In this document: piece by piece, positions 1-64,000 of the stretch
Position numbering within the stretch: the first letter of the stretch is position 1
How the letters are laid out: every line of letters begins with the position of its first letter
Source of the DNA: Acidobacteriota bacterium
GTDB lineage: Bacteria; Acidobacteriota; UBA890; WLXD01
Length of the DNA stretch: 64,000 bases
Assembly (NCBI GenBank): GCA_963666055.2
Contig: CAXWPH010000002.1
Span: forward strand, 224,001 to 288,000
Reading direction: 5' to 3'
Notes under the pieces: model-generated
The model's database searches: none
What the model saw: only the letters and a program-made list of their open reading frames with translations
What the model was told of the DNA's origin: nothing
Made by a program: the position numbers and the translations under genes

Positions 1-3000
1 GAGGCGTACGATGCCGCCCTCGCGCACCGTCATCCGGCCCAGCACGCCGGGGCGCGCGAACGTGCCGACGATCTGGAGGTCGACGGCTAGGCCGAGCTCT
101 GCGTAGGGGGTGTCGATACGGAGGTCGTCAACCGTGCTGACGCGTATGTCGTAGCTCAGGTCGTCAAGCGGCGTGGGCGAGGCGGACGCACGCGCTTGGG
201 TCGCGGCCGAGGCCCCCAGCAGGTCGGCCGCGAGAGCGGCGTCGGTGCGATAGCCACCCGCCAGCAGGCGTATTTCGCCAAAGGCCCGGAGGCTGCCCTG
301 CGGCGACGCGCTGATGGTCACGTCCGCGTCGCCGAGCGCCCGACCGCCGCCGCCCTCGACCACGATCGAGCGTGCGGTGATCCGGGCGAGCCCGGTGGGG
401 CGCATGGGATCGGCCAGGTCGAAGTCGAGAAACAGCATCGCCTCGCCACCGTTGACGATGCCGTGTAGCCCGTCGGTGTGTATCTGGGTGTCGGTGATCG
501 TCAGCGTGCCGTTGACGTCGCTCACCACGACCTGCGGATCAGCGACAATAAAACCGACGTCCGTGAGTACGATACGTCCGTCGAAGCTGGGCCGTGTCGC
601 CGTGCCGGTGATTTCGAGTGTGGCGTGTGCGCCCCCCTCGACTGCCCCAGCCTTGATCATCGGCACGATCCAGCCGAGCTGCAGCTGTGACTCGAGCCGC
701 AAATCGAGCTGCTGTCGATCACCGAGCTCGATTGCGCCCGTCACAATCAAACTGACTTCGTCCCCACCCGGCCGCGTCCATATCCAGTCGACGATACGCA
801 CTACTCCGTCTTCCAGGCGCAGTCGTGTCGGTCGAAGCTGGGACACTGTGATGCCGTTGCTGCTGAGCCTCAACGAGTCCAGCTGGAGATCTGCTCGGGC
901 GTCGGCGAGCTCCAATGTGGGCATAGCCACCTGCAGCGACAAGGTGGCCTCGCCGTCGAGCTCGGCGGTCAGCTCGGGACCCAGGAGCAACGCTAGCTCG
1001 GCGGCGCTTACGGGGCCGAGCCGAGCCCGCAATACTGCCGGCTCGGGTGCCGGCCGTTCGGTGTCTCCGACAAGCAGGGCCAGCGGGATCTCTGCATCGG
1101 CTTCCAGCTCGGCGCCTTGCCAGCGCCCTCGCAACTCTCCCAGATGCAAGCCGCGCCCGTCGACCGAGGCTTGCAGCTGTACGCCTTCGAGCGTCGTTGT
1201 GTTGTCGAGCTGTACTTCGCCGTCGACGATTCGAACTGATCCCTCGGGTTGCGGCTCCAACAGCGTACCGCCGACGTGCAGCTCGGCATCAAGATCTCCG
1301 GACAACACGACCCGTCGCGTGTCGGGCGCGCCGGTGGCGAGCGTCAGCCCCATCGTGGCCAGGTCAGAGAGCCGCGAAAGGTCTCCGCGCAACCGGCCGT
1401 GGAGACCCGGCAGGGCGGGATCGCTGCCCAGCACACCGGCAACCGATAGGTCGAGGTCGCCGACGCGCAGCGCCAAGTCCTCGATGCTCACCTCGGTCGG
1501 ACTCCACATCACCCGTCCGGGAATCACGCTGCGAACCGGGAATCGTGGTAGGTCCACGTACAACGACCAAAGGTCGACCACTATGGTCGATGTCGTAAGA
1601 TCGACGCCGAGAGCGACTTCGGCGCGGGCCGATTCAATGTAGGCGAGCTCCGGCCGATCACCGAGGTCGCCGGGTGCCGGCAGATCAAGCTCCCCCAGGA
1701 GGTCGATGTGCTTGCCGCCCGGGTCGATTACTCCGCTGACCTTTATCCGGTTGTTGCCGGCACTGGCAGTCAGTTCGTCGATGCGAATGCCGTGCGTGGC
1801 GGGCGACAAGCGAGCCCGCGCATCAATGGGTACGCCGCCGCCGATGCGAATGGCGTGCGCGTCGACGGTGCCCTCGATTCCCGGGAGAGGTAGTAGCCCC
1901 TGGAACGTCAGGTCCCAATCAAGCGATCCGCTGATGCCACCGCCGGCGACCAGTCGCTCGCCCAGCCGCACAGCGTCGAGGGCGGCTTCGAGATCGGTCA
2001 CATGGCCACGTACTCGTCCTGCGACGTGGCCACTGGCGTACAGCTCCAGGTCGGCTTCCATGGTGCCGCCAGGGAACTGCACCGACGCATCACGCAGGGT
2101 GATCGAATCGCCGCTTGTCGCGATGTCGGCGGCCGCCGTCAACCAACCCGCAGCGCCGAAACGAAGCTGCTCGACCCGAGCGTGCCCGGAGATCCGCGGT
2201 TCGAGCAAGGTTCCGGTGACAGCGAGCTCCGCCGTTGCTTGCCCATCTGCCGTGGCAAGCGCCTCCAGGAGATCGGGTGCAACGTCGCTGAGACGACGAG
2301 CCACCGAGCCAACGTTGTCGACGGTGAGGTGTGCCGTCCCGTCGAGAGTGCGGCCCTCGACAGCACCCGTCAGCTCGGCCCCGATCCACAGCCCCGCAGC
2401 TACGTCGACGTCGATGCTGGCGCGCCACACACCGGCGGACAAGACGGCCTCCAGGCGTCCATCGAGCGGTACCGCGTCCGCGTCCGGCGAGCTCTCGTTG
2501 AAGCTCATCAGCAAGGACGCGGTGGTGTCTGCGACTGCCGGTGCCAGCCCAGGCCACTCGGCGTGCGCCTCACCGCTCAGCCGTGTGGCGGGAACGATCC
2601 AGCCGGAGCCCGGTGCTGCGGCGAGTAGCCGTACGGGATCGACATCCTCCCACCTCACTACGAAGTGGCTCACCGTGCCCGCCGCGAGGCCGATGTGCAG
2701 GTCACCGGTGAGATCGCCGCCGCCGAGTTCGGCGCGCAGCGCATCGATGCGGATCGCCTGCTGGTCGGCCTGGATGTGACCGCGCAGTCGTCGCAGCGAC
2801 ACCCCCCTCGATGACGCCGTCTCGATATCCAGCATCATATCTACAGTCGGCGCCGGCGCCGGGCCGCTTAGCGGCCCCGCCACCGACAGCGCGCCGCCGG
2901 CGACGTCGAGCCCGACAAGTTCGCCTAGTGTGTCCAGCAGGACTTGCGTCCGGACCTCGAGCGCCAGCTCGCGGTCGGCAAGCAACCGTTCGATGGTGCC

Positions 3001-3663
3001 GTCGATCTCCAGGCGGGCTGCGGCGCTGTCGAAGCGCAGCTGGTCGATGCCCAAGTTGCGCCCGTCCCAGCTAAGCTGGCCTCCGGAGAGTTCGATCTGC
3101 GCTTGGCGGTCGGCGATGCGCAGACTTGCCGCACCCAGCATCTCGAGCTGTGGCTTTATCGCATCCCCGAGATCGAGCCGGATGTCGCCGGCGTCGAATT
3201 CATAGCCCGCCGCTGCATCGTGCCACTCGATTTGCAGCTCGGAGATACGCAGTCGCTTCACCGGCACCGGCGCGGCGACACTCATTCCGCCACTCTCGAA
3301 ATTACTGGTACCGTCTGCGGCCACGAAGACGGTGAGGCGTGGCCTTCTCAGCTCGATGTGCTGGAACGACAATCCGCGCCAGACGGAGCTCCACGGCAGA
3401 TCGAGGGTGAGCTCGTCGGCATCGAAATACGGGCGCTCCTGGCCCGGAGTGCGCAGTTGTAGCCCGTGCAATCGAAACCATAGTGTCGGTAGCCGGTAGT
3501 CGAGCCGATCAGCATGCACGCCCCCTTCGGGGGCGATCCGTGCCAGCACGGCAGCGAGCACGCGCGCCCGCGCCCACGGCGTGTGCAGGGCGGCGATTCC
3601 GGCGACCGCCGCTAGAGCCGCCAGAGCACAGAAGACCAACAACCGGCGGCGGCGACTCGACAT
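1..3663 (-). CDS. tamB: TamB/AsmA-like translocation and assembly module protein, 3'-partial (>1220 aa)
   Basis: Not in the ORF track because it has no stop in the window. ATG at 3663 gives MSSRRRRLLVFCALAALAAVAGIAALHTPWAR (N-terminal anchor). The end reads ...DTPYAELGLAVDLQIVGTFARPGVLGRMTVREGG, typical of the TamB C-terminal region. I spot-checked the frame in several segments; the long + strand ORFs here are its antisense shadows. Confidence 0.8.
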   Translation of the reverse strand, partial: MSSRRRRLLVFCALAALAAVAGIAALHTPWARARVLAAVLARIAPEGGVHADRLDYRLPTLWFRLHGLQLRTPGQERPYFDADELTLDLPWSSVWRGLSFQHIELRRPRLTVFVAADGTSNFESGGMSVAAPVPVKRLRISELQIEWHDAAAGYEFDAGDIRLDLGDAIKPQLEMLGAASLRIADRQAQIELSGGQLSWDGRNLGIDQLRFDSAAARLEIDGTIERLLADRELALEVRTQVLLDTLGELVGLDVAGGALSVAGPLSGPAPAPTVDMMLDIETASSRGVSLRRLRGHIQADQQAIRIDALRAELGGGDLTGDLHIGLAAGTVSHFVVRWEDVDPVRLLAAAPGSGWIVPATRLSGEAHAEWPGLAPAVADTTASLLMSFNESSPDADAVPLDGRLEAVLSAGVWRASIDVDVAAGLWIGAELTGAVEGRTLDGTAHLTVDNVGSVARRLSDVAPDLLEALATADGQATAELAVTGTLLEPRISGHARVEQLRFGAAGWLTAAADIATSGDSITLRDASVQFPGGTMEADLELYASGHVAGRVRGHVTDLEAALDAVRLGERLVAGGGISGSLDWDLTFQGLLPLPGIEGTVDAHAIRIGGGVPIDARARLSPATHGIRIDELTASAGNNRIKVSGVIDPGGKHIDLLGELDLPAPGDLGDRPELAYIESARAEVALGVDLTTSTIVVDLWSLYVDLPRFPVRSVIPGRVMWSPTEVSIEDLALRVGDLDLSVAGVLGSDPALPGLHGRLRGDLSRLSDLATMGLTLATGAPDTRRVVLSGDLDAELHVGGTLLEPQPEGSVRIVDGEVQLDNTTTLEGVQLQASVDGRGLHLGELRGRWQGAELEADAEIPLALLVGDTERPAPEPAVLRARLGPVSAAELALLLGPELTAELDGEATLSLQVAMPTLELADARADLQLDSLRLSSNGITVSQLRPTRLRLEDGVVRIVDWIWTRPGGDEVSLIVTGAIELGDRQQLDLRLESQLQLGWIVPMIKAGAVEGGAHATLEITGTATRPSFDGRIVLTDVGFIVADPQVVVSDVNGTLTITDTQIHTDGLHGIVNGGEAMLFLDFDLADPMRPTGLARITARSIVVEGGGGRALGDADVTISASPQGSLRAFGEIRLLAGGYRTDAALAADLLGASAATQARASASPTPLDDLSYDIRVSTVDDLRIDTPYAELGLAVDLQIVGTFARPGVLGRMTVREGGIVRL

Positions 3664-3703
3664 GCGTATCATTCTGCCAAATCCTCGTTTGCGGAGTCTG
3701 ACC

Positions 3704-4247
3704 ATGGAAACGGCCTGGATCGATACCCTCAGCGACGAAAGCGCCTCTCCGGAGCTCGCCAAGCTGTACGATCGTGCGCTCGACCCTGTCTCCGGCGAGC
3801 TCGACAACGTCCTCCGGGTGCACTCGCTGCACGCCGCTGGACTCAGCGCCCACCTCGAGCTCTATACCGCGGTGATGCGCGGTACACCCGGGCTGCGCAC
3901 CGTCGAGCGCGAGATGATCGCGCTCGACGGTGTCGCAGTTGAACGGCTGCGGCTACTGAATCACCCATCACCGGCGTGGTTTACGCCGGCTGCTGCGCGA
4001 CGACGAGCTCGCTGGTCGCATCGAGTCGAACTACCAGAATGCGGATCTCGGCGGCCGTCGCCTGGCTATGCTGTGCTTTACGGAGAAGCTCACGCTGCGC
4101 CCCTCAGAGATGCAACGCGCCGACGTGCTCGCCTTGCGTGCGGCTGGCTTCGGCGACCCGGACATTCTGGGCATCGTCGAGGTAGTCTCCTACTATGCCT
4201 ACGTGAACCGCATCGCTGACGGTCTGGGAGTTGCACTTGAAGCCTGA
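3704..4247 (+). CDS. AhpD/CMD-like peroxidase-related protein, predicted selenoprotein (CxxU); interrupted by a +1 frameshift at ~3925
   Basis: METAWIDTL...EREMIAL, then after a 1-nt shift TVSQLNGCGY-TGA(3957-3959)-ITHHRRGLRRLL...EKLTLRP...GIVEVVSYYAYVNRIADGLGVALEA-TGA(4245-4247). Together about 180 aa with AhpD-family motifs on both sides of the TGA. Confidence 0.85.
3971..3989 (+). promoter_or_regulatory. Putative bacterial SECIS element
   Basis: Perfect 7-bp stem CCGGCGT-GGTTT-ACGCCGG starting 11 nt after the in-frame TGA, with G in the apical loop. Confidence 0.75.
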
Positions 4248-4809
4248 TCCGCCGCTGCTGACGATGGTGCCGGAATGGCGCCACGAAGATGATTCGGTGA
4301 TCGCCGAGACCCGGATCTTCACGCTGCGTCGCCGACTGGGCGTGTCGCCAAGCCGGCCGGAGCAGCCTGGCGAATTCTTCTATATCGACTCCGCTGACTG
4401 GGTGAACGTGATCGCCTTGACGGCGGCGAACGAAGTGGTGGCGATCGAGCAGTTCCGGCATGGCAACGGCGAGGTCACGCTGGAGATTCCCGGCGGCATG
4501 GTCGACCCTGGCGAGGAGCCCCTGGTGGCGGGGGTGCGCGAGCTGGCCGAGGAAACCGGCTACGCTGGTCACGGGGCGCACCTGATAGGTAAGGCGACCC
4601 CGAATCCGGCGATCTTCAACAATTACTGCCATACGGTGCTGGTGCGCGACGCGGTCGCAGCACATGCGCCGACCCCAGAGCTACACGAGGAGATCGGCAT
4701 CCGTTTGCTGCCGCTGGCGCAGATTCCCGAGCTCATCACCGCCGGTGTGATCCATCATGCGATGGTGGTCACCGCGTTCCACTTTCTCGCCCTCCAGGGA
4801 ACCAAGTGA
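4237..4809 (+). CDS. NUDIX hydrolase (ADP-ribose pyrophosphatase-like)
   Basis: Nudix box GGMVDPGEEPLVAGVRELAEETGY; TTG start at 4231 or 4237. Confidence 0.92.
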   Translation: MKPDPPLLTMVPEWRHEDDSVIAETRIFTLRRRLGVSPSRPEQPGEFFYIDSADWVNVIALTAANEVVAIEQFRHGNGEVTLEIPGGMVDPGEEPLVAGVRELAEETGYAGHGAHLIGKATPNPAIFNNYCHTVLVRDAVAAHAPTPELHEEIGIRLLPLAQIPELITAGVIHHAMVVTAFHFLALQGTK

Positions 4810-5759
4810 CGCCGCTGAGCCGGCACCCGAAGCGCGTGGCGTTGAGCGTGGCGACGATCAGCGCCATGGTTCTGGCGTGCCAGCCACCCCCTGGCGACCT
4901 GCGCATTGCTTGGGCGCCGGTGGAGTCGTTCAACCGCGGGTTGCCAGACCGGATTCGTGTGTATGCTGGCGCCGATCCCAGCATCCCGTTACGCGCTTGG
5001 TACGTAAGGGTGCAGCGACACAGCGGCGGCCAGCTCGCCCGGGTATCGATCTCCACCGACGACGACGGCGTGGAGACGATTTCGGAGTTCGCGGCCCGGA
5101 CATCGGCGCGTGTGGTCATTAACGCGGGATTCTTCCGCACCGACACCGAGCTACCGCAACACATCGGCCTCTTGCTGATCGATCAAGTGCTCCTACAGCG
5201 GCCGCTGACGTCGGTCATCTACGACGAGCAGCGCTACTACGTGGCACGTGCGGCGCTCGGTTTGATGCTTGACGGTTCGGCTGACGTTCTCTGGGTCACC
5301 GGACACGAAGGCTTGCTTTACGAACAATCGGAGCCACCGCAGAATGTGCCGAACGCGCCGGCGGCGGAACCGCAGGCTGATTCCTTGGTCGAGTGGCCGG
5401 TGCGCGACGCGGTAGCCGGGGGGCCGGTCCTGGTTGACGCTGGTGAGGTGCGAGTCACGAGTCATCAAGAAGTTTTCTTTGGCACCGCTAGCGAAGAGGC
5501 GCATCCGCGCTCAGCGGCGGGCGTAACCGCCGCGGGAGAGTTGATCGTCATAGTGGTCGATGGTCGCCAACGGGAGAGCCGTGGGGTAGATCTGCGGGAG
5601 CTGGCCGAGCTGATGCGCGACGTCGGCTGCGTCGAGGCGCTCAATCTCGACGGCGGTGGATCGTCGACGCTGGTCGTTGACGGCGCACTGGTAAACCGGC
5701 CGCTGGGGAGTGAGTCGCAGCGCGAGGTCATGTCGGCGCTGATGGTCATGGAACCTTGA
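4806..5759 (+). CDS. Phosphodiester glycosidase family (NAGPA-like) exported protein
   Basis: INAGFF, HPRSAAG, VVDGRQ and ALNLDGGGSS motifs; N-terminal signal or lipobox-like segment. Confidence 0.9.
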   Translation: MTPLSRHPKRVALSVATISAMVLACQPPPGDLRIAWAPVESFNRGLPDRIRVYAGADPSIPLRAWYVRVQRHSGGQLARVSISTDDDGVETISEFAARTSARVVINAGFFRTDTELPQHIGLLLIDQVLLQRPLTSVIYDEQRYYVARAALGLMLDGSADVLWVTGHEGLLYEQSEPPQNVPNAPAAEPQADSLVEWPVRDAVAGGPVLVDAGEVRVTSHQEVFFGTASEEAHPRSAAGVTAAGELIVIVVDGRQRESRGVDLRELAELMRDVGCVEALNLDGGGSSTLVVDGALVNRPLGSESQREVMSALMVMEP

Positions 5760-5797
5760 AGGCCTGCCGGGCCGCTGAAGATGGAGGGGATCAGACA

Positions 5798-7099
5798 ATG
5801 TCGAGGCGTTTTTGGTCGGTGGCGGTGTCGGGGTGGCTCGTGGTTGTTGCGGGGTGCTCCGCGCCTGAGCCGATCGAGGTTACTGAAGCCGATTTTGGGG
5901 CTGTGGCGCGTGGCATCCACGAGCGCGTCATCACTATCGATACTCACGACGACATCCCCGCGAGCTTTGCCACCACCGAGGTCGATCCGGGCGTTCGTGG
6001 CGATCGGCAGGTCGACCTGCCCAAGATGCGCGAGGGCGGCCTCGATGTGGCGTTCTTCGTCGTCTTCGTGGGTCAAGGCGACAACGACGCCGCCGGATAC
6101 ACTGGTGCCTACGAACAGGCGATGACGAAGTTCGAAGCGATCCATCGGCTGACCGAGCAGATGCACCCGGACTTGATCGAGCTGGCCACCAGCGCCGCTG
6201 ATGTGGAGCGCATCGTTGGCGAGGGCAAGCTGGTGGCGGCGATCGGTATCGAGAACGGCTGGCCGGTGGGCGAGGACCTGACGAACGTCGCCAAGTTCCA
6301 CGAGCTGGGTGGAGGCTATTTCGGATTGGTACACAACGGGCACAACCAGATCGCCGACTCCACCAATCCGCGCGACGGCGAGCCCGCCGAGCTGCACGGT
6401 GGCGTGAGCGACTATGGCGCCGAGGTGATCGCCGAGGTCAACCGCGTGGGCATGATGATCGACGTGTCGCACGCCTCCAAGGCAGCCATGCTCGAGGCCC
6501 TGGAGCTGTCTCAGGCGCCAGTGATCGGGTCGCACTCGGGATGCAGCGCGCTGTGCGATGTGAGCCGCAACATGGATGACGAGCAGCTGCTGGCCCTGAG
6601 GGAGAACGGTGGCGTGATTCAGATGGTTGCGCTCGGTGACTTCGTGAAGATCACGTCGGAGCGCGAGGCGGCCATCGACGAGCTGGCGCGCGAGATCGCC
6701 GGCATGGACAGCATGCGGGCGCTACGCCGTAGCCGTTTCTCCGCCCCCGAGGAGGAGCGTCCTGCGATCGAGCTGCAGCTGGCCGAGATTCAGGCGAGAG
6801 TGGTGGCGGAGGTCGATCCCGTGTATCCAGCGGCGAGCGTCGCCGACTTTGTCGATCACATCGACCACGCCGTGAACCTGATCGGTCTCGAGCATGTCGG
6901 TATCAGCTCCGACTTCGACGGCGGCGGTGGCGTGGTCGGCTGGAACGACGCCAGCGAGACCCTGAACGTGACGCTGGAGCTTGTCCAACGTGGCTATAGC
7001 GAGGACGAGATCCGCGCTCTCTGGGGCGGTAACCTGCTGCGCGTTTGGCGTGAGGTAGAGGAGGTGGCGCGGAGCATGCAGGCGTCGGGAGCTAGCTGA
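5798..7099 (+). CDS. Membrane dipeptidase (peptidase M19), lipoprotein
   Basis: IDTHDD, IENG, DVSH, SHS and GISSDFDGG motifs; lipobox VAGC; SD-like GGAGG upstream. Confidence 0.92.
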   Translation: MSRRFWSVAVSGWLVVVAGCSAPEPIEVTEADFGAVARGIHERVITIDTHDDIPASFATTEVDPGVRGDRQVDLPKMREGGLDVAFFVVFVGQGDNDAAGYTGAYEQAMTKFEAIHRLTEQMHPDLIELATSAADVERIVGEGKLVAAIGIENGWPVGEDLTNVAKFHELGGGYFGLVHNGHNQIADSTNPRDGEPAELHGGVSDYGAEVIAEVNRVGMMIDVSHASKAAMLEALELSQAPVIGSHSGCSALCDVSRNMDDEQLLALRENGGVIQMVALGDFVKITSEREAAIDELAREIAGMDSMRALRRSRFSAPEEERPAIELQLAEIQARVVAEVDPVYPAASVADFVDHIDHAVNLIGLEHVGISSDFDGGGGVVGWNDASETLNVTLELVQRGYSEDEIRALWGGNLLRVWREVEEVARSMQASGAS

Positions 7100-7283
7100 G
7101 GCAAGACCTCGCACCGTCGCGTTGGCCCGCTTCGCTCGATTTGCACGACTGCTGGCGGCGGCGGACACTGGTGCGCGTTGGACTCAACGTCGAGCCGCCG
7201 AATGGTGGCGGCTCCATGCTCCTGAACAGGTCGAGTCGCAGGTAGCTTGACGGCCCCGCGTCTCCGGTAACCGAGGACGAGAC

Positions 7284-7681
7284 ATGCGTGGCTACTTATT
7301 TTTGGCCCATTCGGGCGTTCGCTATCTGGTGCTGCTGGCAGCGATCGTTGCCATCGCCTATTTGCTGATGGCGGTGATGCAGCGTCGCCCATTCGGCAAG
7401 GGGTCGCGCACGCTCAGTGCGATATACACTGGCCTGCTGGATTTGCAGACGCTGCTCGGCCTGATCAACATGATGGTGGTGCCGTTCTACCCGCGGCTAC
7501 TCGGCCACATCTTCCTCATGTTCGGGGCCGTCTTCGCAGCCCACGGCTTCGTGATGACCAACAAGCGCAAGTCGGAAGCCGAGCAGACTAACCTCGCCCC
7601 GCTGCTTGGCGTGGTCGTATCGGTGGGTCTCATCATCCTGGGCATCATGGCAATTGGCCGGCCGATCTTCGGCTCGTCCTG

Positions 7682-7682
<1 letters not shown>
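7284..7682 (+). CDS. Small 4-TM membrane protein (conserved hypothetical)
   Basis: HSGVRYLVL...LLDLQTLLG...H pattern with four hydrophobic helices; its stop overlaps the next ATG. Confidence 0.75.
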
Positions 7683-9177
<1,495 letters not shown>

Positions 9178-9181
<4 letters not shown>

Positions 9182-9320
9182 CACGGCCTGCTAGCAGGGT
9201 GCTGAAGAGCTCTGGTGGGTCACGTGCGTGGGTCTTGCTGGCGAGATCAAGAAAGAGCGGCGGCGCCGTGCCTTCACGGCGTGGGCTCGAGCCTGCCACC
9301 CTACACCCGACCCCACGGCT
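9178..9320. repeat. Remnant plus diverged relative of the CTAG-element family
   Basis: CTAG-CACGGCCTG-CTAG at the M32 stop, then CAGGGTGCTGAAGAGCTCTGGTGGGTC (TIR-like) and hairpin CGCCGTG-CCTT-CACGGCG. Right boundary approximate. Confidence 0.6.
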
Positions 9321-9381
9321 CCGATAAGGTTCGAGCCTGAACCCCTATACCAACAAGCACTGTTGTACTCGGAGGTCTGTC

Positions 9382-11526
9382 ATGCATCGCCGCGCGCTCA
9401 CGCTGTTGACCCTCATCCTCAGCCTGGGGGTGATCCTTGGTCCGACATCGAGTATGGCTCAGGAGGCGGCATCCGCAGAAGCGGAGCCTGGCCGTCTGGC
9501 TGCCGAAGACACCCTACGAATCAGCAATGTCGGCAACCCGCGCTTCTCGCCGGACGGTGAGTGGGTGCTATACACCGTGGCGGCGCGCGATATGGATGAC
9601 GACGAGCTGTCGCGCTATACACACCTGTATCGCGTACGTGTGGATGGCACCGGCGGGCGGCAACTGACCCGGGGAGACAGCTCCGCCAGCTCGCCGCAGT
9701 GGTTTCCGTCGGGCGACAAGTTCGCCTTCCTTCGCGAGGTCGACGACGCCAGTCAGGTATATGCCATGCACACCGATGGTGGTGAGGCCTGGCAGGTGAC
9801 AGATTCCGAGGAAGGGGCGGGCACCTACGGGATCTCTCCGGACGGCGGCAAGATCTGGTTTGTGGCGCGTAACCCCGAGACCGCCGAGCAGAAGCGGCGC
9901 GCCGAGCAGCACGACGATGCCGTCGTCGTCGATGCCGAGTTCCGCTTCAGCCACCTCTGGGTGCACGATATGGAGGCGGGTGAGTCGACGCGGCTGACGG
10001 AGGGCGACTTTACGGTTAGCGACCCGCGTTGGTCGCCTGATTCCAGCCGTATCGCCTTCGTTACGCGGCCGACGACCAAGGTGAACGACGGCTGGAACAG
10101 CGACATCCGCGTCGCCGATGTTGCCTCGGGCGAGTCTCGTGTGCTGTTCGAGAACCCCGGCCCCGACAGCTCGCCGCGCTGGTCTCCGGACGGCGACAAG
10201 ATCGCCTTCACGGCCAACACCCACACCGGAACAACGGTCTGGCACAGCAAGCTCTACCTGTTGCCGGCAGATGGCGGCGGCGAACCCGAGATCTTGCTCG
10301 AGGACTTCGACTTGAACGCCGGCCCGCCGATTTGGGCTCCCAACGGCGTCGATATCTACTGGGCCACCGGTGAGCGTACCAACGTGGCGCTTTACTCGGT
10401 GCAGGTAGCTACCGACGAAGTTCTGCGGCACGGTGTGCCCTCGGGCGCCAACTTCCAGTTCCAGCTGTCGCCCGATGGCGGCCGCTGGGTATGGGTGCAC
10501 TCCAACCCGACGCATCCATCGGAGCTCTACACCGCGCCGTCGAACGATCTGTCGCAGCTCACGCGTCTCACCACCCACAATGCCTGGCTGGCCGAGTCGT
10601 TCGAGCTCGCCGCCGCCCGCCCCATCACCTGGACCAACTCCGACGGTCAGGAGATCGAGGGCGTGGTGCACTTTCCGATCGGGTATCGGGAGGGGACGGC
10701 GTACCCGCTTATCGTCCACCCGCACGGTGGTCCCAGCGGCGCGGTGACGACGTCGTTCAACTCCACCAACCAGATGCTCGCCGCCAACGGCTTCCTGGTG
10801 TTCCAGCCCAACTTCCGCGGCAGCTCCAACTACGGCCAGGAGTTCCTCAACGCCAACCGTGACAACTGGGGCACACGCGACTACGACGACATCATGACCG
10901 GGGTCGACGACCTCATCGCGCGCGGCTGGGCCGATGCGGATCGGATGGTCGCCTACGGATGGAGCTACGGTGGCTACATGACCTTCTGGATGTCCACCCA
11001 GACCGATCGATTCAAGCTGATCTCACCGGGTGCCGGGCTCACCAACTTGTACTCGATGTACAGCACGACCGACATTCCGGGATACATGGGGTGGTTCTTC
11101 GGCACGCCGTGGGACGACGAGGACGCGTACCGACGCCACTCGCCCATCCGCCACGTGAAAAACGTCACTGCCAAGATGTTGATCATGCACGGCGCCGACG
11201 ATGCCCGCGTGCCCCCGGGGCAGGCGGTGGAGTTCTATCAGGCGCTGCGCGATTTGGGTAAGGACGTGACGTATGTGTCGTACCCACGTCAGGGCCACGG
11301 TATCGCCGAGCCGCGACTGCAGGTGGACCGCCTGCGCCGCTACGTGTGTGCGTTCACCGACGCGGTGAGTATCGAGGCCACAACCGAGGAGTGTGACGAT
11401 GGCGTCCCGGCGATAGTGGCCGACGACGAGGAGGAGAGCGCAGAAACGGCGGCGGCGTCAGGTCGCGCTCCAAACGCCAGCGAGCTCGACACCGGCGTCT
11501 ATCGGGTGATTCAGTTCCACCGCTAG
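9382..11526 (+). CDS. S9 family peptidase (acylaminoacyl/dipeptidyl peptidase) with beta-propeller
   Basis: Signal peptide, repeated PRWSPDG units, HGGP, GWSYGG nucleophile, HGADDARV, QGH. Confidence 0.95.
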   Translation: MHRRALTLLTLILSLGVILGPTSSMAQEAASAEAEPGRLAAEDTLRISNVGNPRFSPDGEWVLYTVAARDMDDDELSRYTHLYRVRVDGTGGRQLTRGDSSASSPQWFPSGDKFAFLREVDDASQVYAMHTDGGEAWQVTDSEEGAGTYGISPDGGKIWFVARNPETAEQKRRAEQHDDAVVVDAEFRFSHLWVHDMEAGESTRLTEGDFTVSDPRWSPDSSRIAFVTRPTTKVNDGWNSDIRVADVASGESRVLFENPGPDSSPRWSPDGDKIAFTANTHTGTTVWHSKLYLLPADGGGEPEILLEDFDLNAGPPIWAPNGVDIYWATGERTNVALYSVQVATDEVLRHGVPSGANFQFQLSPDGGRWVWVHSNPTHPSELYTAPSNDLSQLTRLTTHNAWLAESFELAAARPITWTNSDGQEIEGVVHFPIGYREGTAYPLIVHPHGGPSGAVTTSFNSTNQMLAANGFLVFQPNFRGSSNYGQEFLNANRDNWGTRDYDDIMTGVDDLIARGWADADRMVAYGWSYGGYMTFWMSTQTDRFKLISPGAGLTNLYSMYSTTDIPGYMGWFFGTPWDDEDAYRRHSPIRHVKNVTAKMLIMHGADDARVPPGQAVEFYQALRDLGKDVTYVSYPRQGHGIAEPRLQVDRLRRYVCAFTDAVSIEATTEECDDGVPAIVADDEEESAETAAASGRAPNASELDTGVYRVIQFHR

Positions 11527-11801
11527 CAGGCCGTGGTGAAAGTGTGGTGGGTCTGGCGACAGGGACTTGCGAAGTGGAGGCAAGGAGAGAGGAGAAGGCG
11601 ATGGATACCCCATCGTTGACGAGGAACGACGCAGCATACGCGCGCAACCCCCTGTCGCCCGAAGGGTTACGGCGATTTGGGGCCATTTGCAGCGTTGGCC
11701 TTCCTGGACGATGGCTAGGGCATCGCCTGTGTCAGGCCGCCTTGCATCTGGCCCCAACTCGCCGTAACCAGTCCCACCACACTTTCACCACGGCCTGCTA
11801 G
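11523..11801 (+). mobile_element. 279-bp MITE-like element, copy 1
   Basis: Ends CTAGCAGGCCGTGGTGAAAGTGTGGTGGGTCTGG ... CCAGTCCCACCACACTTTCACCACGGCCTGCTAG; near-identical to 42434-42711 and 51835-52113; the left CTAG contains the S9 stop. Confidence 0.9.
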
Positions 11802-12142
11802 GGCGCCATTCGCCGGACAGCTCGCCACCAGGGTCGGCTCTAGGGCCGACTCCGCAGTAGCTCACCCGGGCGACCTTCGTAAACCAGTCGCAGAAGCCAG
11901 CGGCCTTGCCGCTGAACTCACCGGAGATCCATACGTCTTTTGACGACGAGGGGTCGGAGATCACGCCAACGTAGTCTCCCGTGCGCTCGAATCCCCCTGC
12001 GCCTTTGTCGATCGTGCACGTACTGGAAGGCGGCGATGACGTCTCCACTTGGGGTAACCGCGATTCCCGGCACCCAAACGTAGTGGCCCTTGACTCCGAA
12101 CAGGTCTTCGAAACCTACCGTAGCGCCGTCGGCGGTCGGCAA
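11802..12142 (-). pseudogene. Broken C-terminal fragment of a probable secreted hypothetical protein
   Basis: Two protein-like pieces in different frames (YVWVPGIAVTPSGDVIAAFQY and ERTGDYVGVISDPSSSKDVWISGEF); no convincing start; the 3' end runs into the MITE. Confidence 0.45.
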
Positions 12143-12247
12143 CCCGCTTCATGCCGACGTCGACGCAATAGTGCATTTGCAATCTACCCAATGCGAAATA
12201 GATTGCGCGACAGTGATCGATAATGCGTTTCACTATCCGGAGATGAC

Positions 12248-12277
12248 TTGACAACGTCCTTCGATTTGTCGTACAAT
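12248..12277 (+). promoter_or_regulatory. Sigma70-type promoter
   Basis: TTGACA(12248-12253)-18 nt-TACAAT(12272-12277) in an AT-rich patch; palindrome ACAATCT-TT-AGATTGT overlaps the -10. Confidence 0.6.
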
Positions 12278-12300
12278 CTTTAGATTGTTGCTTGAAGCAG

Positions 12301-12331
12301 CCCGTCCGGGCAGTCGCCGGGACGGGTTTTT
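12301..12331 (+). terminator. Intrinsic terminator
   Basis: CCCGTCC-G-GGC-AGTC-GCC-G-GGACGGG followed by TTTTT. Confidence 0.75.
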
Positions 12332-12434
12332 CGTGTTTATGGACTCAGGCTGGCAGGGATGAGGCTGAGCCCGCAGGCGTCCCGGTAAGTCGAGCGCGCC
12401 TGCCCCGGCGCGGCCCGTGTCGGTCGGCCGATCG

Positions 12435-14264
12435 CTAGTTCGCAGCGAGGACGCGGTCCACTTCGACAGCTACCGCCGCAGCCAGTTCGCCGCACTCGCT
12501 GAGGGCGGATTCGATCTCGCCCCGCATCTCGGCGCCGAAGTCGGCATCGTCGATGTGCCGCAGGTTGATGCGCACGTTGTAGGCTGCCGCCTGCGCCCCT
12601 GCGTGTGCCAGCAGCGCGCCAGTGCCGGCGTCGCTGATCATCTCGGGGTCGGCCATGGTGGCGATCTCGCGGCACAGGCGAAGCGCGTCGCGACACTGTT
12701 GCACGGTGGCCAGCGGCACGCGGGTGGCGGCCTTGTAACCCTCCTGCATGGCCTCGGCGCGCTCGGCCTGTTGGGCCCCTGTGTCGCGCGGCATACGCAT
12801 GGCCTCGAGCACCTTCTCGAAGGCGCTGGTGTCGGCGTCGACGCCACGCAGCAGGGCGTCCTTGACGGCCTGGCCGCGCTCGGCGATTGAGCAGAGCCGG
12901 TCGTACCGATCGCTGAACTCGCCCTTGCCGACGCTGAGGTTGGCCACCATCGCAGCGAGGCCGCCGCCCAACGCCCCCGCCAATGCAGCGACCGAGCCGC
13001 CGCCCGGCGCCGGCGTGTCGCGCGACACCTCGTCGACGAAGTCGAAGGTGGTGCGGTTCACCAGCGGGCCGTCCGTCAGAGGCATTGCCAACACCTTCTC
13101 GTCGGCCTCGAACGGCGCCACGTCGCGCAGCCCCATCGACTGGATCGCCGTCTCCATCAGGTCGGGTACCGGCGCGCCGGTCGATTTGCGCATGCGACGC
13201 AGGTAGAACAGCGCCGCCTCGCGCATCACCGCGTAGGGCACCACGCCGACGATCTCGGAGCCGGTAATGGCGATGCCGCGCTCCCGTGCCGCCTCGCGCG
13301 TCGCCTCGAGCACGTCGTGCAGCGCCGCCTCCTTGGTGTTGGTGAGATTCATGCTTACCTGGGCGCGCTTGAACTCGTCGATCACCCAGCCGATTGCCTT
13401 GACGTGGGTGAACTGCCCGTCGGTGTACACCGGGCCAGTGGGGTTGTCGGGGTCGATCCCCAGGTCTTCGTAGCGCTGGCGCAGATCACCGCCGTGCTCG
13501 TCGCGATAGTGCGTCTCAAGCTCCTCGAACGAGGCGCCGACGAAGTCGCAGGGTCCGCACGGGTAGGTGCCGTCGCCGCGGAACTTCACTACCGTGCCCT
13601 TGTAGTAGAAGGGCTCGATGTTGCCGGTGCGTTTCCAGCGTCCGCGCTCGCGCACCGTGTAGGCGATCTCGTTGGCGTAGCGTCGATCGGTGGTGTTCAA
13701 ATCGACGTTGTAGGCGACCAGAAACTCGCGTGCGCCGACCGCGGTGGCTCCGGCGCCAGCGTTGAATTCGGTGGGTCCGAAGTCGGGCGTCCACTCCGGG
13801 TCGGCCAGCTTGTCTTCAAGTCCCTCGTACTCTCCCGCTCGCACCCGCGACAGGTTGCGCCGCTCCGGTCGGCTGGCGGCGTTCTCATACAGGTACACGG
13901 AAATACCGAGCTCCGTGCCTATGCGTGCGCCGACCTGCCGGGCGATCTCGGCGCAGTCCTCCATGCTGACGCCGGAAACGGGTACGAACGGCAGCACATC
14001 GGTGGCGCCGAATCGCGGATGGGCGCCCGAGTGTTGCCGCATGTCGATCAGCTCGGCGGCCCGCTGTACCGCCTGGAACGCGGCTTCGGCCACAGCCTCG
14101 GGTGCGCCGGTGAACGTGACCACGGTGCGGTTGGTGTCGGCCCCGGGATCGACATCGATCAGGCGCACGCCGGCAACGCCCTCGATGGCGGCGGTGATCT
14201 CGCGGATCACGCCCTTATCCCGGCCTTCCGAGAAGTTGGGAACACATTCGACGATGCGGTCCAT
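12435..14264 (-). CDS. ftcD: Bifunctional glutamate formimidoyltransferase / formiminotetrahydrofolate cyclodeaminase, with internal zinc-finger-like insertion
   Basis: IVECVPNFSEGRD, HPRFGATDV, GAREFLVAYN, QVSMNL; C-terminal PAPGGGSVAAL...AAYNVRINL cyclodeaminase domain. Confidence 0.95.
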   Translation of the reverse strand: MDRIVECVPNFSEGRDKGVIREITAAIEGVAGVRLIDVDPGADTNRTVVTFTGAPEAVAEAAFQAVQRAAELIDMRQHSGAHPRFGATDVLPFVPVSGVSMEDCAEIARQVGARIGTELGISVYLYENAASRPERRNLSRVRAGEYEGLEDKLADPEWTPDFGPTEFNAGAGATAVGAREFLVAYNVDLNTTDRRYANEIAYTVRERGRWKRTGNIEPFYYKGTVVKFRGDGTYPCGPCDFVGASFEELETHYRDEHGGDLRQRYEDLGIDPDNPTGPVYTDGQFTHVKAIGWVIDEFKRAQVSMNLTNTKEAALHDVLEATREAARERGIAITGSEIVGVVPYAVMREAALFYLRRMRKSTGAPVPDLMETAIQSMGLRDVAPFEADEKVLAMPLTDGPLVNRTTFDFVDEVSRDTPAPGGGSVAALAGALGGGLAAMVANLSVGKGEFSDRYDRLCSIAERGQAVKDALLRGVDADTSAFEKVLEAMRMPRDTGAQQAERAEAMQEGYKAATRVPLATVQQCRDALRLCREIATMADPEMISDAGTGALLAHAGAQAAAYNVRINLRHIDDADFGAEMRGEIESALSECGELAAAVAVEVDRVLAAN

Positions 14265-14572
14265 ACGAAGCCTCGAGTTTCAAGGCGCTGGTTGGCGTCT
14301 TGGTTGACTCATGATGCCCATGGAGTCTCGAAGTCACAAACTCCGCGACGAATGCCGTGGCTGCAGCAACGGTGTCGATCGGAGTGCGGCTTCGAGCGCT
14401 GCCTAACTTCCGGGAGTCTGAGGCAGCGAGAACTCCAGGCTCGGCCTCATTTGCCTTGTTTCCCGGCGGCTGCATATGAAACTGGCGAAACGGCCTGATC
14501 GGCTCGATGGTCGCTTTCTCCGATGCCAAGGGGTAGGTGACGACCCTTGCGCGGTAGTCTACGCGGCGTGTA

Positions 14573-14606
14573 TATAGGGTATAACCCTATAGTGTTCCAC
14601 TCTATA
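14573..14606. promoter_or_regulatory. Two overlapping TATAG-N9-CTATA palindromes, putative PadR operator
   Basis: TATAG-GGTATAACC-CTATA (14573-14591) and TATAG-TGTTCCACT-CTATA (14588-14606), just upstream of the PadR gene. Confidence 0.6.
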
Positions 14607-14621
14607 TATGGGATTTTCCTC

Positions 14622-14978
14622 GTGCGTCAGCCTGTGGATGAGCTGCTTCCCCTCACCCATGTCGTGTATCACGTCCTCCTGTCGCTCGCTCCGGAGCCCC
14701 GACACGGGTACGGCATCATCAAGAACGTCAGCGAATGCACCGGCGGGCGCCTCGAGCTCGAGGCGGGAACGCTGTACGCGGCGATTCGGCGGCTGCGTAA
14801 CGATGGACTGATCGAGGAAACTCCCGCCCCGGCCGACACAGATGCGCGGCGCCGCTACTATGACCTGACCGGCCTGGGTCGCGTGGTGCTACGCGCCGAG
14901 TCGGAGCGTTTGGCGGAGCTGGTCGAGCTGGCACGCGCCGCACGAGTGCTCACGGTTCCGTCGGGGGGCGAGAACTGA
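14622..14978 (+). CDS. PadR family transcriptional regulator
   Basis: HGYGII...GTLYAAIRRL...GLIE...RRRYYDLTGLG; GTG start at 14622 or 14634. Confidence 0.93.
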   Translation: MRQPVDELLPLTHVVYHVLLSLAPEPRHGYGIIKNVSECTGGRLELEAGTLYAAIRRLRNDGLIEETPAPADTDARRRYYDLTGLGRVVLRAESERLAELVELARAARVLTVPSGGEN

Positions 14979-14979
14979 C

Positions 14980-17682
14980 GTGTGCCGAGGTGCCTACCGT
15001 CGCCTGCTGGGATTGCTACCTGCCGATTTCCGCCGGCAGTATCGCGACGAGATGTGTAGCGTCGTGGAGGAGCATTGGCGGGTCGTCCGACGGCAGGTCG
15101 GGATGCTCGGTGCGCTGCGTTTCTGGGCTCGACAAGCGTTCGCGGTGGTGGTTGCGGCGATCGAGTCGCGGCGTCGCCGCCCGCCCGCAATGGCCTACGA
15201 AGCGAGCCTCTTGCGTCTCGCGACGGTTCAAACCGGTGATGGTGGGGGCTCGATGGACGGCTTGGTGCAGGACTTGCGATATGCGATGCGCACGCTGCTG
15301 AAGCGGCCGGGCTTCGCGCTGGTCACAGCGGCGACCCTGGGCCTGGGAATCGGCGCCTCGACGACGATCTTCAGCGCGGTGCACGCGGTCCTGTTCCGAG
15401 CCCTGCCCTACGGCGACGTCGACCGCCTTGTCGCCGTCTACCACGAGGACATCCAGACCGGCGAGCGCGGCAGCGGGCTGTCGGCGGCCAACGCGCGCGA
15501 CCTCATGGAGCACGCCGACTCCCTGACTGCCGTCGCCGTGGCCGACCCCTACTCCCTCGATCTGGAGGTGGAGGGCCGGGCGATGAGCCTGCGCACATGG
15601 TCGGTCTCCGAAGGCTTCTTCGAGATCGCCACGGTGACCCCCTACCTTGGCCGGACTTTTGCCGCCAACGAGTACGTTGGCGATAGCGAACCCGTGGTCT
15701 TGGTGGGCTACCGTAGCTGGCTGAATCGCTTCGGCGCCGATCGTGAGTTGGTCGGGCGAACCCTGAGGCTCGACGGCCGGCCGGTGACCGTGGTCGGCGT
15801 GTTGCCGCCGGAATTCAAGCTGCCCGACGAAGCGGAGCTGTGGATGCCGCGTGCCGCGCAGTCGCACGATGAGGCCAATCGGGCCGCCGACTACATGATG
15901 GGGATTGCCCGCCTGGCGCCAGGGAGTACGCGGGCGCAGGCCGGGGCGGAGGTCGAACGTATCGCGGCCTCGTTGTCCGAGGCCTACCCGCGCACCAACA
16001 CGACAACGACGTTCCGGCTGGTGCCATTGCGCGAGGTCCTTTTTGGCGACATCCGTGCGCCGCTGCTCGTGCTCAGCGGGGCGGTCGGGTTCGTGCTGCT
16101 GATTACCTGCGCCAACGTCGCCGGTCTGATGCTGGCGCGCGGCACCGATCGTCGCCGCGAGTACGCGTTGCGTGGCGATCTCGGTGCCAGTACCGGCCGC
16201 CTGGTACGGCACATCACGATCGATAGCCTCTTCCTGGCGACCATTGGCTGCGCGCTGGGGATCGGTCTTGCCTACGCCGGTATCCAGGTGATTCGCAGCC
16301 TCGGACCAGATCATCTACCGCGCATCGACGAGATAGGTGTCGACGGGACAGTCCTCGCCTTCGCTGTGGCGGTAGCGGGTCTCAGCGCGCTCCTCTCCGG
16401 GTTGGCGCCGTCGCTGCGGTTTTCCCGCCCGGACCTCCGCGGCACCCTTACCGACGGTTCACGTGGCGCGACCCCAGGGCGCGCTGCGCTCGCACTCCGC
16501 AACGCGATCGTCGTGGCCGAGGTGGGGGCGGCGATGGTGCTGCTGGTCGGCGCCGGCTTGCTGTCGAAGAGCTTCGTCACGCTGCTCGACGAAGACCTTG
16601 GCTTCAACCCGACCAACCGGCTGGCGCTGCAGGTCTTTGCCTATGGCTACGGGGAAGACAATGGTCAAACGCGGGCGCAGTTCGTCAACCACGCCATCGA
16701 CTAAATGGAAGCGATCCCGGGCGTCCGCCGCGTTGCGCTCACCAGTAGTGTGCCCGGCGCCACCGACGGCACGGTGGCCTCGATCGAAATCGACCTGTCG
16801 TTCACGATCGAGAATCACGCCGCGCCTCCCGAAGGCCACGAACCCGAGGCGAGGGTGTCGATGGTGTCGGAACGCTACTTCGAGGTAATGGAAATCGCGG
16901 TGCTCAGCGGCCGCGGCTTCACGAGCAGTGACGATGGCCGGGCGCCGCCGGTGATCGCCGTCAATGAAGCGTTTGGTCGACGCTACTTTCCCGACAGCGA
17001 TCCGGTCGGCGAGAAGCTGGCAATCGGCTTCGGTCAGCGAGCGGCGCGGGAGATCGTCGGCATCGTGGCGGATGTGAGGCCGAGCGGCTACGAGTCCGAG
17101 CCGACGCCGGAAGTGTACTTCCCGCTGCGCCAGCAAGGGACCGGCTCGCTGACATTCATCATACAGACAGATATCGATGCGGCTCAGGTCACCAGCGCAG
17201 CCAACGCGGCGGTTTGGCGCGCCAACCCGTCGCAGGCAATCTGGGGAGCCGTCACGCTCGAGACGCTACTTTCCGATTGGCTCAAGGAGCGCAGCTTCAA
17301 CCTCTTGTTGCTGGGGTCGTTCGCTCTCATTGCGCTGGCGCTTGCCGGCATCGGAATCTACGGGCTCATCAGCTTCTCGATCGAACAACGGGTCGGCGAG
17401 ATGGGGATTCGCAGGGCCTTGGGGGGCCAGCACCGCGCCATCGTCGGCATGGTGCTGCGCGAGGCGGTCAGCCTGGCGGCACTCGGCGTCGTGCTCGGCG
17501 GGATCGGCGCCGTGCTGTTGACGCGTTTCATCCAGGGGATGCTCTTCGGTGTCGAGCCAACCGACCCGTCAACGTTCGTGATTCTCGCGGCGACGGCACT
17601 TGGCGTCTCAGCACTGGCGGCCACCCTGCCAGCCATCAGAGCGATGCGCATCGACCCGATCGTCGCTCTTCGCAACCAGTGA
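14980..17682 (+). pseudogene. ADOP-type duplicated MacB/FtsX ABC permease split by one in-frame TAA (16702-16704)
   Basis: QDLRYAMRTLLKRPGF, LLITCANVAGL, EMGIRRALG and DPIVALR motifs; ORFs 14980-16704 and 16705-17682 are contiguous in the same frame. Confidence 0.85.
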
Positions 17683-17731
17683 GGTGGTGCGGCGGAGGAT
17701 CGATTGGGTCTGGCCCGCCACACTCCCACCA

Positions 17732-18409
17732 CTAGGGCGCGGATGCAGCGTATCGCTGCTCGTACCGTGCCACGGTGACCTCGCGATCCGGCAGCGTATC
17801 CCGGATTGCCTCGGTCTCGACGGTGCGTTGCAGCCAGGCACGAAGGTCGGGCCGCTTGTCGACCAGCTCGGCCAGACTGGTGAGCTGGCGTAACCAGTCC
17901 ATGCGCGCCCAGTGCGGCGCGCAATGAAACGCCAGCAACGTGTGGACGCGCCCCTCGTCGGCGTCGACTGTGATCGCCAGCTGATCGAGCTCGCGCCCGA
18001 TATGGTCACGACGCTCGGGGTCGACCATCCCACCCGCCCGCATCGATTCGTAGAAGGTCTCGACGACGATCTCGTCCCATTGCTTCATCGCCAGTCGTTG
18101 GCGGGCGCGAAGCCGTGGGTCGGATGCAAGGACGCCTGTCCACCCGCGTGTCTCGGCCAGGTACTCGTTGATCACCTGCGACTCGTACAGCGTGAAGTCG
18201 TCGTCGACCAGCAGGGGCACGCGGCCGGTCGGGCTCAGAGCAAGGAACTCGGGGTCACGATTACGCAGATCGATCTCGTGCAGCTCGAAGGGGATATCGA
18301 GGTGGTCCAGCAGAGCGCGAGTACGCTGTGCGAACGGGCACACCTGAGCGCTGTAGAGCTTCAACGGGGCGCCTCCGGGTGTGCCGTGCTGAGGTTGCCG
18401 GACCGGCAC
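17732..18409 (-). CDS. Glutathione S-transferase family protein
   Basis: KLYSAQVCPFAQR, SPTGRVPLL, LYESQVINEYL. Confidence 0.92.
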   Translation of the reverse strand: MPVRQPQHGTPGGAPLKLYSAQVCPFAQRTRALLDHLDIPFELHEIDLRNRDPEFLALSPTGRVPLLVDDDFTLYESQVINEYLAETRGWTGVLASDPRLRARQRLAMKQWDEIVVETFYESMRAGGMVDPERRDHIGRELDQLAITVDADEGRVHTLLAFHCAPHWARMDWLRQLTSLAELVDKRPDLRAWLQRTVETEAIRDTLPDREVTVARYEQRYAASAP

Positions 18410-18410
18410 C

Positions 18411-20183
18411 CTAGCGCTCTTCGAGCCAGGCGCGGTCGGCGTCGCTCGGAGCGCCGTCGGCCAGATACTCAGCCACGACCTGCACGAACTCCGAGTTGGT
18501 CAGATCGTCGCCGGACCCCGAGGGGCTGTAGCCGATCCAGCAGTGCGGCTTGCGCCACCCGTACTCGAACGACGCTTCGGCCGGCGGGTTGTCGACCCGG
18601 TCGAGGAAGTCTTGCAGCAGGAACACCGCTTCCTCCAGGTAGTAGGTATCCATGTCGCCGGTTGCCACGTGCAGCTTGCCGCGCAGCGACGGGCCGATCT
18701 CCGGCCATTGCTCGCGAAGGTAGCGGTGCAGGTCGAAGTTCTCACGCCAGTACTCGGCGACCTCGAGGTGGATCACGCCGCTGACCGGATCCCAGATTGG
18801 AGCCGGGTAGCCATCGTCGCCGACGGGACCGAATACTGCTTCCCAGATCGCCCACTGGCCACCCGAGCGGCTGTTGGGCCCGCGTGCAAGCTCCATGGTG
18901 TTTTCCATGCGCACAGTGGACGTGATGTTGCCGTCCGGTCGGCGCGCGTTGGGGCGCTCTATTCGATGCCATTCGTTGCCCGTGGTGTAGGCGTTGTCGT
19001 CCTCGTAAATGCCGACGATCTGGTAGTAGTTGAAGTCCACCGGATCAGGGCACCAGCCCCAGGTTCCGCCGAAGACCTCGGGGTAGAAGATCTGCGCCGC
19101 AAGAGCCTCCCAGCCACCCGTGGAGCCACCGGCGGTGACCCGTGCCCAGGTCTTAGGAATCATCCGGAACCGGCGCTCGAGGTACGGCATCAGCTCCTCG
19201 GTTATCGCTGTGCCGTAGGGGCCGACGTTGGCGGAATCGACCGAGTACGAGGTGTCGTAATAGGGGTTGGCGTCACGCAGTGTGACGGCGAACATGCGCG
19301 GGGACTCGTCGGAGTCCCAGCGTTCGGTAAAGCCCGCCGCCCGGGCGCGCGGTGCCTCGTCGCCATAGCCGAGCGGTGCGGCGCGCCCCGGAAAGTGACC
19401 CTGCACGTAGAGGGTCGGGTAGTGGGTGTCCGAGCTCGGGTCATAGCCATACGGCAGCAGCACGTTGGCGCCGATGTACATATCGCGGCCCCAGAACTTG
19501 CTCAGCACCTCGCTACGCAGCTTGACGAACTTGACGCGCTCGCTGTCGCGCGGGTTGCCCTGCTGCAGCACCTCGCCGTCGCGCAGCGGTTCGATCGGCG
19601 GAATGACCTGGTCGATCACCAGTTCGATGCTGCCGCCCGTCGCCGGGTCGATGCGCATACGGGTCGGCGTGCCGTAGGCGTTGCCGGGGGCGCGGAACGC
19701 CTGCTGTCCAGCGCCGGAATTCAGATGCATCTCGACGACGTGCCCGTCGTGGCGTTCGAACCGCGTATACACGCTCAGGAACGGCTGAACGATGTATTCG
19801 CCGGGCGGGATGGCGTCGAAGCTCGCCAGCGGATAGCCGATGACGCCGCCGTCGGACATCGTGCCCGACCCGCGCGCTCCACTGGTATCGAGTGTCACCG
19901 AGTCGTTGTCGCCGAAGCCCCGCACATCCATGCCCCAGAGCGGCACCCCGGTGACCCCCAGCTGCAGGCGTGGCTCGGTGTTGACGTCGCGCGACAGCAC
20001 CAGGAACACGCGCCCGGTGACCGGCACGTCCAACCCAAGGGCGGCGATCCCGAGCGCCGCCTCGGTGGAGAGTCGTATATGTACGCGCAGCGTGTCGTTG
20101 GGCGACACCGACAGCGACAGGCCGGACCGTGCCAGGACTACGGCCACGGACACCATTGCTACAATCCAGGTCGATCGTCGCAT
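18411..20183 (-). CDS. Secreted alpha/beta-hydrolase (putative esterase family)
   Basis: Signal peptide; VLLPYGYD, DSANVGPYG, GGSTGGW nucleophile elbow, GDMD. Confidence 0.85.
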   Translation of the reverse strand: MRRSTWIVAMVSVAVVLARSGLSLSVSPNDTLRVHIRLSTEAALGIAALGLDVPVTGRVFLVLSRDVNTEPRLQLGVTGVPLWGMDVRGFGDNDSVTLDTSGARGSGTMSDGGVIGYPLASFDAIPPGEYIVQPFLSVYTRFERHDGHVVEMHLNSGAGQQAFRAPGNAYGTPTRMRIDPATGGSIELVIDQVIPPIEPLRDGEVLQQGNPRDSERVKFVKLRSEVLSKFWGRDMYIGANVLLPYGYDPSSDTHYPTLYVQGHFPGRAAPLGYGDEAPRARAAGFTERWDSDESPRMFAVTLRDANPYYDTSYSVDSANVGPYGTAITEELMPYLERRFRMIPKTWARVTAGGSTGGWEALAAQIFYPEVFGGTWGWCPDPVDFNYYQIVGIYEDDNAYTTGNEWHRIERPNARRPDGNITSTVRMENTMELARGPNSRSGGQWAIWEAVFGPVGDDGYPAPIWDPVSGVIHLEVAEYWRENFDLHRYLREQWPEIGPSLRGKLHVATGDMDTYYLEEAVFLLQDFLDRVDNPPAEASFEYGWRKPHCWIGYSPSGSGDDLTNSEFVQVVAEYLADGAPSDADRAWLEER

Positions 20184-20281
20184 GGGGGGATCTTACAGTG
20201 GTCGACGGTATCGTTCCCTGAGCCCCGCCGCTGATTCATCACCGCAAATACTGACCTGATGTACGGGAGAGTGATCGGCAG

Positions 20282-20779
20282 ATGGGTACCTACGCAGAAG
20301 TGTTCTTCGATATCACCATCGACGGCGAGCCCGCTGGGCGTGTGGTCATGGAGTTGAGCGACGAGACCCCCAAGACGTCGGAGAACTTTCGCGCCTTGTG
20401 CACCGGCGAGAAGGGCTTCGGATACGAGGGGTCGGGCTTTCACCGCATCATTCCCAACTTCATGTGCCAGGCTGGCGACTTCACCAACCACGACGGCACC
20501 GGCGGTAAGTCGATCTACGGTGACCGGTTCGACGATGAGAACTTCACGCTTGCGCACACCGGCCCGGGCATCCTTTCCATGGCCAATGCCGGTCCTAACA
20601 CCAATGGCTCGCAATTCTTCATTTGCACTGCGGAGACGGCATGGCTGGACGGCAAGCACTGCGTCTTCGGGCGGGTGACCGAGGGCATGGACGTGATCCG
20701 GGCCTGCGAAGCGGTCGGCAAAGGATCGGGGGCTCCGTCGGCGCCGGTGATCATTGACGCCTGCGGAGAGCTCTCGTAG
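20282..20779 (+). CDS. ppiA: Cyclophilin-type peptidyl-prolyl isomerase
   Basis: [42 protein letters not shown]. Confidence 0.97.
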
Positions 20780-20793
20780 ACGCGACCGGGAGA

Positions 20794-21582
20794 ATGTACG
20801 AGCGCATCGTCTGCATGACGGAGGAGACCACCGAGTCTCTGTACCTCATGCAGGAGGACTGGCGCATCGTGGGCATCTCCGGATTTACCGTGCGGCCGCC
20901 CCGCGCCCGCCGGGAGAAGCCCAAGGTCTCGGCGTTCACCAGCGCCAAGATCGACAAGATTCTCGAGCTCGCGCCCGATCTGGTGCTCGGCTTCTCCGAC
21001 CTCCAGGCCGATATCGCCGCCAGCCTGATCAGGGCTGGGGTCGAGGTGCATGTGTTCAACCACCGCAGCGTCGCCGGCATCCTGCGTATGGTGCGTGTGC
21101 TTGGCGGCTTGATCGGCTGTGCCGACAAGGGCGAGGAGCTAGCGGCAGAGCTGCAGTCAGGGGTCGATGAGATCCGCCATCGGGCCTCCAGGCTAGCGGC
21201 ACGGCCGCGGGTGTACTTCGAGGAGTGGGACGATCCCATGATCTCGGGAATCCGCTGGGTGTCTGAGCTCATCGGCATCGCCGGTGGCGACGAGTGCTTC
21301 CCCGAGTTGAGTCGCGAGTCGCTTGCCACCAACCGTATCGTTGTTGACCCATCGGAGGTCGTGGCGCGCGCCCCCGATGTAATCCTGGGCTCCTGGTGCG
21401 GCAAGAAGTTCCGGCCCGAACGGGTCGCCGCTCGCCACGGCTGGGACGCCCTGCCAGCGGTGCGCGGCGGGCACGTGTACGAGATCAAGTCGGCGGTGAT
21501 CCTGCAGCCGGGGCCAGCGGCGCTGACCGACGGCGTGCGCCAGATACACCAGATCATCGCGAATTGGGCGGACTCGCGCTGA
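20794..21582 (+). CDS. Cobalamin/Fe-siderophore-type (BtuF-like) binding protein
   Basis: RIVCMTEETTE, PDLVLGFSDLQ, VYFEEWDDP, ILQPGP. Confidence 0.88.
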   Translation: MYERIVCMTEETTESLYLMQEDWRIVGISGFTVRPPRARREKPKVSAFTSAKIDKILELAPDLVLGFSDLQADIAASLIRAGVEVHVFNHRSVAGILRMVRVLGGLIGCADKGEELAAELQSGVDEIRHRASRLAARPRVYFEEWDDPMISGIRWVSELIGIAGGDECFPELSRESLATNRIVVDPSEVVARAPDVILGSWCGKKFRPERVAARHGWDALPAVRGGHVYEIKSAVILQPGPAALTDGVRQIHQIIANWADSR

Positions 21583-21770
21583 TGTGCCGGCGTCGGCGCA
21601 CCACCATCGAAGCGCCGACGCCGTCCCGATACGTCGCCCGACTCGTTGGCGCGGCCGCCCGCATCTCGGTACCCTCTGGCGCGTCGTCCCGTGCGCATCC
21701 GTGTCGTGCACGGTCCGAATCGAAGTCGACCCATGCGATGCACCCGTGCCGTCGCGACCCGGAGCTACCG

Positions 21771-24410
21771 ATGAACCGTCGTCCTTGGCCGGCCCGCAGG
21801 CTGGTGCCGATCGTCGCCCTGTCCCTCGCCGCCGTCATCGTCGCCGCCAGCGCCCAAGCAGCATGGCCTCAGCGGTCGATCGTGTCGCCGGAGGAGTACT
21901 TCGGCTTTCAGATGGGCGCCGATCGAAAGCTAGCGCGCTGGGACAAGCTGGTGACGTACTACGAGCAGCTAGCCAGCGCCAGCCCGCGGATGTTGGCCTT
22001 GAATATCGGCCCCTCGACACTCGACAACCCGTTCCTGATCCTGTTCATCTCGGCGCCGGAGAATCTCGAGCACGACCGATTCGGTGAGCTGCAGCGGCTC
22101 AACGCCACGCTTAACGATCCTCGTGGTGCAACCGAGGCGGCCATCGAGCAGGCGATCGCCGACGGGAAGGCGATTGTTGTGCAGTCGATGGGACTGCACT
22201 CGACGGAGGTGGCTGCGAGCCAGATGGCGGCCGAGCTCGTCTACGACCTCGTCACTCGTACCGACGACGAGGTCATGCGCATTCTCGACAACACCATCTC
22301 CATCATCATTCCCTGTTTCAACCCCGACGGCGAGATCCTCGTTACCGACTGGTACAACCAGACTGTCGGGACGGAATACGAGGGCGTCTCACCGCCGAGC
22401 CTCTACCACCACTACATCGGTCACGACAACAATCGAGACGCCTTTCAGACCAATACCGTCGAGTCGGTGTACGGCGCCCAGATACTGTTTCGCGACTGGA
22501 TTCCGCAGGCCTACATCGACCACCATCAGATGGGGTCCTACGGGGCGCGGATCTACGTGCCGCCCTACGCTGAGCCCATCCGGCCGGACGGCGACCCGCT
22601 GGTGTGGCGCGAGATGAGCTGGTACGGCGCGCACATTGCGTACAAGGAGGAGGCGGCCGGTGTCTCGGGCGTGGTCAACGCCGCCGTGTACTCCGGGTGG
22701 GGACATTTCGGCTTCCACTGGATCACGCCGTTCCACAACATTGCCGGCATGCTCACGGAGTCGGCGAGCGCGCGGCTGGCAACGCCGCTGTTCCTGCATC
22801 CCGACCAGCTCAACGGTGGTACCCGTGGGCTGCCGGAGTACGAGGCGCAAACGACCTTCCCGAACCCGTGGCTTGGCGGCTGGTGGCGCGTCCGCGACAT
22901 CGTCGTGCAGCAGAAGATCGCCGCCCTCGCGGCGCTCGATCTCGCGGCCCGCAATCGCCAGACCGTGCTGCGCAGCGCCTACTTGAAAGCCAGCCGTCAG
23001 ACGAAGCGCGGCGCCGAGGGCAAGCCCGCGGCGTTCGTGATCCCGTACGCCCAGCACGATTGGCTCACCTCGACCAAGATGATCAACAAGCTGCGCGTGC
23101 AAGGGATCGAAGTACATCGCTCGGATCGTCGATTCACCCACGAAGGCCGAGCCTACGACGCCGGGAGCTACGTGATCTCGATGGCGCAACCCAAGCGTGG
23201 CGTGATCCGCTGGCTCCTCGGCCGCACCTTCTATCCCGACAACACATACACGCGGACGCGTGACGGCGACCCCATCCGCCCCTACGACATGTCGACCGAC
23301 ACCATGTCGGAGTTCATGGGCGTGCGCGTGGATGCAGTCGACACGCCGGTGGAGTCCGGTTTGTCGGTTGTCACATCCGACGTCGAGCGGCGCGGCACTG
23401 CGGTGCGGGGCCGCCGTGGCTATGTAGTCGATGGCCGGCTGAACGACGCTTTCAAGGCGTTGAACCTGCTGTTTGATAACGGAATCGCCGTGCGGCGTGT
23501 CGTCCAGGACATCGCCGGCGGAGTGCACGCCGGAGACTTCGTCGTATCGGCGGATGCTGCCGACGACACCGTGAGCGAGATTGCGCAGCGCACCGGCGTG
23601 CCGTTCGCCGCCCTGGAGGTGGAAGCGGCGAGCAGCAGTTATGCGCTCGAGCGCCAGCGCATAGGGATGTACCAGCGTTACTACGGTGGCAACATGGACG
23701 AGGGCTGGACTCGACTGCTGCTCGAGATGTTCGGGTTCCCGTACACCACTCTCATGGACTCCGACGTTACCGGCGGTACCCTGCGCGACAACTACGACGT
23801 CATCATCCTGCCGGCCGACTCTCCGAGCGCCATGACCGGCGAGGACGAGGACGAGGACGAGGGCGGCTTCCGTGGACGGCGCGATGAGTGGCCAGCCGAG
23901 TATCGCAGCGGATTCGGGCAGGAGGGCGTCGACGCTCTCGAGGCGTTCGTTCAGGCCGGCGGCACGCTGCTCACCTTCGCGCAGGCGGGCGAGTTGGCGA
24001 TCGAGGAATTCGATCTCCCCATCCGCAACGTCGTCGCTGAGCTGTCCTCGCGACAGTTCTGGTCACCCGGCTCGACGCTGCGTGTCGAAGTCGACCGCAC
24101 CAACGCCCTCGCGTACGGCATGCCGGCGGCGGCGCTGGCGACTTTCCTGCAAGGCAACCAGGTCTATCGTGTGGTGCCGAGCAATCGGAACCATCATGTG
24201 GAGCGTATCGTGACCTTCGTCGATCGCGACATTCTGCAGAGCGGCTGGCTGCTGGGCGAGGAAGCCATCGCCAACAAGGCCGCCATGGTGTCGGTGGGTC
24301 ACGGGGAGGGCAAGGTCGTGCTGATCGGCTTTCGGGCGCAGCACCGCGCCCAGACACACGGCACGTTCAAGCTCGTGTTCAACGCGCTGGTCAGCGCCCC
24401 GTCAGATTGA
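21771..24410 (+). CDS. Secreted M14 zinc carboxypeptidase with C-terminal GATase-like domain
   Basis: HSTE, NPDG, HDNNRD, DHHQMG; signal peptide follows ATG 21771. Confidence 0.9.
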   Translation: MNRRPWPARRLVPIVALSLAAVIVAASAQAAWPQRSIVSPEEYFGFQMGADRKLARWDKLVTYYEQLASASPRMLALNIGPSTLDNPFLILFISAPENLEHDRFGELQRLNATLNDPRGATEAAIEQAIADGKAIVVQSMGLHSTEVAASQMAAELVYDLVTRTDDEVMRILDNTISIIIPCFNPDGEILVTDWYNQTVGTEYEGVSPPSLYHHYIGHDNNRDAFQTNTVESVYGAQILFRDWIPQAYIDHHQMGSYGARIYVPPYAEPIRPDGDPLVWREMSWYGAHIAYKEEAAGVSGVVNAAVYSGWGHFGFHWITPFHNIAGMLTESASARLATPLFLHPDQLNGGTRGLPEYEAQTTFPNPWLGGWWRVRDIVVQQKIAALAALDLAARNRQTVLRSAYLKASRQTKRGAEGKPAAFVIPYAQHDWLTSTKMINKLRVQGIEVHRSDRRFTHEGRAYDAGSYVISMAQPKRGVIRWLLGRTFYPDNTYTRTRDGDPIRPYDMSTDTMSEFMGVRVDAVDTPVESGLSVVTSDVERRGTAVRGRRGYVVDGRLNDAFKALNLLFDNGIAVRRVVQDIAGGVHAGDFVVSADAADDTVSEIAQRTGVPFAALEVEAASSSYALERQRIGMYQRYYGGNMDEGWTRLLLEMFGFPYTTLMDSDVTGGTLRDNYDVIILPADSPSAMTGEDEDEDEGGFRGRRDEWPAEYRSGFGQEGVDALEAFVQAGGTLLTFAQAGELAIEEFDLPIRNVVAELSSRQFWSPGSTLRVEVDRTNALAYGMPAAALATFLQGNQVYRVVPSNRNHHVERIVTFVDRDILQSGWLLGEEAIANKAAMVSVGHGEGKVVLIGFRAQHRAQTHGTFKLVFNALVSAPSD

Positions 24411-24486
24411 GCAGCAGCGGAGCACCCCCAACGAGCGCGCCGTGCCCGGCACGTGTGACGGTTTCTTTATCGTGGAGGGAGAACAG

Positions 24487-25338
24487 ATGAACGGAAGAAA
24501 ACTGATGGTCGCGATGACCGCCGTCGTCACCGTGCTCATGGGGTCGGTGACCTACGGCGCTGTCGCGCAGGAGGCCGTCCAACGATACGTCCGATATAGC
24601 TACCAAGGCTCCACCGCCTACGGCGTCGTTCGCGGTGAGGTGATCCAGCAACTCGATGGGCCGCCCTACGAATCCCGCACGGCCACTGGCGTCGAGGTTG
24701 CTCTCGCCGACGTCGCGCTGTTGGCGCCGGCCGAGCCATCCAAGGTCATCGCGGTTGGGCTGAACTACTTGAGCCACCTCGGGAGCCGGCCGCCCTCCGA
24801 GTACCCTGGCCTGTTTGCCAAGCTACCGACCTCGATCATCGGTCCCGATGCGGCGATCGAGATACCCCCGGACGCCCACAACGTGCATTACGAGGGCGAG
24901 CTTGTGGTTGTTATCGGCAAGAAGGCCCGCAACGTGTCGCCCGAAGAAGCTCGCGACTTCGTCTTCGGTGTTACCGCGGGAAACGACATCAGTGAGCGTG
25001 ATTGGCAGGGCGATGACCTGCAGTGGTTCCGCGCCAAGGCGTCCGACACATTCGGACCCATCGGACCAGCGATTGTTACCGGGCTCGATTACAACGATCT
25101 GCACGTTCAGACTCGGGTCAACGGCGAGCTACGTCAGTCCGAAAGTTCCTCCGATCTGCTGTTCGGGGTCGACGAGATCGTTAGTTACGTCAGCCACTAC
25201 GTGACCTTATTGCCCGGCGACCTGATCTTCACCGGGACGCCGGGGAGCACGCAGGCGATGCAGCCCGGGGACGTCGTGGAGATCGAAGTTGCCGGCGTCG
25301 GCGTTCTGCGCAACCCCGTGGTTCGCAAGGGCAGCTAG
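24487..25338 (+). CDS. Fumarylacetoacetate hydrolase (FAH) family protein with N-terminal signal peptide
   Basis: VGLNY, HYEGEL, GNDISERD, KASDTFGP, TGTPG; SD-like GGAGG upstream. Confidence 0.93.
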   Translation: MNGRKLMVAMTAVVTVLMGSVTYGAVAQEAVQRYVRYSYQGSTAYGVVRGEVIQQLDGPPYESRTATGVEVALADVALLAPAEPSKVIAVGLNYLSHLGSRPPSEYPGLFAKLPTSIIGPDAAIEIPPDAHNVHYEGELVVVIGKKARNVSPEEARDFVFGVTAGNDISERDWQGDDLQWFRAKASDTFGPIGPAIVTGLDYNDLHVQTRVNGELRQSESSSDLLFGVDEIVSYVSHYVTLLPGDLIFTGTPGSTQAMQPGDVVEIEVAGVGVLRNPVVRKGS

Positions 25339-25350
25339 CGGGAGGTCGCT

Positions 25351-26104
25351 CTGAGATACGTTCGTTACAGTCATGACGATGCGATCGCGTACGGGCTTCT
25401 GCGCGGTGATGTCATCGAGGAGCTCGCCCGGCCCACCGTACGATTCGCCGGAGCCCACTGGCCGGACGGTGGCGGCGCGGGAGGCCCATCTGCTAGCCCC
25501 GTGTGAGCCGTCGAAGGTGCTGGCGGTAGGGCTCAATTATCGCAGCCACTTGGACGGACGCCCGTTGCCGGATCCGCCGGGCATCTTCATCAAGTTGCCG
25601 ACGTCGATCGTCGGGCCTGGGGATCCGATCGTGCTCCCGGCCGACGCCGGCAACGTGCACTACGAAGGTGAGTTGGTGATCGTCATCGGACGCCGCGCCC
25701 ATGAGGTCTCCGCCGCGGCGGCGGGCGAGTATGTCTTCGGCGTTACGGCCGGCAATGACGTGAGCGAGCGCGATTGGCAGCGCGACGATCTGCAGTGGTT
25801 CCGCGCCAAGGGTTGCGACACCTTCGGTCCAATCGGACCGCTAATTGCCACCGACCTCGATTACGGCAACCTGCATCTCCAGACGCGTGTCAACGGCGAG
25901 GTGCGCCAGGAGCAGAACACTAACGATCTGGTCTGCGGTGTCGACGACATCGTCAGCTACATCAGCAGCTACGCGACGCTGTTGCCGGGAGACGTCATCT
26001 TCACCGGAACGCCGGGAAGCACGCAGGCGCTGCAGAATGGCGATGTCGTGGAGGTCGAGATCGAAGGCATCGGCGTGTTGAGAAATACCGTCTTGCGGCC
26101 GTGA
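25351..26104 (+). pseudogene. Second FAH family paralog; +1 frameshift at ~25429
   Basis: GGAGG, then CTG-RYVRYSHDDAIAYGLLRGDVIEELA, an extra C, then GPPYDSP...; colinear with the first copy (RYVRYSYQGSTAYGVVRGEVIQQLDGPPYES). Confidence 0.82.
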
Positions 26105-26159
26105 TGTTGCTGGCTCGGAAGGATTGTGTCTTGGCTGTTGTGCCACCGGAGGCCACCGG

Positions 26160-26681
26160 ATGATTTCCCGTCCACAAGCGAAGCGCAGGGTGCTACTCGG
26201 TGCCCTGCCGCTGCTGCTGATCTTGGCCGGATGGGCTTGGTCAGCGCCGTCAGGCGAGCAATCGTCGGTGGTGTACGTGCTACGTCACGCCGAGCGCGCC
26301 GATGCCGCGCAGCCCGAGCGCGACCCGCATCTCAGCGCTGCCGGTCATGCTCGCGCCGAACAGCTGGCCGATCTCCTGGTCGCGGAGCACATCGCCACCG
26401 TCTTCAGCTCTGACTATCACCGCACCCGCGAAACGGCTCGACCGCTGGCGAGTCGCCTCGGCTTGTCGGTGCAAACTTACGATCCGAGCGCCCTGGCCGA
26501 GCTCGCCGCCGAGCTCCGCGAGCTGCCCGGGCGACATGTCGTCGTCGGCCACAGCAACACGACACCGCAGCTGGTTGAGCTGCTGGGCGGCGATCCAGGC
26601 GAGCCGATCGATGATGCGGTGGAGTTCGATCGCCTCTACGTCGTTGTCCGGGACGCCGATCGAGTCACCACGGCCTGCTAG
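26160..26681 (+). CDS. Histidine phosphatase (PGM/SixA-like), exported
   Basis: RHAE, SSDYHRTRETA, VVGHSNT; the last codons (TTAC*) come from an element remnant. Confidence 0.88.
   Translation: MISRPQAKRRVLLGALPLLLILAGWAWSAPSGEQSSVVYVLRHAERADAAQPERDPHLSAAGHARAEQLADLLVAEHIATVFSSDYHRTRETARPLASRLGLSVQTYDPSALAELAAELRELPGRHVVVGHSNTTPQLVELLGGDPGEPIDDAVEFDRLYVVVRDADRVTTAC
26665..26681. repeat. Solo TIR remnant
   Basis: TCACCACGGCCTGCTAG, an exact 17-nt element end; its CTAG is the stop for both convergent genes. Confidence 0.75.
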
Positions 26682-27985
26682 GCGCCTGCCGCCGCATCGT
26701 CCCGGGGGAGGCTCAAACGCACCAGCCGCGCGCGCCCTTTTCGCACCTCCAGCACCTCCGCGGTGGCGTTGTCGAACTCGACGATGTCCCCTGCGTCGAC
26801 GACTCGAAGCAGCTTCTCGCGCAGCAACCCGGCCAGCGTATCGGCCGCGTCTGATTGCAGCTCCAGGCCGGTCCATCGATTTACCACCTGCAGGAGCGTT
26901 CCTCCCTGCACCCGGAACCGGCCGGCGCCGTCGGGCACGACGTCCGGCTCCTCGTGATCGAACTCGTCTTGCACCGGGCCGACGATCTGCTCGAGCACGT
27001 TCTCCAGCGTTACGAGGCCCGAGACGGTGCCGAACTCGTCGAGCACGAACGCCATGTGCTGACGCGTCGCCTGGAACACGCGCAACAATCGCGCGATGCG
27101 TAGCGTATCGGGCACGAACCGCGGTGGCCGCATAAGCGACTCCACGCCGGTCTCGCTGTCGGCCGGGATGCCGGGTAGGTCGCGCGTATGGAGCACCCCC
27201 ACCAGCTCGTCCAGCGACCCACGGCACACCGGATAGCGGCCGTGCTTGGTGGCGCGCGCCTTGCGGATGATCTCGCCGATCGGATCGTCTACGTCGACAT
27301 AGGCGATCTCGCGCCGCGGCACCATCACCTGCCGGCAGGTGATCTCGTCGAACTCGAACACCGCGTCGATCAGCCGATGCTCCGCCTTCGTAAGCTCACC
27401 GTGCGCGTGAGCGTGGCTGAGCAGCCGGCGGATCTCCTCCTCGCTGTGCAGCTCATCGTGCTCGGCGCCGCCCTCAACGCCGAGTCGCCTGAGCAGGGAC
27501 GAAGTGATCGAATCCAGCACCACCAGTGCCGGATAGGTAAGAATGTAGAAAGCTCTCAGGGGCAGCGCGCACCACAGCGCCATTTGCTCGGGGCGCCGGA
27601 TCGCGAAGATCTTTGGGGCCTGTTCGCCGATGACCAGGTGCAGCACGGTGATCACGCTGAACGCGATCGTGAACGCGGTCGTGTGAAGTACCGCCGACGA
27701 GGTGACCCCGACGGCGTGCAACCATGGCTCCAGGAGCCGGGCGATCGCCGGCTCACCCACCCAACCGAGCCCAAGCGATGCCATCGTGATGCCCAACTGG
27801 CACGCCGACAACGACCGGTCCATGCGCGCGAACAGCCAGTGGGTTGTTCTTGATAGCAAGCCATCGCGGCCGGCAATCTCGTTCAGCCGACCGGGCCGCA
27901 TCTTCACGAGCGCGAACTCGGCCGCCACGAAGAAGCCGTTCAGGACTACTAGAATCGCTGTCAGAAAGACGAGAACGAGATCCAC
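26678..27985 (-). CDS. Hemolysin-family CNNM/CBS/CorC transporter-associated protein
   Basis: NGFFVAAEFALV, CQLGITMASLGLG, IGEQAPK, VMVPR, DEFGTVSGLVTLE. Confidence 0.94.
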   Translation of the reverse strand: MDLVLVFLTAILVVLNGFFVAAEFALVKMRPGRLNEIAGRDGLLSRTTHWLFARMDRSLSACQLGITMASLGLGWVGEPAIARLLEPWLHAVGVTSSAVLHTTAFTIAFSVITVLHLVIGEQAPKIFAIRRPEQMALWCALPLRAFYILTYPALVVLDSITSSLLRRLGVEGGAEHDELHSEEEIRRLLSHAHAHGELTKAEHRLIDAVFEFDEITCRQVMVPRREIAYVDVDDPIGEIIRKARATKHGRYPVCRGSLDELVGVLHTRDLPGIPADSETGVESLMRPPRFVPDTLRIARLLRVFQATRQHMAFVLDEFGTVSGLVTLENVLEQIVGPVQDEFDHEEPDVVPDGAGRFRVQGGTLLQVVNRWTGLELQSDAADTLAGLLREKLLRVVDAGDIVEFDNATAEVLEVRKGRARLVRLSLPRDDAAAGA

Positions 27986-28085
27986 GCTCGGCCCACCTCC
28001 GGCGCATATCCATCGCTGCGCAATCGCAACGACGGCCACTCATCCAGAGCGTACAAGATCGCACGCCGAAGTGGTTCGACGACTA

Positions 28086-28112
28086 CCCCACACTTCCACC
28101 ACGGCCTGCTAG
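28086..28112. repeat. Solo TIR remnant
   Basis: CCCCACACTTCCACCACGGCCTGCTAG. Confidence 0.8.
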
Positions 28113-28184
28113 GGTCGCGAGGCGCTACGATCTGCGGTCGGGCTCGGCGAATTCGAAACGTTGATCGACAGGAGATGAACTTCC

Positions 28185-28793
28185 GTGATCCCTTCACGTA
28201 CGAGATTTCTGATCATCGCGATGCTCGCCATGGTGACGCATCAGGTGGCGGTTGGTGCGTCGCAGCGAGCCGCGCCCGGTCGCTTGCGGCTCACCGAATC
28301 GGCGATTGAGGCGCTCCTCACGCGCATGGTGTTCAACCAGGAGGGGCGCTGGTACTTGAAGGAGCCGAGCGACTGCGGCCATGCCATCGTGCAGAATCAC
28401 TCCGTCGAGTTGGCAGGCGGGCTGATCGGAATCCGCGCCAAGCTGTACTGGAGCGAGGCGAAACGGATCTTCGGCGAGTGCCGCGGTCCGAGCACCGACT
28501 TCGAGGTCCTTGCTATCGCCACCCCGGTTGCCGGCGGAGCCACGCTGGGCTTGCGCGACATCCAGGTGAGCGCCCCCGATGGCGGCGTCATTGCCGCTGC
28601 CGCGCTGGCGCTGCTCAAGAGCAGGATCCCGAGCTCCTACGACGTCGACGTGGCGCTGATGTTGAGCGAGGCGCTGGCGAGCTCGGAGATGACCGATTTG
28701 CTGGCGATCGCCGACTTTCAGGCGACCGACGCGCGGGTTGGCGACGGCATGCTTGATCTCGGCCTGGGATTCACCCTGACGAGCCGCTACTGA
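28185..28793 (+). CDS. Hypothetical exported protein
   Basis: Signal-like N-terminus, protein-like composition, one Cys pair; no family recognised. Confidence 0.6.
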   Translation: MIPSRTRFLIIAMLAMVTHQVAVGASQRAAPGRLRLTESAIEALLTRMVFNQEGRWYLKEPSDCGHAIVQNHSVELAGGLIGIRAKLYWSEAKRIFGECRGPSTDFEVLAIATPVAGGATLGLRDIQVSAPDGGVIAAAALALLKSRIPSSYDVDVALMLSEALASSEMTDLLAIADFQATDARVGDGMLDLGLGFTLTSRY

Positions 28794-28813
28794 GGCGGCC
28801 AGCCCGGAGGCAC

Positions 28814-29458
28814 TCAGAAGCCCTCGAGCCACTCCTCGGGGACGCCGTACTGGCGTGCCCGCGCCATGATGTCGGCACGTGAAACTCCCACTTCCGACAG
28901 GGTGCTCAGCAGCTCGTCGAGCATCTTTCGAGCCCCGTCCGGCGATGAAACCGGCTGCTGGAACGCCGCGATCAGACGTGGCAACATGGGTAGCAGCTGT
29001 TCGAGGCCCGCCATCTCCGTTGCTGCGTTGCCGAGCAGTCCGAGCATGGAGCCGGGGTCCGAGCCGAGGAACCGAGAGAGTGCGCCGAGCGACTCCGGTG
29101 CGATCAGGCCGGCAGCGCCCTTCGGCAGGGTCGGCTGCGACTCTGGCGCGTCATGCTCTGCGAGCCTCTCTTGGAGAGTAGGCGGAACGCGGACTCTGAT
29201 CGCCCGCCCTGGGACTCTCCCGAGCGGCGCCGGGCCGACGCGGTCGTCGACCACGACTCGCTCGACCACAGAGAGCGGGATCGAATGCTCCCCGCCGTAC
29301 TGAGTGAACACGACGTGCTGGCCGTCGACGTGGGCGCTCGCGGTGCGAATCACGCGTCCGTTCTTTAGATAGACGCTGTCGGCGGAGGCGTTCGAGGCGC
29401 CGGCCAACACGCCCAGCAGGAACACGACGAGCAACGGGCGCAGTCTGAGCATGGCCAT
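28814..29458 (-). CDS. Hypothetical secreted protein
   Basis: Signal peptide ending ASA, then DSVYLKNGRVI (small beta-domain motif); helical C-terminus. Confidence 0.7.
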   Translation of the reverse strand: MAMLRLRPLLVVFLLGVLAGASNASADSVYLKNGRVIRTASAHVDGQHVVFTQYGGEHSIPLSVVERVVVDDRVGPAPLGRVPGRAIRVRVPPTLQERLAEHDAPESQPTLPKGAAGLIAPESLGALSRFLGSDPGSMLGLLGNAATEMAGLEQLLPMLPRLIAAFQQPVSSPDGARKMLDELLSTLSEVGVSRADIMARARQYGVPEEWLEGF

Positions 29459-29611
29459 GCGGTGATGTTCTCGGTGGGGCCGCGTGAGTGCAAGGTAGCG
29501 CGCGCCGTTGACCGCGATTGGCGGCTTGCGTCCGAAGATTCAGGGGTTGTTCCCGTCGGCTTGTCGCCGTGTCGGCTTGTCCTCCAGAACGATTACCGGG
29601 ACCATAACGTC

Positions 29612-30109
29612 ATGTCCGAGCATCGGGTTCACGTCGCGCAGCTGAATATCGCCTGCATGCGAGCGCCCCTCGACGATCCGCTCATGAAAGAGTTTGTCGA
29701 TCGACTCGAGCCGATCAACGTGATCGCCGACCAGACGCCCGGTTTCGTCTGGCGGCTGCAGGGCGAGGAGGACAACGCCACCGCGATCCGCGTTTTCGAG
29801 GACGATCGATTGCTCATCAACATGTCCGTATGGACGTCGATCGAGTCATTGCGCGACTACGTCTATCGCGGTGCCCACACCGAGCCGCTGAAGCGGCGTC
29901 AGGAATGGTTCGAGACCATGGATGGACCCACCAGCGTGCTGTGGTGGGTGCCCGCGGGGCATGTTCCGACCGCCGCGGAGGCGCGCGAGACGCTCGATCG
30001 CCTGCGTCGCGACGGCCCGACAGCGACGGCGTTCACCTTCAAGGACTCGTTCGCGCCGCCCGAGACGACACTGACGGGGCGCCCGATTGGTCTGGTTGGG
30101 TGTCGGTGA
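29612..30109 (+). CDS. DUF3291 domain protein
   Basis: HVAQLNI...PGFVWRL...INMSVW...RRQEWF...VLWWVPAGH. Confidence 0.88.
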   Translation: MSEHRVHVAQLNIACMRAPLDDPLMKEFVDRLEPINVIADQTPGFVWRLQGEEDNATAIRVFEDDRLLINMSVWTSIESLRDYVYRGAHTEPLKRRQEWFETMDGPTSVLWWVPAGHVPTAAEARETLDRLRRDGPTATAFTFKDSFAPPETTLTGRPIGLVGCR

Positions 30110-30156
30110 GCTAAGGTCTGCCTGTCTTGCATCAGCTCCCAATCGAAGGGTCGTTC

Positions 30157-30969
30157 ATGCCTCGACGCATACCCCTGCTGATTGCGTTGTGCCTGGTGGC
30201 GTCGCCCTCGCTGGCCCAGGAGCCCACGGCGGCGTCCGAGGTGCACGCCGACCTTGCCCGAGGACGCACGCTCTACGTCACCTACTGCGCCCGCTGCCAC
30301 GGGATGACCGGCGGTGGGGGAGAGGGCCCGAGCCTGGCCCGGCGCGAGCTGCCCCGGGCGCCGGATGACGAGGCGCTGATCGCCCTCATAAGAGACGGGA
30401 TCCCGGGCACGGCGATGTCGCCCACCTGGTGGCTGGGCGATCGTGAGTACGAGCCCCTGACGGGGTACGTGCGGTCGCTGGCCCCGGCCACGGCGGCGGT
30501 CGACGATAGCGAGCGCGGCGATCCCGTGCGCGGTCAGCAGTTGTTCGCAGGCAGCGGCGGGTGTGCGAGCTGCCACACCGTCGGCGGCTTCGGTACGAAC
30601 CATGGTCCTGATCTCACCACCGTCGGCTCTCGCCGTGGCACCGCGTTCATCCGCGAGGCCATCCTCGACCCCGAGGCGGCGCTACCGCGCGGCCTCACCG
30701 AGGTCGGCCGCAACTTCATCGACTACCTCGTGGTTCGGGTGGTCGACCGTGACGGTCGCGAGGTGGTGGGGACGCGGCTGAACGAGGACTCCTACACCAT
30801 TCAGGTTCGCGATCTGCTCGGGCAGCTGCACTCGTTCTACAAGCCGCACCTTCAGACGCTCGAGAAGCAGTTCGATCAGAGCCTCATGCAAAGCTATCGC
30901 GAACAGTTCTCCGATACGGAGATCGACGACCTTGTCGCTTATCTGACCACGCTGGGAGGTGCAGGATGA
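30157..30969 (+). CDS. Periplasmic dihaem cytochrome c
   Basis: Signal peptide; CARCH and CASCH; GPDLT; SLM...DLVAYL. Confidence 0.92.
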   Translation: MPRRIPLLIALCLVASPSLAQEPTAASEVHADLARGRTLYVTYCARCHGMTGGGGEGPSLARRELPRAPDDEALIALIRDGIPGTAMSPTWWLGDREYEPLTGYVRSLAPATAAVDDSERGDPVRGQQLFAGSGGCASCHTVGGFGTNHGPDLTTVGSRRGTAFIREAILDPEAALPRGLTEVGRNFIDYLVVRVVDRDGREVVGTRLNEDSYTIQVRDLLGQLHSFYKPHLQTLEKQFDQSLMQSYREQFSDTEIDDLVAYLTTLGGAG

Positions 30970-32606
30970 GCCTGTGGCGCGTGTCTCGAGGCGATCCGGT
31001 GGTGCACGTCAGACGAGCAGCCCTGCTTGTCGCCGCCGCGCAGCTGCTGACGGTCGGTCTGCTGTCAGCCCAGCAGGTACCCTACGAGCGGCTCGAGCGT
31101 GCCGCAGAGGAGCCCCACAACTGGCTCACCTATTCGGGAACCTACAAATCCGAGCGCTTCTCTCGGTTGAACGAGATCACGCCCGCCAACGTGACCGGCC
31201 TGAGCGTCGTTTGGGTCTATCAGACCAGCCCCGGGTTGGTGGAAACGACGCCGCTAGTGGCAGACGGAGTCATGTACCTGACCGAGCCACCGAGTACGGT
31301 CACGGCGCTCGACGTGCGCACCGGTCGGCGCATCTGGCGCTGGAGGGCGTCCGTCCCGGCGGAGGTCAAGCACATCGGCTTTCCGGCGGTGAACCGCGGG
31401 GTGGCGATCCTCGACGAGACCGTGTACGTGGGCACGCTCGATGGTCGAACGGTGGCCCTCGACGCGGCCTCCGGGGTTGAGCGCTGGAGCGCCCAGGTTG
31501 CCGACAACGACCTCGGTTTCTCGGTCACGGCGGCACCGCTGGCGATCGACGGCAAGGTGATCATCGGCGTGAGCGGCGCCGAGGCCGGCATCCGCGGCTT
31601 TATCGACGCCTACTCCACCGAGGACGGCTCGTTGCTGTGGCGCACCCATACAGTGCCGGCGGCGGGAGAAGCGGGGAGTGAGACCTGGGGCGGCGACAGC
31701 TGGATGACCGGTGGTGGCTCCACCTGGCTGACGGGCTCCTACGACCCCGAGCTGAACCTGCTGTACTGGGGGATCGGCAACCCGGCACCCGACTGGAACG
31801 GCGACGACCGGCCCGGCGACAATCTCTACACCTGCTCGTTGCTGGCGCTCGACGCCGACACCGGCGAGATTCGCTGGCACTTCCAGTTCACCCCACACGA
31901 CACGCACGACTGGGATTCCAACGAGATCCCGGTGCTCGTCGATCTGGAGTGGGGCGGAGAGATGCGGAAGGTGGTGACGATGGCTAACCGCAACGCCTTC
32001 TACTACGTGCTCGACCGCGAGACCGGCGAGTTTCTTCACGGCAGCGAGTACTCCAAGCAGACCTGGGCCGAGGGGCTCGACGATGCCGGCCGTCCGATCG
32101 TCATTCCCAATACCGAGCCGACCGAGGAAGGCACCCTCGTATGGCCCAGCCTGCAGGGCGCAACCAACTGGTTCAGCCCCAGCTACAGTCCGCTCACCGA
32201 GCTCTTCTACGTGGCCGTGCGGCATATGGGTGCCGTCTACTACAAGGGCGAGGCCGAGTACGAGCCCGGCATGCCGTTCATGGGCGGCGGCGAGCAGGCG
32301 CTCAGTGGCGACGATGCTGGTGGCTTCGTCAGGGCGCTCGACGTGCGTACCGGGGGTTTGCGCTGGGAGTTCCCACTGCTGACGCCTCCCTGGGCGGGCG
32401 TGATGGCGACTGCCGGCGGGCTGGTGTTTGGCGGCTCCGAGGAGGGCAACTTCTTTGCTCTCGATGCCAGCACCGGCAAGACGTTATGGGATTTCCAGGC
32501 CGGGGCGGCGGTGCGGTCCAACCCGATGGCCTTCGAGGTCGACGGCAAGCAACGAATCGCCATGTCGGCGGGTGACGCTGTCTTCGTGTTCGGACTCCGT
32601 GACTGA
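30966..32606 (+). CDS. PQQ-dependent dehydrogenase (alcohol dehydrogenase-like beta-propeller)
   Basis: NWLTYSG, ETTPLV, VNRG, YDPELNLLYWGIGNP, RPGDNLY, TPHDTHDWD, GATNW. Confidence 0.93.
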   Translation: MSLWRVSRGDPVVHVRRAALLVAAAQLLTVGLLSAQQVPYERLERAAEEPHNWLTYSGTYKSERFSRLNEITPANVTGLSVVWVYQTSPGLVETTPLVADGVMYLTEPPSTVTALDVRTGRRIWRWRASVPAEVKHIGFPAVNRGVAILDETVYVGTLDGRTVALDAASGVERWSAQVADNDLGFSVTAAPLAIDGKVIIGVSGAEAGIRGFIDAYSTEDGSLLWRTHTVPAAGEAGSETWGGDSWMTGGGSTWLTGSYDPELNLLYWGIGNPAPDWNGDDRPGDNLYTCSLLALDADTGEIRWHFQFTPHDTHDWDSNEIPVLVDLEWGGEMRKVVTMANRNAFYYVLDRETGEFLHGSEYSKQTWAEGLDDAGRPIVIPNTEPTEEGTLVWPSLQGATNWFSPSYSPLTELFYVAVRHMGAVYYKGEAEYEPGMPFMGGGEQALSGDDAGGFVRALDVRTGGLRWEFPLLTPPWAGVMATAGGLVFGGSEEGNFFALDASTGKTLWDFQAGAAVRSNPMAFEVDGKQRIAMSAGDAVFVFGLRD

Positions 32607-33414
32607 CTTCGCCGACTACTACGGCGCCGGCTACGCGGAGTTCGCCTCCGATCTCTACGCCGCTATTCGCGCCGAGGCGTTCGACGAGGACATCGGCCAG
32701 CACAGCTGGCTCACCGCGGCGGAGCAGGACGTGTTCATCGGGTGGCTCGCGGTCGGCGCGAGCTCGCTGCTGCTCGACGTCGCCTGCGGTTCGGGCGGAC
32801 CAACCTTGCGAATCGCCCGCCGAAGCGGTTGCCGTGTGCATGGAATTGACATCGAAGAGGCTGCGGTGCGGGCGGCGAATCGACAGGCGGAGGGCGCCGG
32901 CCTGGCTGCGCGCGCCCGCTTCGATACCCAAGATGCGAGCCAACAGCTGCCGTTCGCGGACGAGGCGTTCGACGCGCTGATCTGCATCGACGCGGTCACC
33001 CACCTGCCCGATCGGGCCCGTGTTTTCTGCGATTGGGCGCGCGTTCTGCGTCCCGGAGGGCGCCTTGTCTTCACCGACGCCGTCACCGTCAGCGGTGTGC
33101 TCAGCGCCGAGGAAATACGGGTCCGCGCATCCATTGGCAGCCTGTTCTTTGCTCCTCCCGGGCTCGACGGAGACCTGCTCGACGCGGCCGGGTTCAAGGT
33201 CGATCGTGTCGAGGACCGTACGGAGAACATGGCGAGCACAGCGGCACGGCGACACGCGGCGCGCGCCACCCACGAGGCGGACCTGCGACAGATCGAGGGT
33301 GGCGCGACGTTCGAAGGCCAGCAGGAGTTTCTCGCCATGGCGGCAAAGCTGGCTACCGAGCGACGGCTGTCACGGTTCGCGTTTCGCTGCCTGCGTCGGC
33401 GGTCCGATAGCTGA
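32599..33414 (+). CDS. Class I SAM-dependent methyltransferase
   Basis: LLDVACGSGG, GID, LPFADEAFD, RVLRPGG; GTG start overlaps the PQQ gene end. Confidence 0.9.
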   Translation: MTDFADYYGAGYAEFASDLYAAIRAEAFDEDIGQHSWLTAAEQDVFIGWLAVGASSLLLDVACGSGGPTLRIARRSGCRVHGIDIEEAAVRAANRQAEGAGLAARARFDTQDASQQLPFADEAFDALICIDAVTHLPDRARVFCDWARVLRPGGRLVFTDAVTVSGVLSAEEIRVRASIGSLFFAPPGLDGDLLDAAGFKVDRVEDRTENMASTAARRHAARATHEADLRQIEGGATFEGQQEFLAMAAKLATERRLSRFAFRCLRRRSDS

Positions 33415-33454
33415 TTGCAGTCCACCGAGCGCTGCGGCCTGCTAGGCGCCAGGT

Positions 33455-34306
33455 TTACTGAAAGAACTGCAAGCCGTGCCACACCGATGCCAGGATGGCG
33501 ATGGCGTTCAGCCCCAAGCAAACGAACGCGGCGACGAAGTGGCCGGCATGCTCGTCGCTGCGCGGATCGAGCAGCCGCGCCGCCAGGTAGCCGCCGCCAA
33601 ACCCGCCCAGGTGCGCCCAGTTGTCGATGAATGGCACGATCAGGCCGATAACCACGAAGATGCCGACCCAGCGCCATACCTGCTGGCCGATGCTGCTGGG
33701 ACCGCCGAGCCGGCTGTATACGACGAGGGCTCCGAAGAGGCCGAACAGCGGTGCCGATGCGCCGATCGTGAAGCCGGCGCCCGCCAGCGGGCCGAGGAAC
33801 GGGAACAGTCCCATGATCGAGGTGGCTGCGAAGCCGGCGGCGGCCGACGCGCTGTAGATGATCACCAGTCGACCGACACCGTAGAACTCGCTGACCGCCG
33901 GCATGAGCTGCCGCAGCCACATCATGTTCATGACGATGTGGAGCAGCCCGCCGTGCAGCCACGCCGCGCTCAAGACAGTCCACCAGCGGCCGTAGACGAA
34001 GACCGGCACCGCACCGCTGGCGCCAAACAGGAAAAGCGGCCGCTGGCCGGGCGACAGCATCGACAGCAGGCCACCCCGACCGATAGATGACGGGTCGCCC
34101 AGCAGCGTGATGACGAACAGCGCGGCGCAAACGAAGAGCACGATCTCGGTGAACCCGAGGCCGCGACCGAGCTTGTTGAGCAGCGGTGCGAACCCCCACA
34201 AGCCGGGGTTGAAGCGGCCGCACCGGAAGCAGCGATCGTCGCGCACCCCGACCAAGCTGCCGCAGCTGGGGCAGACGACGGAGCCGCTAGTCGGTCGGTT
34301 GAACAA
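33455..34306 (-). CDS. Rhomboid intramembrane serine protease with N-terminal zinc ribbon
   Basis: CPSCG...CFRCG; WLHGGLLHIVMNM, IGAS, AHLGG; TTG start inferred. Confidence 0.9.
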   Translation of the reverse strand: MFNRPTSGSVVCPSCGSLVGVRDDRCFRCGRFNPGLWGFAPLLNKLGRGLGFTEIVLFVCAALFVITLLGDPSSIGRGGLLSMLSPGQRPLFLFGASGAVPVFVYGRWWTVLSAAWLHGGLLHIVMNMMWLRQLMPAVSEFYGVGRLVIIYSASAAAGFAATSIMGLFPFLGPLAGAGFTIGASAPLFGLFGALVVYSRLGGPSSIGQQVWRWVGIFVVIGLIVPFIDNWAHLGGFGGGYLAARLLDPRSDEHAGHFVAAFVCLGLNAIAILASVWHGLQFFQ

Positions 34307-34740
34307 TCGTGGGTGTCCTAGTTGGGCGCTGGCGATCGCCCCAGGAGGGGGCGGCGCTTGCAGGGGAGCGGCGCTCGGGGAGGAATGTCGGTGGGCGGAA
34401 GTCGCCACTGTGCCAAGAGTGGCGCCAATAACCAAGCCGGGGCCGCGGCTGCCATCGAGAGCACGCGATGATGTCGACAGACCGGTGTTGTCCAGCGAAA
34501 CCGGTCGCCTGGCCCTTCAGGGGTCCCCGACAACGAGCCCGTCTGCCATCGTTGATCGGAACCAGAACACGCTGACTCACGCCGCTGCACGAAGCGTCTG
34601 CAGCGGTGGCCGCCATCCGAGTCTGATGGTGCTCGCCGGGCTAGACCCGGTAAGCTTTGATCGATAGTTGCGCTCTGTCCGACGCAGTGCTGAAGCAGCC
34701 AGTCGCGCTGCGGCGAGCACCACCATTTTTCCACCACCAC

Positions 34741-35721
34741 TCAGCCCCGCGCGCGCATCCGTGCCACCTCGGCCTCGGCAGCGATGTAGCCGAACGCGGC
34801 CCAGCTGGTACCGTCGAGAATGCGCTCGAAGATCTCGAGAGCGCGTGCCTCGTCACGGTTGTAGAGGTACCAGTTGCCCACGCCGTATCCCTGCGTGGCG
34901 ATGTTCAAGGCGACATCCGGATCGTCGACAGCCCGCAGGTCGAGTAGGTCATCGGGTTCCACCTCGCCCTTGTACATGAGCAGGCGCCGGTGGTACGCGT
35001 CGTTTTCCACCACATCCAGGTTGGCCGTGATCGGGGCGAGCAACTCGATGGCCTCGTCGTCGCGTCCGAGCCGACGCAAGCTCATGTACATCCAGTCGCT
35101 GGTGGCAACGAGCAGATCGGGGTTGTTCGAGACCTGCATGCAGCTCCGGTAGGCGTCCAGCGCTGCCTCGAAATCGCCACGCAGATAGTGCGCCAGCGCC
35201 AGGTGATACCAGATGTTGAACTTGTCGGTCGACAGCGGCGTGTTGAGACGGTTGGGGATGCCGTCCGGCTCGATGGCGTCGGCGAAGCCCGATGCGAGCC
35301 GCGCGGCCACCTCGAGGTCGGCGATGGCGTCGTCGAATCGCCGTAGCGAGATGAATCGGTGGCCTCGGTGGCGGCGCAGACGGTACGAGTCGGGATACAT
35401 CTGCAGCCCGTCGCTATAGATCGCCACCGCGTCGCCGAAGCGACCGGCGTACGCGACGCGCCTGCCGAGCCAGATGAGCGTGCCCTCATCGGGGTTGACC
35501 TCGTGTGCAGCGCGCGCACTCTCGATGTTGGCATCGAGCTCCGCAAGGCGTTCGGCTGTGGGTACGGGCGGATACAACGGCGTGCCAAGCAGCGATGTGG
35601 CCTCGGGTGCGGCGGTCGTTGTAGCGTCCGCGATCGGGTCTCCAGCGCGCCTACCGTCGTCGGCTGGTGAGCCGCCGCAGGCAGCAAGCGACAGAGCGAG
35701 CAAGCAGGTGAACGATCGCAT
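34741..35721 (-). CDS. TPR-repeat lipoprotein
   Basis: Lipobox LAAC; TPR-like helices (HRGHRFISLRRFDDAIADL, WYHLALAHYLRGDFEAA). Confidence 0.85.
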   Translation of the reverse strand: MRSFTCLLALSLAACGGSPADDGRRAGDPIADATTTAAPEATSLLGTPLYPPVPTAERLAELDANIESARAAHEVNPDEGTLIWLGRRVAYAGRFGDAVAIYSDGLQMYPDSYRLRRHRGHRFISLRRFDDAIADLEVAARLASGFADAIEPDGIPNRLNTPLSTDKFNIWYHLALAHYLRGDFEAALDAYRSCMQVSNNPDLLVATSDWMYMSLRRLGRDDEAIELLAPITANLDVVENDAYHRRLLMYKGEVEPDDLLDLRAVDDPDVALNIATQGYGVGNWYLYNRDEARALEIFERILDGTSWAAFGYIAAEAEVARMRARG

Positions 35722-35765
35722 CGTCGGTTCCTCGAGCTCAGGGGGGGTCGTGTTGCACAATGACC

Positions 35766-36044
35766 CTAACGGTCGGGACGCAGCGAAACCAGCGTTGCGC
35801 CCCAGCTCGATGCGTCGCCGGCGAGGCGGTAGGAGGTCACATCGTCGCGACGTTCTAGGGCGGCGTGGACGATGCGTCGCAGTGTGCCGGTGCCCTTGCC
35901 GTGAATAATGCGGATCTCGGTGATGCCGTGTTCGCGGCAGGCGTCGAGGTAATCGTCGACCAGCTCCTTGGCGTCGCGTGGGTGGAATGTGTGCAAGTCG
36001 AGAACACCGTCGATCGGCAGCTCGATGGCATCATCGTCGGTCAA
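35766..36044 (-). CDS. Small Smr/MutS2-domain protein
   Basis: LDLH, IIHGKGTGTLR, WGATLV. Confidence 0.9.
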   Translation of the reverse strand: MTDDDAIELPIDGVLDLHTFHPRDAKELVDDYLDACREHGITEIRIIHGKGTGTLRRIVHAALERRDDVTSYRLAGDASSWGATLVSLRPDR

Positions 36045-36057
36045 CTCGGCCCCCAGG

Positions 36058-36630
36058 TCAGGGACGTAAACGACGGTATGAATCGAAGTGGTGCACGGCG
36101 GTTCCACCGAAGCCCGGGATGCCGCTGAGTGCTTCGCGCAAGGCATCTAGCTCGCGCTCCATCGCGGCCGCGCCTTCTTCGCAGAACGTCAGCTTGTCGA
36201 GCTCGTCGGCGGCGGTTTGTACGCCGATCATAACCGGCCTCTTGGCCGCCGCACCGGCGACGAGCTCGCCGACCGTGTGGCGCAGGATCCCATCGCTGCC
36301 GACGGCGTGATCGCGATACGCCATCACGACGATTCCGTCGACACGCTCGATGACCTGCTCCAAGAGCGATCGCCCATCCAGTCGGTAGGTGTCGTGATCG
36401 AACCAGAATGGAATTGCAGCCCAGACAGGCAGTCCTCCGGCGTCGTCGGTGGGCACGTTCACCAGCAGACGGCTGAAGTTGTGGGCGCGCGCGAAGCGTG
36501 CCAGACCCGGTTCGGGGCGACTCCATACCCATAGGGCGTGAGGTGCCTGCTGGTCGCCCATCCCGGGTGGTGATCCCAGCAAGAGAACGATCATCAGGTT
36601 GCAGGTGACCAGCAGGTGGGGACGACGCAC
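36058..36630 (-). CDS. Hypothetical secreted protein, possibly internally deleted
   Basis: ALWVW, AIPFWFD, VMAYRD, IGVQT, AVHHFDSY motifs. Confidence 0.55.
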   Translation of the reverse strand: MRRPHLLVTCNLMIVLLLGSPPGMGDQQAPHALWVWSRPEPGLARFARAHNFSRLLVNVPTDDAGGLPVWAAIPFWFDHDTYRLDGRSLLEQVIERVDGIVVMAYRDHAVGSDGILRHTVGELVAGAAAKRPVMIGVQTAADELDKLTFCEEGAAAMERELDALREALSGIPGFGGTAVHHFDSYRRLRP

Positions 36631-36801
36631 GAATGGCTCCGACGAGTCTCGTTGACGATCGATACCTGCGGTACGCTAGCACCCTCTGCACACACGCTGA
36701 TGTCGAAGGAACCACGGGTGGCCTCGTCTGGCGGCAGCTGTCGGGCCGTTGGGACCCGCCCTGGACGGGGCCGGACCGAGACTGACAGAGAGGAACGCCG
36801 A

Positions 36802-37704
36802 ATGCACTCGAACGAACTGGAAACTGTGGCCGTCGACCGCGGCTACGGCAGTCAGAGCATGGTCGAGTCGCTGCGCCGCGTTGCGGTCCGGACACCCGGC
36901 GAGGCGTTCGCTCATGCCGACCCGTCGACCTGGCACTACAGCTCATCGCCCGACCTCGCTGCGGCACGTGCGGAGCACGCGACTCTGGTGGAGATTCTGC
37001 GCCACTATGGCGCCGAGGTGATCGAACACGAAAAATCCGCCGATGGCCTCGCCGACGCCATCTTCGTACACGACCCGCTGTTGGTGACCGACCACGGGAC
37101 AGTCGTTCTGCGCATGGGGAAGGAACTGCGGCGCGGCGAGGAGGAACTGCTGGCCGCCACGCTCGAGGACGCCGGCGTGCCCATCCTCGCCCGCCTGTCT
37201 GGCAACGCCACGGCAGAAGGCGGCGATCTTGTTTGGCTCGATCACGACACGCTAGCCGTAGGCCAGGGGTTCCGCACTAACGCAGAGGGCCTCGCCCAGC
37301 TCGAATCTATCCTCGCGCCGATCGGCGTGGCATGCGTCCCGGTACCGCTGCCGTTCCACAGCGGCACCGCAGCGTGTCTGCACCTGATGTCGATCATCAG
37401 CATGCTCGACGACGATCTCGCGGTGGTCTATGAGCCGTTGCTTCCGGTTCCGTTCTGGCGTCTCCTCCAGGATCGGGGCATCGAGATCGTGCCCGTGCCG
37501 GACGAAGAGTTCCCCACCCAGGGGCCCAACGTATTGGCGCTTGCCCCGCGGCGTTGCGTGATGCTCGAGAACAACACGCAGACGCGGGCGCGTCTCGAGG
37601 TGGCCGGATGCGAGGTGCTTACGTATCGTGGGCGTGAGCTCTCGCTCAAGGCAGAGGGTGGCGCGACCTGCCTGACTCGGCCAGTGTTGCGCTCTGCCTC
37701 GTGA
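36802..37704 (+). CDS. Amidinotransferase/DDAH/arginine deiminase family protein
   Basis: DAIFVHD, RRGE, EGGD, RTN, HLM, catalytic GGATCLT. Confidence 0.92.
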   Translation: MHSNELETVAVDRGYGSQSMVESLRRVAVRTPGEAFAHADPSTWHYSSSPDLAAARAEHATLVEILRHYGAEVIEHEKSADGLADAIFVHDPLLVTDHGTVVLRMGKELRRGEEELLAATLEDAGVPILARLSGNATAEGGDLVWLDHDTLAVGQGFRTNAEGLAQLESILAPIGVACVPVPLPFHSGTAACLHLMSIISMLDDDLAVVYEPLLPVPFWRLLQDRGIEIVPVPDEEFPTQGPNVLALAPRRCVMLENNTQTRARLEVAGCEVLTYRGRELSLKAEGGATCLTRPVLRSAS

Positions 37705-38969
37705 ACCCAGTACTCACGTCGTTGGAGCAGCAGGCGCTCGAGGCGTTCGACCTCGATGGCATGGTCGATCTGCTCGATCGTCTGGTGCGGGTCCGTAGCG
37801 TCGGCGGCAAGGAGTCGCCGGCGCAGCAGCTTGCCGCCGACTTCATGGCGGCGTCCGGGTTGGATGTCGACACCTGGTCGATTGATCTCGACGCGCTACG
37901 CCGTCATCCTTACTTCTGCGAGGAGATTCAGCGTGATTGTGCCCTCGGTGTGGTCGGGCGGCTGGGATCCGACGACGGACCGACGTTACTGTTCAATGGC
38001 CATGTCGATGTCGTCGGCGCGGGTGACGAATCCGACTGGAGCTCGCCGCCCTGGCAGGTGACCGTGCGTGACGGCGCGGTCTACGGTCGCGGGGCAGTAG
38101 ACATGAAGGGCGGTGTATGTGCCGCGATGTGCGCCGCCAAGGCTCTGGTGGACGCGGGTGTGCGTTTGCGGGGACGCCTGCTGGTCGCAACGGTCGTGGG
38201 TGAGGAGGACGGCGGTACCGGAACGTTAGCTGCGATCGAACGTGGTCACGTCGCCGACGCCGCGGTCATCATGGAGCCCACCCGCATGCGGATCGCGACG
38301 ACCCACGCCGGCGCGCTGAATTTCCGCATCCGTCTCAAGGGGCTCTCGGCGCACGCCTGCATGCGCGCTGAAGGAGTCAGTGCCGTGGACAAGCTGCCGC
38401 CGCTGTTATCCGCGCTCGCCGCGCTGGAGCAGCGCCGCACCGAGCGCTACGACAATCCATTGTTTGCCGCATACGGAATCCCTTTTCCGCTCTCCGTTGG
38501 TCGTGTGCAAGCCGGTGACTGGCCATCGTCAGTCCCGGATTGGCTGGAGGTTGAGGGGCGGTACGGTGTCGCCCCGGGCGAAAGCCTGGAGTCAGCGCGA
38601 GCGGAGTTTGAAGAAACCCTCGCGTCGCTCGGCGAGCAAGATCCGTGGCTTGCCGAGAACCCGCCCGCACTGGAATGGTGGGGAGGGCAGTTCGAGCCCG
38701 CCGAGGTCGATCCTCAGGCGCCGATCGTCGGCGCGGTCGCCGACGCCTATCGAGCCGTCAGCCAGCGCGACGCGGTGCTCGAAGGTATGACCTACGGCGC
38801 CGACATGCGGCTCCTGGTCAACGTTGCCGGCATTCCCACGGTGATGTTCGGAGCGGGCGATGTTCGCCAGGCGCACCGGCCCGACGAGTGTGTGCCGTTG
38901 GACGAGTTGAAGGAGTTAGCGCAGACGCTGTGTCTCACTGCGATGCGCTTCTGCGGCGTCGAGGGGTGA
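37701..38969 (+). CDS. ArgE/DapE family deacylase (peptidase M20A)
   Basis: NGHVDVV, GRGAVDMKGG, EEDGG, MEPT, AHRPDE; GTGA overlap with the upstream gene. Confidence 0.93.
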   Translation: MNPVLTSLEQQALEAFDLDGMVDLLDRLVRVRSVGGKESPAQQLAADFMAASGLDVDTWSIDLDALRRHPYFCEEIQRDCALGVVGRLGSDDGPTLLFNGHVDVVGAGDESDWSSPPWQVTVRDGAVYGRGAVDMKGGVCAAMCAAKALVDAGVRLRGRLLVATVVGEEDGGTGTLAAIERGHVADAAVIMEPTRMRIATTHAGALNFRIRLKGLSAHACMRAEGVSAVDKLPPLLSALAALEQRRTERYDNPLFAAYGIPFPLSVGRVQAGDWPSSVPDWLEVEGRYGVAPGESLESARAEFEETLASLGEQDPWLAENPPALEWWGGQFEPAEVDPQAPIVGAVADAYRAVSQRDAVLEGMTYGADMRLLVNVAGIPTVMFGAGDVRQAHRPDECVPLDELKELAQTLCLTAMRFCGVEG

Positions 38970-39000
38970 CCGGCTTCGAGGATCCTTGGAAGGCCTTCCG

Positions 39001-39040
39001 ACTAGTGGCCTGCAACGATCATCTGTTGCAGGCCACTAGT
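39001..39040. repeat. Perfect 16-bp inverted repeat with CTAG near both ends (mini-element or bidirectional terminator)
   Basis: ACTAGTGGCCTGCAAC-GATCATCT-GTTGCAGGCCACTAGT between convergent genes; contains the rimI stop. Confidence 0.75.
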
Positions 39041-39530
39041 TGTTGAGCAGGCGCACCATGGTCAGCGCGTCCTCGCGCGGATTCGGGTAGTAACCGCGGC
39101 GCACGCCGGCGCGGCGGAACCCGAGACGCTCGTAGAGGCGCTGGGCAGCATTGTTCGACATCCGTACATCAAGGCGACAGCTGTTGGCGCCGCGATTCTC
39201 AGCCCAGCGGAGCGCTGCCTCGATGAGATCCTGGCCGAACCCGAGGCGCCGATGGTCGGAGGCCACGGCGACGTTGGCGATCAGCGCGTTCTGGCGATCA
39301 GGACAGGTGATCAGGTAGCCGGCAACACCGCCGGCGTATGCGACCAGACAGAGCAGCTCAGGTGCTGTCAACGCCAGCTCGAATGCCGAGCGCGGCCACG
39401 GGGCGGCGAAGCTGTCGTTCTCGATGACGAGAATGGCATCGATGTCGGCGTCGCACATGCGTCGCAGCTCGGTGTGTTGCCCAGCGGCGGTGGGCGCGGT
39501 ACCGGCCCCTCTGCAGACCAGCGCGGGCAT
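39036..39530 (-). CDS. rimI: Ribosomal-protein-alanine N-acetyltransferase
   Basis: IENDSFAAPW, NVAV...RRLGFG, LDVRMSN, LYERLGF, RRGYY...EDALTM. Confidence 0.9.
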   Translation of the reverse strand: MPALVCRGAGTAPTAAGQHTELRRMCDADIDAILVIENDSFAAPWPRSAFELALTAPELLCLVAYAGGVAGYLITCPDRQNALIANVAVASDHRRLGFGQDLIEAALRWAENRGANSCRLDVRMSNNAAQRLYERLGFRRAGVRRGYYPNPREDALTMVRLLNN

Positions 39531-41230
39531 CAGCTCGCCGCGTACTTGATGATCATCAGCGTGAGGTCGTCGTGCTGCGGGGCGCCGGTGCTGAAAGCCG
39601 AGACGGCGTCGAACACCGCCTTACCCATGACGGCCGCGTTCTGGTGGCGCTCCGCCACTACCACCGAAGCGAGGGCCTCCTCTCCGTACTCTTCCTCAGC
39701 CGGGTTGTTGGCCTCGGTAATGCCGTCCGAGAACACCACCACCACATCATCGTCGTTCAGCTGCACGGTCTGCACCTCGTAATCACGGTCGGCGAACAGT
39801 CCCAAGGGCATGCCGCCGCCGATCAGACGCTTGGGCTCTGCGTCGCCGCGTACTAGCAGGGCGGGGTTGTGCCCGGCGTTGACGAACTGCAGCTGTCCAT
39901 CGGGTCGCAGCAGCCCCACGAAGAATGTCGCATAGCGCTCGGGTGAAGTGCGTTCTACCAGGAAGTTATTCACGTGGCTGCAGACGAACGCCAGGTCTTC
40001 CGAGGTCTGGGTGGCCGCCAAGAATGCCGCTTGTAGCGTGGCCATCAACATGGCGGCCGGGATGCCCTTGCCCGAGACGTCACCGACAGCGAACCCGAGC
40101 GTGCCCCACTGCGTTTCGAAGAACTCGTAGTAGTCGCCACCGACGCCGCGCGAAGGAACGTTGAGGGCGTGGACCTCGTACCAGTCCGACTCCGGGAAGT
40201 CCGATAGCAGCAAGCTTCGCTGAATACGGTTGGCGACGCGCAGCTCGTCCTCCATGCGCCGCTTCTCGAGCGCTTCCTCGTAGAGGCGGGCGTTGTCGAT
40301 GGCGATCGCCGCATGGCTCGCGAACGACTCGAGCATCGAAAGATCCTGATCGCCGAAGTTGCGTGTCGACGACCGTCGATCGACGTAAAGGACGCCGAGG
40401 ATTCGCGGCGACGAATCACCGCCATCGCTGCTCTGCAGATCCCCCAGGTCGGAGTCCTCGACGCGGGAGAAATGCGAAAGTCGCAGCGGTACGCACATGA
40501 CAGTCCGTAAATGCAGCCCGACGATGCTCTGCTGGGCGCTGAAGTGCTCGTCCTCGGTGACGTCGGTGAGAATCTGTGCTTCGCCAGTGCCGAAGACGGC
40601 CCGCACCACGCTCTGGCTGTATTGGGTGGCCAGGGCGTCGCTGGCGAGGTTGCGCTGGGCGGCGATCTCGAGCGCGTCGGCCTCGCTTCCCATCAGCATC
40701 ATGCAGCGCTCGCCCTCGGTGAGGGCGATCACTGCGTCCATGACCTTCTCGAGCACGTCGTTCAGGCGCAACGACGAGTTCAGCGCTTTGCTTATCTCGA
40801 GTAGAGCCTCCAGGTTTCGGGTGCTGTTCCGTTGCTCCCTGGCGGCGCTGGCGGCGCTGCCGCCGTCCAGCGTCGTCGACTTACCGGTGCTGGCGATCAT
40901 CGTCGTGAACTCGCCTCCCGAGCGGAAGGTGAGCAAATGGTTTGTCGCACCACCCAGGCGAATCCGATCGTTCGGCCCAAGCACATGACGCTGGATGCGC
41001 TTTTGGTTCACGAACGTGCCGTGAGTGCTGCCGAGGTCTTCGATGACGAACTCGGCGGCGTCGTACAGAATGCGGGCGTGGTCACGCGACACCGTCGGGT
41101 CGAGCACCTGTACCTCATTGGTGCTCCGGCGACCTAGAGTGAGCGGCAGGTTCTCCAGCGCCACCCTGGTCATATCGCCGTCCGGATCACGGAACATCAG
41201 GTACGGCTGGGCGGACAGATCCTCAGACAT
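39530..41230 (-). CDS. FHA-GAF-PP2C (SpoIIE/RsbU-like) protein phosphatase
   Basis: FHA: GR...VSRDHA...DLGSTHGTFVN; GAF: CVPL...GVLYVD; PP2C: VGGDYY, DVSGKG, NAGH, SDGITEA, DDLT. Confidence 0.93.
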   Translation of the reverse strand: MSEDLSAQPYLMFRDPDGDMTRVALENLPLTLGRRSTNEVQVLDPTVSRDHARILYDAAEFVIEDLGSTHGTFVNQKRIQRHVLGPNDRIRLGGATNHLLTFRSGGEFTTMIASTGKSTTLDGGSAASAAREQRNSTRNLEALLEISKALNSSLRLNDVLEKVMDAVIALTEGERCMMLMGSEADALEIAAQRNLASDALATQYSQSVVRAVFGTGEAQILTDVTEDEHFSAQQSIVGLHLRTVMCVPLRLSHFSRVEDSDLGDLQSSDGGDSSPRILGVLYVDRRSSTRNFGDQDLSMLESFASHAAIAIDNARLYEEALEKRRMEDELRVANRIQRSLLLSDFPESDWYEVHALNVPSRGVGGDYYEFFETQWGTLGFAVGDVSGKGIPAAMLMATLQAAFLAATQTSEDLAFVCSHVNNFLVERTSPERYATFFVGLLRPDGQLQFVNAGHNPALLVRGDAEPKRLIGGGMPLGLFADRDYEVQTVQLNDDDVVVVFSDGITEANNPAEEEYGEEALASVVVAERHQNAAVMGKAVFDAVSAFSTGAPQHDDLTLMIIKYAAS

Positions 41231-41468
41231 CGTTGCTCGTGTGGTTTGCCGGAGCGGGGCGAGCCAGCGGCACCGACGAACGCGTCTCGGTCGCCGACTC
41301 GAGAAGGGGCGAGGCCGTACGATCAACTGATCAGACCGCGAAAGGCATTCTACTTCGCGTTTGCTGATGGCGTCACGATAAGCGCTGCCGACGGCGCGGT
41401 TGTGGCCATCTCGATCCGATGGCATTGTCAAACAAAGTACTCGTCGGAACGAATTCAAGGCGCTGCGC

Positions 41469-42044
41469 ATGGAATCTCTGCAGGCTCGGGCAGAACAACA
41501 CCTGCGGGTGATTCGTGCGGCCATGGAGCGTGCCACATCGTTCACCGCGCTACCCGGCTGGGGCGGCGTGATCATGGGAGCGGTTGGCTTGATAGGGGCG
41601 CTGGCGGCCGCGCCGATGACAGATCCGCGGCAGTGGGTGCTGGTTTGGCTCTTCGCAGCGGGCGTTGCCGTCCCCGTCGGGGCGTTCACCATGTGGCGGA
41701 AGGCGAGCAGAGCCGGCGTCGACCTGTACTCTGGCACCGCGCGTATGTTCGTTGGCTGCCTGGCAACCCCCATCGCGGCCGGCGCCATCCTCACAGCGGC
41801 GCTCATCGAGCGGCAGGCGTACGCGGTGCTGCCAGCCGTGTGGCTGACTTTGTACGGCACCGCAGCGGTTGTCGGCGGCGTGTTCTCGGTGCGCCTTGTG
41901 CCGCTGATGGGGGTGGCATTCATGGTGCTCGGTGGGTTCGCCGCCTTTGCGCCGCTGGTGGTTGGCAACGCGCTCATGGGTGTCGGGTTCGGCTTGCTCC
42001 ATGGGGTGGTTGGGCTGGTCATCGTTCGCCGCTTTGGCGGCTGA
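41469..42044 (+). CDS. Multi-TM membrane protein of the type paired with a winged-helix regulator
   Basis: AEQHLRVIRAAMER followed by about 6 TM helices, WLTLYG, FGLLH. Confidence 0.8.
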   Translation: MESLQARAEQHLRVIRAAMERATSFTALPGWGGVIMGAVGLIGALAAAPMTDPRQWVLVWLFAAGVAVPVGAFTMWRKASRAGVDLYSGTARMFVGCLATPIAAGAILTAALIERQAYAVLPAVWLTLYGTAAVVGGVFSVRLVPLMGVAFMVLGGFAAFAPLVVGNALMGVGFGLLHGVVGLVIVRRFGG

Positions 42045-42059
42045 CGCACGAGAGGCGAT

Positions 42060-42437
42060 ATGAAGGTGAAACGACAGCGTGATCGTTCTAGTGGAGCCCG
42101 GTCTCCGGTTTCGCCTCGGCTGATCGAGGGTGGCATCGATGCTGCCGTGCCCCTCGACCGGACGATTCATCAGCCCGTGCGCCTGGCGATCATCAGCTCG
42201 TTGGCGGTGAACGACGCGCTGAGCTTCAACGAGCTCAAGCAGCTGCTCGAGTTGACAGATGGCAACCTGAGCGTGCACGCGCGCAAGCTCGAGGACGCCG
42301 GGTACGTTGCTTGCGACAAGAAGTTCGTCGGGCGTATGCCACGTACGCAGTACCGACTGACCGGCTCGGGGCGCCACGCGCTCGAGCGCTATCTGGAGCA
42401 CATGGAGGCGCTTATCGCTGCCGTGCGGCAGTCGTAG
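42060..42437 (+). CDS. Winged-helix transcriptional regulator (HTH_34 type)
   Basis: IHQPVRLAI, TDGNLSVHARKLE, PRTQYRLT. Confidence 0.92.
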   Translation: MKVKRQRDRSSGARSPVSPRLIEGGIDAAVPLDRTIHQPVRLAIISSLAVNDALSFNELKQLLELTDGNLSVHARKLEDAGYVACDKKFVGRMPRTQYRLTGSGRHALERYLEHMEALIAAVRQS

Positions 42438-42711
42438 CAGGCCGTGGTGAAAGTGTGGTGGGTCTGGCGACAGGGTCTTGCGAGGTGGAGGCAAGGAGAG
42501 AGAGGAGGCGATGGTTACCCCATCGTTGAGGAGGAACGACGCAGCATGCGCGCGCAACCCCCTGTCGCCCAAAGGGTTACGGCGATTTGGGGCCATCTGC
42601 AGCGTTGGCCTTCCTCGACGATGGCCGGGGCATCGCCTGTGTCAGGCCGCCTTGCATCTGGCCCCAACTCGCCGTAACCAGACCCACCACACTTTCACCA
42701 CGGCCTGCTAG
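42434..42711 (+). mobile_element. MITE-like element, copy 2 (278 bp)
   Basis: Same TIRs and body as copy 1 with roughly a dozen differences; begins at the regulator's TAG (GTAG context). Confidence 0.9.
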
Positions 42712-42744
42712 CAGGCCCACCTCACTTCCACCCCGGCCTGCCAG
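42708..42744. repeat. Collapsed mini-element adjoining copy 2
   Basis: CTAGCAGGCC-CACCTCACTTCCACCCCGGCCTGCCAG: both TIR ends fused and diverged. Confidence 0.65.
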
Positions 42745-42787
42745 ACGCAAGGAGTCGCCGACGCTGCGTGGCATAGTTGAAGGCATC

Positions 42788-45277
42788 ATGGCCGGCAATT
42801 CGACACACTCCGATCTGCTGTCGCTGCGTCTCCTGCTGCTGGCGCTGGCAGCGGCCGCTCCCGTTGGCCTGCTGTCGCTGGGCTGGGCGATCGGCGGCCC
42901 CGCGCCGCAGGAAGACTATCGCGACCCGACGCAATTCCCCGCCTACTTCGAGGCGGGGCCACATGTAGAGGGCTACCGGTTCACCGAGCTGCCGCTCGAT
43001 CGCGACTCGCCCTTTTACCCGTCGTCGGCCACGACGCGTTCCGAGGGGTTTTACTCGCAGGAACAGCTCATGGATGTCGAGCGCTGCGGTGACGCTGGGT
43101 GTCACCCCGACATCTACGACATGTGGTTCGAGTCGGCACACCACCTTGCCTCGATGTCCGACCCCTGGTACCGGCGTACGGTGAAGTTCTTTCAGGAGCG
43201 GGCGGGGGTGCGCGCCTCACAGTGGTGTGGCGGTTGCCACGACCCGGCGCTGATGATGACCGGCAAGATGCAGGGCACGGAGCCCATTGATTTCGAGGGT
43301 GCCGGCGCCAACATCGGCATCTCGTGTCAGTTCTGTCACAGCGTTGACCGGGTGCACTCGGCCCGGGCCAACGGTTCCTACCGGCTGGCGCCGGCCGCGG
43401 TGTTGCCCTATTCGGGTACCACCGATCCAGAGCTGCGGCAGCGCGGCAACGCCGAGCTGCTTGCCGACCCCGAGTTGATCAGGCGCCACAAGGCGCGTCG
43501 CCGCAGCCCGTTCCATTCGTTGTCGCTGTTCTGCGGTACCTGCCACAAGCAGAGCCTGATCACGCCAGTGAACAACTACAAGTGGCTACGCGGTTTCGAC
43601 GAGTACGACGGTTGGCAGGCGAGCGGTATCTCGGGCGGCTCAGCACGGTCGTTCTACTACCCGGAAAAACCCCTGCAATGCCAGGACTGCCACATGCCCG
43701 AGGTGCCGTCGAACGACGCCGGTAACGATGACGGCATGGTCAACTCGCATCGCTTTCTGGGCGCCAACACCGCGTTGCCGGCGGTGCTCGGCTACGAGGC
43801 GCAACTGCGAGCTACGGTGGAGTTCTTACAAGACGATCAAGTTACCGTCGATATCTTCGCTCTGCGACTGGGGTTGCCGGGAGCTACAGAGCAGCTCATC
43901 GCCCCGGCCAACGCCGCCCCGGTCAGCGTGGTGCCCGGCGAGCTGGTCGGTGTGGAGATCGTCGTACGAACGCGCGGCGTCGGGCATCAGTTCACCGGTG
44001 GCACGACCGACAGCAACATGAGCTGGCTCGAGGTGAGTCTCGTTGACGGCGAGGGCCGACCGCTGCTGATGTCGGGAGGTATGAACGAAGAACGCGAGGT
44101 CGATCCGAGCTCCCACTTCTATCGTGGTCTCTTCCTCGACGAGGCTGGCCAGGAGCTCGACAAGCGTAATGGCTGGGATCGTCGGACGCCCGTTTATGTG
44201 CGCGCCATCCCACCGGGCGCCGCCGACACGGTGCACTACCGTTTCAAGGTTCCCGACGATGCTCGCGGCGCGCTGCGGCTACGTGCCCGGCTCAACTACC
44301 GGAAGCACAAGCAGGCGTATAACCGGTGGGCTTTGGGGGCAGTTCCAGCCAGCGCCCAATCGACCGAGGCGGTAAGCCGCCCGGAAGTTGACACCCGTCG
44401 GTGGGAGTACGACGACACCAAGGTTGCCGACATACCGACGGTGGTTCTCAGCGAGGCCGAGCTGCAGCTGGCCGTCCGCGCCGTGTCCACCAACGATGCT
44501 CCTAGTTCACCGGCGCCGCAGCGCGACGATTGGATGCGCTTCAACGATTACGCCATCGGCTTGTTGCGCCAGGGGGACTCCCGCGCTGCGATCGAAGCGT
44601 TCCGAGTCGTGCAGCAGGTGTACCCGGAGTACGCGGACGGGTTCGTGAACGAGGCCAGGGCGCATCTGAGCGAGGGCAACCTGGCCGAGGTGGAGGCAGT
44701 TCTCGAGCGGGCCACGGCGCTCGAACCCGGCTATTTCAAGGTCGCGTACTTCCAGGCCCAGGCGGCGCGTGGCTTCGGGGAGTACGAGCGCGCCGCCGAG
44801 CTTCTCGAGCGGGTTGTGGAGGAATTTCCCTACGACCGCGTCGTGAGGCTCGATCTCGGCAACGTCTACTACTTGCTGGGGAGGTACGACGACGCCATTC
44901 GAGACCTCTTGTTCGTGCTCGATCAGATCGACTCGGAGGAGCTCGGCGCACACTACAACCTGATGCTCAGCTACCGCGCGCTTGGCGACGACGCCAAGGC
45001 CCGGGTACACGAGTCACGCTATCTACGCTATCGCGAGGACGAGGACATCCGTCAGCTCACAGGACAGCACAAGCGCGACCACCCACACGACAACAACGAG
45101 GCGCAGCCGATTCACTTCCACGAGCTGTCAGAGGTGTCGGGTTGGTTCAGCGCGCCGCAACTCGACCCATGGACCGATTGGCTCGAGGGTGGCAGCCGCG
45201 CGCGCCCGGCGCGTGAATTCCCAGGGCCGACCCCACCGTGGCGGCGTACCGACCGCGCCACCGGCGAACAACCATGA
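42788..45277 (+). CDS. Multihaem cytochrome c (c554/c552-like) fused to TPR repeats
   Basis: CGDAGCH, CGGCH, CQFCH, CGTCH, CQDCHMP; SHRFLGAN, VGHQFTGG; C-terminal TPRs; signal peptide. Confidence 0.88.
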   Translation: MAGNSTHSDLLSLRLLLLALAAAAPVGLLSLGWAIGGPAPQEDYRDPTQFPAYFEAGPHVEGYRFTELPLDRDSPFYPSSATTRSEGFYSQEQLMDVERCGDAGCHPDIYDMWFESAHHLASMSDPWYRRTVKFFQERAGVRASQWCGGCHDPALMMTGKMQGTEPIDFEGAGANIGISCQFCHSVDRVHSARANGSYRLAPAAVLPYSGTTDPELRQRGNAELLADPELIRRHKARRRSPFHSLSLFCGTCHKQSLITPVNNYKWLRGFDEYDGWQASGISGGSARSFYYPEKPLQCQDCHMPEVPSNDAGNDDGMVNSHRFLGANTALPAVLGYEAQLRATVEFLQDDQVTVDIFALRLGLPGATEQLIAPANAAPVSVVPGELVGVEIVVRTRGVGHQFTGGTTDSNMSWLEVSLVDGEGRPLLMSGGMNEEREVDPSSHFYRGLFLDEAGQELDKRNGWDRRTPVYVRAIPPGAADTVHYRFKVPDDARGALRLRARLNYRKHKQAYNRWALGAVPASAQSTEAVSRPEVDTRRWEYDDTKVADIPTVVLSEAELQLAVRAVSTNDAPSSPAPQRDDWMRFNDYAIGLLRQGDSRAAIEAFRVVQQVYPEYADGFVNEARAHLSEGNLAEVEAVLERATALEPGYFKVAYFQAQAARGFGEYERAAELLERVVEEFPYDRVVRLDLGNVYYLLGRYDDAIRDLLFVLDQIDSEELGAHYNLMLSYRALGDDAKARVHESRYLRYREDEDIRQLTGQHKRDHPHDNNEAQPIHFHELSEVSGWFSAPQLDPWTDWLEGGSRARPAREFPGPTPPWRRTDRATGEQP

Positions 45278-47019
45278 GCCGCCTCCGAGCGCTGCTGGTT
45301 GTTGTGATCGCCGTGGCGCTGACAGCGGCCGTGCTACGAGCCGAAGAATCGACGCGGTTCATCGATCACACGGCTGCTGCGGGGATCGATTTTCGACACG
45401 TTAACGGCGCGTTCGGTAACAAGTGGATGCCCGAGAGCCTGGGAGCAGGCGTAGCGTTGTTCGACGCCGACGGCGACGGTTGGACGGATATCCTGTTCGT
45501 TCAGGGAACGACGTGGCCGGGACACGAGACGGCGGTGCCGGTGGAATTGCGCCAAGCGACGATGCAGCTGTACCGCAATCGCGGCGACCGCACGTTCGAG
45601 AACATCACCGTCGGCTCGGGGCTCGAGGTCCCCCTTTACGGATTCGGCGCCGCCCCTGCCGACTACGACGGCGACGGCGACACCGACCTGCTGATCACTG
45701 CTTATGGTGCGAACCGCATGTTCCAGAACGCCGGTGACGGTTCGTTTACGGACGTAACCGAGGCGTCAGGCATGGGACATCCGGGCTGGAGCACTTCGGC
45801 GGCCTGGCTCGACTACGACCTCGACGGAGATCTCGATGTCTACGTGGCGAACTATGTGAAGTGGACGCCAGGAAACGATATCTGGTGCTCGCTGGACGGC
45901 ATCAACAAGTCCTACTGCACCCCCGAGTCTTACGAGGGTGAGCCCTCGGTTCTGTATCGCAACGAGGGTGACGGCACTTTCACCGACGTCAGCGTCGAAG
46001 CGCGGGTGTTCGTACCGGGCGGTAAGTCGTTGGGCGTCACGGTGGCCGATTTCAACGCCGACGGACGACCAGATTTCGCCGTTTCCAACGATACCGAACC
46101 GAACTTCCTGTTCGAGAACGCCGGCGACGGCACTTTCGCCGAGGTGGGGTTGCTGTCAGGCATGGCGTTCGATGCCAGCGGTCGGGCCCGGGCCGGCATG
46201 GGGATCGACACCGCCGACTTGACCAACACCGGCCGTTTGGCGATCGCCATCGGCAACTTCAGTAAGGAGATGATCGGGCTGTTCGAACAGGGCTCGAGCG
46301 GCCTTTTCGTCGACATCGCGGGACGCGCCGGGGTGGGACGGTCGAGCTTTCCGTTTCTTACGTTCGCGCTCTTCTTCTTCGACCACGATCTAGACGGCTG
46401 GCTCGACCTCTTCGCCGTCAACGGCCATCTGGAGTCCCGTATCGCCGAGATCGAGGCCAGTATCGCCTACGAGCAACGCCCCCTGCTGTACCTCAACCGC
46501 GGCGACGGAACGTTACAGGAAGTAGGGAAGCGCGCCGGCGAAGCGATGACCCGCGCCATCGTCGGGCGTGGGGCGGCGTATGCAGATTTTGATCACGACG
46601 GTGACCTCGACGTCGTGATGACGAGCAACGACGGGCCCGCCTACCTGCTGCTCAGTACCACTCGTGACCGCCAGAATCCGCCGCATGTCGTGCGCATCAC
46701 GCTCCGCGACGCGGGTCCCAATACAGCCGCAATCGGCGCCGCGGTCACGGTGCGCGCTGGCGAATGGCAACAAGTCCAGCTGGTGCGCTCGGGCTCGTCA
46801 TACGCCTCGCATAGCGAGCCCACGCTGACCTTCGGTCTGGGCGCTGTCGAGGTGATCGACGCGATCGAGATCATCTGGCCCGACGGCGAACGGCAGGAGC
46901 TCGAGGGCGCTGTCCTGGCCGAGGCGGTGGACCATGAGCTGTTTGTCCGGCGTGGTGGCGTCGAGGCGCGGCTGCGTCTCGAGCCCACGGCAGTCGCGCC
47001 GGCGTGGCGCGCTCCGTAG
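45274..47019 (+). CDS. CRTAC1-family FG-GAP repeat protein with ASPIC/UnbV domain
   Basis: Repeated DxDGDGxxDL and LYRNxGDGTF; C-terminal GSSYASH...FGLG...IIWPDG; ATGA overlap. Confidence 0.92.
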   Translation: MSRLRALLVVVIAVALTAAVLRAEESTRFIDHTAAAGIDFRHVNGAFGNKWMPESLGAGVALFDADGDGWTDILFVQGTTWPGHETAVPVELRQATMQLYRNRGDRTFENITVGSGLEVPLYGFGAAPADYDGDGDTDLLITAYGANRMFQNAGDGSFTDVTEASGMGHPGWSTSAAWLDYDLDGDLDVYVANYVKWTPGNDIWCSLDGINKSYCTPESYEGEPSVLYRNEGDGTFTDVSVEARVFVPGGKSLGVTVADFNADGRPDFAVSNDTEPNFLFENAGDGTFAEVGLLSGMAFDASGRARAGMGIDTADLTNTGRLAIAIGNFSKEMIGLFEQGSSGLFVDIAGRAGVGRSSFPFLTFALFFFDHDLDGWLDLFAVNGHLESRIAEIEASIAYEQRPLLYLNRGDGTLQEVGKRAGEAMTRAIVGRGAAYADFDHDGDLDVVMTSNDGPAYLLLSTTRDRQNPPHVVRITLRDAGPNTAAIGAAVTVRAGEWQQVQLVRSGSSYASHSEPTLTFGLGAVEVIDAIEIIWPDGERQELEGAVLAEAVDHELFVRRGGVEARLRLEPTAVAPAWRAP

Positions 47020-47217
47020 CCGCAGCTCGGACTGCGAGCCGCTCACCGGGCGGCTCGGCCGCTGGTGGATAGCCAGCGCCCGCTCGGCGGTTTGCGTCTT
47101 GTCCGTCTCGGGACGCCGACGTACGCTGAAAGCTGGTTTCCTGACCTAATCGCCTCCCGCCCACCTTCGAGTCAGGCTACCAACACCCTCCTCCTCGACT
47201 CCCCGCCAAGCGCAGCA

Positions 47218-48576
47218 ATGGAAACCCCGGATCTAGAGCCCGCCAGGCGAGCCATGTCCAGCGACGCGAACCCGTCTGAACGCACGTCGCTCAAGCTGCC
47301 CGCGGCCATCGTCGGCCTCATATTGGTCCTCGGTGTGGCCCTCGGTGCGTTGTCGGTGATTGCTGCTGTGAGGTTCGGTTTGCTCGATGGCAGATCCATC
47401 GGCCTCGGATCCGCCGAGATGCCCCTGATGGACCACGGGGGACCAGGTGACGAGCCCCGGGGCGAGTCACCGCCTGGTCCGATGGCTGCGCCGGTCGAGG
47501 TCGTGCCCGCGGTCGAGATCGTGGCAGCAGAAAGAGTGGAGTTGCTCGGTACGGCCTCGCCAGTGCGCGAGTCGTTGGTGGCCAGCGAGGTCGACGGCCT
47601 GCTGTCGGAGCTGCGCGTTCACGAGGGTGACGCGGTACGCCGTGGTCAGGTACTCGTGCGGCTAAGGACCGCGGCACTCGAGCAGCAGCTCAACGCGGCG
47701 CATGCAGCGCGCGCCGAGACCGACGCGCGGCTGGCCCGTGCCAGTACCGATTTCGATCGCCTTGCCAGCCTGCTGGAGCGCGCTGCGATCTCGCGGCGCG
47801 AGTACGATCAAGCGGTCTCGGACCGGGACGCGTTCGTCCAGGGTGTGGCGCGCCTCGACGCTGAGGTGGCTCGACTCGAAGACGCTCTCGAGCGCGCCGC
47901 GGTGCGGGCGCCGTTCTCGGGACGGGTCTCGGCAGTGCATGTCGAGATCGGTGAGTGGGTCGCGCAGGGGGACGAGATTATCTCGCTGGTCGACCTGTCG
48001 GAGGTCGAGGTGGCGGTACAGATCGCCGAGCGCTACATCTCGGCGATACAGGTGGGGTTCCCGGTCGACGTAAGGCTGGACGCATTGCCCGGGCGGGACT
48101 ATGCCGGGATAGTGAAGGCGATCGTCCCGCAGGCGATGCCAGAAGCGCGTACCTTCCCGGTTCTGATACGTGTGCAGAATCCGGACCTGGCGATCAAGGG
48201 CGGCATGGCGGCTCGCGTGTCGGCGCAGCTCGGCAGCCCCGAGCCGGCAGTGCTCGTGAGCAAGGATGCGATCGTGCGCCGGGGCGACCAGGTGCTCGTC
48301 TTCCGCGTCATGGCCATGGGGCCGCCGCCTGAGCCGAGCGGCGTCGGTACGCGCGGCGTGATCGAGCAGGTGTCGGTGGACATTGGCCCCGCGCGGGGAC
48401 AGTGGCAGGTGGTCTATGGAGCCGTTGCGGAAGGCGATCTCGTGATCGTGCGCGGCAACGAGCGCGTCTTCCCCGGCCAGCCGGTACAGGTGTCCGCTGT
48501 GCGCGACCTGGCGGTGCCGATGGCCGATCCAAGCAAGCCGATCGCCATAGATCCTCGACAAGAAACGGGCTCATGA
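47218..48576 (+). CDS. RND efflux periplasmic adaptor (MFP)
   Basis: VASEVDG, EGDAVRRGQVL, VRAPFSGRV, RTFPV; start uncertain (47218 or 47254). Confidence 0.92.
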   Translation: METPDLEPARRAMSSDANPSERTSLKLPAAIVGLILVLGVALGALSVIAAVRFGLLDGRSIGLGSAEMPLMDHGGPGDEPRGESPPGPMAAPVEVVPAVEIVAAERVELLGTASPVRESLVASEVDGLLSELRVHEGDAVRRGQVLVRLRTAALEQQLNAAHAARAETDARLARASTDFDRLASLLERAAISRREYDQAVSDRDAFVQGVARLDAEVARLEDALERAAVRAPFSGRVSAVHVEIGEWVAQGDEIISLVDLSEVEVAVQIAERYISAIQVGFPVDVRLDALPGRDYAGIVKAIVPQAMPEARTFPVLIRVQNPDLAIKGGMAARVSAQLGSPEPAVLVSKDAIVRRGDQVLVFRVMAMGPPPEPSGVGTRGVIEQVSVDIGPARGQWQVVYGAVAEGDLVIVRGNERVFPGQPVQVSAVRDLAVPMADPSKPIAIDPRQETGS

Positions 48577-51500
48577 AACTCGTTGATGCGTCGATCAAAT
48601 CTCCTGTCAGCGTAACGGTCGTCGTTCTCCTGGTGGCGCTGTTCGGCATGTTGGCGTTGTTCCGCATTCCGGTGCAGCTGATCCCCGACGTCGAGGTGCC
48701 GCAGGCGGTTGTAACCACCGTGTGGCCGGGCGCGTCACCGGAGGAGATCGAGACCGAGATCGTTCAGAAGCAAGAGGAGCAGCTCAAGTCGCTCGAAGGG
48801 TTGGTGAAGATGACCAGCCAGAGCAGCCAGTCGACGGGAACGGTGACGCTGCAGTTCCAGATCGGCGTCGAGCCGGACGCGGTGCTCCTGAAAGTAAGCA
48901 ACCGCCTGCAGCAGGTGCCGCAATATCCGGCCACAGCGCTCAAGCCGGTGATCACCAGCAAGTCTCCCTTCGAACAGAACGTCATCGCCTGGATCGTCCT
49001 ACAGGCTTTGCCGGACGTGGACGTAGACATCGAGCTGCAGCGCGACTTCGCTATCGAGGTGGTGCAGCGCACGCTCGAGCGCGTCGCCGGGGTTGCCGTC
49101 GCACAGATCTGGGCCGGCCGCGACCGTGAGCTCCAAGTCACCGTCGACCCACAGAAGCTGGCGTTGCGTGGATTGTCGCTGTCGCAGGTGGCCGCGGCGC
49201 TCGACGCGGAGAACCGCGATATATCCGCCGGTGCCTTCGACGAGGGAAAGCGGACGTACGTCGTCCGAACGGTAGGTGAGTACACCGCGCCGGAGCAGAT
49301 CGAGGAGGTGGTGCTGGCGTGGCGCGACGGTGGCCCCATCTACACCCGCGACGTTGCCACCGTCGAGCTCGGCTACGCCAAGGCGACGTCGGTCATGCGG
49401 CAGCGTGGCCTGCCCACGATCGGTGTCGCCGTGCAGCAGCAGTCGGGCTCGAACACGCTGGTGGTGATCGATGGGGTAGAACGCGCCGTGGCGCAGCTCA
49501 ACGCCGGAAGCGTCGGCGAGCTCGGTATGCGCCTGGTGATCGCGTTTTCGCAGGGCGATTACATCGAGGGCGCTATCATGCTGGTGCAGCGCAACATCGT
49601 CATCGGCGGCTTGTTGGCGTTGATCGTGCTGCTGCTATTTCTGCGCAGCTTTTCGAGCGCCATGGTGGTGGGGCTGGCGATTCCGGTGAGCGTAGTGGCG
49701 ACCTTCCTGGTGATGAGCCTGCTAGGTCGTAACATCAACGTGGTCAGCCTGGCTGGGATGGCGTTTGCCGTCGGCATGATCGTCGATGCCTCCATCGTTG
49801 TGCTGGAGAACATCTATCGCCACCAGCAGATGGGGAAATCACGTGCGCAGGCAGCCTACGAGGGCACGATTGAAGTGTGGGGAGCGGTATTCGCGTCGGT
49901 GATGACCACCGTCGCTGTCTTCCTGCCGGTGCTTTTCGTGCAGGAGGAGGCCGGGCAGCTATTCCGTGACATCGCGGTGGCGGTATGCGCCGCGGTGCTG
50001 ATCTCACTGGTCGTGTCGGTAACGCTGATTCCAAGTCTCTCGGCCCGCATTCTTGGCGGCGCGGTAGCCGGTGGGGTTGCGCCCACAGCACAGCGTGGCC
50101 GGCGCGGCATCATCGGATGGGGCGAGCGACTGAACCGGGGAATCGCCGACGTCACGTATTGGCTTTCGGGGTCAGCGGTGTTGCGTGTCGTCGCTGTGCT
50201 GGTGTTGGCTGGGGGCGCGGTGTTCATGGCCTGGTCGCTGATGCCCGAGACCGAATACTTGCCCACCGGCAACCAGAACTTCGCCTTCGGGCTGCTGCTT
50301 CCGCCGCCCGGCTACAACATCGACGAGTATTTGTCGATGTCAGAGACATTGGGCGAGGTGCTGCGCCCCTACCGAGACGCCTTGCCGGGCTCGCCCGAGG
50401 CGGCGCAGCTGAACGCACCACCGATCGAGAACGACTTTTTCGCCTCGACCGGGTTCGGGGCGTTCATGGGTGTGATCGGCTACCAGAGATACGCCGAGCG
50501 CACCGGTGAGCTCGTTCCGGTGCTGCAGCAGGCCGTCAGCCTGCTTCCCGGAACCTTCGGCATTGTGCAGCAGCCGTCGATCTTCCAGCGCGGGCCGTCA
50601 GCGGGCCGTGCCATCGACATCGATCTCACCGGCCCTGACCTGAACGTGCTCCTCGCCCTGGGTGGCCGGGTGTTCGGGTCTGTCATGGCGACCCTGCCAG
50701 GCGCCCAGGCGCAGCCGATTCCGGGGCTGGACCTGGGCAACCCGGAGATCCGTGTGATTCCGGATCGCGAGCGCGCCGCCGAGCTCGGGATGACGGCTTC
50801 GGAGCTCGGCTTCGCGCTCAACGCCCTCGTGGACGGGGTGAAGGTCAGCGAGTATCAGTTCGAGGGCAGGGCGATCGATCTCGTGCTCAGGGGTGCCACG
50901 CCATATGCGACGCGCTCACAGGATATCGAGGCGCTCAACATCGCCACACCGTCGGGGCGGGTGGTGAGCGTCGGCGATATCGGTCGTGTGGTCGAAACCA
51001 ACGGTCCCTCGCAGATCATTCGTATCGAGCGCCAGCGCGCGGTTACCATTCGCGTGCTGCCGGCCCGTGAGATGCCGCTCGAAACGGCGATGGCGACGAT
51101 CGAGACCAACATCCTGGGACCGATGCGCGCCGATGGGTCGCTGTCGCTTCCCTACCAGGCGACGCTGGCGGGATCGGCCGACAAGCTCACCACGACACGG
51201 CAGGCCCTGCAGGGAAACATGTTGCTGGCGCTGGTGGTGATTTACCTGCTGATGGCGGCGTTGTTCGAGTCGTTCCTGTACCCGTTCGTGATTCTGTTCT
51301 CGGTGCCGTTCGCGGCACTCGGCGGTTTCGTCGGGCTCGCGCTGGTGAACAGATTCGTCGCCTACCAGGCACTCGACGTGATCGCCATGCTCGGTTTCGT
51401 GATACTCGTCGGCGTCGTCGTCAACAACGCCATCTTGATCGTCCACCAGACGCTGAACTACATGCGCGATCGCGGGCTGGAGCACCGCGAGGCGCTGCGC

Positions 51501-51758
51501 GACGCCGTGTCCGACCGTGTCCGGCCGATCTTCATGAGCACGCTTACCTCGGTCATGGGCATGGCACCGTTGGTGCTGGTGACCGGGCCCGGCAGCGAGA
51601 TCTACCGTGGCCTGGGCAGCGTCGTGGTGGGTGGGTTGGCGGTCTCGACGATCTTCACGCTGTTTCTCGTACCGGCCGTGTTCTCCATCGTAATGGACGT
51701 GCGCGCCGCGGTGCTGCGGGCGGTGCGAGGAAGCGACGAAGCACGCGCCCGGGCCTGA
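48573..51758 (+). CDS. RND efflux permease (AcrB/CzcA superfamily)
   Basis: WPGASPEEIE, GMIVDASIVVLENI, GVVVNNAIL, RVRPIFMSTLT. Confidence 0.96.
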   Translation: MKLVDASIKSPVSVTVVVLLVALFGMLALFRIPVQLIPDVEVPQAVVTTVWPGASPEEIETEIVQKQEEQLKSLEGLVKMTSQSSQSTGTVTLQFQIGVEPDAVLLKVSNRLQQVPQYPATALKPVITSKSPFEQNVIAWIVLQALPDVDVDIELQRDFAIEVVQRTLERVAGVAVAQIWAGRDRELQVTVDPQKLALRGLSLSQVAAALDAENRDISAGAFDEGKRTYVVRTVGEYTAPEQIEEVVLAWRDGGPIYTRDVATVELGYAKATSVMRQRGLPTIGVAVQQQSGSNTLVVIDGVERAVAQLNAGSVGELGMRLVIAFSQGDYIEGAIMLVQRNIVIGGLLALIVLLLFLRSFSSAMVVGLAIPVSVVATFLVMSLLGRNINVVSLAGMAFAVGMIVDASIVVLENIYRHQQMGKSRAQAAYEGTIEVWGAVFASVMTTVAVFLPVLFVQEEAGQLFRDIAVAVCAAVLISLVVSVTLIPSLSARILGGAVAGGVAPTAQRGRRGIIGWGERLNRGIADVTYWLSGSAVLRVVAVLVLAGGAVFMAWSLMPETEYLPTGNQNFAFGLLLPPPGYNIDEYLSMSETLGEVLRPYRDALPGSPEAAQLNAPPIENDFFASTGFGAFMGVIGYQRYAERTGELVPVLQQAVSLLPGTFGIVQQPSIFQRGPSAGRAIDIDLTGPDLNVLLALGGRVFGSVMATLPGAQAQPIPGLDLGNPEIRVIPDRERAAELGMTASELGFALNALVDGVKVSEYQFEGRAIDLVLRGATPYATRSQDIEALNIATPSGRVVSVGDIGRVVETNGPSQIIRIERQRAVTIRVLPAREMPLETAMATIETNILGPMRADGSLSLPYQATLAGSADKLTTTRQALQGNMLLALVVIYLLMAALFESFLYPFVILFSVPFAALGGFVGLALVNRFVAYQALDVIAMLGFVILVGVVVNNAILIVHQTLNYMRDRGLEHREALRDAVSDRVRPIFMSTLTSVMGMAPLVLVTGPGSEIYRGLGSVVVGGLAVSTIFTLFLVPAVFSIVMDVRAAVLRAVRGSDEARARA

Positions 51759-51834
51759 GTACGCAGCCGTCAATAGCCCACGAGTCAGAATCACGCCGAG
51801 GACAGCGGCTGGTAACCTGCGCGCGCCTTCGTGT

Positions 51835-52113
51835 CTAGCAGGCCGTGGTGAAAGTGTGGTGGGTCTGGTTACGGCGAGTTGGGGCCAGATGCAAGGCAGC
51901 CTGACACAGGCGATGCCCTAGCCATCGTCGAGGAAGGCCAACGCTGCAAATGGCCCCAAATCGCCGTAACCCCCCGGGCGACAGGGGGTTGCGCGCGTAT
52001 GCTGCGTCGTTCCTCGTCAACGATGGGGTAACCATCGCCTCCTCCTCTCTCCTTGCCTCCACTTCGCAAGACCCTGTCGCCAGACCCACCCCACTTTCAC
52101 CACGGCCTGCTAG
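51835..52113 (-). mobile_element. MITE-like element, copy 3 (279 bp, inverted)
   Basis: Reverse complement of copies 1 and 2; CTAG at both ends; intergenic. Confidence 0.9.
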
Positions 52114-52196
52114 CTGGGCCCTCCTGGGCGTGATCCTTTCGGCAACGCCATCGAGCTCCAGGAGCTGAAACCAACGCCGGAGTGTATCCTCGGTCG

Positions 52197-52760
52197 ATGC
52201 GATTGACGCGGCTGTACACGCGCAACGGCGACGGCGGCACGACACGGCTCGCCACCGGGGTCGATGTTCGCAAGGATTGTTCGCGGGTGGTGGCATACGG
52301 CGAAGTGGATGAGCTCAATTCCCACATCGGAAGCGCGCTTGCCGTCGGCGTCGTGCCGCGACTGGGCGTCGAGCTGCAGCGATTGCAGAACGAGTTGCTC
52401 GATCTGGGAGGTGATCTGGCCACGCCCCTCGACGCCGAGATCGACTTTGTCGTGCCGCGCATCCAGGCGACGCAGGTGGCCCGGTTGGAGGCCTCGATCG
52501 ACGAGCTCAACGAGGTAACCGGCGCCCTGGAGAATTTTGTCTTACCGGGGGGCGCGCCGGGCTCAGCCGCCCTTCACGTTGCTCGCACCGTCTGCCGACG
52601 AGCCGAGCGAGCGGTGATAACGCTTGCCGCCGAAGGGGACGTCGGCGAGGTGGTGATTCCGTACTTGAATCGGCTGTCCGACCTGCTCTTCGCTATGGCG
52701 CGCTATGAGAATCACGAGCGCGGCGTGGCGGAGCCGCTCTGGAAGCCCGCCGGCGACTGA
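52197..52760 (+). CDS. pduO: ATP:cob(I)alamin adenosyltransferase (PduO type)
   Basis: YTRNGDGGTT, YGEVDELNS, FVLPGG, RTVCRRAER, YLNRLSD. Confidence 0.95.
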   Translation: MRLTRLYTRNGDGGTTRLATGVDVRKDCSRVVAYGEVDELNSHIGSALAVGVVPRLGVELQRLQNELLDLGGDLATPLDAEIDFVVPRIQATQVARLEASIDELNEVTGALENFVLPGGAPGSAALHVARTVCRRAERAVITLAAEGDVGEVVIPYLNRLSDLLFAMARYENHERGVAEPLWKPAGD

Positions 52761-52830
52761 TCTGTAGCGCCGGGCGTGGCATGCGGCTTCGCCGTCAGGC
52801 GGAAACGCCATCCGCACTCAGCAATGATGT

Positions 52831-52856
52831 GGGGGGGGGGGGGGGGGGGGGGGGGG
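52831..52856. repeat. G26 homopolymer
   Basis: 26 consecutive G in an intergenic region. Confidence 0.95.
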
Positions 52857-52919
52857 TGGACAGGATTCGAGCGACATGTACGATGGGCGGACCCTCAGGC
52901 GGCTCCCCGCGGGGTGAGA

Positions 52920-53171
52920 ATGTTCTATAGACCTCGACTAGCGCACCGCGTATACGCCTGGGTACGCGGCTACTTCTGGATTCCCTGCCCGATCTGCAAG
53001 CGGGGCTTCGGCGAGCACGAGTGGCTTCCCGGCAACGAGCTGTGGCTCACCGAGCGTGATTCCGTGGCTGTTTGTCCGGACTGCGGCCCAGAGGCAATCG
53101 AGACCAATCGTGAGCGCGGCTTCCCGCCGACAGATCGACCGGCCGACGGCGGAAAGTCATCGATCTACTGA
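52920..53171 (+). CDS. Small putative zinc-binding protein (83 aa)
   Basis: GYFWIPCPICKRGFGEHEW...VCPDC; two CxxC motifs. Confidence 0.6.
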   Translation: MFYRPRLAHRVYAWVRGYFWIPCPICKRGFGEHEWLPGNELWLTERDSVAVCPDCGPEAIETNRERGFPPTDRPADGGKSSIY

Positions 53172-53180
53172 GGCGGCCTG

Positions 53181-53780
53181 CTAGTCGATTGCGGCTCCGT
53201 CGAGCAGTCGATCGATGAGGACTCGGAGCTCCTCGTGCTTGGTCGGGACGGCACCGATCCAACGCTTGCGGACTTGCCATTCCGAATCGATTAGCAGCGT
53301 CGTTGGGAGTCCCCATAGCGGGCCGAACCGCTCTTCGAACTCGGCCGTACCCATGACTACCGGGTAGTCGACGCGGAAGCGGTCGCTGCTTACGAATTGC
53401 TCCACGGTGGGCGCGCTGCCAGACTGCACGGCAACGCCTATCACCTCGACGTTGCGGGCACGGTACTCGTTGTAGAGCTTGTTGTAGCGTGGTATCTCGG
53501 TCAGGCAGGGTCCACACCAGGTGGCCCAGACGTCGAGAACGACTACTCGGCCCCGGAGGCTCGACGAGCGTATCGGGGTTCCGTCCAAGCGCTCGAGCAC
53601 AAACGGTGCGGCGGGTGACGGCTCATTCAACACCGCCTCCGCGGCCGCAGCGACGGCCGGATCCCCACCATACCCGGTGATTGCCAGCGACCACGCCACC
53701 AGGGCGACGGTTCCGGCGACGGCTACCGAGGAAACGAGGTTCGGTCGAGGCATGGGCACCAGCGGCGAGAAAAACGGCAT
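53181..53780 (-). CDS. TlpA-family disulfide reductase
   Basis: VVLDVWATWCGPC, GLPTTLLID; N-terminal TM; stop lies in a CGGCCTGCTAG remnant. Confidence 0.92.
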   Translation of the reverse strand: MPFFSPLVPMPRPNLVSSVAVAGTVALVAWSLAITGYGGDPAVAAAAEAVLNEPSPAAPFVLERLDGTPIRSSSLRGRVVVLDVWATWCGPCLTEIPRYNKLYNEYRARNVEVIGVAVQSGSAPTVEQFVSSDRFRVDYPVVMGTAEFEERFGPLWGLPTTLLIDSEWQVRKRWIGAVPTKHEELRVLIDRLLDGAAID

Positions 53781-53843
53781 CCAGAGGCTGCTTTGCCGCT
53801 CCTCGCCAGTCGGTTTCCGATGACCGCGGAGATTCTCTGTTGC

Positions 53844-54179
53844 CTACCGCCAGTGCCGATACCCGTAGCGCCGGTAACCGTAGCTCCGGTACCCGTACGA
53901 TCGATAACCGTAGGAACGGTACCCGTATCGCCGTGGCGCATAACCGTAGGAGGACCGTCCCGCAACCAGGCGTGCACCATAGCCGTAGGAGCGGCCATAC
54001 CCATACCCACTGTAGAGCGGACGCCCGTAGTAGGCCACCGGCGGCAACCCTCCGCGGGCGTGTATCGAGTAGGGGATTGGCTGCCGGGGTCGCATACGGC
54101 GCTCGGCATAGGCACCGGTCTCGGTCGCGAATCCGGCCACCATCAGCAGCGCCGCCAGGATGATACTGAGCCTCTTCAT
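53844..54179 (-). CDS. Secreted Tyr/Gly/Arg-rich low-complexity protein (111 aa)
   Basis: GGAGG SD; MKRLSIILAALLMVAG signal; C-terminal (YGYRS)3-YGYRR-YGYRH. Confidence 0.75.
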   Translation of the reverse strand: MKRLSIILAALLMVAGFATETGAYAERRMRPRQPIPYSIHARGGLPPVAYYGRPLYSGYGYGRSYGYGARLVAGRSSYGYAPRRYGYRSYGYRSYGYRSYGYRRYGYRHWR

Positions 54180-54296
54180 ACACGCCTCCTTGGCTGGGGA
54201 CGCGCACATCATACCCGGACAGGAGCGGATAGCGAGGGCCAACACCGGACTGGCGCTGCTGGCGACGGGCACGCCTCGGGCGGCTAGAATTCGTTT

Positions 54297-54704
54297 ATGA
54301 TCCATCGCTTGGCGACGCGCGCCCCGAATACAGGGCTGCACGAGATCACCGCCGATGTGGAAGCCGCCGTACGCGCGGCAGGCATCTCCGAGGGAATATG
54401 TACTCTGTTCGTGCGCCACACCTCGGCGAGTCTGACGATCCAGGAGAACGCCGATCCTTCAGCCCGTCGCGATCTGGAGGCGTGGCTCGAGCGGCTCGTT
54501 CCCGAGGGCGATCCGCTCTACACGCATACGGCCGAGGGCGCCGACGACATGCCGGCGCACGTCAAGGCGGCGCTGACCGCCACCTCGCTGTCGATTCCCG
54601 TGCTCGGTGGACGTCTCGGTCTCGGTAGGTGGCAAGGAATCTATCTTTGGGAGCATCGACGACCGCCGCGGGAGCGCGAGATCCTGATCCACGTCGGCGA
54701 CTAG
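54297..54704 (+). CDS. yjbQ: YjbQ/UPF0047 family protein
   Basis: HTSASLTIQENADP, DDMPAHVK, LGRWQGIYLWEHR. Confidence 0.93.
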   Translation: MIHRLATRAPNTGLHEITADVEAAVRAAGISEGICTLFVRHTSASLTIQENADPSARRDLEAWLERLVPEGDPLYTHTAEGADDMPAHVKAALTATSLSIPVLGGRLGLGRWQGIYLWEHRRPPREREILIHVGD

Positions 54705-54741
54705 CAACCAGACCCACCACACCTTCACCACGGCCTGCTAG
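54701..54741. repeat. Internally deleted element forming the whole spacer between two convergent stops
   Basis: CTAGC-AACCAGACCCACCACACCTTCACCACGGCCTG-CTAG. Confidence 0.85.
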
Positions 54742-55889
54742 CCACTCGCCGCTGCGGCCGCCTCCACGGCGCGCATCACGCGCAGGAAGTTACCGCCGGC
54801 GATCCCGCGTAGCTCGTCGTTGCCATAACCGCGGCGCACCAGCTCGACGAATAGGTCAGGGAACTTGGACACGTCCTCGAGACCCTCGGGGACCTCCTCG
54901 ATGCCATCGAAGTCGGATCCTATGCCGACGTGCTCGGCGCCCATGATCGCGCATAGATGGTCAATGTGGTCAGCTACCTCGCCGAGCGTTGCGTGCGTCG
55001 CCGCATGGTCGACGTCCCAGGCGGCTAGTTGGCGCTCGCGCTGCCCGGCATCGTCCGGGTGTAACTCCATCAGACGGGCCTTCCAACCTGTCCGGCTGGC
55101 GCGGTGCTCCAGCACCCGAGCCGAGACGAAGTAGGGGACGAACGTGGCCATTACGATGCCGCCACCGTCGCGCAGCATCCGCAGCACATCATCGGGGACG
55201 TTGCGCGGGTAATCGTTGATCGCGGCGGCGCCTGAGTGTGTGCACGCGACCGGCGCCCTCGACGCATCGATTGTCTGGCGCATGGTATCGGCGGAGGCGT
55301 GCGACAGATCGATCAGCATCCCGAGATCGTTCATACACGCGACCACCTCACGCCCGAAATCCGTGAGGCCGCCGTGCACCGGATCCAGGCGACAGCAGTC
55401 AGCCCAGTCAGTGTGCACGTTGTGAAGCAGCGTCATGTACCGGGCGCCGGCTCGGTAGGCAAGCCGCAGGGCAGCCAGGGAGTTCTCGATACCGTGGCCG
55501 CCCTCGACGGCGATCAGCGACGCGATCTTGCCGTCGGCATGGATACGCTCGATGTCATCGGCGCAGAAAGCCGGCTGCAGGGTGTCCGGATAGGCCGATG
55601 CGAGTCGCGCGGCCACCTCGATCTGTTCGAACATCACCCGCGCGGCCCCCGCGCCCGCCAGCTCGAACGGCACGTAGGCAGCCCAGAACTGCGCTCCGAC
55701 GCGGCCGGCTCGCAGACGCTTGAGATCGGTGTGCATTGGGGGCTCGAGCGCGCTCGTGTCCTCGAAGTCGAAGCGATCCAGGTCGTTGCCGACGCGTTGG
55801 CGCAGCTGATACGGGACGTCGTTGTGTCCCTCGACGAACGGCGATTCGGCCAGTAGTCGGAGGACGCGTTGTCTGATCTCTTCGCTCAT
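54738..55889 (-). CDS. Membrane dipeptidase family (M19), cytoplasmic
   Basis: GHND, HTDL, VEGGH, DLSH, HVGIGSDFDG. Confidence 0.93.
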   Translation of the reverse strand: MSEEIRQRVLRLLAESPFVEGHNDVPYQLRQRVGNDLDRFDFEDTSALEPPMHTDLKRLRAGRVGAQFWAAYVPFELAGAGAARVMFEQIEVAARLASAYPDTLQPAFCADDIERIHADGKIASLIAVEGGHGIENSLAALRLAYRAGARYMTLLHNVHTDWADCCRLDPVHGGLTDFGREVVACMNDLGMLIDLSHASADTMRQTIDASRAPVACTHSGAAAINDYPRNVPDDVLRMLRDGGGIVMATFVPYFVSARVLEHRASRTGWKARLMELHPDDAGQRERQLAAWDVDHAATHATLGEVADHIDHLCAIMGAEHVGIGSDFDGIEEVPEGLEDVSKFPDLFVELVRRGYGNDELRGIAGGNFLRVMRAVEAAAAASG

Positions 55890-56032
55890 CGTGGGGCTGT
55901 GCCGGGCTGCGGCGTTACGGTACGGGTGCCCAACAGGGAAGGTAGGCTACAACGAACCCAGGGAGCTCGACGCAGACCGCCATGCTTGCTCCGGCAGCTC
56001 GCGGTGCGCGGCATCTACCGAGTGAGGAACGC

Positions 56033-56704
56033 ATGACCGAGCGGGAGGACTTCGTGCCGCTGCCGGCGTATGAAGAGTACCCGGCGGAGGAGATGCGCCG
56101 GCGGGCGCGCGCCTTCTTCGAGAACCTCTCGCGCCGCCGCACGGTGCGGGAGTTTGACTCGCGTCCGCCACCGCCAGACGTGATCGACGACTGCATCCGC
56201 GCCGCCGGCACCGCGCCGAGCGGCGCCAATATGCAGCCCTGGCATTTCGTCGTGGTGACCGATCCAGAGATCAAGCGCCAGGTGCGCAAGGCCGCCGAGG
56301 AGGAGGAGCGAGAGTTTTACACCCAGCGTGCTCCCCAGGAGTGGCTGGATGCGCTGGCACCCCTGGGCACCAACGAGCACAAGCCCTTCCTCGAGGAAGC
56401 TCCAGCGCTTATTGCGGTGTTCGTGGAGCGCTGGGGCTTGCTACCCGATGGGCGTAAGGTGAAGCACTACTACGCTCTCGAGTCGGTCGGTTTGGCCACC
56501 GGCATGCTGATCGCGGCGGTGCACGAGGCCGGCTTGGTGTCGCTCACCCATACCCCGAGCCCAATGGGGTTCTTGAAAGAGATCCTCGGGCGGCCCGACA
56601 ACGAGAGCGCGTTCCTGATCTTGGTGGTGGGGTATCCAGCCGACGACTGCCGCGTCCCCGATATCGGCCGCAAGCAGCTCGACGAGTTTCGCACCACGGT
56701 CTGA
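56033..56704 (+). CDS. Nitroreductase-superfamily flavoprotein, iodotyrosine deiodinase-like
   Basis: [52 protein letters not shown]. Confidence 0.88.
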
Positions 56705-56708
56705 CCCC

Positions 56709-57728
56709 TCAGGCCGCCGCCTCCTGTCCCTCGACGGCGGCGGAATAGTCGCCACTGCGCGCCAACCCGTTGCAATGCGCGCGATGGGTGAAAGCGTGTT
56801 GCGTGGCCTCCGCGTTCTCGGCTTTTCCGTCCCAGGCCTTCAAGGCCGACGCCTGCAAGGCACGTCCGAACGAAAAGCTGAGCTCCCATGGTTGTGACCC
56901 ACGGCGGTTCATGGCGTTGAGGAAGTCGGTGGCGTTCACCTCCGACAAACCGCCAGACAGGAACACGATGCCTGGAACGGCACCCGGCACGGTGCGCCTG
57001 AGGGTGCGAATGGTTGCCTCGGCGACGGCGTCTCGATCGGCCTGTACAGGGCACTGATCGCCGGATACGACCATGTTGGGCTTCAACAACGTACCCTCGA
57101 GCTCAACGCGCTGAATGTGGAGCTGATGATAGACCTCGGCGAGCGTCGCCTCGGTCACCGCGGCGCAGCGCTCGATGGTGTGATCGCCGCTCATCAGCAC
57201 CTCCGGCTCGACGATCGGCACCATGTTGGCCTCCTGGGTCAACGCCGCGAAGCGCGCCAGTCCGTGCGCGTTGGCCTCGATGCACGTGCGGCTCGGGATG
57301 CCATCGCCGATGGTGATGACGGCGCGCCACTTGGTGAATCGTGCCCCCAGCTCGTAATACTCGGAAAGCCGCTCGCGGAGGCCGTCAAGGCCCTCGGCCA
57401 CCTTCTCGCCGGGGCATCCCGCAAGATCCTTGGCGCCCTTGTCGACCTTGATGCCGGGCACGATGCCCTGGTCCGTCAGCAGCTTGGAAAACGGCACGCC
57501 GTTGTCGCTGCACTGGCGTAGCGTTTCGTCGAAGAGAATCACCCCGCCGATGTACGGGGCGGCGCCGGCTGAGGTGAACAGTAGCTGCCGATAGAATCGA
57601 CGGTTGTCCTCGTTCGACTCGACGCCGATCGAATCGAAGCGCTTCTTGATCGTGGGCGCGCTCTCGTCGGCGGCGAGGACCCCCTTCTGCGGCGCGACGA
57701 TTTGCTTCGCGATATCTGCCAAGCTCAT
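56709..57728 (-). CDS. Class I fructose-bisphosphate aldolase
   Basis: KGVLAADES, GIKVDKG, KWRAV, VPIVEPE, LLKPNMV, FLSGG, FSFGRALQ. Confidence 0.97.
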   Translation of the reverse strand: MSLADIAKQIVAPQKGVLAADESAPTIKKRFDSIGVESNEDNRRFYRQLLFTSAGAAPYIGGVILFDETLRQCSDNGVPFSKLLTDQGIVPGIKVDKGAKDLAGCPGEKVAEGLDGLRERLSEYYELGARFTKWRAVITIGDGIPSRTCIEANAHGLARFAALTQEANMVPIVEPEVLMSGDHTIERCAAVTEATLAEVYHQLHIQRVELEGTLLKPNMVVSGDQCPVQADRDAVAEATIRTLRRTVPGAVPGIVFLSGGLSEVNATDFLNAMNRRGSQPWELSFSFGRALQASALKAWDGKAENAEATQHAFTHRAHCNGLARSGDYSAAVEGQEAAA

Positions 57729-57939
57729 TCGGATGCCTCTTCGGACTCCATGCGTGGGAGTGGAAAGGGTAAGGGAAGCTCGATGGGTGAAATTTTGCGT
57801 GCCCTTGCCGGGGGTGTCAAACGACCATCGAACGGTACCTGAGATCGTCGGGGAGGCTGTCGCTCGGCGCGATGGCGCCTAGAATAACCCTCACCCGGCC
57901 GCGCGGCGGCCCCACCCCGAACAGCGCAGGAGACAGTCG

Positions 57940-58740
57940 ATGACCGAGCCCAGCTCCCCGAGCCCACCTCAGGATCCGTCGGCAGCTCCTGCGCCCGAAG
58001 CCAAGAAGAAGGGGATCAGCCCGCTGATGTGGGTGCTGATCATTCTCGGCAGCATCTTCGCGCTCACCATGGGTGCTTGCGTGGCCTGCGGCCTGGTTGT
58101 GACGCAGATGGGACGCGAGATAGCTCGCGACTTCGAGACCAATCCCGCCAAGGCAATGGCCGAGCTGGCGGTACGGGTCAACCCCGAGATCGAGCTCGTC
58201 GACAGCGATGACGATGCCGGCACCATGACGGTGCGCAACAGGGAGACCGGCGAGGAATTCACGCTGAACTTCGAAGACATCGCCGAGGGCCGCTTCTCGA
58301 TCACCAGCGATGACGGCGAGCTGTCGTTCGATACGGACGCCGACGGCGGCGGCGTTACCGTGACCGGAGTCGACGGAGCCGTCTCACGCGTCGGCGCCCT
58401 CGGCGACGAGGATCTTCCCGAATGGATGCTGCTGTATCCGAGCGCCGCGATCTCGCCGGGCGGTTTTCGCGGTGCCACGGCCGAGGGCGTCGCCGGCGCA
58501 TTCCAGATGAGCACCGACGACGCCTGCTCGCAGGTAAACGGCTACTTCATCGAGGCGCTCCCGGAGGCCGGATTCGGCATCGTCTCGTCCGCCTCGTCGA
58601 TTGGTGCCGCCGCGGCTAACAGTGTGATGGTCATGCTGCAAGCAGCCATGGACGACCCCGAGCGCTCCGTGACGATCACCATGATTGATACTGATACCGG
58701 TGCGTGCACCATCAGCGTCCAATACGGCGGAGCACCTTAG
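57940..58740 (+). CDS. Hypothetical membrane-anchored protein
   Basis: AGGAG SD; KKK followed by one TM helix and an acidic extracytoplasmic domain (LPEWMLLYP). Confidence 0.75.
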   Translation: MTEPSSPSPPQDPSAAPAPEAKKKGISPLMWVLIILGSIFALTMGACVACGLVVTQMGREIARDFETNPAKAMAELAVRVNPEIELVDSDDDAGTMTVRNRETGEEFTLNFEDIAEGRFSITSDDGELSFDTDADGGGVTVTGVDGAVSRVGALGDEDLPEWMLLYPSAAISPGGFRGATAEGVAGAFQMSTDDACSQVNGYFIEALPEAGFGIVSSASSIGAAAANSVMVMLQAAMDDPERSVTITMIDTDTGACTISVQYGGAP

Positions 58741-58769
58741 GCTGCACCTCCGTGGCGGGTCCGCGGGGG

Positions 58770-59750
58770 CTAGCTGGCGGCGGACAGTGCCCGCTCGGCG
58801 GCTCCGAAGAGCGCGGCGCGCGGCTCCAGGATGACGCCAACGGGTACCTTGCGAACCAGCGGCTCGAAGCGACCTTTGCTTGCGAAGGCGTCGAGGAACA
58901 TCGGACGGCGCAGCGCCGGGAGGATTCGTGGCGGAATGCCTCCGCCGAGGTAGATGCCACCCGTCGCCACAACTTGCAACGCCAGATTCCCCGCCGCCGC
59001 CGCCAACATCGCCACGAAGGTGTCTAGAGCCAGAGCGCACACTTCGCAGGTCTCCGACAGCCCGGACTGCAAGATCACCGGGGTGGCGTCGTCGGCCGCT
59101 GCCAGCGCCGCCGCGACGTCTTGGTTCGCCAAACCTCGACCAGACACCGACAGGAAGTCGTACAGCAACGGCATGCTGCTGCCCGAGCAGGCGCGCTCCA
59201 GGCTCACGTGCCCGAATCGCTGACGCAGAAATATCAGATACTCGGTCTGCAGCTCGCCATTGGGGGCGAAGTCCGTGTGGCCGGCCTCCGAGGCCACCGC
59301 GACGGCTCCGGCGGCGGTGCGAACCAGGATTGCCTCGCCGATCCCGGTGCCTGGGGCGACGATTCCGATCACGCCGTTCGAAGACGCCGGCACGTCGTGC
59401 AACATCTCGATCTCGCCGTCGTTCAGGTACGGCACGAACGTCGCGGTGGCTTCGAGATCGTTCATCAGCTCCAGCGGCCCGTCGATCGCCGCCAAGAGCG
59501 GTCCGTGCTCGATGTCCCACGGTAGGGTGGAGCCCGGGGTACGGTCACCGACCACCGGCCCGGCAACTGCCAGCATGCCGCCATCGACGCGCTGCCCGTC
59601 GAGGAATTCACATACCAGCGCTTCGGCGCTGTTGTAGCTCGATGTCGCCAAGCTCTCGGTTCGCACCGGTGCACGCGGTCCGCGCTCGGGGGTGAACAAC
59701 CCCAGTAGGCTCTTGGTGCCGCCGATGTCGCCAGCCAGATAGATCGCCAT
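58770..59750 (-). CDS. glk: Glucokinase
   Basis: LAGDIGGTKS, AVAGPV, NDLEA, PGTGIGEA, SEAGH, ERACSG, YLGGGI. Confidence 0.95.
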   Translation of the reverse strand: MAIYLAGDIGGTKSLLGLFTPERGPRAPVRTESLATSSYNSAEALVCEFLDGQRVDGGMLAVAGPVVGDRTPGSTLPWDIEHGPLLAAIDGPLELMNDLEATATFVPYLNDGEIEMLHDVPASSNGVIGIVAPGTGIGEAILVRTAAGAVAVASEAGHTDFAPNGELQTEYLIFLRQRFGHVSLERACSGSSMPLLYDFLSVSGRGLANQDVAAALAAADDATPVILQSGLSETCEVCALALDTFVAMLAAAAGNLALQVVATGGIYLGGGIPPRILPALRRPMFLDAFASKGRFEPLVRKVPVGVILEPRAALFGAAERALSAAS

Positions 59751-59762
59751 GTCGGGCGGATC

Positions 59763-59839
59763 CTAGCAGGCCATGGTGGAAGTCTGTCGGGCCGTAGCCC
59801 TGTAGCCAGGTCCGCCACACTTCCACCACCGACTGCTTG
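59763..59839. repeat. Short diverged element with both TIRs
   Basis: CTAGCAGGCCATGGTGGAAGTCTGTCGGG ... CCGCCACACTTCCACCACCGACTGCTTG. Confidence 0.7.
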
Positions 59840-59969
59840 CGACCCTCGCCGTCGAGCGAGCCGGATCTAGGCTTCGGGCGAGCAACTGGTCGCCGACCCC
59901 GGGAGCGGTATCCTTGCTCGCGCAGCCACTCCCCCCAGTTTGCCTTCGTTCCGCTTGCAGCGCATCGCC

Positions 59970-61565
59970 ATGAATGGACGCCCCGAGTACGACGCCATCA
60001 TCATCGGTAGCGGCTTCGGTGGCGCCTGCACTGCGGACGTGCTGGTTCGGGCCGGCAAGCGCGTGCTGATGCTCGAGCGCGGCGACTGGGTCCCCCGGGG
60101 GCCCCACAACTGGGAACCCGACGGCTCGCTCGACCTGACGCCTTACTACTCGAAGGAAACTCCGTACGAAGTGGCGCCGGGGAGCGACTCCACCGCGTCG
60201 CTGCTGGACCGGCTAGTAACCGGGCGCACCAAGGCGAAGGAGGTGGGGGGCTACTATTGCGTCGGCGGTCCGTCGGTGTTCTACGGGGCGGTCTCACTTC
60301 GCCTGCGGACTGAGGACTTCGAGCCCGCCGCCGAGGTCTGCGGTGACTCGGGCGCCGAGTGGCCCTACGGCTACGAGGAGATCGAGCCCTACTACGCCGC
60401 TGCCGAGCGTCTCCTGGGTGTAGCCGGGGTTGCCGGCGAAGATCCCACCGAGCCGCCACGTTCGAGTCCGTATCCCGCCGCGCCGGATGAGCTCTCCGAC
60501 ACCTCGAGGATGATCGCCGCCGCCGCCGAGCGCCTCGGCCTGCGGCCGTTCCGATTGCCCCTGGCGATCAACTACGAGGCCACCGATGCACGCGCCGGCT
60601 GCGTTGCCTGTACGACATGCGACTCTTTTGCCTGCGCCATCGGTGCCAAGAACGACATTGCCACGCGCGTGCTGCCGCCTTTGCTCGCCGCCGGATTGGA
60701 GCTGCGCTCCGCAACCGTCGTCAAGCGGCTGGTGCGCAACGGCTCGCGCATCAGCGGCGTCGAGTGCGTCGATCGCGCCAGCGGCGAGGCGCTGGTGTTT
60801 CACGCCGAGCAGATCGTTCTCGCTGCTGGAGCGCTGGCGTCGCCCCTGCTGCTGCTGGCCTCTGGGCTGGAGCAGCTGAATCCCGGCGGCGACGTCGTGG
60901 GGAGGTACCTGACACGACACTCCAACGCCATCGAGTTCGGCCTCTTCCGCCGCCAGGTAAATCCGCGCCAGCAGTTCCACAAGCAGCTCGGCATCCACGA
61001 CTTCTATTTCGGGCACCCGCAGGTGAGCGATCCACCTGGCAAGCTCGGCGGCATCCAGCAACTGCAGTCACCGCCCGTCGGTCTGGTCAAGGCACACCTG
61101 CCTCCTGTGGTCGGCGGGATCGTCGGCGCACTGCTGATTCCGCGTACGACCGGCCTGCTGGTGATGGCCGAGGACGAGCCTCGCGCCGACAACCGGGTAA
61201 GCATCAAGCGCTCGCGACCGGGGCGCTTCGGCCTACCCCGGGCGGTGATCCAGCATGCCTATACCGAGCGCGACTTGGCAGCGCGCGATGCTCTGCTCAA
61301 GCAGTCACGGCGCATTCTGCGTGAGGCCGGAGCCATGTGGACCTATTCCCACTACATCCATACGTTCTCCCATGCCGCCGGCACCGTCCGTATGGGGAAC
61401 GATCCGGCAACTTCGGCCCTCGACGCGCACTGTCGATTTCGTGGCATCGACAATCTGCGTGTCGTCGATGCGAGCTTCATCCCCGCCGCCGGCGGCTTGA
61501 ACCCCAGCTTGACCATCGCCGCGAACGCACTCAGAGTAGGCGAGCATCTTGTCCGCGGCCTCTGA
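59970..61565 (+). CDS. GMC family FAD oxidoreductase
   Basis: IIGSGFGG, VGGPS, CVACTTCDSFAC, HAAGTVRMG, NLRVVDAS, NPSLTIAANA. Confidence 0.93.
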   Translation: MNGRPEYDAIIIGSGFGGACTADVLVRAGKRVLMLERGDWVPRGPHNWEPDGSLDLTPYYSKETPYEVAPGSDSTASLLDRLVTGRTKAKEVGGYYCVGGPSVFYGAVSLRLRTEDFEPAAEVCGDSGAEWPYGYEEIEPYYAAAERLLGVAGVAGEDPTEPPRSSPYPAAPDELSDTSRMIAAAAERLGLRPFRLPLAINYEATDARAGCVACTTCDSFACAIGAKNDIATRVLPPLLAAGLELRSATVVKRLVRNGSRISGVECVDRASGEALVFHAEQIVLAAGALASPLLLLASGLEQLNPGGDVVGRYLTRHSNAIEFGLFRRQVNPRQQFHKQLGIHDFYFGHPQVSDPPGKLGGIQQLQSPPVGLVKAHLPPVVGGIVGALLIPRTTGLLVMAEDEPRADNRVSIKRSRPGRFGLPRAVIQHAYTERDLAARDALLKQSRRILREAGAMWTYSHYIHTFSHAAGTVRMGNDPATSALDAHCRFRGIDNLRVVDASFIPAAGGLNPSLTIAANALRVGEHLVRGL

Positions 61566-61578
61566 TTCGCGAGCTCCC

Positions 61579-62535
61579 GTGCCCTCTCCCGACCCCCTCA
61601 AGCTGGCGTTCCTGGGATGCGGCAGCGTCACCCGCAAGCACAGCGCCACGCTGAAGCGGATCGGGGGTGTGTCGCGCTACTACGCCAGCCGTAGCGCCGG
61701 CCGCGGCGCCCGTCTCTCTGAGCGCCTCGGCGGTGCCGGCGCCTACGATACCTATGCCGCCGCCTTTGACGACGACGCCATCGACGTCGTGCTGGTGGCC
61801 ACCCCACCGAGCTCCCATCTGGAGTTGACGCTTACGGCGCTGGAAGCGGGCAAGCACGTCATCGTCGAGAAGCCGCCGTTCCTGTACAGCACCGACTTCT
61901 ACGCTGTCAGCAACGCGGCGCAGCTGGCCGATCGGCAGGTGTTCGTGGCGGAGAACTATTTTTACAAGCCGTTGCTTGCTTGCCTGCGCAGGGTGATTGC
62001 CGAAGGCGACATCGGCGAGCCGCTGTTCGTCTTGCTCAACGCTCTCAAGACCCAGGAGGTGGACGATTGGCGCGACGACCCGGCCTTGGCGGGTGGCGGG
62101 GCGCTATTCGAGGGCGGCATCCACTGGGTCAATTTTGCCGCCAACCTGGGCCCGCCGTTGCGGGCCGTGCGCGGTAGCCGCCCGGGCGAACGCGTTGGCC
62201 TCGAACGAAGCATGATGCTGACGCTTGACTACGATGGGCCGGCCGGCGCGTTGCTTTATTCGTGGGAGGTCCCGTCGTTGTTCAAGGGCCTGCGCATCTC
62301 GCGCATTTGGGGCCGCGAGGGCAGCATTACGTTCGAGTCCAACGGGCTGTTCATGATGGTGCGCGGGCGCCGCCGGCGAATCTTCTTTCCGGGGCTGCGC
62401 GATATCTCGGGCTACCGGGCCATGTTCGAGGACTTCCTTCACGCCATCCGTAGCGGCACTGGCGCGGCATTCGATCTCGAAGCTGCCCGCCGCGATCTCG
62501 AGCTCGTCGAACAAGCCTACGAAACGCTGGTGTAG
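61579..62535 (+). CDS. Gfo/Idh/MocA family oxidoreductase
   Basis: LGCG, VATPPSSH, GKHVIVEKP, GGGALFEGGIH. Confidence 0.92.
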   Translation: MPSPDPLKLAFLGCGSVTRKHSATLKRIGGVSRYYASRSAGRGARLSERLGGAGAYDTYAAAFDDDAIDVVLVATPPSSHLELTLTALEAGKHVIVEKPPFLYSTDFYAVSNAAQLADRQVFVAENYFYKPLLACLRRVIAEGDIGEPLFVLLNALKTQEVDDWRDDPALAGGGALFEGGIHWVNFAANLGPPLRAVRGSRPGERVGLERSMMLTLDYDGPAGALLYSWEVPSLFKGLRISRIWGREGSITFESNGLFMMVRGRRRRIFFPGLRDISGYRAMFEDFLHAIRSGTGAAFDLEAARRDLELVEQAYETLV

Positions 62536-62709
62536 CGGCGCCAGGACAACGCTGAGATCGGCGGCGCCCTGGATCAGTGCCTCGACGGAAGGAAGCCGAG
62601 TATGGTGTTACATTTCCCATCGAGATGTGTTCATCGGGTTGCATCAGCAGGGATGATGGAGCCAGGTAAGTGAAACGAACCAATGGGGCAGAGAGTAGAG
62701 GCTGCGCAC

Positions 62710-64000
62710 ATGGCTAAAGCCGGCAAGTACATCCCGACGGCCAGAGAACAGGCTTTCCTGGATACCGTCGAAAGCCCCCGCTACGATCGCCAGACGGTCA
62801 ACGGTCTCAGCCCGTTCATAGGCGATCGGGTGCCCGACGACATGCGGCTCTTCTACTCGCAGGACGAGCTTTCTGAGCTCAGTGAGCTCAAGGGTACCGA
62901 GCGCGACGTCGAGGCGCGGATGCCGGTGAAGGTGACGCGCCACTACTTCGAGTTGGCGCAACAAAGCGCCCCTTTGCGCGGCCTGGTGAAAGCAAGCCCA
63001 GATGAGACGCAGAGTCTCGTCGGCTCCGAGGATCCGGGTTTCCAGATGGACTTCAGCCCTGTTGAGGGCCTACTCCACAAGTACGAGATGGGTCTGCTGT
63101 ACGTCACTTCGACATGTTCGGCGCATTGTCGGTTTTGCTACCGCGAGGAGTTGATCAGCCGTAAGGAAGTCAAACGGCAGGACGGAACTATCGCCAGCAA
63201 GGGGCTTGCTCAGATCAGTGAGGTCACCGACTACGTTCTCGCGCACAACAAGATCGTCGATGACAACGGTGGCCGGCATCCAGAGTCCGGCCGTGAGCGG
63301 CTGCGCGAGATGTTGTTGTCTGGTGGTGATCCGATGGTGCTGCCGAACGGAAAGCTTGCGGCATGGCTGTCGGCCCTCGCCGAGGCTGGCATTGAGGCCA
63401 TCCGGCTGGGTACGAAGGAATTGGCGTTTTTCCCGGATCGCTTCGACGAAGCGTTTTTCTCCATGCTCGACGGATTCCACGCCGCGTACCCCGATGTCGG
63501 TCTGCGTCTGATGGCGCATTTCAATCACCCTGATGAGTTCCTCACCAAGGATGCCGACGGACTCTACGTCGAGAACCCGAATGGGTCGCTCAAGTGGAAC
63601 GACTCGGCAAAGCGCGCCATCGACGGCCTCACGTCGCGGGGGTGGGTGACCGTCGAGAATCAATCCCCGATCATCAAGGGCATCAACGATGATGCCGATG
63701 CATTGCGCATCATGCAGCGGGCCCTGAAGCGTGTGGGCGCCGAGAATCACTACTTCTTTTGCGGCCGTGACATCGTTGCCTACCACGCCTTCAATGTACC
63801 GATTGAGACAGCGTGGCAGATATTGAACGAGTCCCAGAAGGGGCTATCTGGCGTTGAGACGCACGCCAGACTCTCGATCACGCACTACAAGGGCAAGACC
63901 GAGGTATCCGCAGTCACCAACGAACCGCTTCCGGGCGTTCCTGGGACAGAGAATGGTGTGGTGATCTTCAAGATCTTGCGGAACGCCGCCGGCGCACCGG
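62710..64000 (+). CDS. KamA-family radical SAM aminomutase (lysine 2,3-aminomutase-like), 3'-partial
   Basis: Not in the ORF track. MAKAGKY...SEDP...SPVEGLLHKY...CSAHCRFCYR...LLSGGDPM...IRLGTK...HFNHPDE...ENQSPIIKGINDD...YKGK. Confidence 0.9.
   Translation, partial: MAKAGKYIPTAREQAFLDTVESPRYDRQTVNGLSPFIGDRVPDDMRLFYSQDELSELSELKGTERDVEARMPVKVTRHYFELAQQSAPLRGLVKASPDETQSLVGSEDPGFQMDFSPVEGLLHKYEMGLLYVTSTCSAHCRFCYREELISRKEVKRQDGTIASKGLAQISEVTDYVLAHNKIVDDNGGRHPESGRERLREMLLSGGDPMVLPNGKLAAWLSALAEAGIEAIRLGTKELAFFPDRFDEAFFSMLDGFHAAYPDVGLRLMAHFNHPDEFLTKDADGLYVENPNGSLKWNDSAKRAIDGLTSRGWVTVENQSPIIKGINDDADALRIMQRALKRVGAENHYFFCGRDIVAYHAFNVPIETAWQILNESQKGLSGVETHARLSITHYKGKTEVSAVTNEPLPGVPGTENGVVIFKILRNAAGAP

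Follow-up and report, generated by a model that had tools for sequence, protein, structure and literature searches.

An AhpD-like CxxU selenoprotein gene in an Acidobacteriota genome, probably a recent pseudogene with a frameshift likely made by template switching

AhpD-like proteins with a CxxU motif are an already catalogued selenoprotein family. The Sargasso Sea data of 2005 contained 27 sequences of an 'AhpD-like protein, CxxU' (PMC1088965), and in 2008 'AhpD-like 1' was among the most abundant GOS families, with 299 (PMC2398784). The family is listed with TIGR01926 in a 2026 review (PMC13188914) and with COG2128 in PMC9312934. The passages that deal with it in PMC1088965, PMC2398784 and PMC13188914 describe it as computationally predicted and report no assay of a Sec form. 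Among the Cys-containing proteins, AhpD of M. tuberculosis is the reducing adaptor of AhpC (PMC3141380, PMC6300522), and PA0269, with the relay residues E36, C48, Y50, C51 and H55, has a weak cysteine-dependent peroxidase activity (PMC3141380). The bacterial SECIS model requires a loop of 3–5 nt, a stem of 7–8 bp, a G followed by G or U at the start of the loop and a distance of 18–19 nt from the UGA (PMC13188914 Fig 2A). In quasipalindrome template switching an imperfect inverted repeat is turned into a perfect one; Ripley 1982 and the E. coli thyA hotspot are cited for this type of mutation (PMC7202029, PMC5941160).

The window analysed here is a stretch of 64,000 nucleotides from the genome of an Acidobacteriota bacterium (G000; contig CAXWPH010000002.1, positions 224,001 to 288,000, forward strand). 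The initial annotation placed a hidden AhpD-like CxxU selenoprotein at 3704–4247, and all the elements it described are present where it put them: TGC GGC TAC TGA at 3948–3959, which reads C-G-Y-UGA (the CxxU motif), the hairpin CCGGCGT-GGTTT-ACGCCGG at 3971–3989, the first base of which lies 11 nt past the TGA, and 95 codons that stay open after the TGA up to the TGA at 4245–4247. The assignment to the family and the Sec codon by descent stand, but the 544 nt of 3704–4247 are not one reading frame, as a +1 shift at 3926–3928 separates the frame of the UGA from the one that starts with ATG 3704. The ATG frame holds 74 AhpD-like codons and then unrelated sequence until the stop at 4217–4219; upstream of the UGA, its own frame has just 13 open codons. 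The two halves match TIGR01926 in different frames, at positions 2–71 and 84–173. Our reading, to which we give a probability of about 0.76, is that this gene (copy A) is a CxxU member of TIGR01926 with a UGA predicted to be read as Sec by means of the hairpin, that its +1 frameshift likely arose by template switching, and that it is probably a recent pseudogene. The features of the locus are as follows.

3693..3696, plus strand: Shine-Dalgarno-like GGAG, 7 nt before the ATG; putative function, from sequence
3704..3925, plus strand: N-terminal 74 codons of copy A, with the codon of the proton-relay Glu70 at 3911–3913; TIGR01926 positions 2–71, 98.6% identical to the sister genome G002
3898..3912, no strand: left arm of the perfect 15-bp inverted repeat, likely the template of the mutation; from repeat comparison
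3918..3932, no strand: right arm of the inverted repeat, after a 5-nt spacer at 3913–3917; only 8 bp perfect in G002
3926..3928, plus strand: GAC in place of CT (G002) or GT (G001), a net +1 frameshift that completes the inverted repeat; from comparison of contigs and relatives
3948..3959, plus strand: CxxU motif with Cys82, Tyr84 and Sec85 (numbering of the intact G002 ortholog); from sequence and alignment
3971..3989, plus strand: SECIS-type hairpin, 7–8 bp stem, GGUUU loop from 19 nt after the UGA, −12.1 kcal/mol; from folding, conservation and covariation
3960..4247, plus strand: C-terminal 95 codons and stop, with the codon of the relay His89 at 3969–3971, out of frame with the start; TIGR01926 84–173, E 1.5e-19
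3926..4219, plus strand: shifted frame reached from ATG 3704, 97 unrelated codons ending at TGA 4217–4219; by translation a 171-aa product that lacks the CxxU

A Pfam search with the 171-aa shifted-frame product gave no match, and a search for a sigma-70-like promoter in 3500–4400 found none. The sole RNA run with any part of the stretch, X20, covers 4282–4350, outside the gene. Copy A has a Nudix hydrolase and a phosphodiester glycosidase as neighbours. They belong to a downstream run on the same strand (window 4264–7099) formed by the Nudix hydrolase (4264–4809), the phosphodiester glycosidase (PF09992, 4806–5759) and a dipeptidase-like ORF (5756–7099, labelled by eye), and the first two are also found with copy A in 16 loci of closely related genomes. 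Across 109 loci no conserved redox partner was found beside the gene, and neighbours recur within kin groups only. On the minus strand, window 1–3673 is taken up by a divergent ORF of >1200 aa that runs off the window and resembles, by eye, an AsmA/TamB-type envelope protein.

Family membership was assessed on the intact ortholog of the sister genome G002, which scores 128.2 bits against TIGR01926 (cut-off 81.8); the UGA-frame part of the window alone reaches 83.4 bits and the N-terminal half an E value of 7.7e-4. In the alignment to Cys homologs proposed by the initial annotation, the UGA, codon 85 of the G002 ortholog, falls on the second Cys of the CxxC motif in PDB 3c1l and 6k40 (E 1.7e-27 to 3c1l). 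TGA stands at this codon in 29/29 scorable loci of related genomes (30 loci, with L052 unscored as it is cut by a contig end). Among 23 further, more distant loci, 17 have TGA, 4 are Cys-type with the Cys aligned at the UGA position, and 2 (L066 and L067, both dropped) have an unresolved motif. In the 80 best GTDB loci the position is TGA in all 80 and never TAA or TAG; their records come from Acidobacteriota, Actinomycetota, Planctomycetota, Gemmatimonadota and others, and the closest two (85% and 82%) are from Acidobacteriota. From these comparisons we take the UGA to be, by descent, a codon for selenocysteine. The proposal that it is read as selenocysteine agrees with the TGA of the 80 GTDB homologs and with the alignment with Cys, but in this copy the UGA is out of frame from ATG 3704. 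A functional gene needs one continuous frame from the start through the UGA to the stop, and copy A does not have it; because of this, copy A is filed as a broken member of the family by descent and not as a working selenoprotein gene.

Two neighbouring classes do not take in this gene. Against NF041238 (AhpD_rel_CFYUT, a 357-position model) the score is 42.1 bits, under the 175-bit cut-off, so that it is not a member. The ortholog scores 23.3 bits against the ahpD model TIGR00777, far under the cut-off of 191.95, no ahpC is adjacent, and it is not an AhpD of the M. tuberculosis type. Judged by these scores and its predicted relay, the copy A family would work like AhpD and lies outside the TIGR00777 subfamily. 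Some homologs depart from the usual motif. L072 (G022:C33:8708-9160) is divergent and reads GGAP-UGA, with the TGA and the hairpin kept and the first Cys of the CxxU lost. The Cys-type homologs L063 (G051, TRYC) and L065 (G038, SSYC) retain only the second Cys, a pattern consistent with the second Cys position being the essential one.

The hairpin behind the UGA agrees with all four constraints of the bacterial SECIS model as drawn in PMC13188914 Fig 2A. Its stability was tried as evidence and rejected, as it is not significant for this sequence: the z score is −0.45 when 50 nt are folded and −2.37 for a 31-nt segment trimmed to the hairpin, not clearly beyond chance, comparison with synonymous shuffles gives p=0.18, and folding energy reaches p<0.05 against such shuffles in only 4/46 Sec loci. 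Position is more regular. A G-led loop starting at +16 to +28 from the UGA is found in 45/46 loci, where synonymous shuffles predict 16.1 and other codons 8.6; if a stem of at least 7 bp is also required, 35/46 remain, against an expected 2.5 and 1.1, respectively. This excess is descriptive, since the thresholds were set with the data in view and the loci are related by descent. Among 12 close homologs all cells pair (100%), two-sided changes occur at 2 pairs, and the score is reached by 8/500 shuffles; in a second register, with 12 hand-picked homologs, 95% pair, with two-sided changes at 3 pairs and a score reached by 0/500 shuffles. The loop Gly codon is GGT in 74/77 GTDB loci, as compared with 117/703 other Gly codons. 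The hairpin is therefore conserved and covarying in UGA-containing relatives, as the initial annotation expected of a real element, and its register is kept in 77/77 scored GTDB homologs. Based on conservation and covariation across homologs, we regard it as a conserved SECIS-type element. The TTA codon within it, which had been put forward as a further sign, is indeed rare (0.88% of the Leu codons in 2308 long ORFs of G000), but the next Leu codon is CTG in all 77 GTDB homologs, so that TTA is not needed for the hairpin; as a SECIS signature it was rejected, being present in 2/12 close relatives and 0/77 GTDB homologs.

The Sec trait that the initial annotation assumed for this organism was borne out, as selA, selB, selC and selD are all found in the genome. 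In profile searches selA, selB and selD are each above their cut-off, and tRNA-Sec(UCA), the product of selC, is encoded twice (C6:7932-8029 and C13:66090-66187; 97/98 nt identical). Each tRNA-Sec gene lies at the end of an 8-kb stretch that the beginning of C6 shares with C13:58156-66188 at 99.9% identity, and an integrase-like ORF (by eye) lies beside the tRNA; the stretch is probably either a mobile element that inserted at selC or an overlap between contigs of the assembly. SelD (G000:C2:114268-115182, L011) forms the end of a 758-codon frame with an N-terminal FAD-oxidoreductase-like fusion (by eye) and reads CAGCGSK, with no Sec codon. A scan of G000 for motif plus hairpin gave 16 candidates; of the 10 examined, 1 is spurious, and in the other 9 the UGA region matches redox families or families of known selenoproteins. 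Candidates on C5, C6, C12, C14 and C15 (L191-L200) include deiodinase-like, several Trx/Prx-like, two DsrE-like, PrdB-like, DUF3179 and UGSC proteins, the last two being already listed selenoprotein families. Also, 8/17 AhpC-TSA matches in G000 hold one TGA. By its predicted gene content G000 is a selenoprotein-rich genome with the Sec trait.

The same association is seen in other hosts. Where a relative carries a TIGR01926 copy with the TGA, its genome has selA or selB in 33/33 cases and both in 28, a count that leaves out the unpublished G047. Six near-complete relatives lack selA and selB, and of these only G051 has family members, three in number and none with a stop; one, as read, has Cys at the Sec position. 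For the GTDB homologs, 50 of the 80 hosts were tested, chosen with a preference for longer contigs; 48 have selA, 46 have selB and 49 have one or both. Non-Sec recoding, with UGA genes in hosts devoid of Sec machinery, was considered and is not supported: only G094 (1/50), for which completeness is not on record, lacks both selA and selB.

The frameshift lies 30 nt upstream of the UGA. Where G000 reads CTC GAC G GTG, G002 reads CTC CTG GTG and G001 CTC GTG GTG. G000 and G002 are 92.9% identical over 278 kb (7% of sites differ), and about 98% identical in copy A. The extra base is absent from G001-G004, from two X8 contigs of related strains and from L189 and L190; in all 28 of the remaining relative loci that could be scored, 84 or more codons ahead of the UGA are open, and the shift occurs in no other homolog. 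A metagenome scan for an independent shifted allele, from which near-identical records may be omitted, returned 2 matches, both of them intact relatives. After the break, copy A has 3 amino-acid changes compared with 1 in G002, and one of them, Arg124Cys, is also found in the intact homolog L190; clear decay or relaxed selection after the break was not seen, with too few changes to tell. Ribosomes that start at 3704 never meet the UGA in frame, and therefore copy A probably makes no selenoprotein. From the sequence comparison, copy A is most likely a recent pseudogene.

At the shift, 3898–3912 and 3918–3932 form a perfect 15-bp inverted repeat in G000, of which 8 bp are perfect in G002 and 5 bp in G001, G003 and G004. 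Perfect inverted repeats of this kind number only 17 in 5.73 Mb. Out of 340 possible replacements of 1–4 bases in the G002 context, a single one gives an arm of at least 15 (1/64 three-base replacements, 0/276 of other lengths). Among 3379 multi-base differences between G000 and G002, 2 fall within an arm of this kind in G000, the present one and another in an 18-bp repeat, and 0 in G002. It is uncertain whether the ancestral letters were CT or GT, and the change completes the repeat either way. The derived allele shows the defining outcome of quasipalindrome template switching, and from the letters of the two arms an origin in a single step is likely. During replication the growing strand would have turned back on itself within the quasi-palindrome 3898–3932, the left arm would have been copied into the right arm, and one base would have been added. 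Palindromic elements of the CTAGTGGCCTG type and the GGCCGTGGTGGAAGT type recur among the 17 perfect inverted repeats (C2:263014, window ~39014; C6:153555; C7:203926). Some of these elements coincide with indels relative to G002, and they are possibly REP-like repeats.

A sequencing or assembly error would leave the living organism with an intact 180-aa AhpD-like selenoprotein, and the pristine state of the SECIS and of the remainder of copy A would fit this. The 15-contig assembly does have other one-base indels. The formate dehydrogenase alpha selenoprotein gene fdnG (G000:C3:76500-79500, L098, L099), intact in 4/4 congeners, is interrupted near 78403, where TT has become TTT; this one-base insertion is either an assembly error or a real loss. 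In view of it and of further single-base indels in G000 relative to G002, the assembly may in general contain indel errors. ORFs flagged as frameshifted between G000 and G002 number 41/218, but a genome-wide frameshift rate cannot be used because most of those flagged are, by eye, shadow ORFs or start extensions. A run of >20 G at G000:C2:276831 (window ~52831), absent in G002, is a possible assembly artefact or a variable tract. At copy A, however, contigs of the runs X1, X2 and X3, from three samples and two studies, span 3600–4350 with 0 differences from the window and with no gap, and a replacement of 2 by 3 bases that copies the opposite arm exactly is not a homopolymer slip. The platform and library of X1-X3 are not on record, so that they may share data or platform with the assembly and are possibly its source, and neither X5 nor X6 spans the shift. 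An artefact is unlikely but still the most probable of the rival explanations. The frameshift could also be real and have come from an ordinary substitution and an independent insertion, with the perfect repeat a coincidence. Only one of each is needed if the ancestral letters were GT, as in G001 and L190, and the two genomes differ at 7% of sites; on the other side, such a route requires an intermediate, none of which is seen among the loci examined, and the possible replacements perfect the repeat with the rarity given above (1/64 of three bases, 0/276 of other lengths). We hold this for quite improbable.

Two further explanations concern how the gene is translated. Ribosomes might get past the shift, either through a +1 frameshift of their own at the new hairpin or through a restart at GTG 3930, which lies in the UGA frame, with the selenoprotein still being made. 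The intact SECIS and C-terminal half suit this, as does the RNA hairpin of −31 kcal/mol that now covers the frameshift site. Yet a bypass is very improbable given that no other homolog has the shift (all 28 of the other relative loci that were scorable have 84 or more open codons), that by eye the site has no slippery run, and that a restart product would lack Glu70 and have its start buried in the hairpin. The least probable explanation, which we hardly credit, makes the UGA a true stop across the family and the halves separate genes. ATG or GTG directly follows the TGA in some homologs, and TGA is the commonest stop in G000 (1502/2847), but many of the next codons are not starts (ACC, ACG, CGG, GCA), TAA and TAG never replace TGA in the 80 GTDB loci, and the UGA sits exactly on the catalytic Cys, co-occurs with selA/selB and is followed by a covarying SECIS. 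The preferred reading thus remains that of a Sec-codon family member with a real, likely templated frameshift.

A second AhpD-like CxxU gene, copy B (C3:186128-186664; L053, L096), is intact in G000 and has its own hairpin, with the SECIS loop at +25. It is divergently transcribed from a gene for cysteine dioxygenase type I (PF05995, E 2.6e-20), and in a tree of 45 C-terminal halves, which leaves out the copy B of G002, the copy B group is separate from copy A. In the assembly sequence of G002 the situation is reversed: copy A is intact and copy B is broken by a 25-nt deletion downstream of the UGA (C5, L054 around 2268) that shifts the frame. As intact copy B remains in G000, the loss of copy A is likely tolerated. 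Tentatively, and with some doubt, we hypothesize that template switching knocked out copy A here while the 25-nt deletion lost copy B in G002, that these ancient CxxU paralogs (~38% identical) are functionally redundant, and that the conserved E-R-E-M-I-A-L stretch is a built-in quasi-palindromic mutation hotspot of the family.

With regard to function, the residues E70, C82, Y84, U85 and H89, which make up a Glu/Cys/Cys(Sec)/His relay, are all present. In intact relatives the GGU loop would be recognized by SelB with Sec-tRNA, and Sec would be incorporated at codon 85, as in the established pathway. The intact 180-aa protein would then act as a thiol/selenol-disulfide oxidoreductase by way of Glu70-Cys82-Tyr84-Sec85-His89, an activity predicted by analogy with PA0269 and M. 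tuberculosis AhpD. In copy A, translation from 3704 leaves the frame before the CxxU and stops at 4219. As only 28 nt separate the end of the shifted frame from the former stop, the downstream Nudix gene is presumably little affected, a second reason why the loss is likely tolerated.

Taken together, the initial annotation made a correct Sec-codon call on an ordinary family; the copy itself is most likely dead, and the likely templated frameshift is its only distinctive feature. For annotation, this means that a UGA, a SECIS and Sec machinery are not proof of a live gene, and that the frame must be followed back as far as the start codon. In terms of mutation biology, the locus is a natural and clean trace of template switching by which a gene appears to have been silenced; a limited literature search for natural template-switch pseudogenes in selenoprotein genes found none. 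The reciprocal break of paralogs in the sister species hints at redundancy in the AhpD-like CxxU family.

Compared with the described systems, the locus shares with the AhpD-like CxxU family the TIGR01926 score (of the G002 ortholog), the CxxU, a SECIS inside the coding sequence and the Sec machinery of the host, and it differs in that copy A is frameshifted before the motif. A bulged U in the upper stem is a feature of the fdhF SECIS. The hairpin of copy A lacks this U but otherwise resembles the bacterial SECIS of the E. coli fdhF type in its loop, its stem, the start of its loop and its distance from the UGA, with a folding energy of −12.1 kcal/mol. The relay spacing equals that of PA0269 (2o4d) among the Cys-type AhpD and peroxidase-related proteins (PDB 3c1l, 6k40, 2pfx, 2oyo and 2prr; M. 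tuberculosis AhpD), whereas the copy A family has Sec in place of the second Cys. Sec would here replace the equivalent of Cys133, which we take to be the attacking thiolate. Finally, as in known quasipalindrome template switches, a multi-base change in one arm perfects an imperfect inverted repeat and brings a frameshift with it; in contrast to thyA-type cases, which come from a reporter assay, the case in G000 is a natural allele of an uncultured bacterium, recognized by sequence comparison.

Follow-up and report, generated by a model that had tools for sequence, protein, structure and literature searches.

In an Acidobacteriota genome, the gene for an S9 peptidase (positions 9382 to 11526, + strand, of the 64,000-nucleotide stretch of DNA analysed here, hereafter the window) ends at a TAG stop codon that forms part of the left target copy of a structured repeat. 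The locus raises the questions of what this repeat is, what moved it, why its copies lie behind stop codons and what its folded interior does. The element is a real miniature transposon (MITE) of Acidobacteriota, unnamed by Rfam and by the literature covered. Our preferred reading, to which we assign a probability of about 0.6, is that it is a non-coding MITE with IS1182-like ends that inserts at CTAG and would be moved in trans by a DUF772/DDE (IS1182-like) transposase sharing those ends; that copies likely pile up behind TAG stops, insertions elsewhere being purged more often; and that its two inverted G·A hairpin arms likely act in the host transcript, so that new copies would be tolerated and spread. 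An initial annotation of the window missed the most unusual feature, a conserved core that exchanges its ends, and this portable module remains unexplained in an otherwise ordinary kind of element.

A CTAG-bounded repeat family

The first full-length copy of the type-A element occupies positions 11523 to 11801 (+ strand), both flanking CTAG tetramers included, and has a net length of 271 bp if CTAG is duplicated or 273 bp if TA alone is duplicated. It consists of the left CTAG and left terminal inverted repeat (TIR) (11523 to 11556, +), with the peptidase stop inside the CTAG; a hairpin, arm 1 (11570 to 11651, +), whose purine-rich form lies on the + strand and which is predicted to contain four tandem G·A motifs; arm 2 (11673 to 11755, −), an inverted homologue of arm 1 with its purine-rich form on the − strand; and the right TIR with the right CTAG (11768 to 11801, +). 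Two further near-identical copies, recognized in the initial annotation, lie at 42434 to 42711 (+; 95.3%), where a winged-helix regulator gene ends in TAG and the left flank is GTAG, and at 51835 to 52113 (−; 96.8%), in the intergenic region after an AcrB-family gene and away from stops. The TIRs, described there as 34 bp long and bounded by CTAG, are real and match at 33 of 34 bases in the first copy, but the 34 bp already include the flanking CTAG. The fold z of the element is −13.65 as DNA and −12.70 as RNA, and TIR matches number 423 in the 5.73-Mb genome against 0 in 761,701 shuffled bases; the repeat family thus exceeds chance.

All nine positions at which remnants had been suspected carry family sequence. 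A type-A end remnant (9178 to 9194) lies at the stop of an M32 gene, beside the left part of a type-B member with IS5_4-like ends (9191 to 9257, +), and a degraded remnant (17706 to 17735) marks the stop of a GST gene on the − strand. The CTAG of the TIR remnant at 26665 to 26681 is the stop of both a CNNM gene (−) and a phosphatase frame (+), and a second TIR remnant, upstream of the CNNM gene and away from stops (28086 to 28112), is even shorter in the congener G002. The remnants at 33434 to 33445, away from stops, and at 53173 to 53184, where a TlpA-like redoxin gene (−) stops, are 12-base ends only. An older collapsed remnant (42708 to 42744) has its CTAG in common with the right end of the second full copy, another collapsed remnant (54701 to 54741) lies between the convergent stops of yjbQ (+) and an M19 dipeptidase gene (−), and a two-ended remnant of 77 bases (59763 to 59839) lies between divergent genes. 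When 42434 and 42708 are taken as one site, seven of the 11 sites in the window coincide with a TAG stop, as had been proposed (M32, S9, GST, phosphatase/CNNM, winged-helix, TlpA-like and yjbQ/dipeptidase), and 28086, 33435, 51835 and 59763 do not touch one. Genes were called with our own hexamer-based caller, and the gene names in the window, including that of the S9 peptidase, are backed by Pfam. Orthologues of the S9 peptidase gene end at TAG with the element absent. The coding sequence is not always left intact, as had been supposed, since the predicted phosphatase frame (26190–26681) terminates within the TIR remnant.

Genome-wide, the family numbers 260 loci, of which 93 are full copies and about 170 remnants, which bears out the high copy number proposed from the window. 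Insertion is proven because a congener has empty CTAG sites: filled sites are flanked by CTAG, and empty alleles carry a clean single CTAG (at C15:1658950 in this genome, for a copy in G002, and at loci L345 and L347). The unit that is present or absent spans CTAG to CTAG, and copies also enter CTAG sites inside other copies. The duplicated sequence is probably TA rather than CTAG, the latter being a four-base duplication of the YTAR kind made by IS5-group elements. The outer base of the flank differs at 20 ends and the inner base at four, with no mirrored non-CTAG pair among 93 + 60 copies; later mutation could mimic TA duplication, since twice the filled site differs in its outer base from the other genome, in which that base is C. 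No joint bypassing the element was seen in the contigs of four runs, which break at the element.

Beyond these genomes, searches of plasmid and phage collections yielded nothing more than short matches at chance level, two core patterns had 0 matches in viral contigs, and the arm is absent from the two genomes behind loci titled Actinomycetota. Metagenome matches were found and carry no taxonomy. Rfam gave 0 matches in the window, and the best match, to a plant microRNA hairpin, reached 32.9 bits against the 168 needed, in keeping with the earlier failure to recognize a named family. The element is non-coding. We considered a small protein, for which a Shine-Dalgarno-like run and an ATG in arm 1 open a frame of 66 codons to the right TAG, and rejected it: 60 of the 88 copies in this genome keep this frame open, but in most of the 32 elements taken from other lineages it is interrupted or shifted.

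Partner insertion sequence and known relatives

A transposase-bearing insertion sequence (IS) with the same end exists, a partner of the kind that the initial annotation proposed to look for. This IS, L077 (1505 bp), has four identical copies in a genome of the same order. Its ends match those of the MITE at 20/20 and 19/20 positions, and the first 21 bases of the MITE are identical to the left end of L077. The L077 transposase scores 158.6 bits against NF033551 (IS1182), the best of six models, and we call it IS1182-like rather than an IS1182 member because the cut-off is 270. It contains a DUF772 domain (PF05598, E = 2.6e-19) and a weak DDE match (PF13751) under its cut-off. The earlier expectation of an IS5-type mover holds for an IS with the same end and a CTAG context, but the partner is a DUF772 IS1182-like element and not the resident IS5, which we rejected as mover (eight copies, TTAA flanks, ends unrelated to the MITE). 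The MITE resembles IS1182 and IS5 elements (NCBIfam NF033551 and NF033581; DUF772-DDE) in end sequences and CTAG context, whereas it has no transposase and, by sequence comparison, the IS body is not the source of its interior: the L077 body holds no convincing arm (a single 14-bit match, E = 0.08), nor do the 13 IS loci examined.

L077-like transposases occur in 15 other genomes; none of this type was found in this genome or four congeners (G000–G004), and the whole G000 assembly has no tblastn match. The family therefore looks orphaned here. A few TIR-to-TIR pairs lie 0.3–4 kb apart in this genome, and we rejected a hidden autonomous copy among them, the partner transposase having no match anywhere in the assembly. 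With ends common to the partner IS and no conserved coding, the element is non-autonomous, as had been thought, and judging from the shared ends it was likely mobilized in trans by an L077-type transposase in past bursts. That this transposase was not found in the five genomes and that it scores under the IS1182 cut-off both count against our preferred reading.

Our literature search found no description of this repeat family, most subscription papers lying outside its scope. One of the closest described elements is MITEPye1 of Paracoccus yeei, which is likewise non-coding and intergenic, with 18-bp TIRs like those of the IS1182-family ISPye18, short direct repeats and a long predicted RNA stem-loop (PMC11578231). 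According to the available part of that report, MITEPye1 has 1–3 copies per chromosome and a 4-bp repeat, against about 93 copies here, and that part makes no mention of stop codons, orientation, a two-arm core or end exchange (PMC11578231); our comparison with it is one of description. MITEPsy1 of Pseudomonas syringae shares the CTAG (or YTAA) target, has ends in common with the IS5-type ISPsy2 and is mobilized in trans, but differs in its length of 100 nt, its TIR sequence, a 4-nt duplication shown experimentally and its six copies, as far as the accessible text goes (PMC3189936). The bcr1 repeat of the Bacillus cereus group is mobile and has a cruciform-like fold of two stem-loops that compensatory changes maintain, and its positions are not conserved; it is about 155 bp long with 5-bp direct repeats and shown transcription, and the excerpt available mentions no partner IS or tandem G·A (PMC3184786). 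ERIC, RUP, Correia/NEMIS and CIR have TA at their termini; RUP uses IS630-Spn1 ends, ERIC affects upstream mRNA in an orientation-dependent manner, and CIR consists of two arms and a linker (PMC2229807). These repeats are, in contrast, shorter than 200 bp and mostly A+T-rich, and the portion of the source available describes no single core under several IS ends (PMC2229807).

Stop codons and orientation

Of 91 full copies, 45 lie on a gene's TAG stop, whereas stops account for 494 of all 4769 CTAG sites (10%) and of the 2077 non-coding ones (24%). The enrichment recurs in gaps of up to 150 bp (36/42 copies versus 302/513 CTAGs), in gaps of up to 300 bp (41/67 versus 383/901) and in convergent gaps (17/24 versus 195/471, p = 0.0055), against a null in which promoters, terminators and decayed family ends go unmarked. 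Insertion at stops, as first described, therefore stands as an enrichment, with about half of the full copies elsewhere. Congeners differ in stop use (16/23 in G004, only 14/45 in G002), and the low value in G002 is a point against our preferred reading.

Much of this enrichment can be put down to the CTAG target combined with the purging of harmful insertions, and selection rather than stop recognition is likely behind it. Active targeting of translation stops by the transposase or a partner seems improbable to us: the enrichment does hold under the two stricter nulls (300-bp and convergent gaps), and the target flank supplies the TAG stop of L077 itself, but 46 of the 91 copies lie away from stops, CTAG sites inside other copies are also hit, the null is blind to the features named above, and no mechanism ties a DDE enzyme to the reading frame.

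Family-like left ends follow 209 of 1653 TAG-ending genes versus 21 of 2494 TGA-ending ones. Judged from sequence, family DNA stands directly behind the stop in about 4% of the genome's genes, and transcript 3′ ends would be widely reshaped. Copies between co-oriented genes favour the direction of transcription by 45:10, and by 29:11 in three congeners; for genes on the inferred lagging strand the orientation is still 14:5 with transcription. The bias repeats unevenly (14:9 in G002, 0:2 in G011), which also speaks against our preferred reading. Both the left-end counts and the orientation bias would suit a cis-regulatory RNA that the host has domesticated and retained at certain genes, an explanation that is largely excluded by the turnover of sites, with only 1 of 19 copies with alignable flanks also full-length in G002 and 2 of 21 in a second congener comparison, and by the even decay and collapse of copies.

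A two-arm core under different ends

The core consists of two inverted homologous arms, the purine strand of which is predicted to fold with 3–5 tandem G·A pairs separated by covarying Watson–Crick pairs. Across 54 arms, four loop positions are G·A or A·G in 48–50, the single pair between the G·A positions is Watson–Crick in 51 (C-G in 36, G-C in 15), and G·U occurs in 38. Arm covariation is 0.267, a value that 0 of 500 shuffles reach. The tandems, compared by eye with the kink-turn (tandem G·A pairs beside a 3-nt bulge) and other named RNA motifs, are mostly symmetric 2×2 loops. The purine form is the more stable as RNA in 49 of the 54 arms, by about 5 kcal/mol. With these predicted folds, a role in RNA would have somewhat less than an even chance and one in single-stranded DNA a lesser one, and no role at all would be the least probable. 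Private substitutions are even over arm and TIR positions (0.6–1.3% per site), and inserted copies appear to decay neutrally; this evenness means no visible host selection on inserted folds and sits badly with an RNA role.

Such even decay suits selection at the copying step, as expected if the arms function in the form of folded single-stranded DNA, at the replication fork or in transposition, as a host-factor site or by end pairing, and only arm-intact copies breed. DNA accommodates tandem sheared G·A pairs stably, and the inverted pair of arms gives each strand one purine form, which is the stabler as DNA in 47 of the 54 arms, but the difference is only about 1 kcal/mol. With the leading strand inferred from skew in a fragmented assembly, 61 of 93 copies have the + strand of the element on it, as do 20 of 24 at convergent sites (20:4), an orientation that counts against our preferred reading; divergent sites show the opposite (5:9), and the partner ISs transpose without arms. 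We regard the single-stranded DNA explanation as doubtful, though a serious contender.

Rather unlikely, in our view, is a functionless, inherited filler core in which hairpin-templated repair maintains stem complementarity and whose ends change when CTAG-targeting ISs happen to nest. Rare TIR changes include four mirrored against 61 unmirrored, so some symmetric change occurs; recent mutations show no G·T over A·C excess; and deletions commonly remove an arm at its base, arm 1 alone being retained in 17 of 31 two-ended short forms and arm 2 alone in five. Templated repair should, however, erase mismatches, yet about 90% of arms keep the G·A positions even though the cores are only 57–80% alike and the adjacent pairs flip, and a doublet alternates as a unit between Watson–Crick (16/54) and tandem G·A (16/54).

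Ends of at least three IS classes flank the same core. The core tree rejects a single clade per end type (AU p = 0.003 for A, 0.0001 for B and 0.001 for C), in tests weakened because stem columns are not independent, and B and C ends sit on cores 83–91% alike. End types match DDE ISs at 18–20 of 20 positions, apart from two tentative assignments, type D (IS630-like, 11/20) and type F (IS427-like, 13/20); the tentative type E was assigned to no IS. From these sequences, we infer that new ends were captured from whichever CTAG-targeting IS was active.

REPINs and REP doublets comprise two imperfect hairpins in inverted orientation and are intergenic. The inverted doublet of strand-specific imperfect hairpins here, and a core more constant than its ends, could mean that a single-strand mover of the HUH/RAYT type recognizes the arms, as in REPINs or PATEs, with the IS ends as passengers. 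The element instead has DDE-type TIRs and a target duplication, its present/absent unit and end matches are those of DDE elements, the genome (95.7% complete) has no Y1/RAYT gene (0 PF01797 (Y1_Tnp) matches), and all six strong arm matches in the window lie within full copies; this explanation is very unlikely.

The interior of a bacterial MITE is commonly regarded as filler or a simple stem-loop, whereas here it is the interior that is conserved and the transposase-specific ends change. We tentatively suggest, at less than even odds, that the true unit is a portable 'G·A-zipper' module, a previously undescribed strand-specific RNA or single-stranded DNA fold that would be bound by a host factor, render insertions behind stops tolerable or copying efficient, and outlive transposases by adopting the ends of passing CTAG-targeting ISs (IS1182-like, IS5, IS1182, perhaps IS427-like and IS630). 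If the arms are functional, they would point to a host factor or RNA process used by non-autonomous elements independently of the transposase, and a new repeated non-canonical helix; if they are idle, this is one more MITE family, of use mainly for annotation (spurious short open reading frames, broken assemblies). The arm motif has a period of 3, and an optional bulge absorbs a +1 register shift.

A CTAG-bounded MITE family and its empty sites

The 279-bp non-coding MITE family is real and represents a kind of element that is already known, its distinctive part being a core with changing ends. The three near-identical copies described in the initial annotation were confirmed at positions 11523–11801, 42434–42711 (95.3%) and, inverted, 51835–52113 (96.8%), and every remnant it listed is visible in the window sequence. 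Its terminal inverted repeats (TIRs) attain the proposed 34 bases only if the flanking CTAG is counted in, with 33/34 matching in copy 1. Pfam backed its gene names (matches for 17/17 proteins tested), and Rfam yielded no match at the gathering score and, below it, nothing but a generic hairpin match for the MITE. In the accessible parts of the respective sources, the MITE works like MITEPye1 (PMC11578231), MITEPsy1 (PMC3189936), RUP and ERIC (both PMC2229807), and its two-arm fold is reminiscent of bcr1 (PMC3184786) and CIR (PMC2229807). The accessible parts of PMC11602168 and PMC2267715 hold no description of the family, nor did our literature search, with ISfinder entries outside the comparison, find one.

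The genome-wide count proposed earlier gave 260 BLAST loci in the source genome (G000), including 93 full-length copies, 89 with the window-type ends (type A) and 4 with type B ends. A TIR weight matrix detected 423 ends in G000 and none in 761,701 shuffled bases. Among 88 aligned type A copies, no two are identical and a median of 9/279 sites differ from the majority sequence, indicating that the bursts belong to the past. With G000 counted throughout, element matches occur in 22/41 sampled genomes, core matches in 50/301 genomes of the phylum and arm-model matches in 21/26 genomes of the class. Two full copies in G000 (C3:137153 and C6:367201) are nested inside the arm-2 loop CTAG of another copy, and further copies are arranged in tandem, with one terminal CTAG common to both.

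Clean single-CTAG empty sites, the alleles that the initial annotation had proposed to look for, were found in both directions of comparison. In the congener G002, for which we compared 2.0 Mb (about one third of the genome; 88–93% identity over the compared window stretch), 19/93 G000 copies had alignable flanks, two of these being nested copies, for which the match was to the repeat. One of the 19 is present at full length in G002 too, one corresponds to a clean single CTAG there, and for most of the others G002 shows a collapsed remnant or a small deletion. Going from G002 to G000 added one clean empty site among 10 copies. Four relatives contributed 60 more copies, of which 21 could be aligned to G000 by their flanks; two of these are shared, and two distinct sites are a clean single CTAG. 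Orthologues of the window S9 gene stop at TAG, with the MITE absent. The G002 copies L345 (C8:48413) and L353 (C9:3163436) have identical flanks and are probably one locus assembled twice.

Single-CTAG empty sites fit duplication of CTAG and of TA alike. TA duplication is favoured by the greater variability of the outer flank base (20 ends) than of the inner base (4 ends; p = 0.0015, with three degraded ends and a locus represented twice included in the count) and by the absence of any mirrored non-CTAG flank pair among the 93 + 60 copies. At two sites the outer base is C in the other genome, so that it may have mutated later.

A two-armed core with G·A pairs

The MITE interior consists of two homologous arms, inverted relative to each other, and RNAalifold identified two-sided changes at 49/101 pairs across 21 type A elements. 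We placed the 54 arms with a detectable apex, from 29/32 elements and written on the purine-rich strand, in one register, picked from two options as maximizing G·A-type pairs and thus biased towards them. In this register, an apical CGATG/CATCG stem is followed by a G·U pair in 38/54 arms, below which G·A or A·G pairs, which we take to be of the sheared type, occupy four positions in 48–50/54 arms. The single pair separating the two tandems is Watson–Crick in 51/54 arms (C-G in 36, G-C in 15), and one doublet is Watson–Crick in 16/54 and switches jointly to tandem G·A in 16/54. A search with an arm-2 pattern yielded 13 metagenome elements, whose arm 1 shows the same G·A register. Covariation of the named pairs (0.267; plain alignment, 38 arms), a value inflated by the relatedness of the arms, was higher than in any of 500 shuffles or any slid control. 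The purine form is predicted to be the more stable in 49/54 arms as RNA and 47/54 as DNA.

Private substitutions per site in 88 copies are even (0.61% at G·A positions, 0.83% at arm pairs and 0.97% in the TIR), and arm deletions are frequent, with heterogeneous breakpoints. The even substitutions and frequent deletions indicate that arm conservation most likely reflects which copies multiply or persist, and not host use of single copies. The linker between the arms (11648–11664) contains a small conserved palindrome, inverted in some lineages, whose two strands would correspond to a C-GAA-G loop and a UUCG-type loop, respectively. The part that merits experiment is the core, which is conserved and strand-specific and switches ends.

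Exchange of ends and partner insertion sequences

The same core occurs between several end types. Type A ends match the insertion sequence (IS) L077 at 20/20 positions, and type B ends match IS5_4 elements (above their cut-off) at 19/20. Type C ends agree at 18/20 with an IS end (the fragment of this IS starts like the IS1182 protein of locus L073), and type C2 ends at 15/20 with L073 itself (above the IS1182 cut-off). Types D and F bear a weak likeness to IS630 (11/20) and IS427-like (13/20) ends, respectively. In the metagenome sample (flanks for 80/122 loci, 71 usable), type F accounts for 18 of the 35 two-ended elements, type C for 11 and type A for 5, with 1 left unassigned. When 32 cores were placed in a tree, those with B and C ends fell in one starred clade (83–91% identity), and monophyly was rejected for each of A, B and C, the groups having been defined from the ends before the tree was built (AU p = 0.003 for A, 0.0001 for B and 0.001 for C, values to which paired, non-independent columns contribute). 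No convincing arm is present in any of the 13 IS loci. Since CTAG is the landing site of all the partner ISs and is restored by the MITE at its termini, nesting of such ISs, followed by deletion and symmetrization, could install new ends; rare TIR changes are mirrored in 4 cases versus 61 unmirrored.

A DUF772 search of the order, positive in 7/26 genomes, identified a transposase flanked by MITE ends, as the initial annotation had suggested seeking: L077, a 1505-bp IS in four identical copies in the same-order genome G011, whose left end is identical to that of the MITE over 21 bases. Its 472-residue protein contains DUF772 and a weak DDE match, is closest to IS1182 (score under the cut-off), and occurs in 16/301 genomes of the phylum. 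Relatives at about 50% identity, annotated as transposase or IS5 family, lie on 13 plasmids; the one inspected has related ends, flanked by CTAA and CTAG. Because the L077 protein was not found in G000 or its four congeners (G001–G004), we infer, rather than observe, that an L077-type transposase mobilizes the MITE in trans. In the L077 IS (L077:1241–2745, G011), the transposase gene lacks its own stop codon, TAG being supplied by the right target flank.

The resident G000 IS5 was ruled out as the source of the MITE ends, its own ends being unrelated, and G000 contains no Y1 transposase. This IS5, with TTAA flanks, is present in eight near-identical copies (C2:350101 and seven other places; L011–L018), and may be a recent arrival, since none of the four congeners matched DUF772 in the family search. 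The 5.1-Mb genome G007 carries 146 DUF772 matches (for example, L086:1243–2586 and L092), a massive expansion of IS5_4-type elements with CTAG flanks. Large IS630 expansions with CTAG flanks occur in G039 (63 matches, L297 among them) and G200 (16; L298, L312), and at L301 an IS630 adjoins a type C core element.

Stop codons and orientation

The reported coincidence with TAG stops holds for 7/11 window sites and, with stops called by our own gene caller, extends to the genome: 45/91 non-nested G000 copies lie on a stop, compared with 494/4769 non-family CTAGs (odds ratio 8.5) or, when only the non-coding ones are counted, 494/2077 (odds ratio 3.1, p = 3e-7). The excess is also seen within convergent, tandem and short gaps. 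Among the best-scoring listed copies in relatives, 16/23 (G004), 14/45 (G002), 3/7 (G003) and 3/4 (G011) are on stops, and in G000 a family-like end directly follows 209/1653 TAG-ending genes versus 21/2494 TGA-ending genes. The stop-codon habit is real and probably a by-product: although insertion may truly target stop codons, the economical reading is a CTAG target combined with the elimination of copies that land in genes, promoters or terminators.

Copy orientation tracks both transcription and the leading strand, as judged by codon-position skew, and the two influences are inseparable in these data. Between co-oriented genes, arm 1 comes first on the transcribed strand in 45/55 copies (p = 2e-6), and copies at convergent sites face either way about equally often with respect to the stop gene (8:9). 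Three congeners pooled gave 29:11 with transcription (p = 0.006), driven by G004 (13:2; G002, 14:9), and G011 gave 0:2. Orientation agrees with the inferred leading strand in 61/93 copies; the ratio is 20:4 where genes converge and 5:9 where they diverge, and for lagging-strand genes orientation still follows transcription (14:5).

In G000, 1653/4573 called genes (36%) end in TAG, 699 of these in CTAG. In the window, the last codons of a predicted phosphatase frame (26190–26681) come from a TIR remnant, and its CTAG stop is common to the convergent CNNM gene; G002 retains a longer TIR remnant at this site.

Follow-up and report, generated by a model that had tools for sequence, protein, structure and literature searches.

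In an Acidobacteriota genome (here G000), a peptidase gene runs directly into a 279-bp repeat whose interior holds two opposed stem-loops, each enclosing the same spaced motif. Is such an interior what remains of an insertion sequence (IS), or is it a structured module recognised by a protein? The first-pass annotation of the window, by which we mean the whole 64,000-nucleotide stretch of DNA analysed, leaned towards the second view and proposed a REPIN-like module or an mRNA stability signal. The element, its parts and its other full copies in the window are located in Table 1.

Table 1. Positions of the repeat element, its parts and its full copies in the window
Feature	Position	Strand	Remarks
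Whole MITE-like element, family F1	11523..11801	+	279 bp, counted CTAG to CTAG; non-coding repeat
Left terminal inverted repeat	11523..11556	+	First 21 bases equal the end of an IS1182-like element in relative G011
Arm A outer stem with degenerate ERIC-type core	11557..11657	+	Covariation; arm A matches in relatives
Arm A parts	AAG loop 11582-11584; inner hairpin 11597-11617; partner strand 11627-11635	+	
Third mini-arm, CCC-GAA-GGG	11658..11666	+	Conserved 3-bp hairpin in linker between arms
Arm B, intact short-form ERIC-type core	11667..11767	-	Matched by R1, R2 and R3
Arm B parts	AAG strand 11738-11749; partner 11686-11697; inner hairpin 11707-11727	-	
Right terminal inverted repeat	11768..11801	+	34-bp inverted ends of the element
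Second full copy in window	42434..42711	+	95% identical
Third full copy in window	51835..52113	-	97% identical, opposite orientation

Insertion-sequence ends around a separate interior

The stop codon of the upstream peptidase ORF (9382-11526) is the TAG at 11524-11526, inside the left terminal repeat, and the ORFs of at least 80 aa that cross the element are chance-like frames. G000 contains 89 full copies at 80% identity or more, accompanied by one-arm and nested derivatives. Among relatives, 21 of 40 gave a match, with full-length copies of 72-76% identity spread over two families, and a near-identical end type was found in L128, a record titled Acidobacteriota. The element was not seen behind the orthologous peptidase gene in any of three same-genus genomes, where the flanks are too diverged for a clean empty site, and none of six foreign element copies tested gave a clean empty site.

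Two neighbouring features were recorded. An 87-aa ORF on the reverse strand (11785-12048) enters the right terminal repeat, stops inside it and resembles a gene fragment. At 12248-12330 (+), a strong sigma-70-like box (11/12 matches) stands about 30 nt ahead of a GC hairpin and a T run, all in an AT-richer spacer; this could be a small RNA of about 50 nt or the promoter of a foreign fragment.

The closest match to the ends is a 1.5-kb IS1182-like IS, present in four copies in relative G011, whose ends match the element at 21 of 21 bases. Its DUF772 transposase scores highest against the IS1182 model (158 bits, under the cut-off of 270), and beyond the 21 terminal bases the IS shares no sequence with the element. 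One of 26 genomes yielded this transposase, and G000 did not. Related ends, likewise bounded by CTAG, occur on sister ISs in G005 and G007, and the G007 type matches F2, a sister family of the element. The abundant IS5 of G000 was rejected as a parent, having different ends and a TTAA target. PF13751 had no match in G000, and a single IS630-like gene was found there. G007 itself carries about 142 DUF772 (IS5-type) transposase matches in a 5.1-Mb genome, a large IS burst with CTAG-bounded ends.

Terminal 4-mers read NTAG..CTAG in six copies and CTAG..CTAA/TTAA in three, consistent with TA duplication within CTAG, and the junctions of nested elements have CTAG on both sides. The CTAG used by nested insertions lies in the loop of the arm B inner hairpin, and 12 right-end-to-arm-B junctions genome-wide suggest that the element inserts into itself. 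At C11:160026-160413 of G000 we observed a tandem array of 83-bp units, each ending at this CTAG. Lone or decayed ends of the F1 element and of F2 lie in the window at 9185-9221 (directly after ORF 7682-9181), 28077-28113, 42709-42745, 54706-54742 and 59762-59840. CTAG is strongly under-represented in G000 as a whole, with 5391 occurrences observed and 18834 expected.

Short, non-coding and dispersed in many copies, with inverted repeats, a TA duplication and IS-matched ends, the element has the properties of a MITE. Like MITEs of the IS5/IS1182 superfamily, it has terminal inverted repeats in common with an autonomous DUF772 IS, uses a CTAG target, is non-coding and occurs in many copies, and we infer from the ends that an IS1182-like transposase may mobilise it in trans. 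It differs from these MITEs in having an interior that is not IS-derived and is common to elements with other ends. Because the IS with the same ends has no such interior, the interior is cargo and not the remnant of an IS deletion. Moreover, the twin interior occurs in G000 with three end types (89, 6 and 9 copies), and contig C14 of G000 has long single cores standing alone, without such IS-type ends; the interior is therefore a separate cargo. The core is also absent from the autonomous IS, and therefore transposition does not need it. The earlier claim that the interior is more organised than a simple IS deletion requires is supported both by this restriction of sharing to the terminal bases and by the covariation described below.

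Fold, covariation and fine structure of the core

The two arms pair as had been proposed (A, 11555-11571 with 11643-11659; B, 11665-11685 with 11749-11769). The spaced motif within them is exact at 11580-11635 (+) and 11689-11745 (-), with 64 matches in the genome and none in three dinucleotide-block shuffles. The whole element folds with z = -12.7, and 0 of 200 shuffles folded as well. When 25 order-level copies were aligned, the structure of end stem, arm A, arm B and a 3-bp mini-arm was paired in 95% of cells. In this alignment 49 of 96 pairs had changed on both sides, a kind of count that related sequences inflate; 0 of 500 shuffles scored as high, and the value lay above all slid controls. 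Cross-phylum cores (n = 47) showed double changes in 22 of 29 pairs. Covariation, one of the checks named in the first-pass annotation, is thus real.

The mini-arm, which the first-pass annotation had overlooked, has the form CCC-NNN-GGG in 24 of 25 aligned copies, with 98.7% of cells paired. It mostly abuts both arms without unpaired bases, so that together with the end stem and the two arms it makes a four-way junction. The loop reads GNA in 16 of 24 order-level copies and has another sequence in 8. In sister family F3, the outer pair is T-A (a compensated change) and the loop is GNA in 11 of 11 copies; the T-A compensation fits a three-base loop register.

Read along the strand that carries AAG, the core has a short helix and a 3x1 loop in which AAG faces one variable base. 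A GCG/CGC helix, a YAA bulge and a helix of variable sequence follow, and then a G(N)A/GA loop leads to an inner hairpin. Across the 25 order-level copies, conservation of the unpaired AAG and CAA bases is 92-100%, except for the middle bulge base of arm A. In 65 model-found cores the first bulge base is C in 59, and P3 pairs are of all four types. Core lengths fall into two discrete classes, 61-65 nt (51 of 121) and 79-83 nt (70 of 121), and the inner hairpin is closed by G.T in 30 of 47 cross-phylum cores.

A tandem G.A next to a three-base bulge could make the core a kink-turn RNA bound by an L7Ae-like protein, and by eye the commonest core can be drawn as a textbook k-turn. However, the second G.A is changed in 32 of 89 copies, that of the window included. 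Among the 65 model-found cores, 0 of 18 variants at the diagnostic position keep their pairing in the k-turn register as opposed to 14 of 18 in the non-k-turn register. These data largely refute the kink-turn and leave it next to no probability.

Relation to ERIC and distribution across bacteria

We compared cores by three models whose E-values are rough. R1 was made from 47/48 non-redundant long cores and contains no enterobacterial sequence; R2 was made from 30/31 short cores with an approximate, hand-set structure; R3 is an ERIC-only model from 22 enterobacterial copies. Because 3 of the 22 training copies of R3 were first found by R1, searches in the two directions are not fully independent.

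Arm B of the window matches both pan-bacterial models (R1, E 2.8e-13; R2, E 1.8e-14). Arm A of this lineage has lost part of the core structure: arm A of the window copies is not significant against R1 or R2 (best E 0.33-0.35), and arm A of four relatives is matched by R2 at E 1e-4 to 0.02. The spacers of the two motifs had been called unrelated, which does not hold, as identity between the A and B cores is 62% here and 81-86% in two relatives. It had also been suggested that the same fold is presented whichever strand is transcribed. One strand-specific folded core does lie on each strand. What the two strands present is nonetheless different, since arm A is degenerate and since, of the 89 copies in G000, 56 have a gene ending at the A end of the element and 22 at the B end.

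Knowledge of ERIC repeats dates back to 1990. When R1 was run against the E. coli K-12 chromosome it returned four sites (best E 1e-9), and a fifth in the rpsB-tsf spacer with filters off. All five lie 1-6 mismatches from two 20-base motifs of the published ERIC consensus (PMC2759123 Table 1a). In the opposite direction, R3 matches arm B of the window at E 1.4e-4 and arm A of relative G007 at E 1.3e-4. It also matches cores of many phyla, with a best E of 3e-11, and its two matches clearly off any core have E of at least 0.64. With a sequence-only ERIC profile, 7 of 8 weak matches fell on cores and the window was missed. These matches indicate that the enclosed motif is a relative of the ERIC core, intact in arm B and worn in arm A, a relation that the first-pass annotation had not recognised. 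The shared unpaired bases, spacing and inner hairpin favour common descent of the two cores over convergence.

The element resembles ERIC (also called IRU or RU-1) in core words and one-strand fold, as judged by the two-way model matches, in TA-type ends with target duplication (PMC2229807 Table 1) and in an intergenic position, often beside stop codons and with an orientation bias. It differs in architecture, since ERIC has one long-form core in about 127 bp and this element has two short cores head to head in 279 bp. It also has a four-way junction and IS1182-like ends, lacks ERIC termini and resides in an acidobacterial genome; ERIC is described for Enterobacteriaceae and Vibrionaceae (PMC10969869). 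Our literature search, which covered subscription journals thinly, found no report that ties ERIC to other phyla, outside Gammaproteobacteria, or that prints the core motif. In their accessible passages, reviews give ERIC no mobilising enzyme and no structural motif beyond the ends (PMC2229807, PMC10969869).

The first-pass annotation had suggested a motif search in other phyla. The exact arm B pattern occurs at 119 or more loci in GTDB genomes, and the first 80 of these listed fall into about 13 phylum-level groups (our own grouping by record titles, with many metagenome bins). The matches are borne out by features outside the pattern, namely the outer stem, the inner hairpin and the two length classes. 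The core is present in about a dozen bacterial phyla, either between several end types or alone. With R1 at E of 1e-5 or less, and with the centre genome left out of each count, cores were found in 30 of 100 genomes from the phylum to which a Pseudomonas belongs. The phylum of a Faecalibacterium gave 11 of 100 and the phylum of a Bacteroidales bin 12 of 60; R2 matched 9 of 60 genomes in the phylum of the host. Ten genomes chosen for having a match contain from 5 to at least 150 copies each. The same linker lies beside 19 of 41 short cores and 2 of 67 long ones, and in 5 of 9 non-relative loci chosen for this linker R2 found a second, opposed core (E<0.07), always head to head. Rfam at gathering score gave chance matches only on the element and 20 core loci, apart from one tRNA. 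A plasmid blastn search with the element had no match, and viral contigs gave two pattern matches only.

Several individual loci were recorded. Within 50 kb of G000 (C14:532926-583125) there are six long-form cores without IS-type ends, one of them between two tRNA-like genes and two in tandem. A single core, always antisense to the operon, occupies the purH-purD spacer in L055, L064, L071, L090, L261, L262 and L077 (six distinct Pseudomonas-like loci and one Bacteroidales bin). Diverged cores, all antisense, lie at different junctions of one cysK-containing operon in five genomes (L264, L272, L273, L287 and L288), possibly by repeated capture or domestication. A weak R1 match in L170 (1844-1894, -; E 0.005) lies close to the left end of a G007 IS and seems to cover the transposase start; the AAG side of the core can be read as ATG CAA GGC. 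This match is probably due to chance.

Two described repeat families bear some likeness to the element. Gmet_R1005 of Geobacter metallireducens, listed as 'predicted short RNA elements' with 24 intergenic copies, has a central palindrome like the inner hairpin of Desulfobacterota long-form cores, a comparison made with a figure legend only (PMC2700814). The core motif was not found in 12 of the 19 supplementary files of that paper, and its accessible passages draw no link to ERIC or to other phyla (PMC2700814). The Geobacter family may be an earlier, partial sighting of the core family. CIR repeats of Caulobacter and Brucella, likened here by their description only, share a predicted fold of two arms joined by a linker and differ in their length of about 110 bp and their GANTC methylation sites (PMC2229807).

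Put together, ERIC may be no more than the enterobacterial branch of a family of structured single-strand cores that is ancient and pan-bacterial. Such cores would have been captured repeatedly by unrelated IS-type ends, in long single and short twin forms (the twin with a four-way junction), and would be read by one conserved protein, cellular or of a mobile element, that drives their spread. We hold this broad proposal tentatively and rate it at somewhat less than an even chance.

Mutation pattern, strand bias and the role of the core

Across the 89 full copies, loops and linkers show about twice as many changes per site as stems and core do, in line with the first-pass annotation. An even spread of substitutions over stems and loops had been named there as evidence against a conserved fold, and here the outcome was divided by allele class. 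Overall, and among shared variants, stems are avoided: alleles in at least four copies number 0.07 per paired and 0.42 per free site, a sixfold avoidance (p 3e-6). Private alleles are even, with singletons at 0.40 per paired and 0.47 per free site (p 0.55; a weak test on 38 and 34 alleles). For the core bases alone, the depletion among alleles in at least four copies is not significant (11 vs 31, p 0.26), and in a tree-based count the stem deficit was the same on tip branches as on inner ones (Fisher p 0.33). The allele-frequency and the tree-based tests are both blurred by conversion among copies, and the singleton result is compatible with moderate selection per copy. Since private changes are even and shared variants avoid stems, the fold appears to be filtered mainly among the copies that spread.

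Beside the core, G.T outnumbers A.C on the AAG strand by 49:12, suggesting that one strand folds on its own. This excess is not seen in P3 (21:17) or in the arms within G000, where arm A shows the opposite (5:12). Tandem G.A pairs, G.U wobbles and UNCG loops are typical of RNA, and the reverse complement of the C-GNA-G loop reads as an RNA-type UNCG loop. GNA loops themselves have a special stability as DNA and are less stable as RNA (PMC13037366). By crude ORF calls the AAG strand is sense to mRNA in 74 cases and antisense in 90. DNA rather than RNA is suggested by the GNA loop with its T-A compensation and by an AAG strand that is not preferentially mRNA.

Replication-strand bias was not counted as support; it was not reproduced in relatives (52:26 in G000; 41:37 in four relatives, by crude skew). 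Subsets of G000 gave 11:1 for convergent pairs, 7:12 for no-gene contexts and 7:6 for lagging-strand genes. Two Bacillota genomes gave 29:3 and 11:1, counts confounded with gene strand, and by eye the E. coli core copies split evenly.

The reading we favour, at only a little short of an even chance, is that this 279-bp repeat with IS1182/IS5-type ends carries two head-to-head relatives of the ERIC core, and that the core is a folded single-strand signal, likely DNA, which makes it more probable that a copy is copied or retained. The allele pattern, together with the GNA cap as a DNA-stable loop, argues for a single strand, for DNA as its likely nature and for a filter on spreading copies. In this proposal, an IS1182-like transposase acting in trans would have inserted the element at the TA within CTAG sites, which are frequently stop codons. 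Where a replication fork, transcription bubble or cruciform exposes the strand, the AAG strand would fold into a stem with the 3x1 AAG loop, the GCG/CGC helix, the CAA bulge and an inner hairpin with a cap. The twin form would build the four-way junction from its end stem, its two arms and the GNA-capped mini-arm, and its layout would place one core at each end and on each strand. A putative, widely conserved protein may read the unpaired bases and aid synapsis, excision or survival of the palindrome. If a protein does read the fold, only copies with an intact fold would found new subfamilies. Against this reading stand the lack of a partner protein in our searches, the rarity of the matching transposase (1 of 26 genomes, not G000), the autonomous IS that does without the core, and an orientation bias and operon-spacer cores that fit an RNA role.

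Such an RNA role is the main rival and follows closely, though we give it a somewhat lower probability. Copies at stop codons would be co-transcribed and would alter mRNA processing or decay according to orientation, host selection would keep tolerable or useful folds, and the twin would offer a signal on either strand. Several observations are in its favour, among them the tandem G.A, the wobbles and the opposite-strand UNCG loop, all RNA-typical by general knowledge, the 56 against 22 gene ends at the A and B ends in G000, and the single cores that persist in purH-purD spacers and at junctions of the cysK-containing operon. In the same direction, ERIC is reported to be co-transcribed and, in Yersinia, to destabilise upstream mRNA in an orientation-dependent, RNase E-linked manner (PMC2229807, PMC10969869). 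Within 45 nt of a stop codon, cores across phyla have the AAG strand antisense rather than sense by 46:8. However, at 46-150 nt the ratio turns to 12:36, and part of the bias is geometric, since elements with a single core have additional sequence on one side. The AAG strand, the one with the conserved fold, is more often not mRNA near stop codons and in tandem gene pairs (39 antisense, 23 sense). An RNA role, including the mRNA stability signal of the first-pass annotation, is also weakened by private mutations that do not avoid stems. Contigs of RNA runs (small shares, assembled contigs only) contain fragments of the element that carry no information on transcript ends, strand or level.

These evenly spread private mutations equally suit a neutral core. 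Here an old palindrome would be shuffled between IS ends, its stems kept matched through template switching and gene conversion and its loops free to mutate. Compensatory double changes do occur in the terminal repeats too (48 cells at 7 of 30 pairs within G000), the A and B inner hairpins are near mirror copies in the two relatives with the more similar cores (81-86%), which points to conversion, and elements pile up at regenerated CTAG sites, where ends can be swapped. Yet repair keeps pairs and not unpaired bases, and the AAG loop and YAA bulge are nearly fixed while the flanking helices turn over. Nor are the strand-specific G.T excess of 49:12 and the two discrete core lengths expected from repair alone. 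We consider a neutral core rather improbable.

Searches for a partner of the core covered neighbouring genes and Y1 proteins, and found no binding protein. There was no transposase family among 132/148 neighbour ORFs of cores and no recurrent mobile gene among the ORFs of 194 core loci; both sets held housekeeping genes only. The Y1 results bear on a further alternative, in which a single-strand transposase of the HUH class (Y1, RAYT-type) would use the core as a REP-like substrate and the IS-type ends would be secondary wrapping. The likeness to REP/REPIN/BIME systems with RAYT is real as an analogy: both have a strand-specific imperfect hairpin with a conserved bulge, two opposed units with a short linker and similar short words. 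On single-stranded DNA, TnpA-REP requires the AA-GC bulge that is conserved in E. coli REPs (PMC8266576), and by eye the reverse strand of the REP-derived RU-3 has the short words AAGGCG and CGCCGC of the core (PMC2759123). In G245, a single broken Y1 gene also has three cores no more than 1.4 kb away. However, the element differs from these systems in its larger core, its DDE-type ends and the lack of a RAYT and of a GTAG tag at its arms. No Y1/RAYT match was found in G000, in 24 of 25 relatives or in 3 of 5 core-rich genomes, no core (E<0.01) lies near 10 of 11 Y1 loci checked, and the sites that R1 gave in E. coli with filters on were four, all of ERIC type. A REP-like substrate is thus very improbable, and of the earlier REPIN-like label the analogy stands and the enzyme does not.

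The novelty of this locus is a MITE with a cargo of twin short-form ERIC cores and a four-way junction; otherwise the element is an ordinary repeat. Its cargo interior challenges the view of MITE interiors as leftover IS sequence. An ERIC core that is pan-bacterial and has defined unpaired bases would come as a surprise to specialists. The loop, bulge and junction defined by covariation give exact positions to mutate, which makes the spread of ERIC, and the question of DNA versus RNA, testable. If the core is common to repeats in 11-30% of sampled genomes of three large phyla, then ERIC is one branch of a far larger family.
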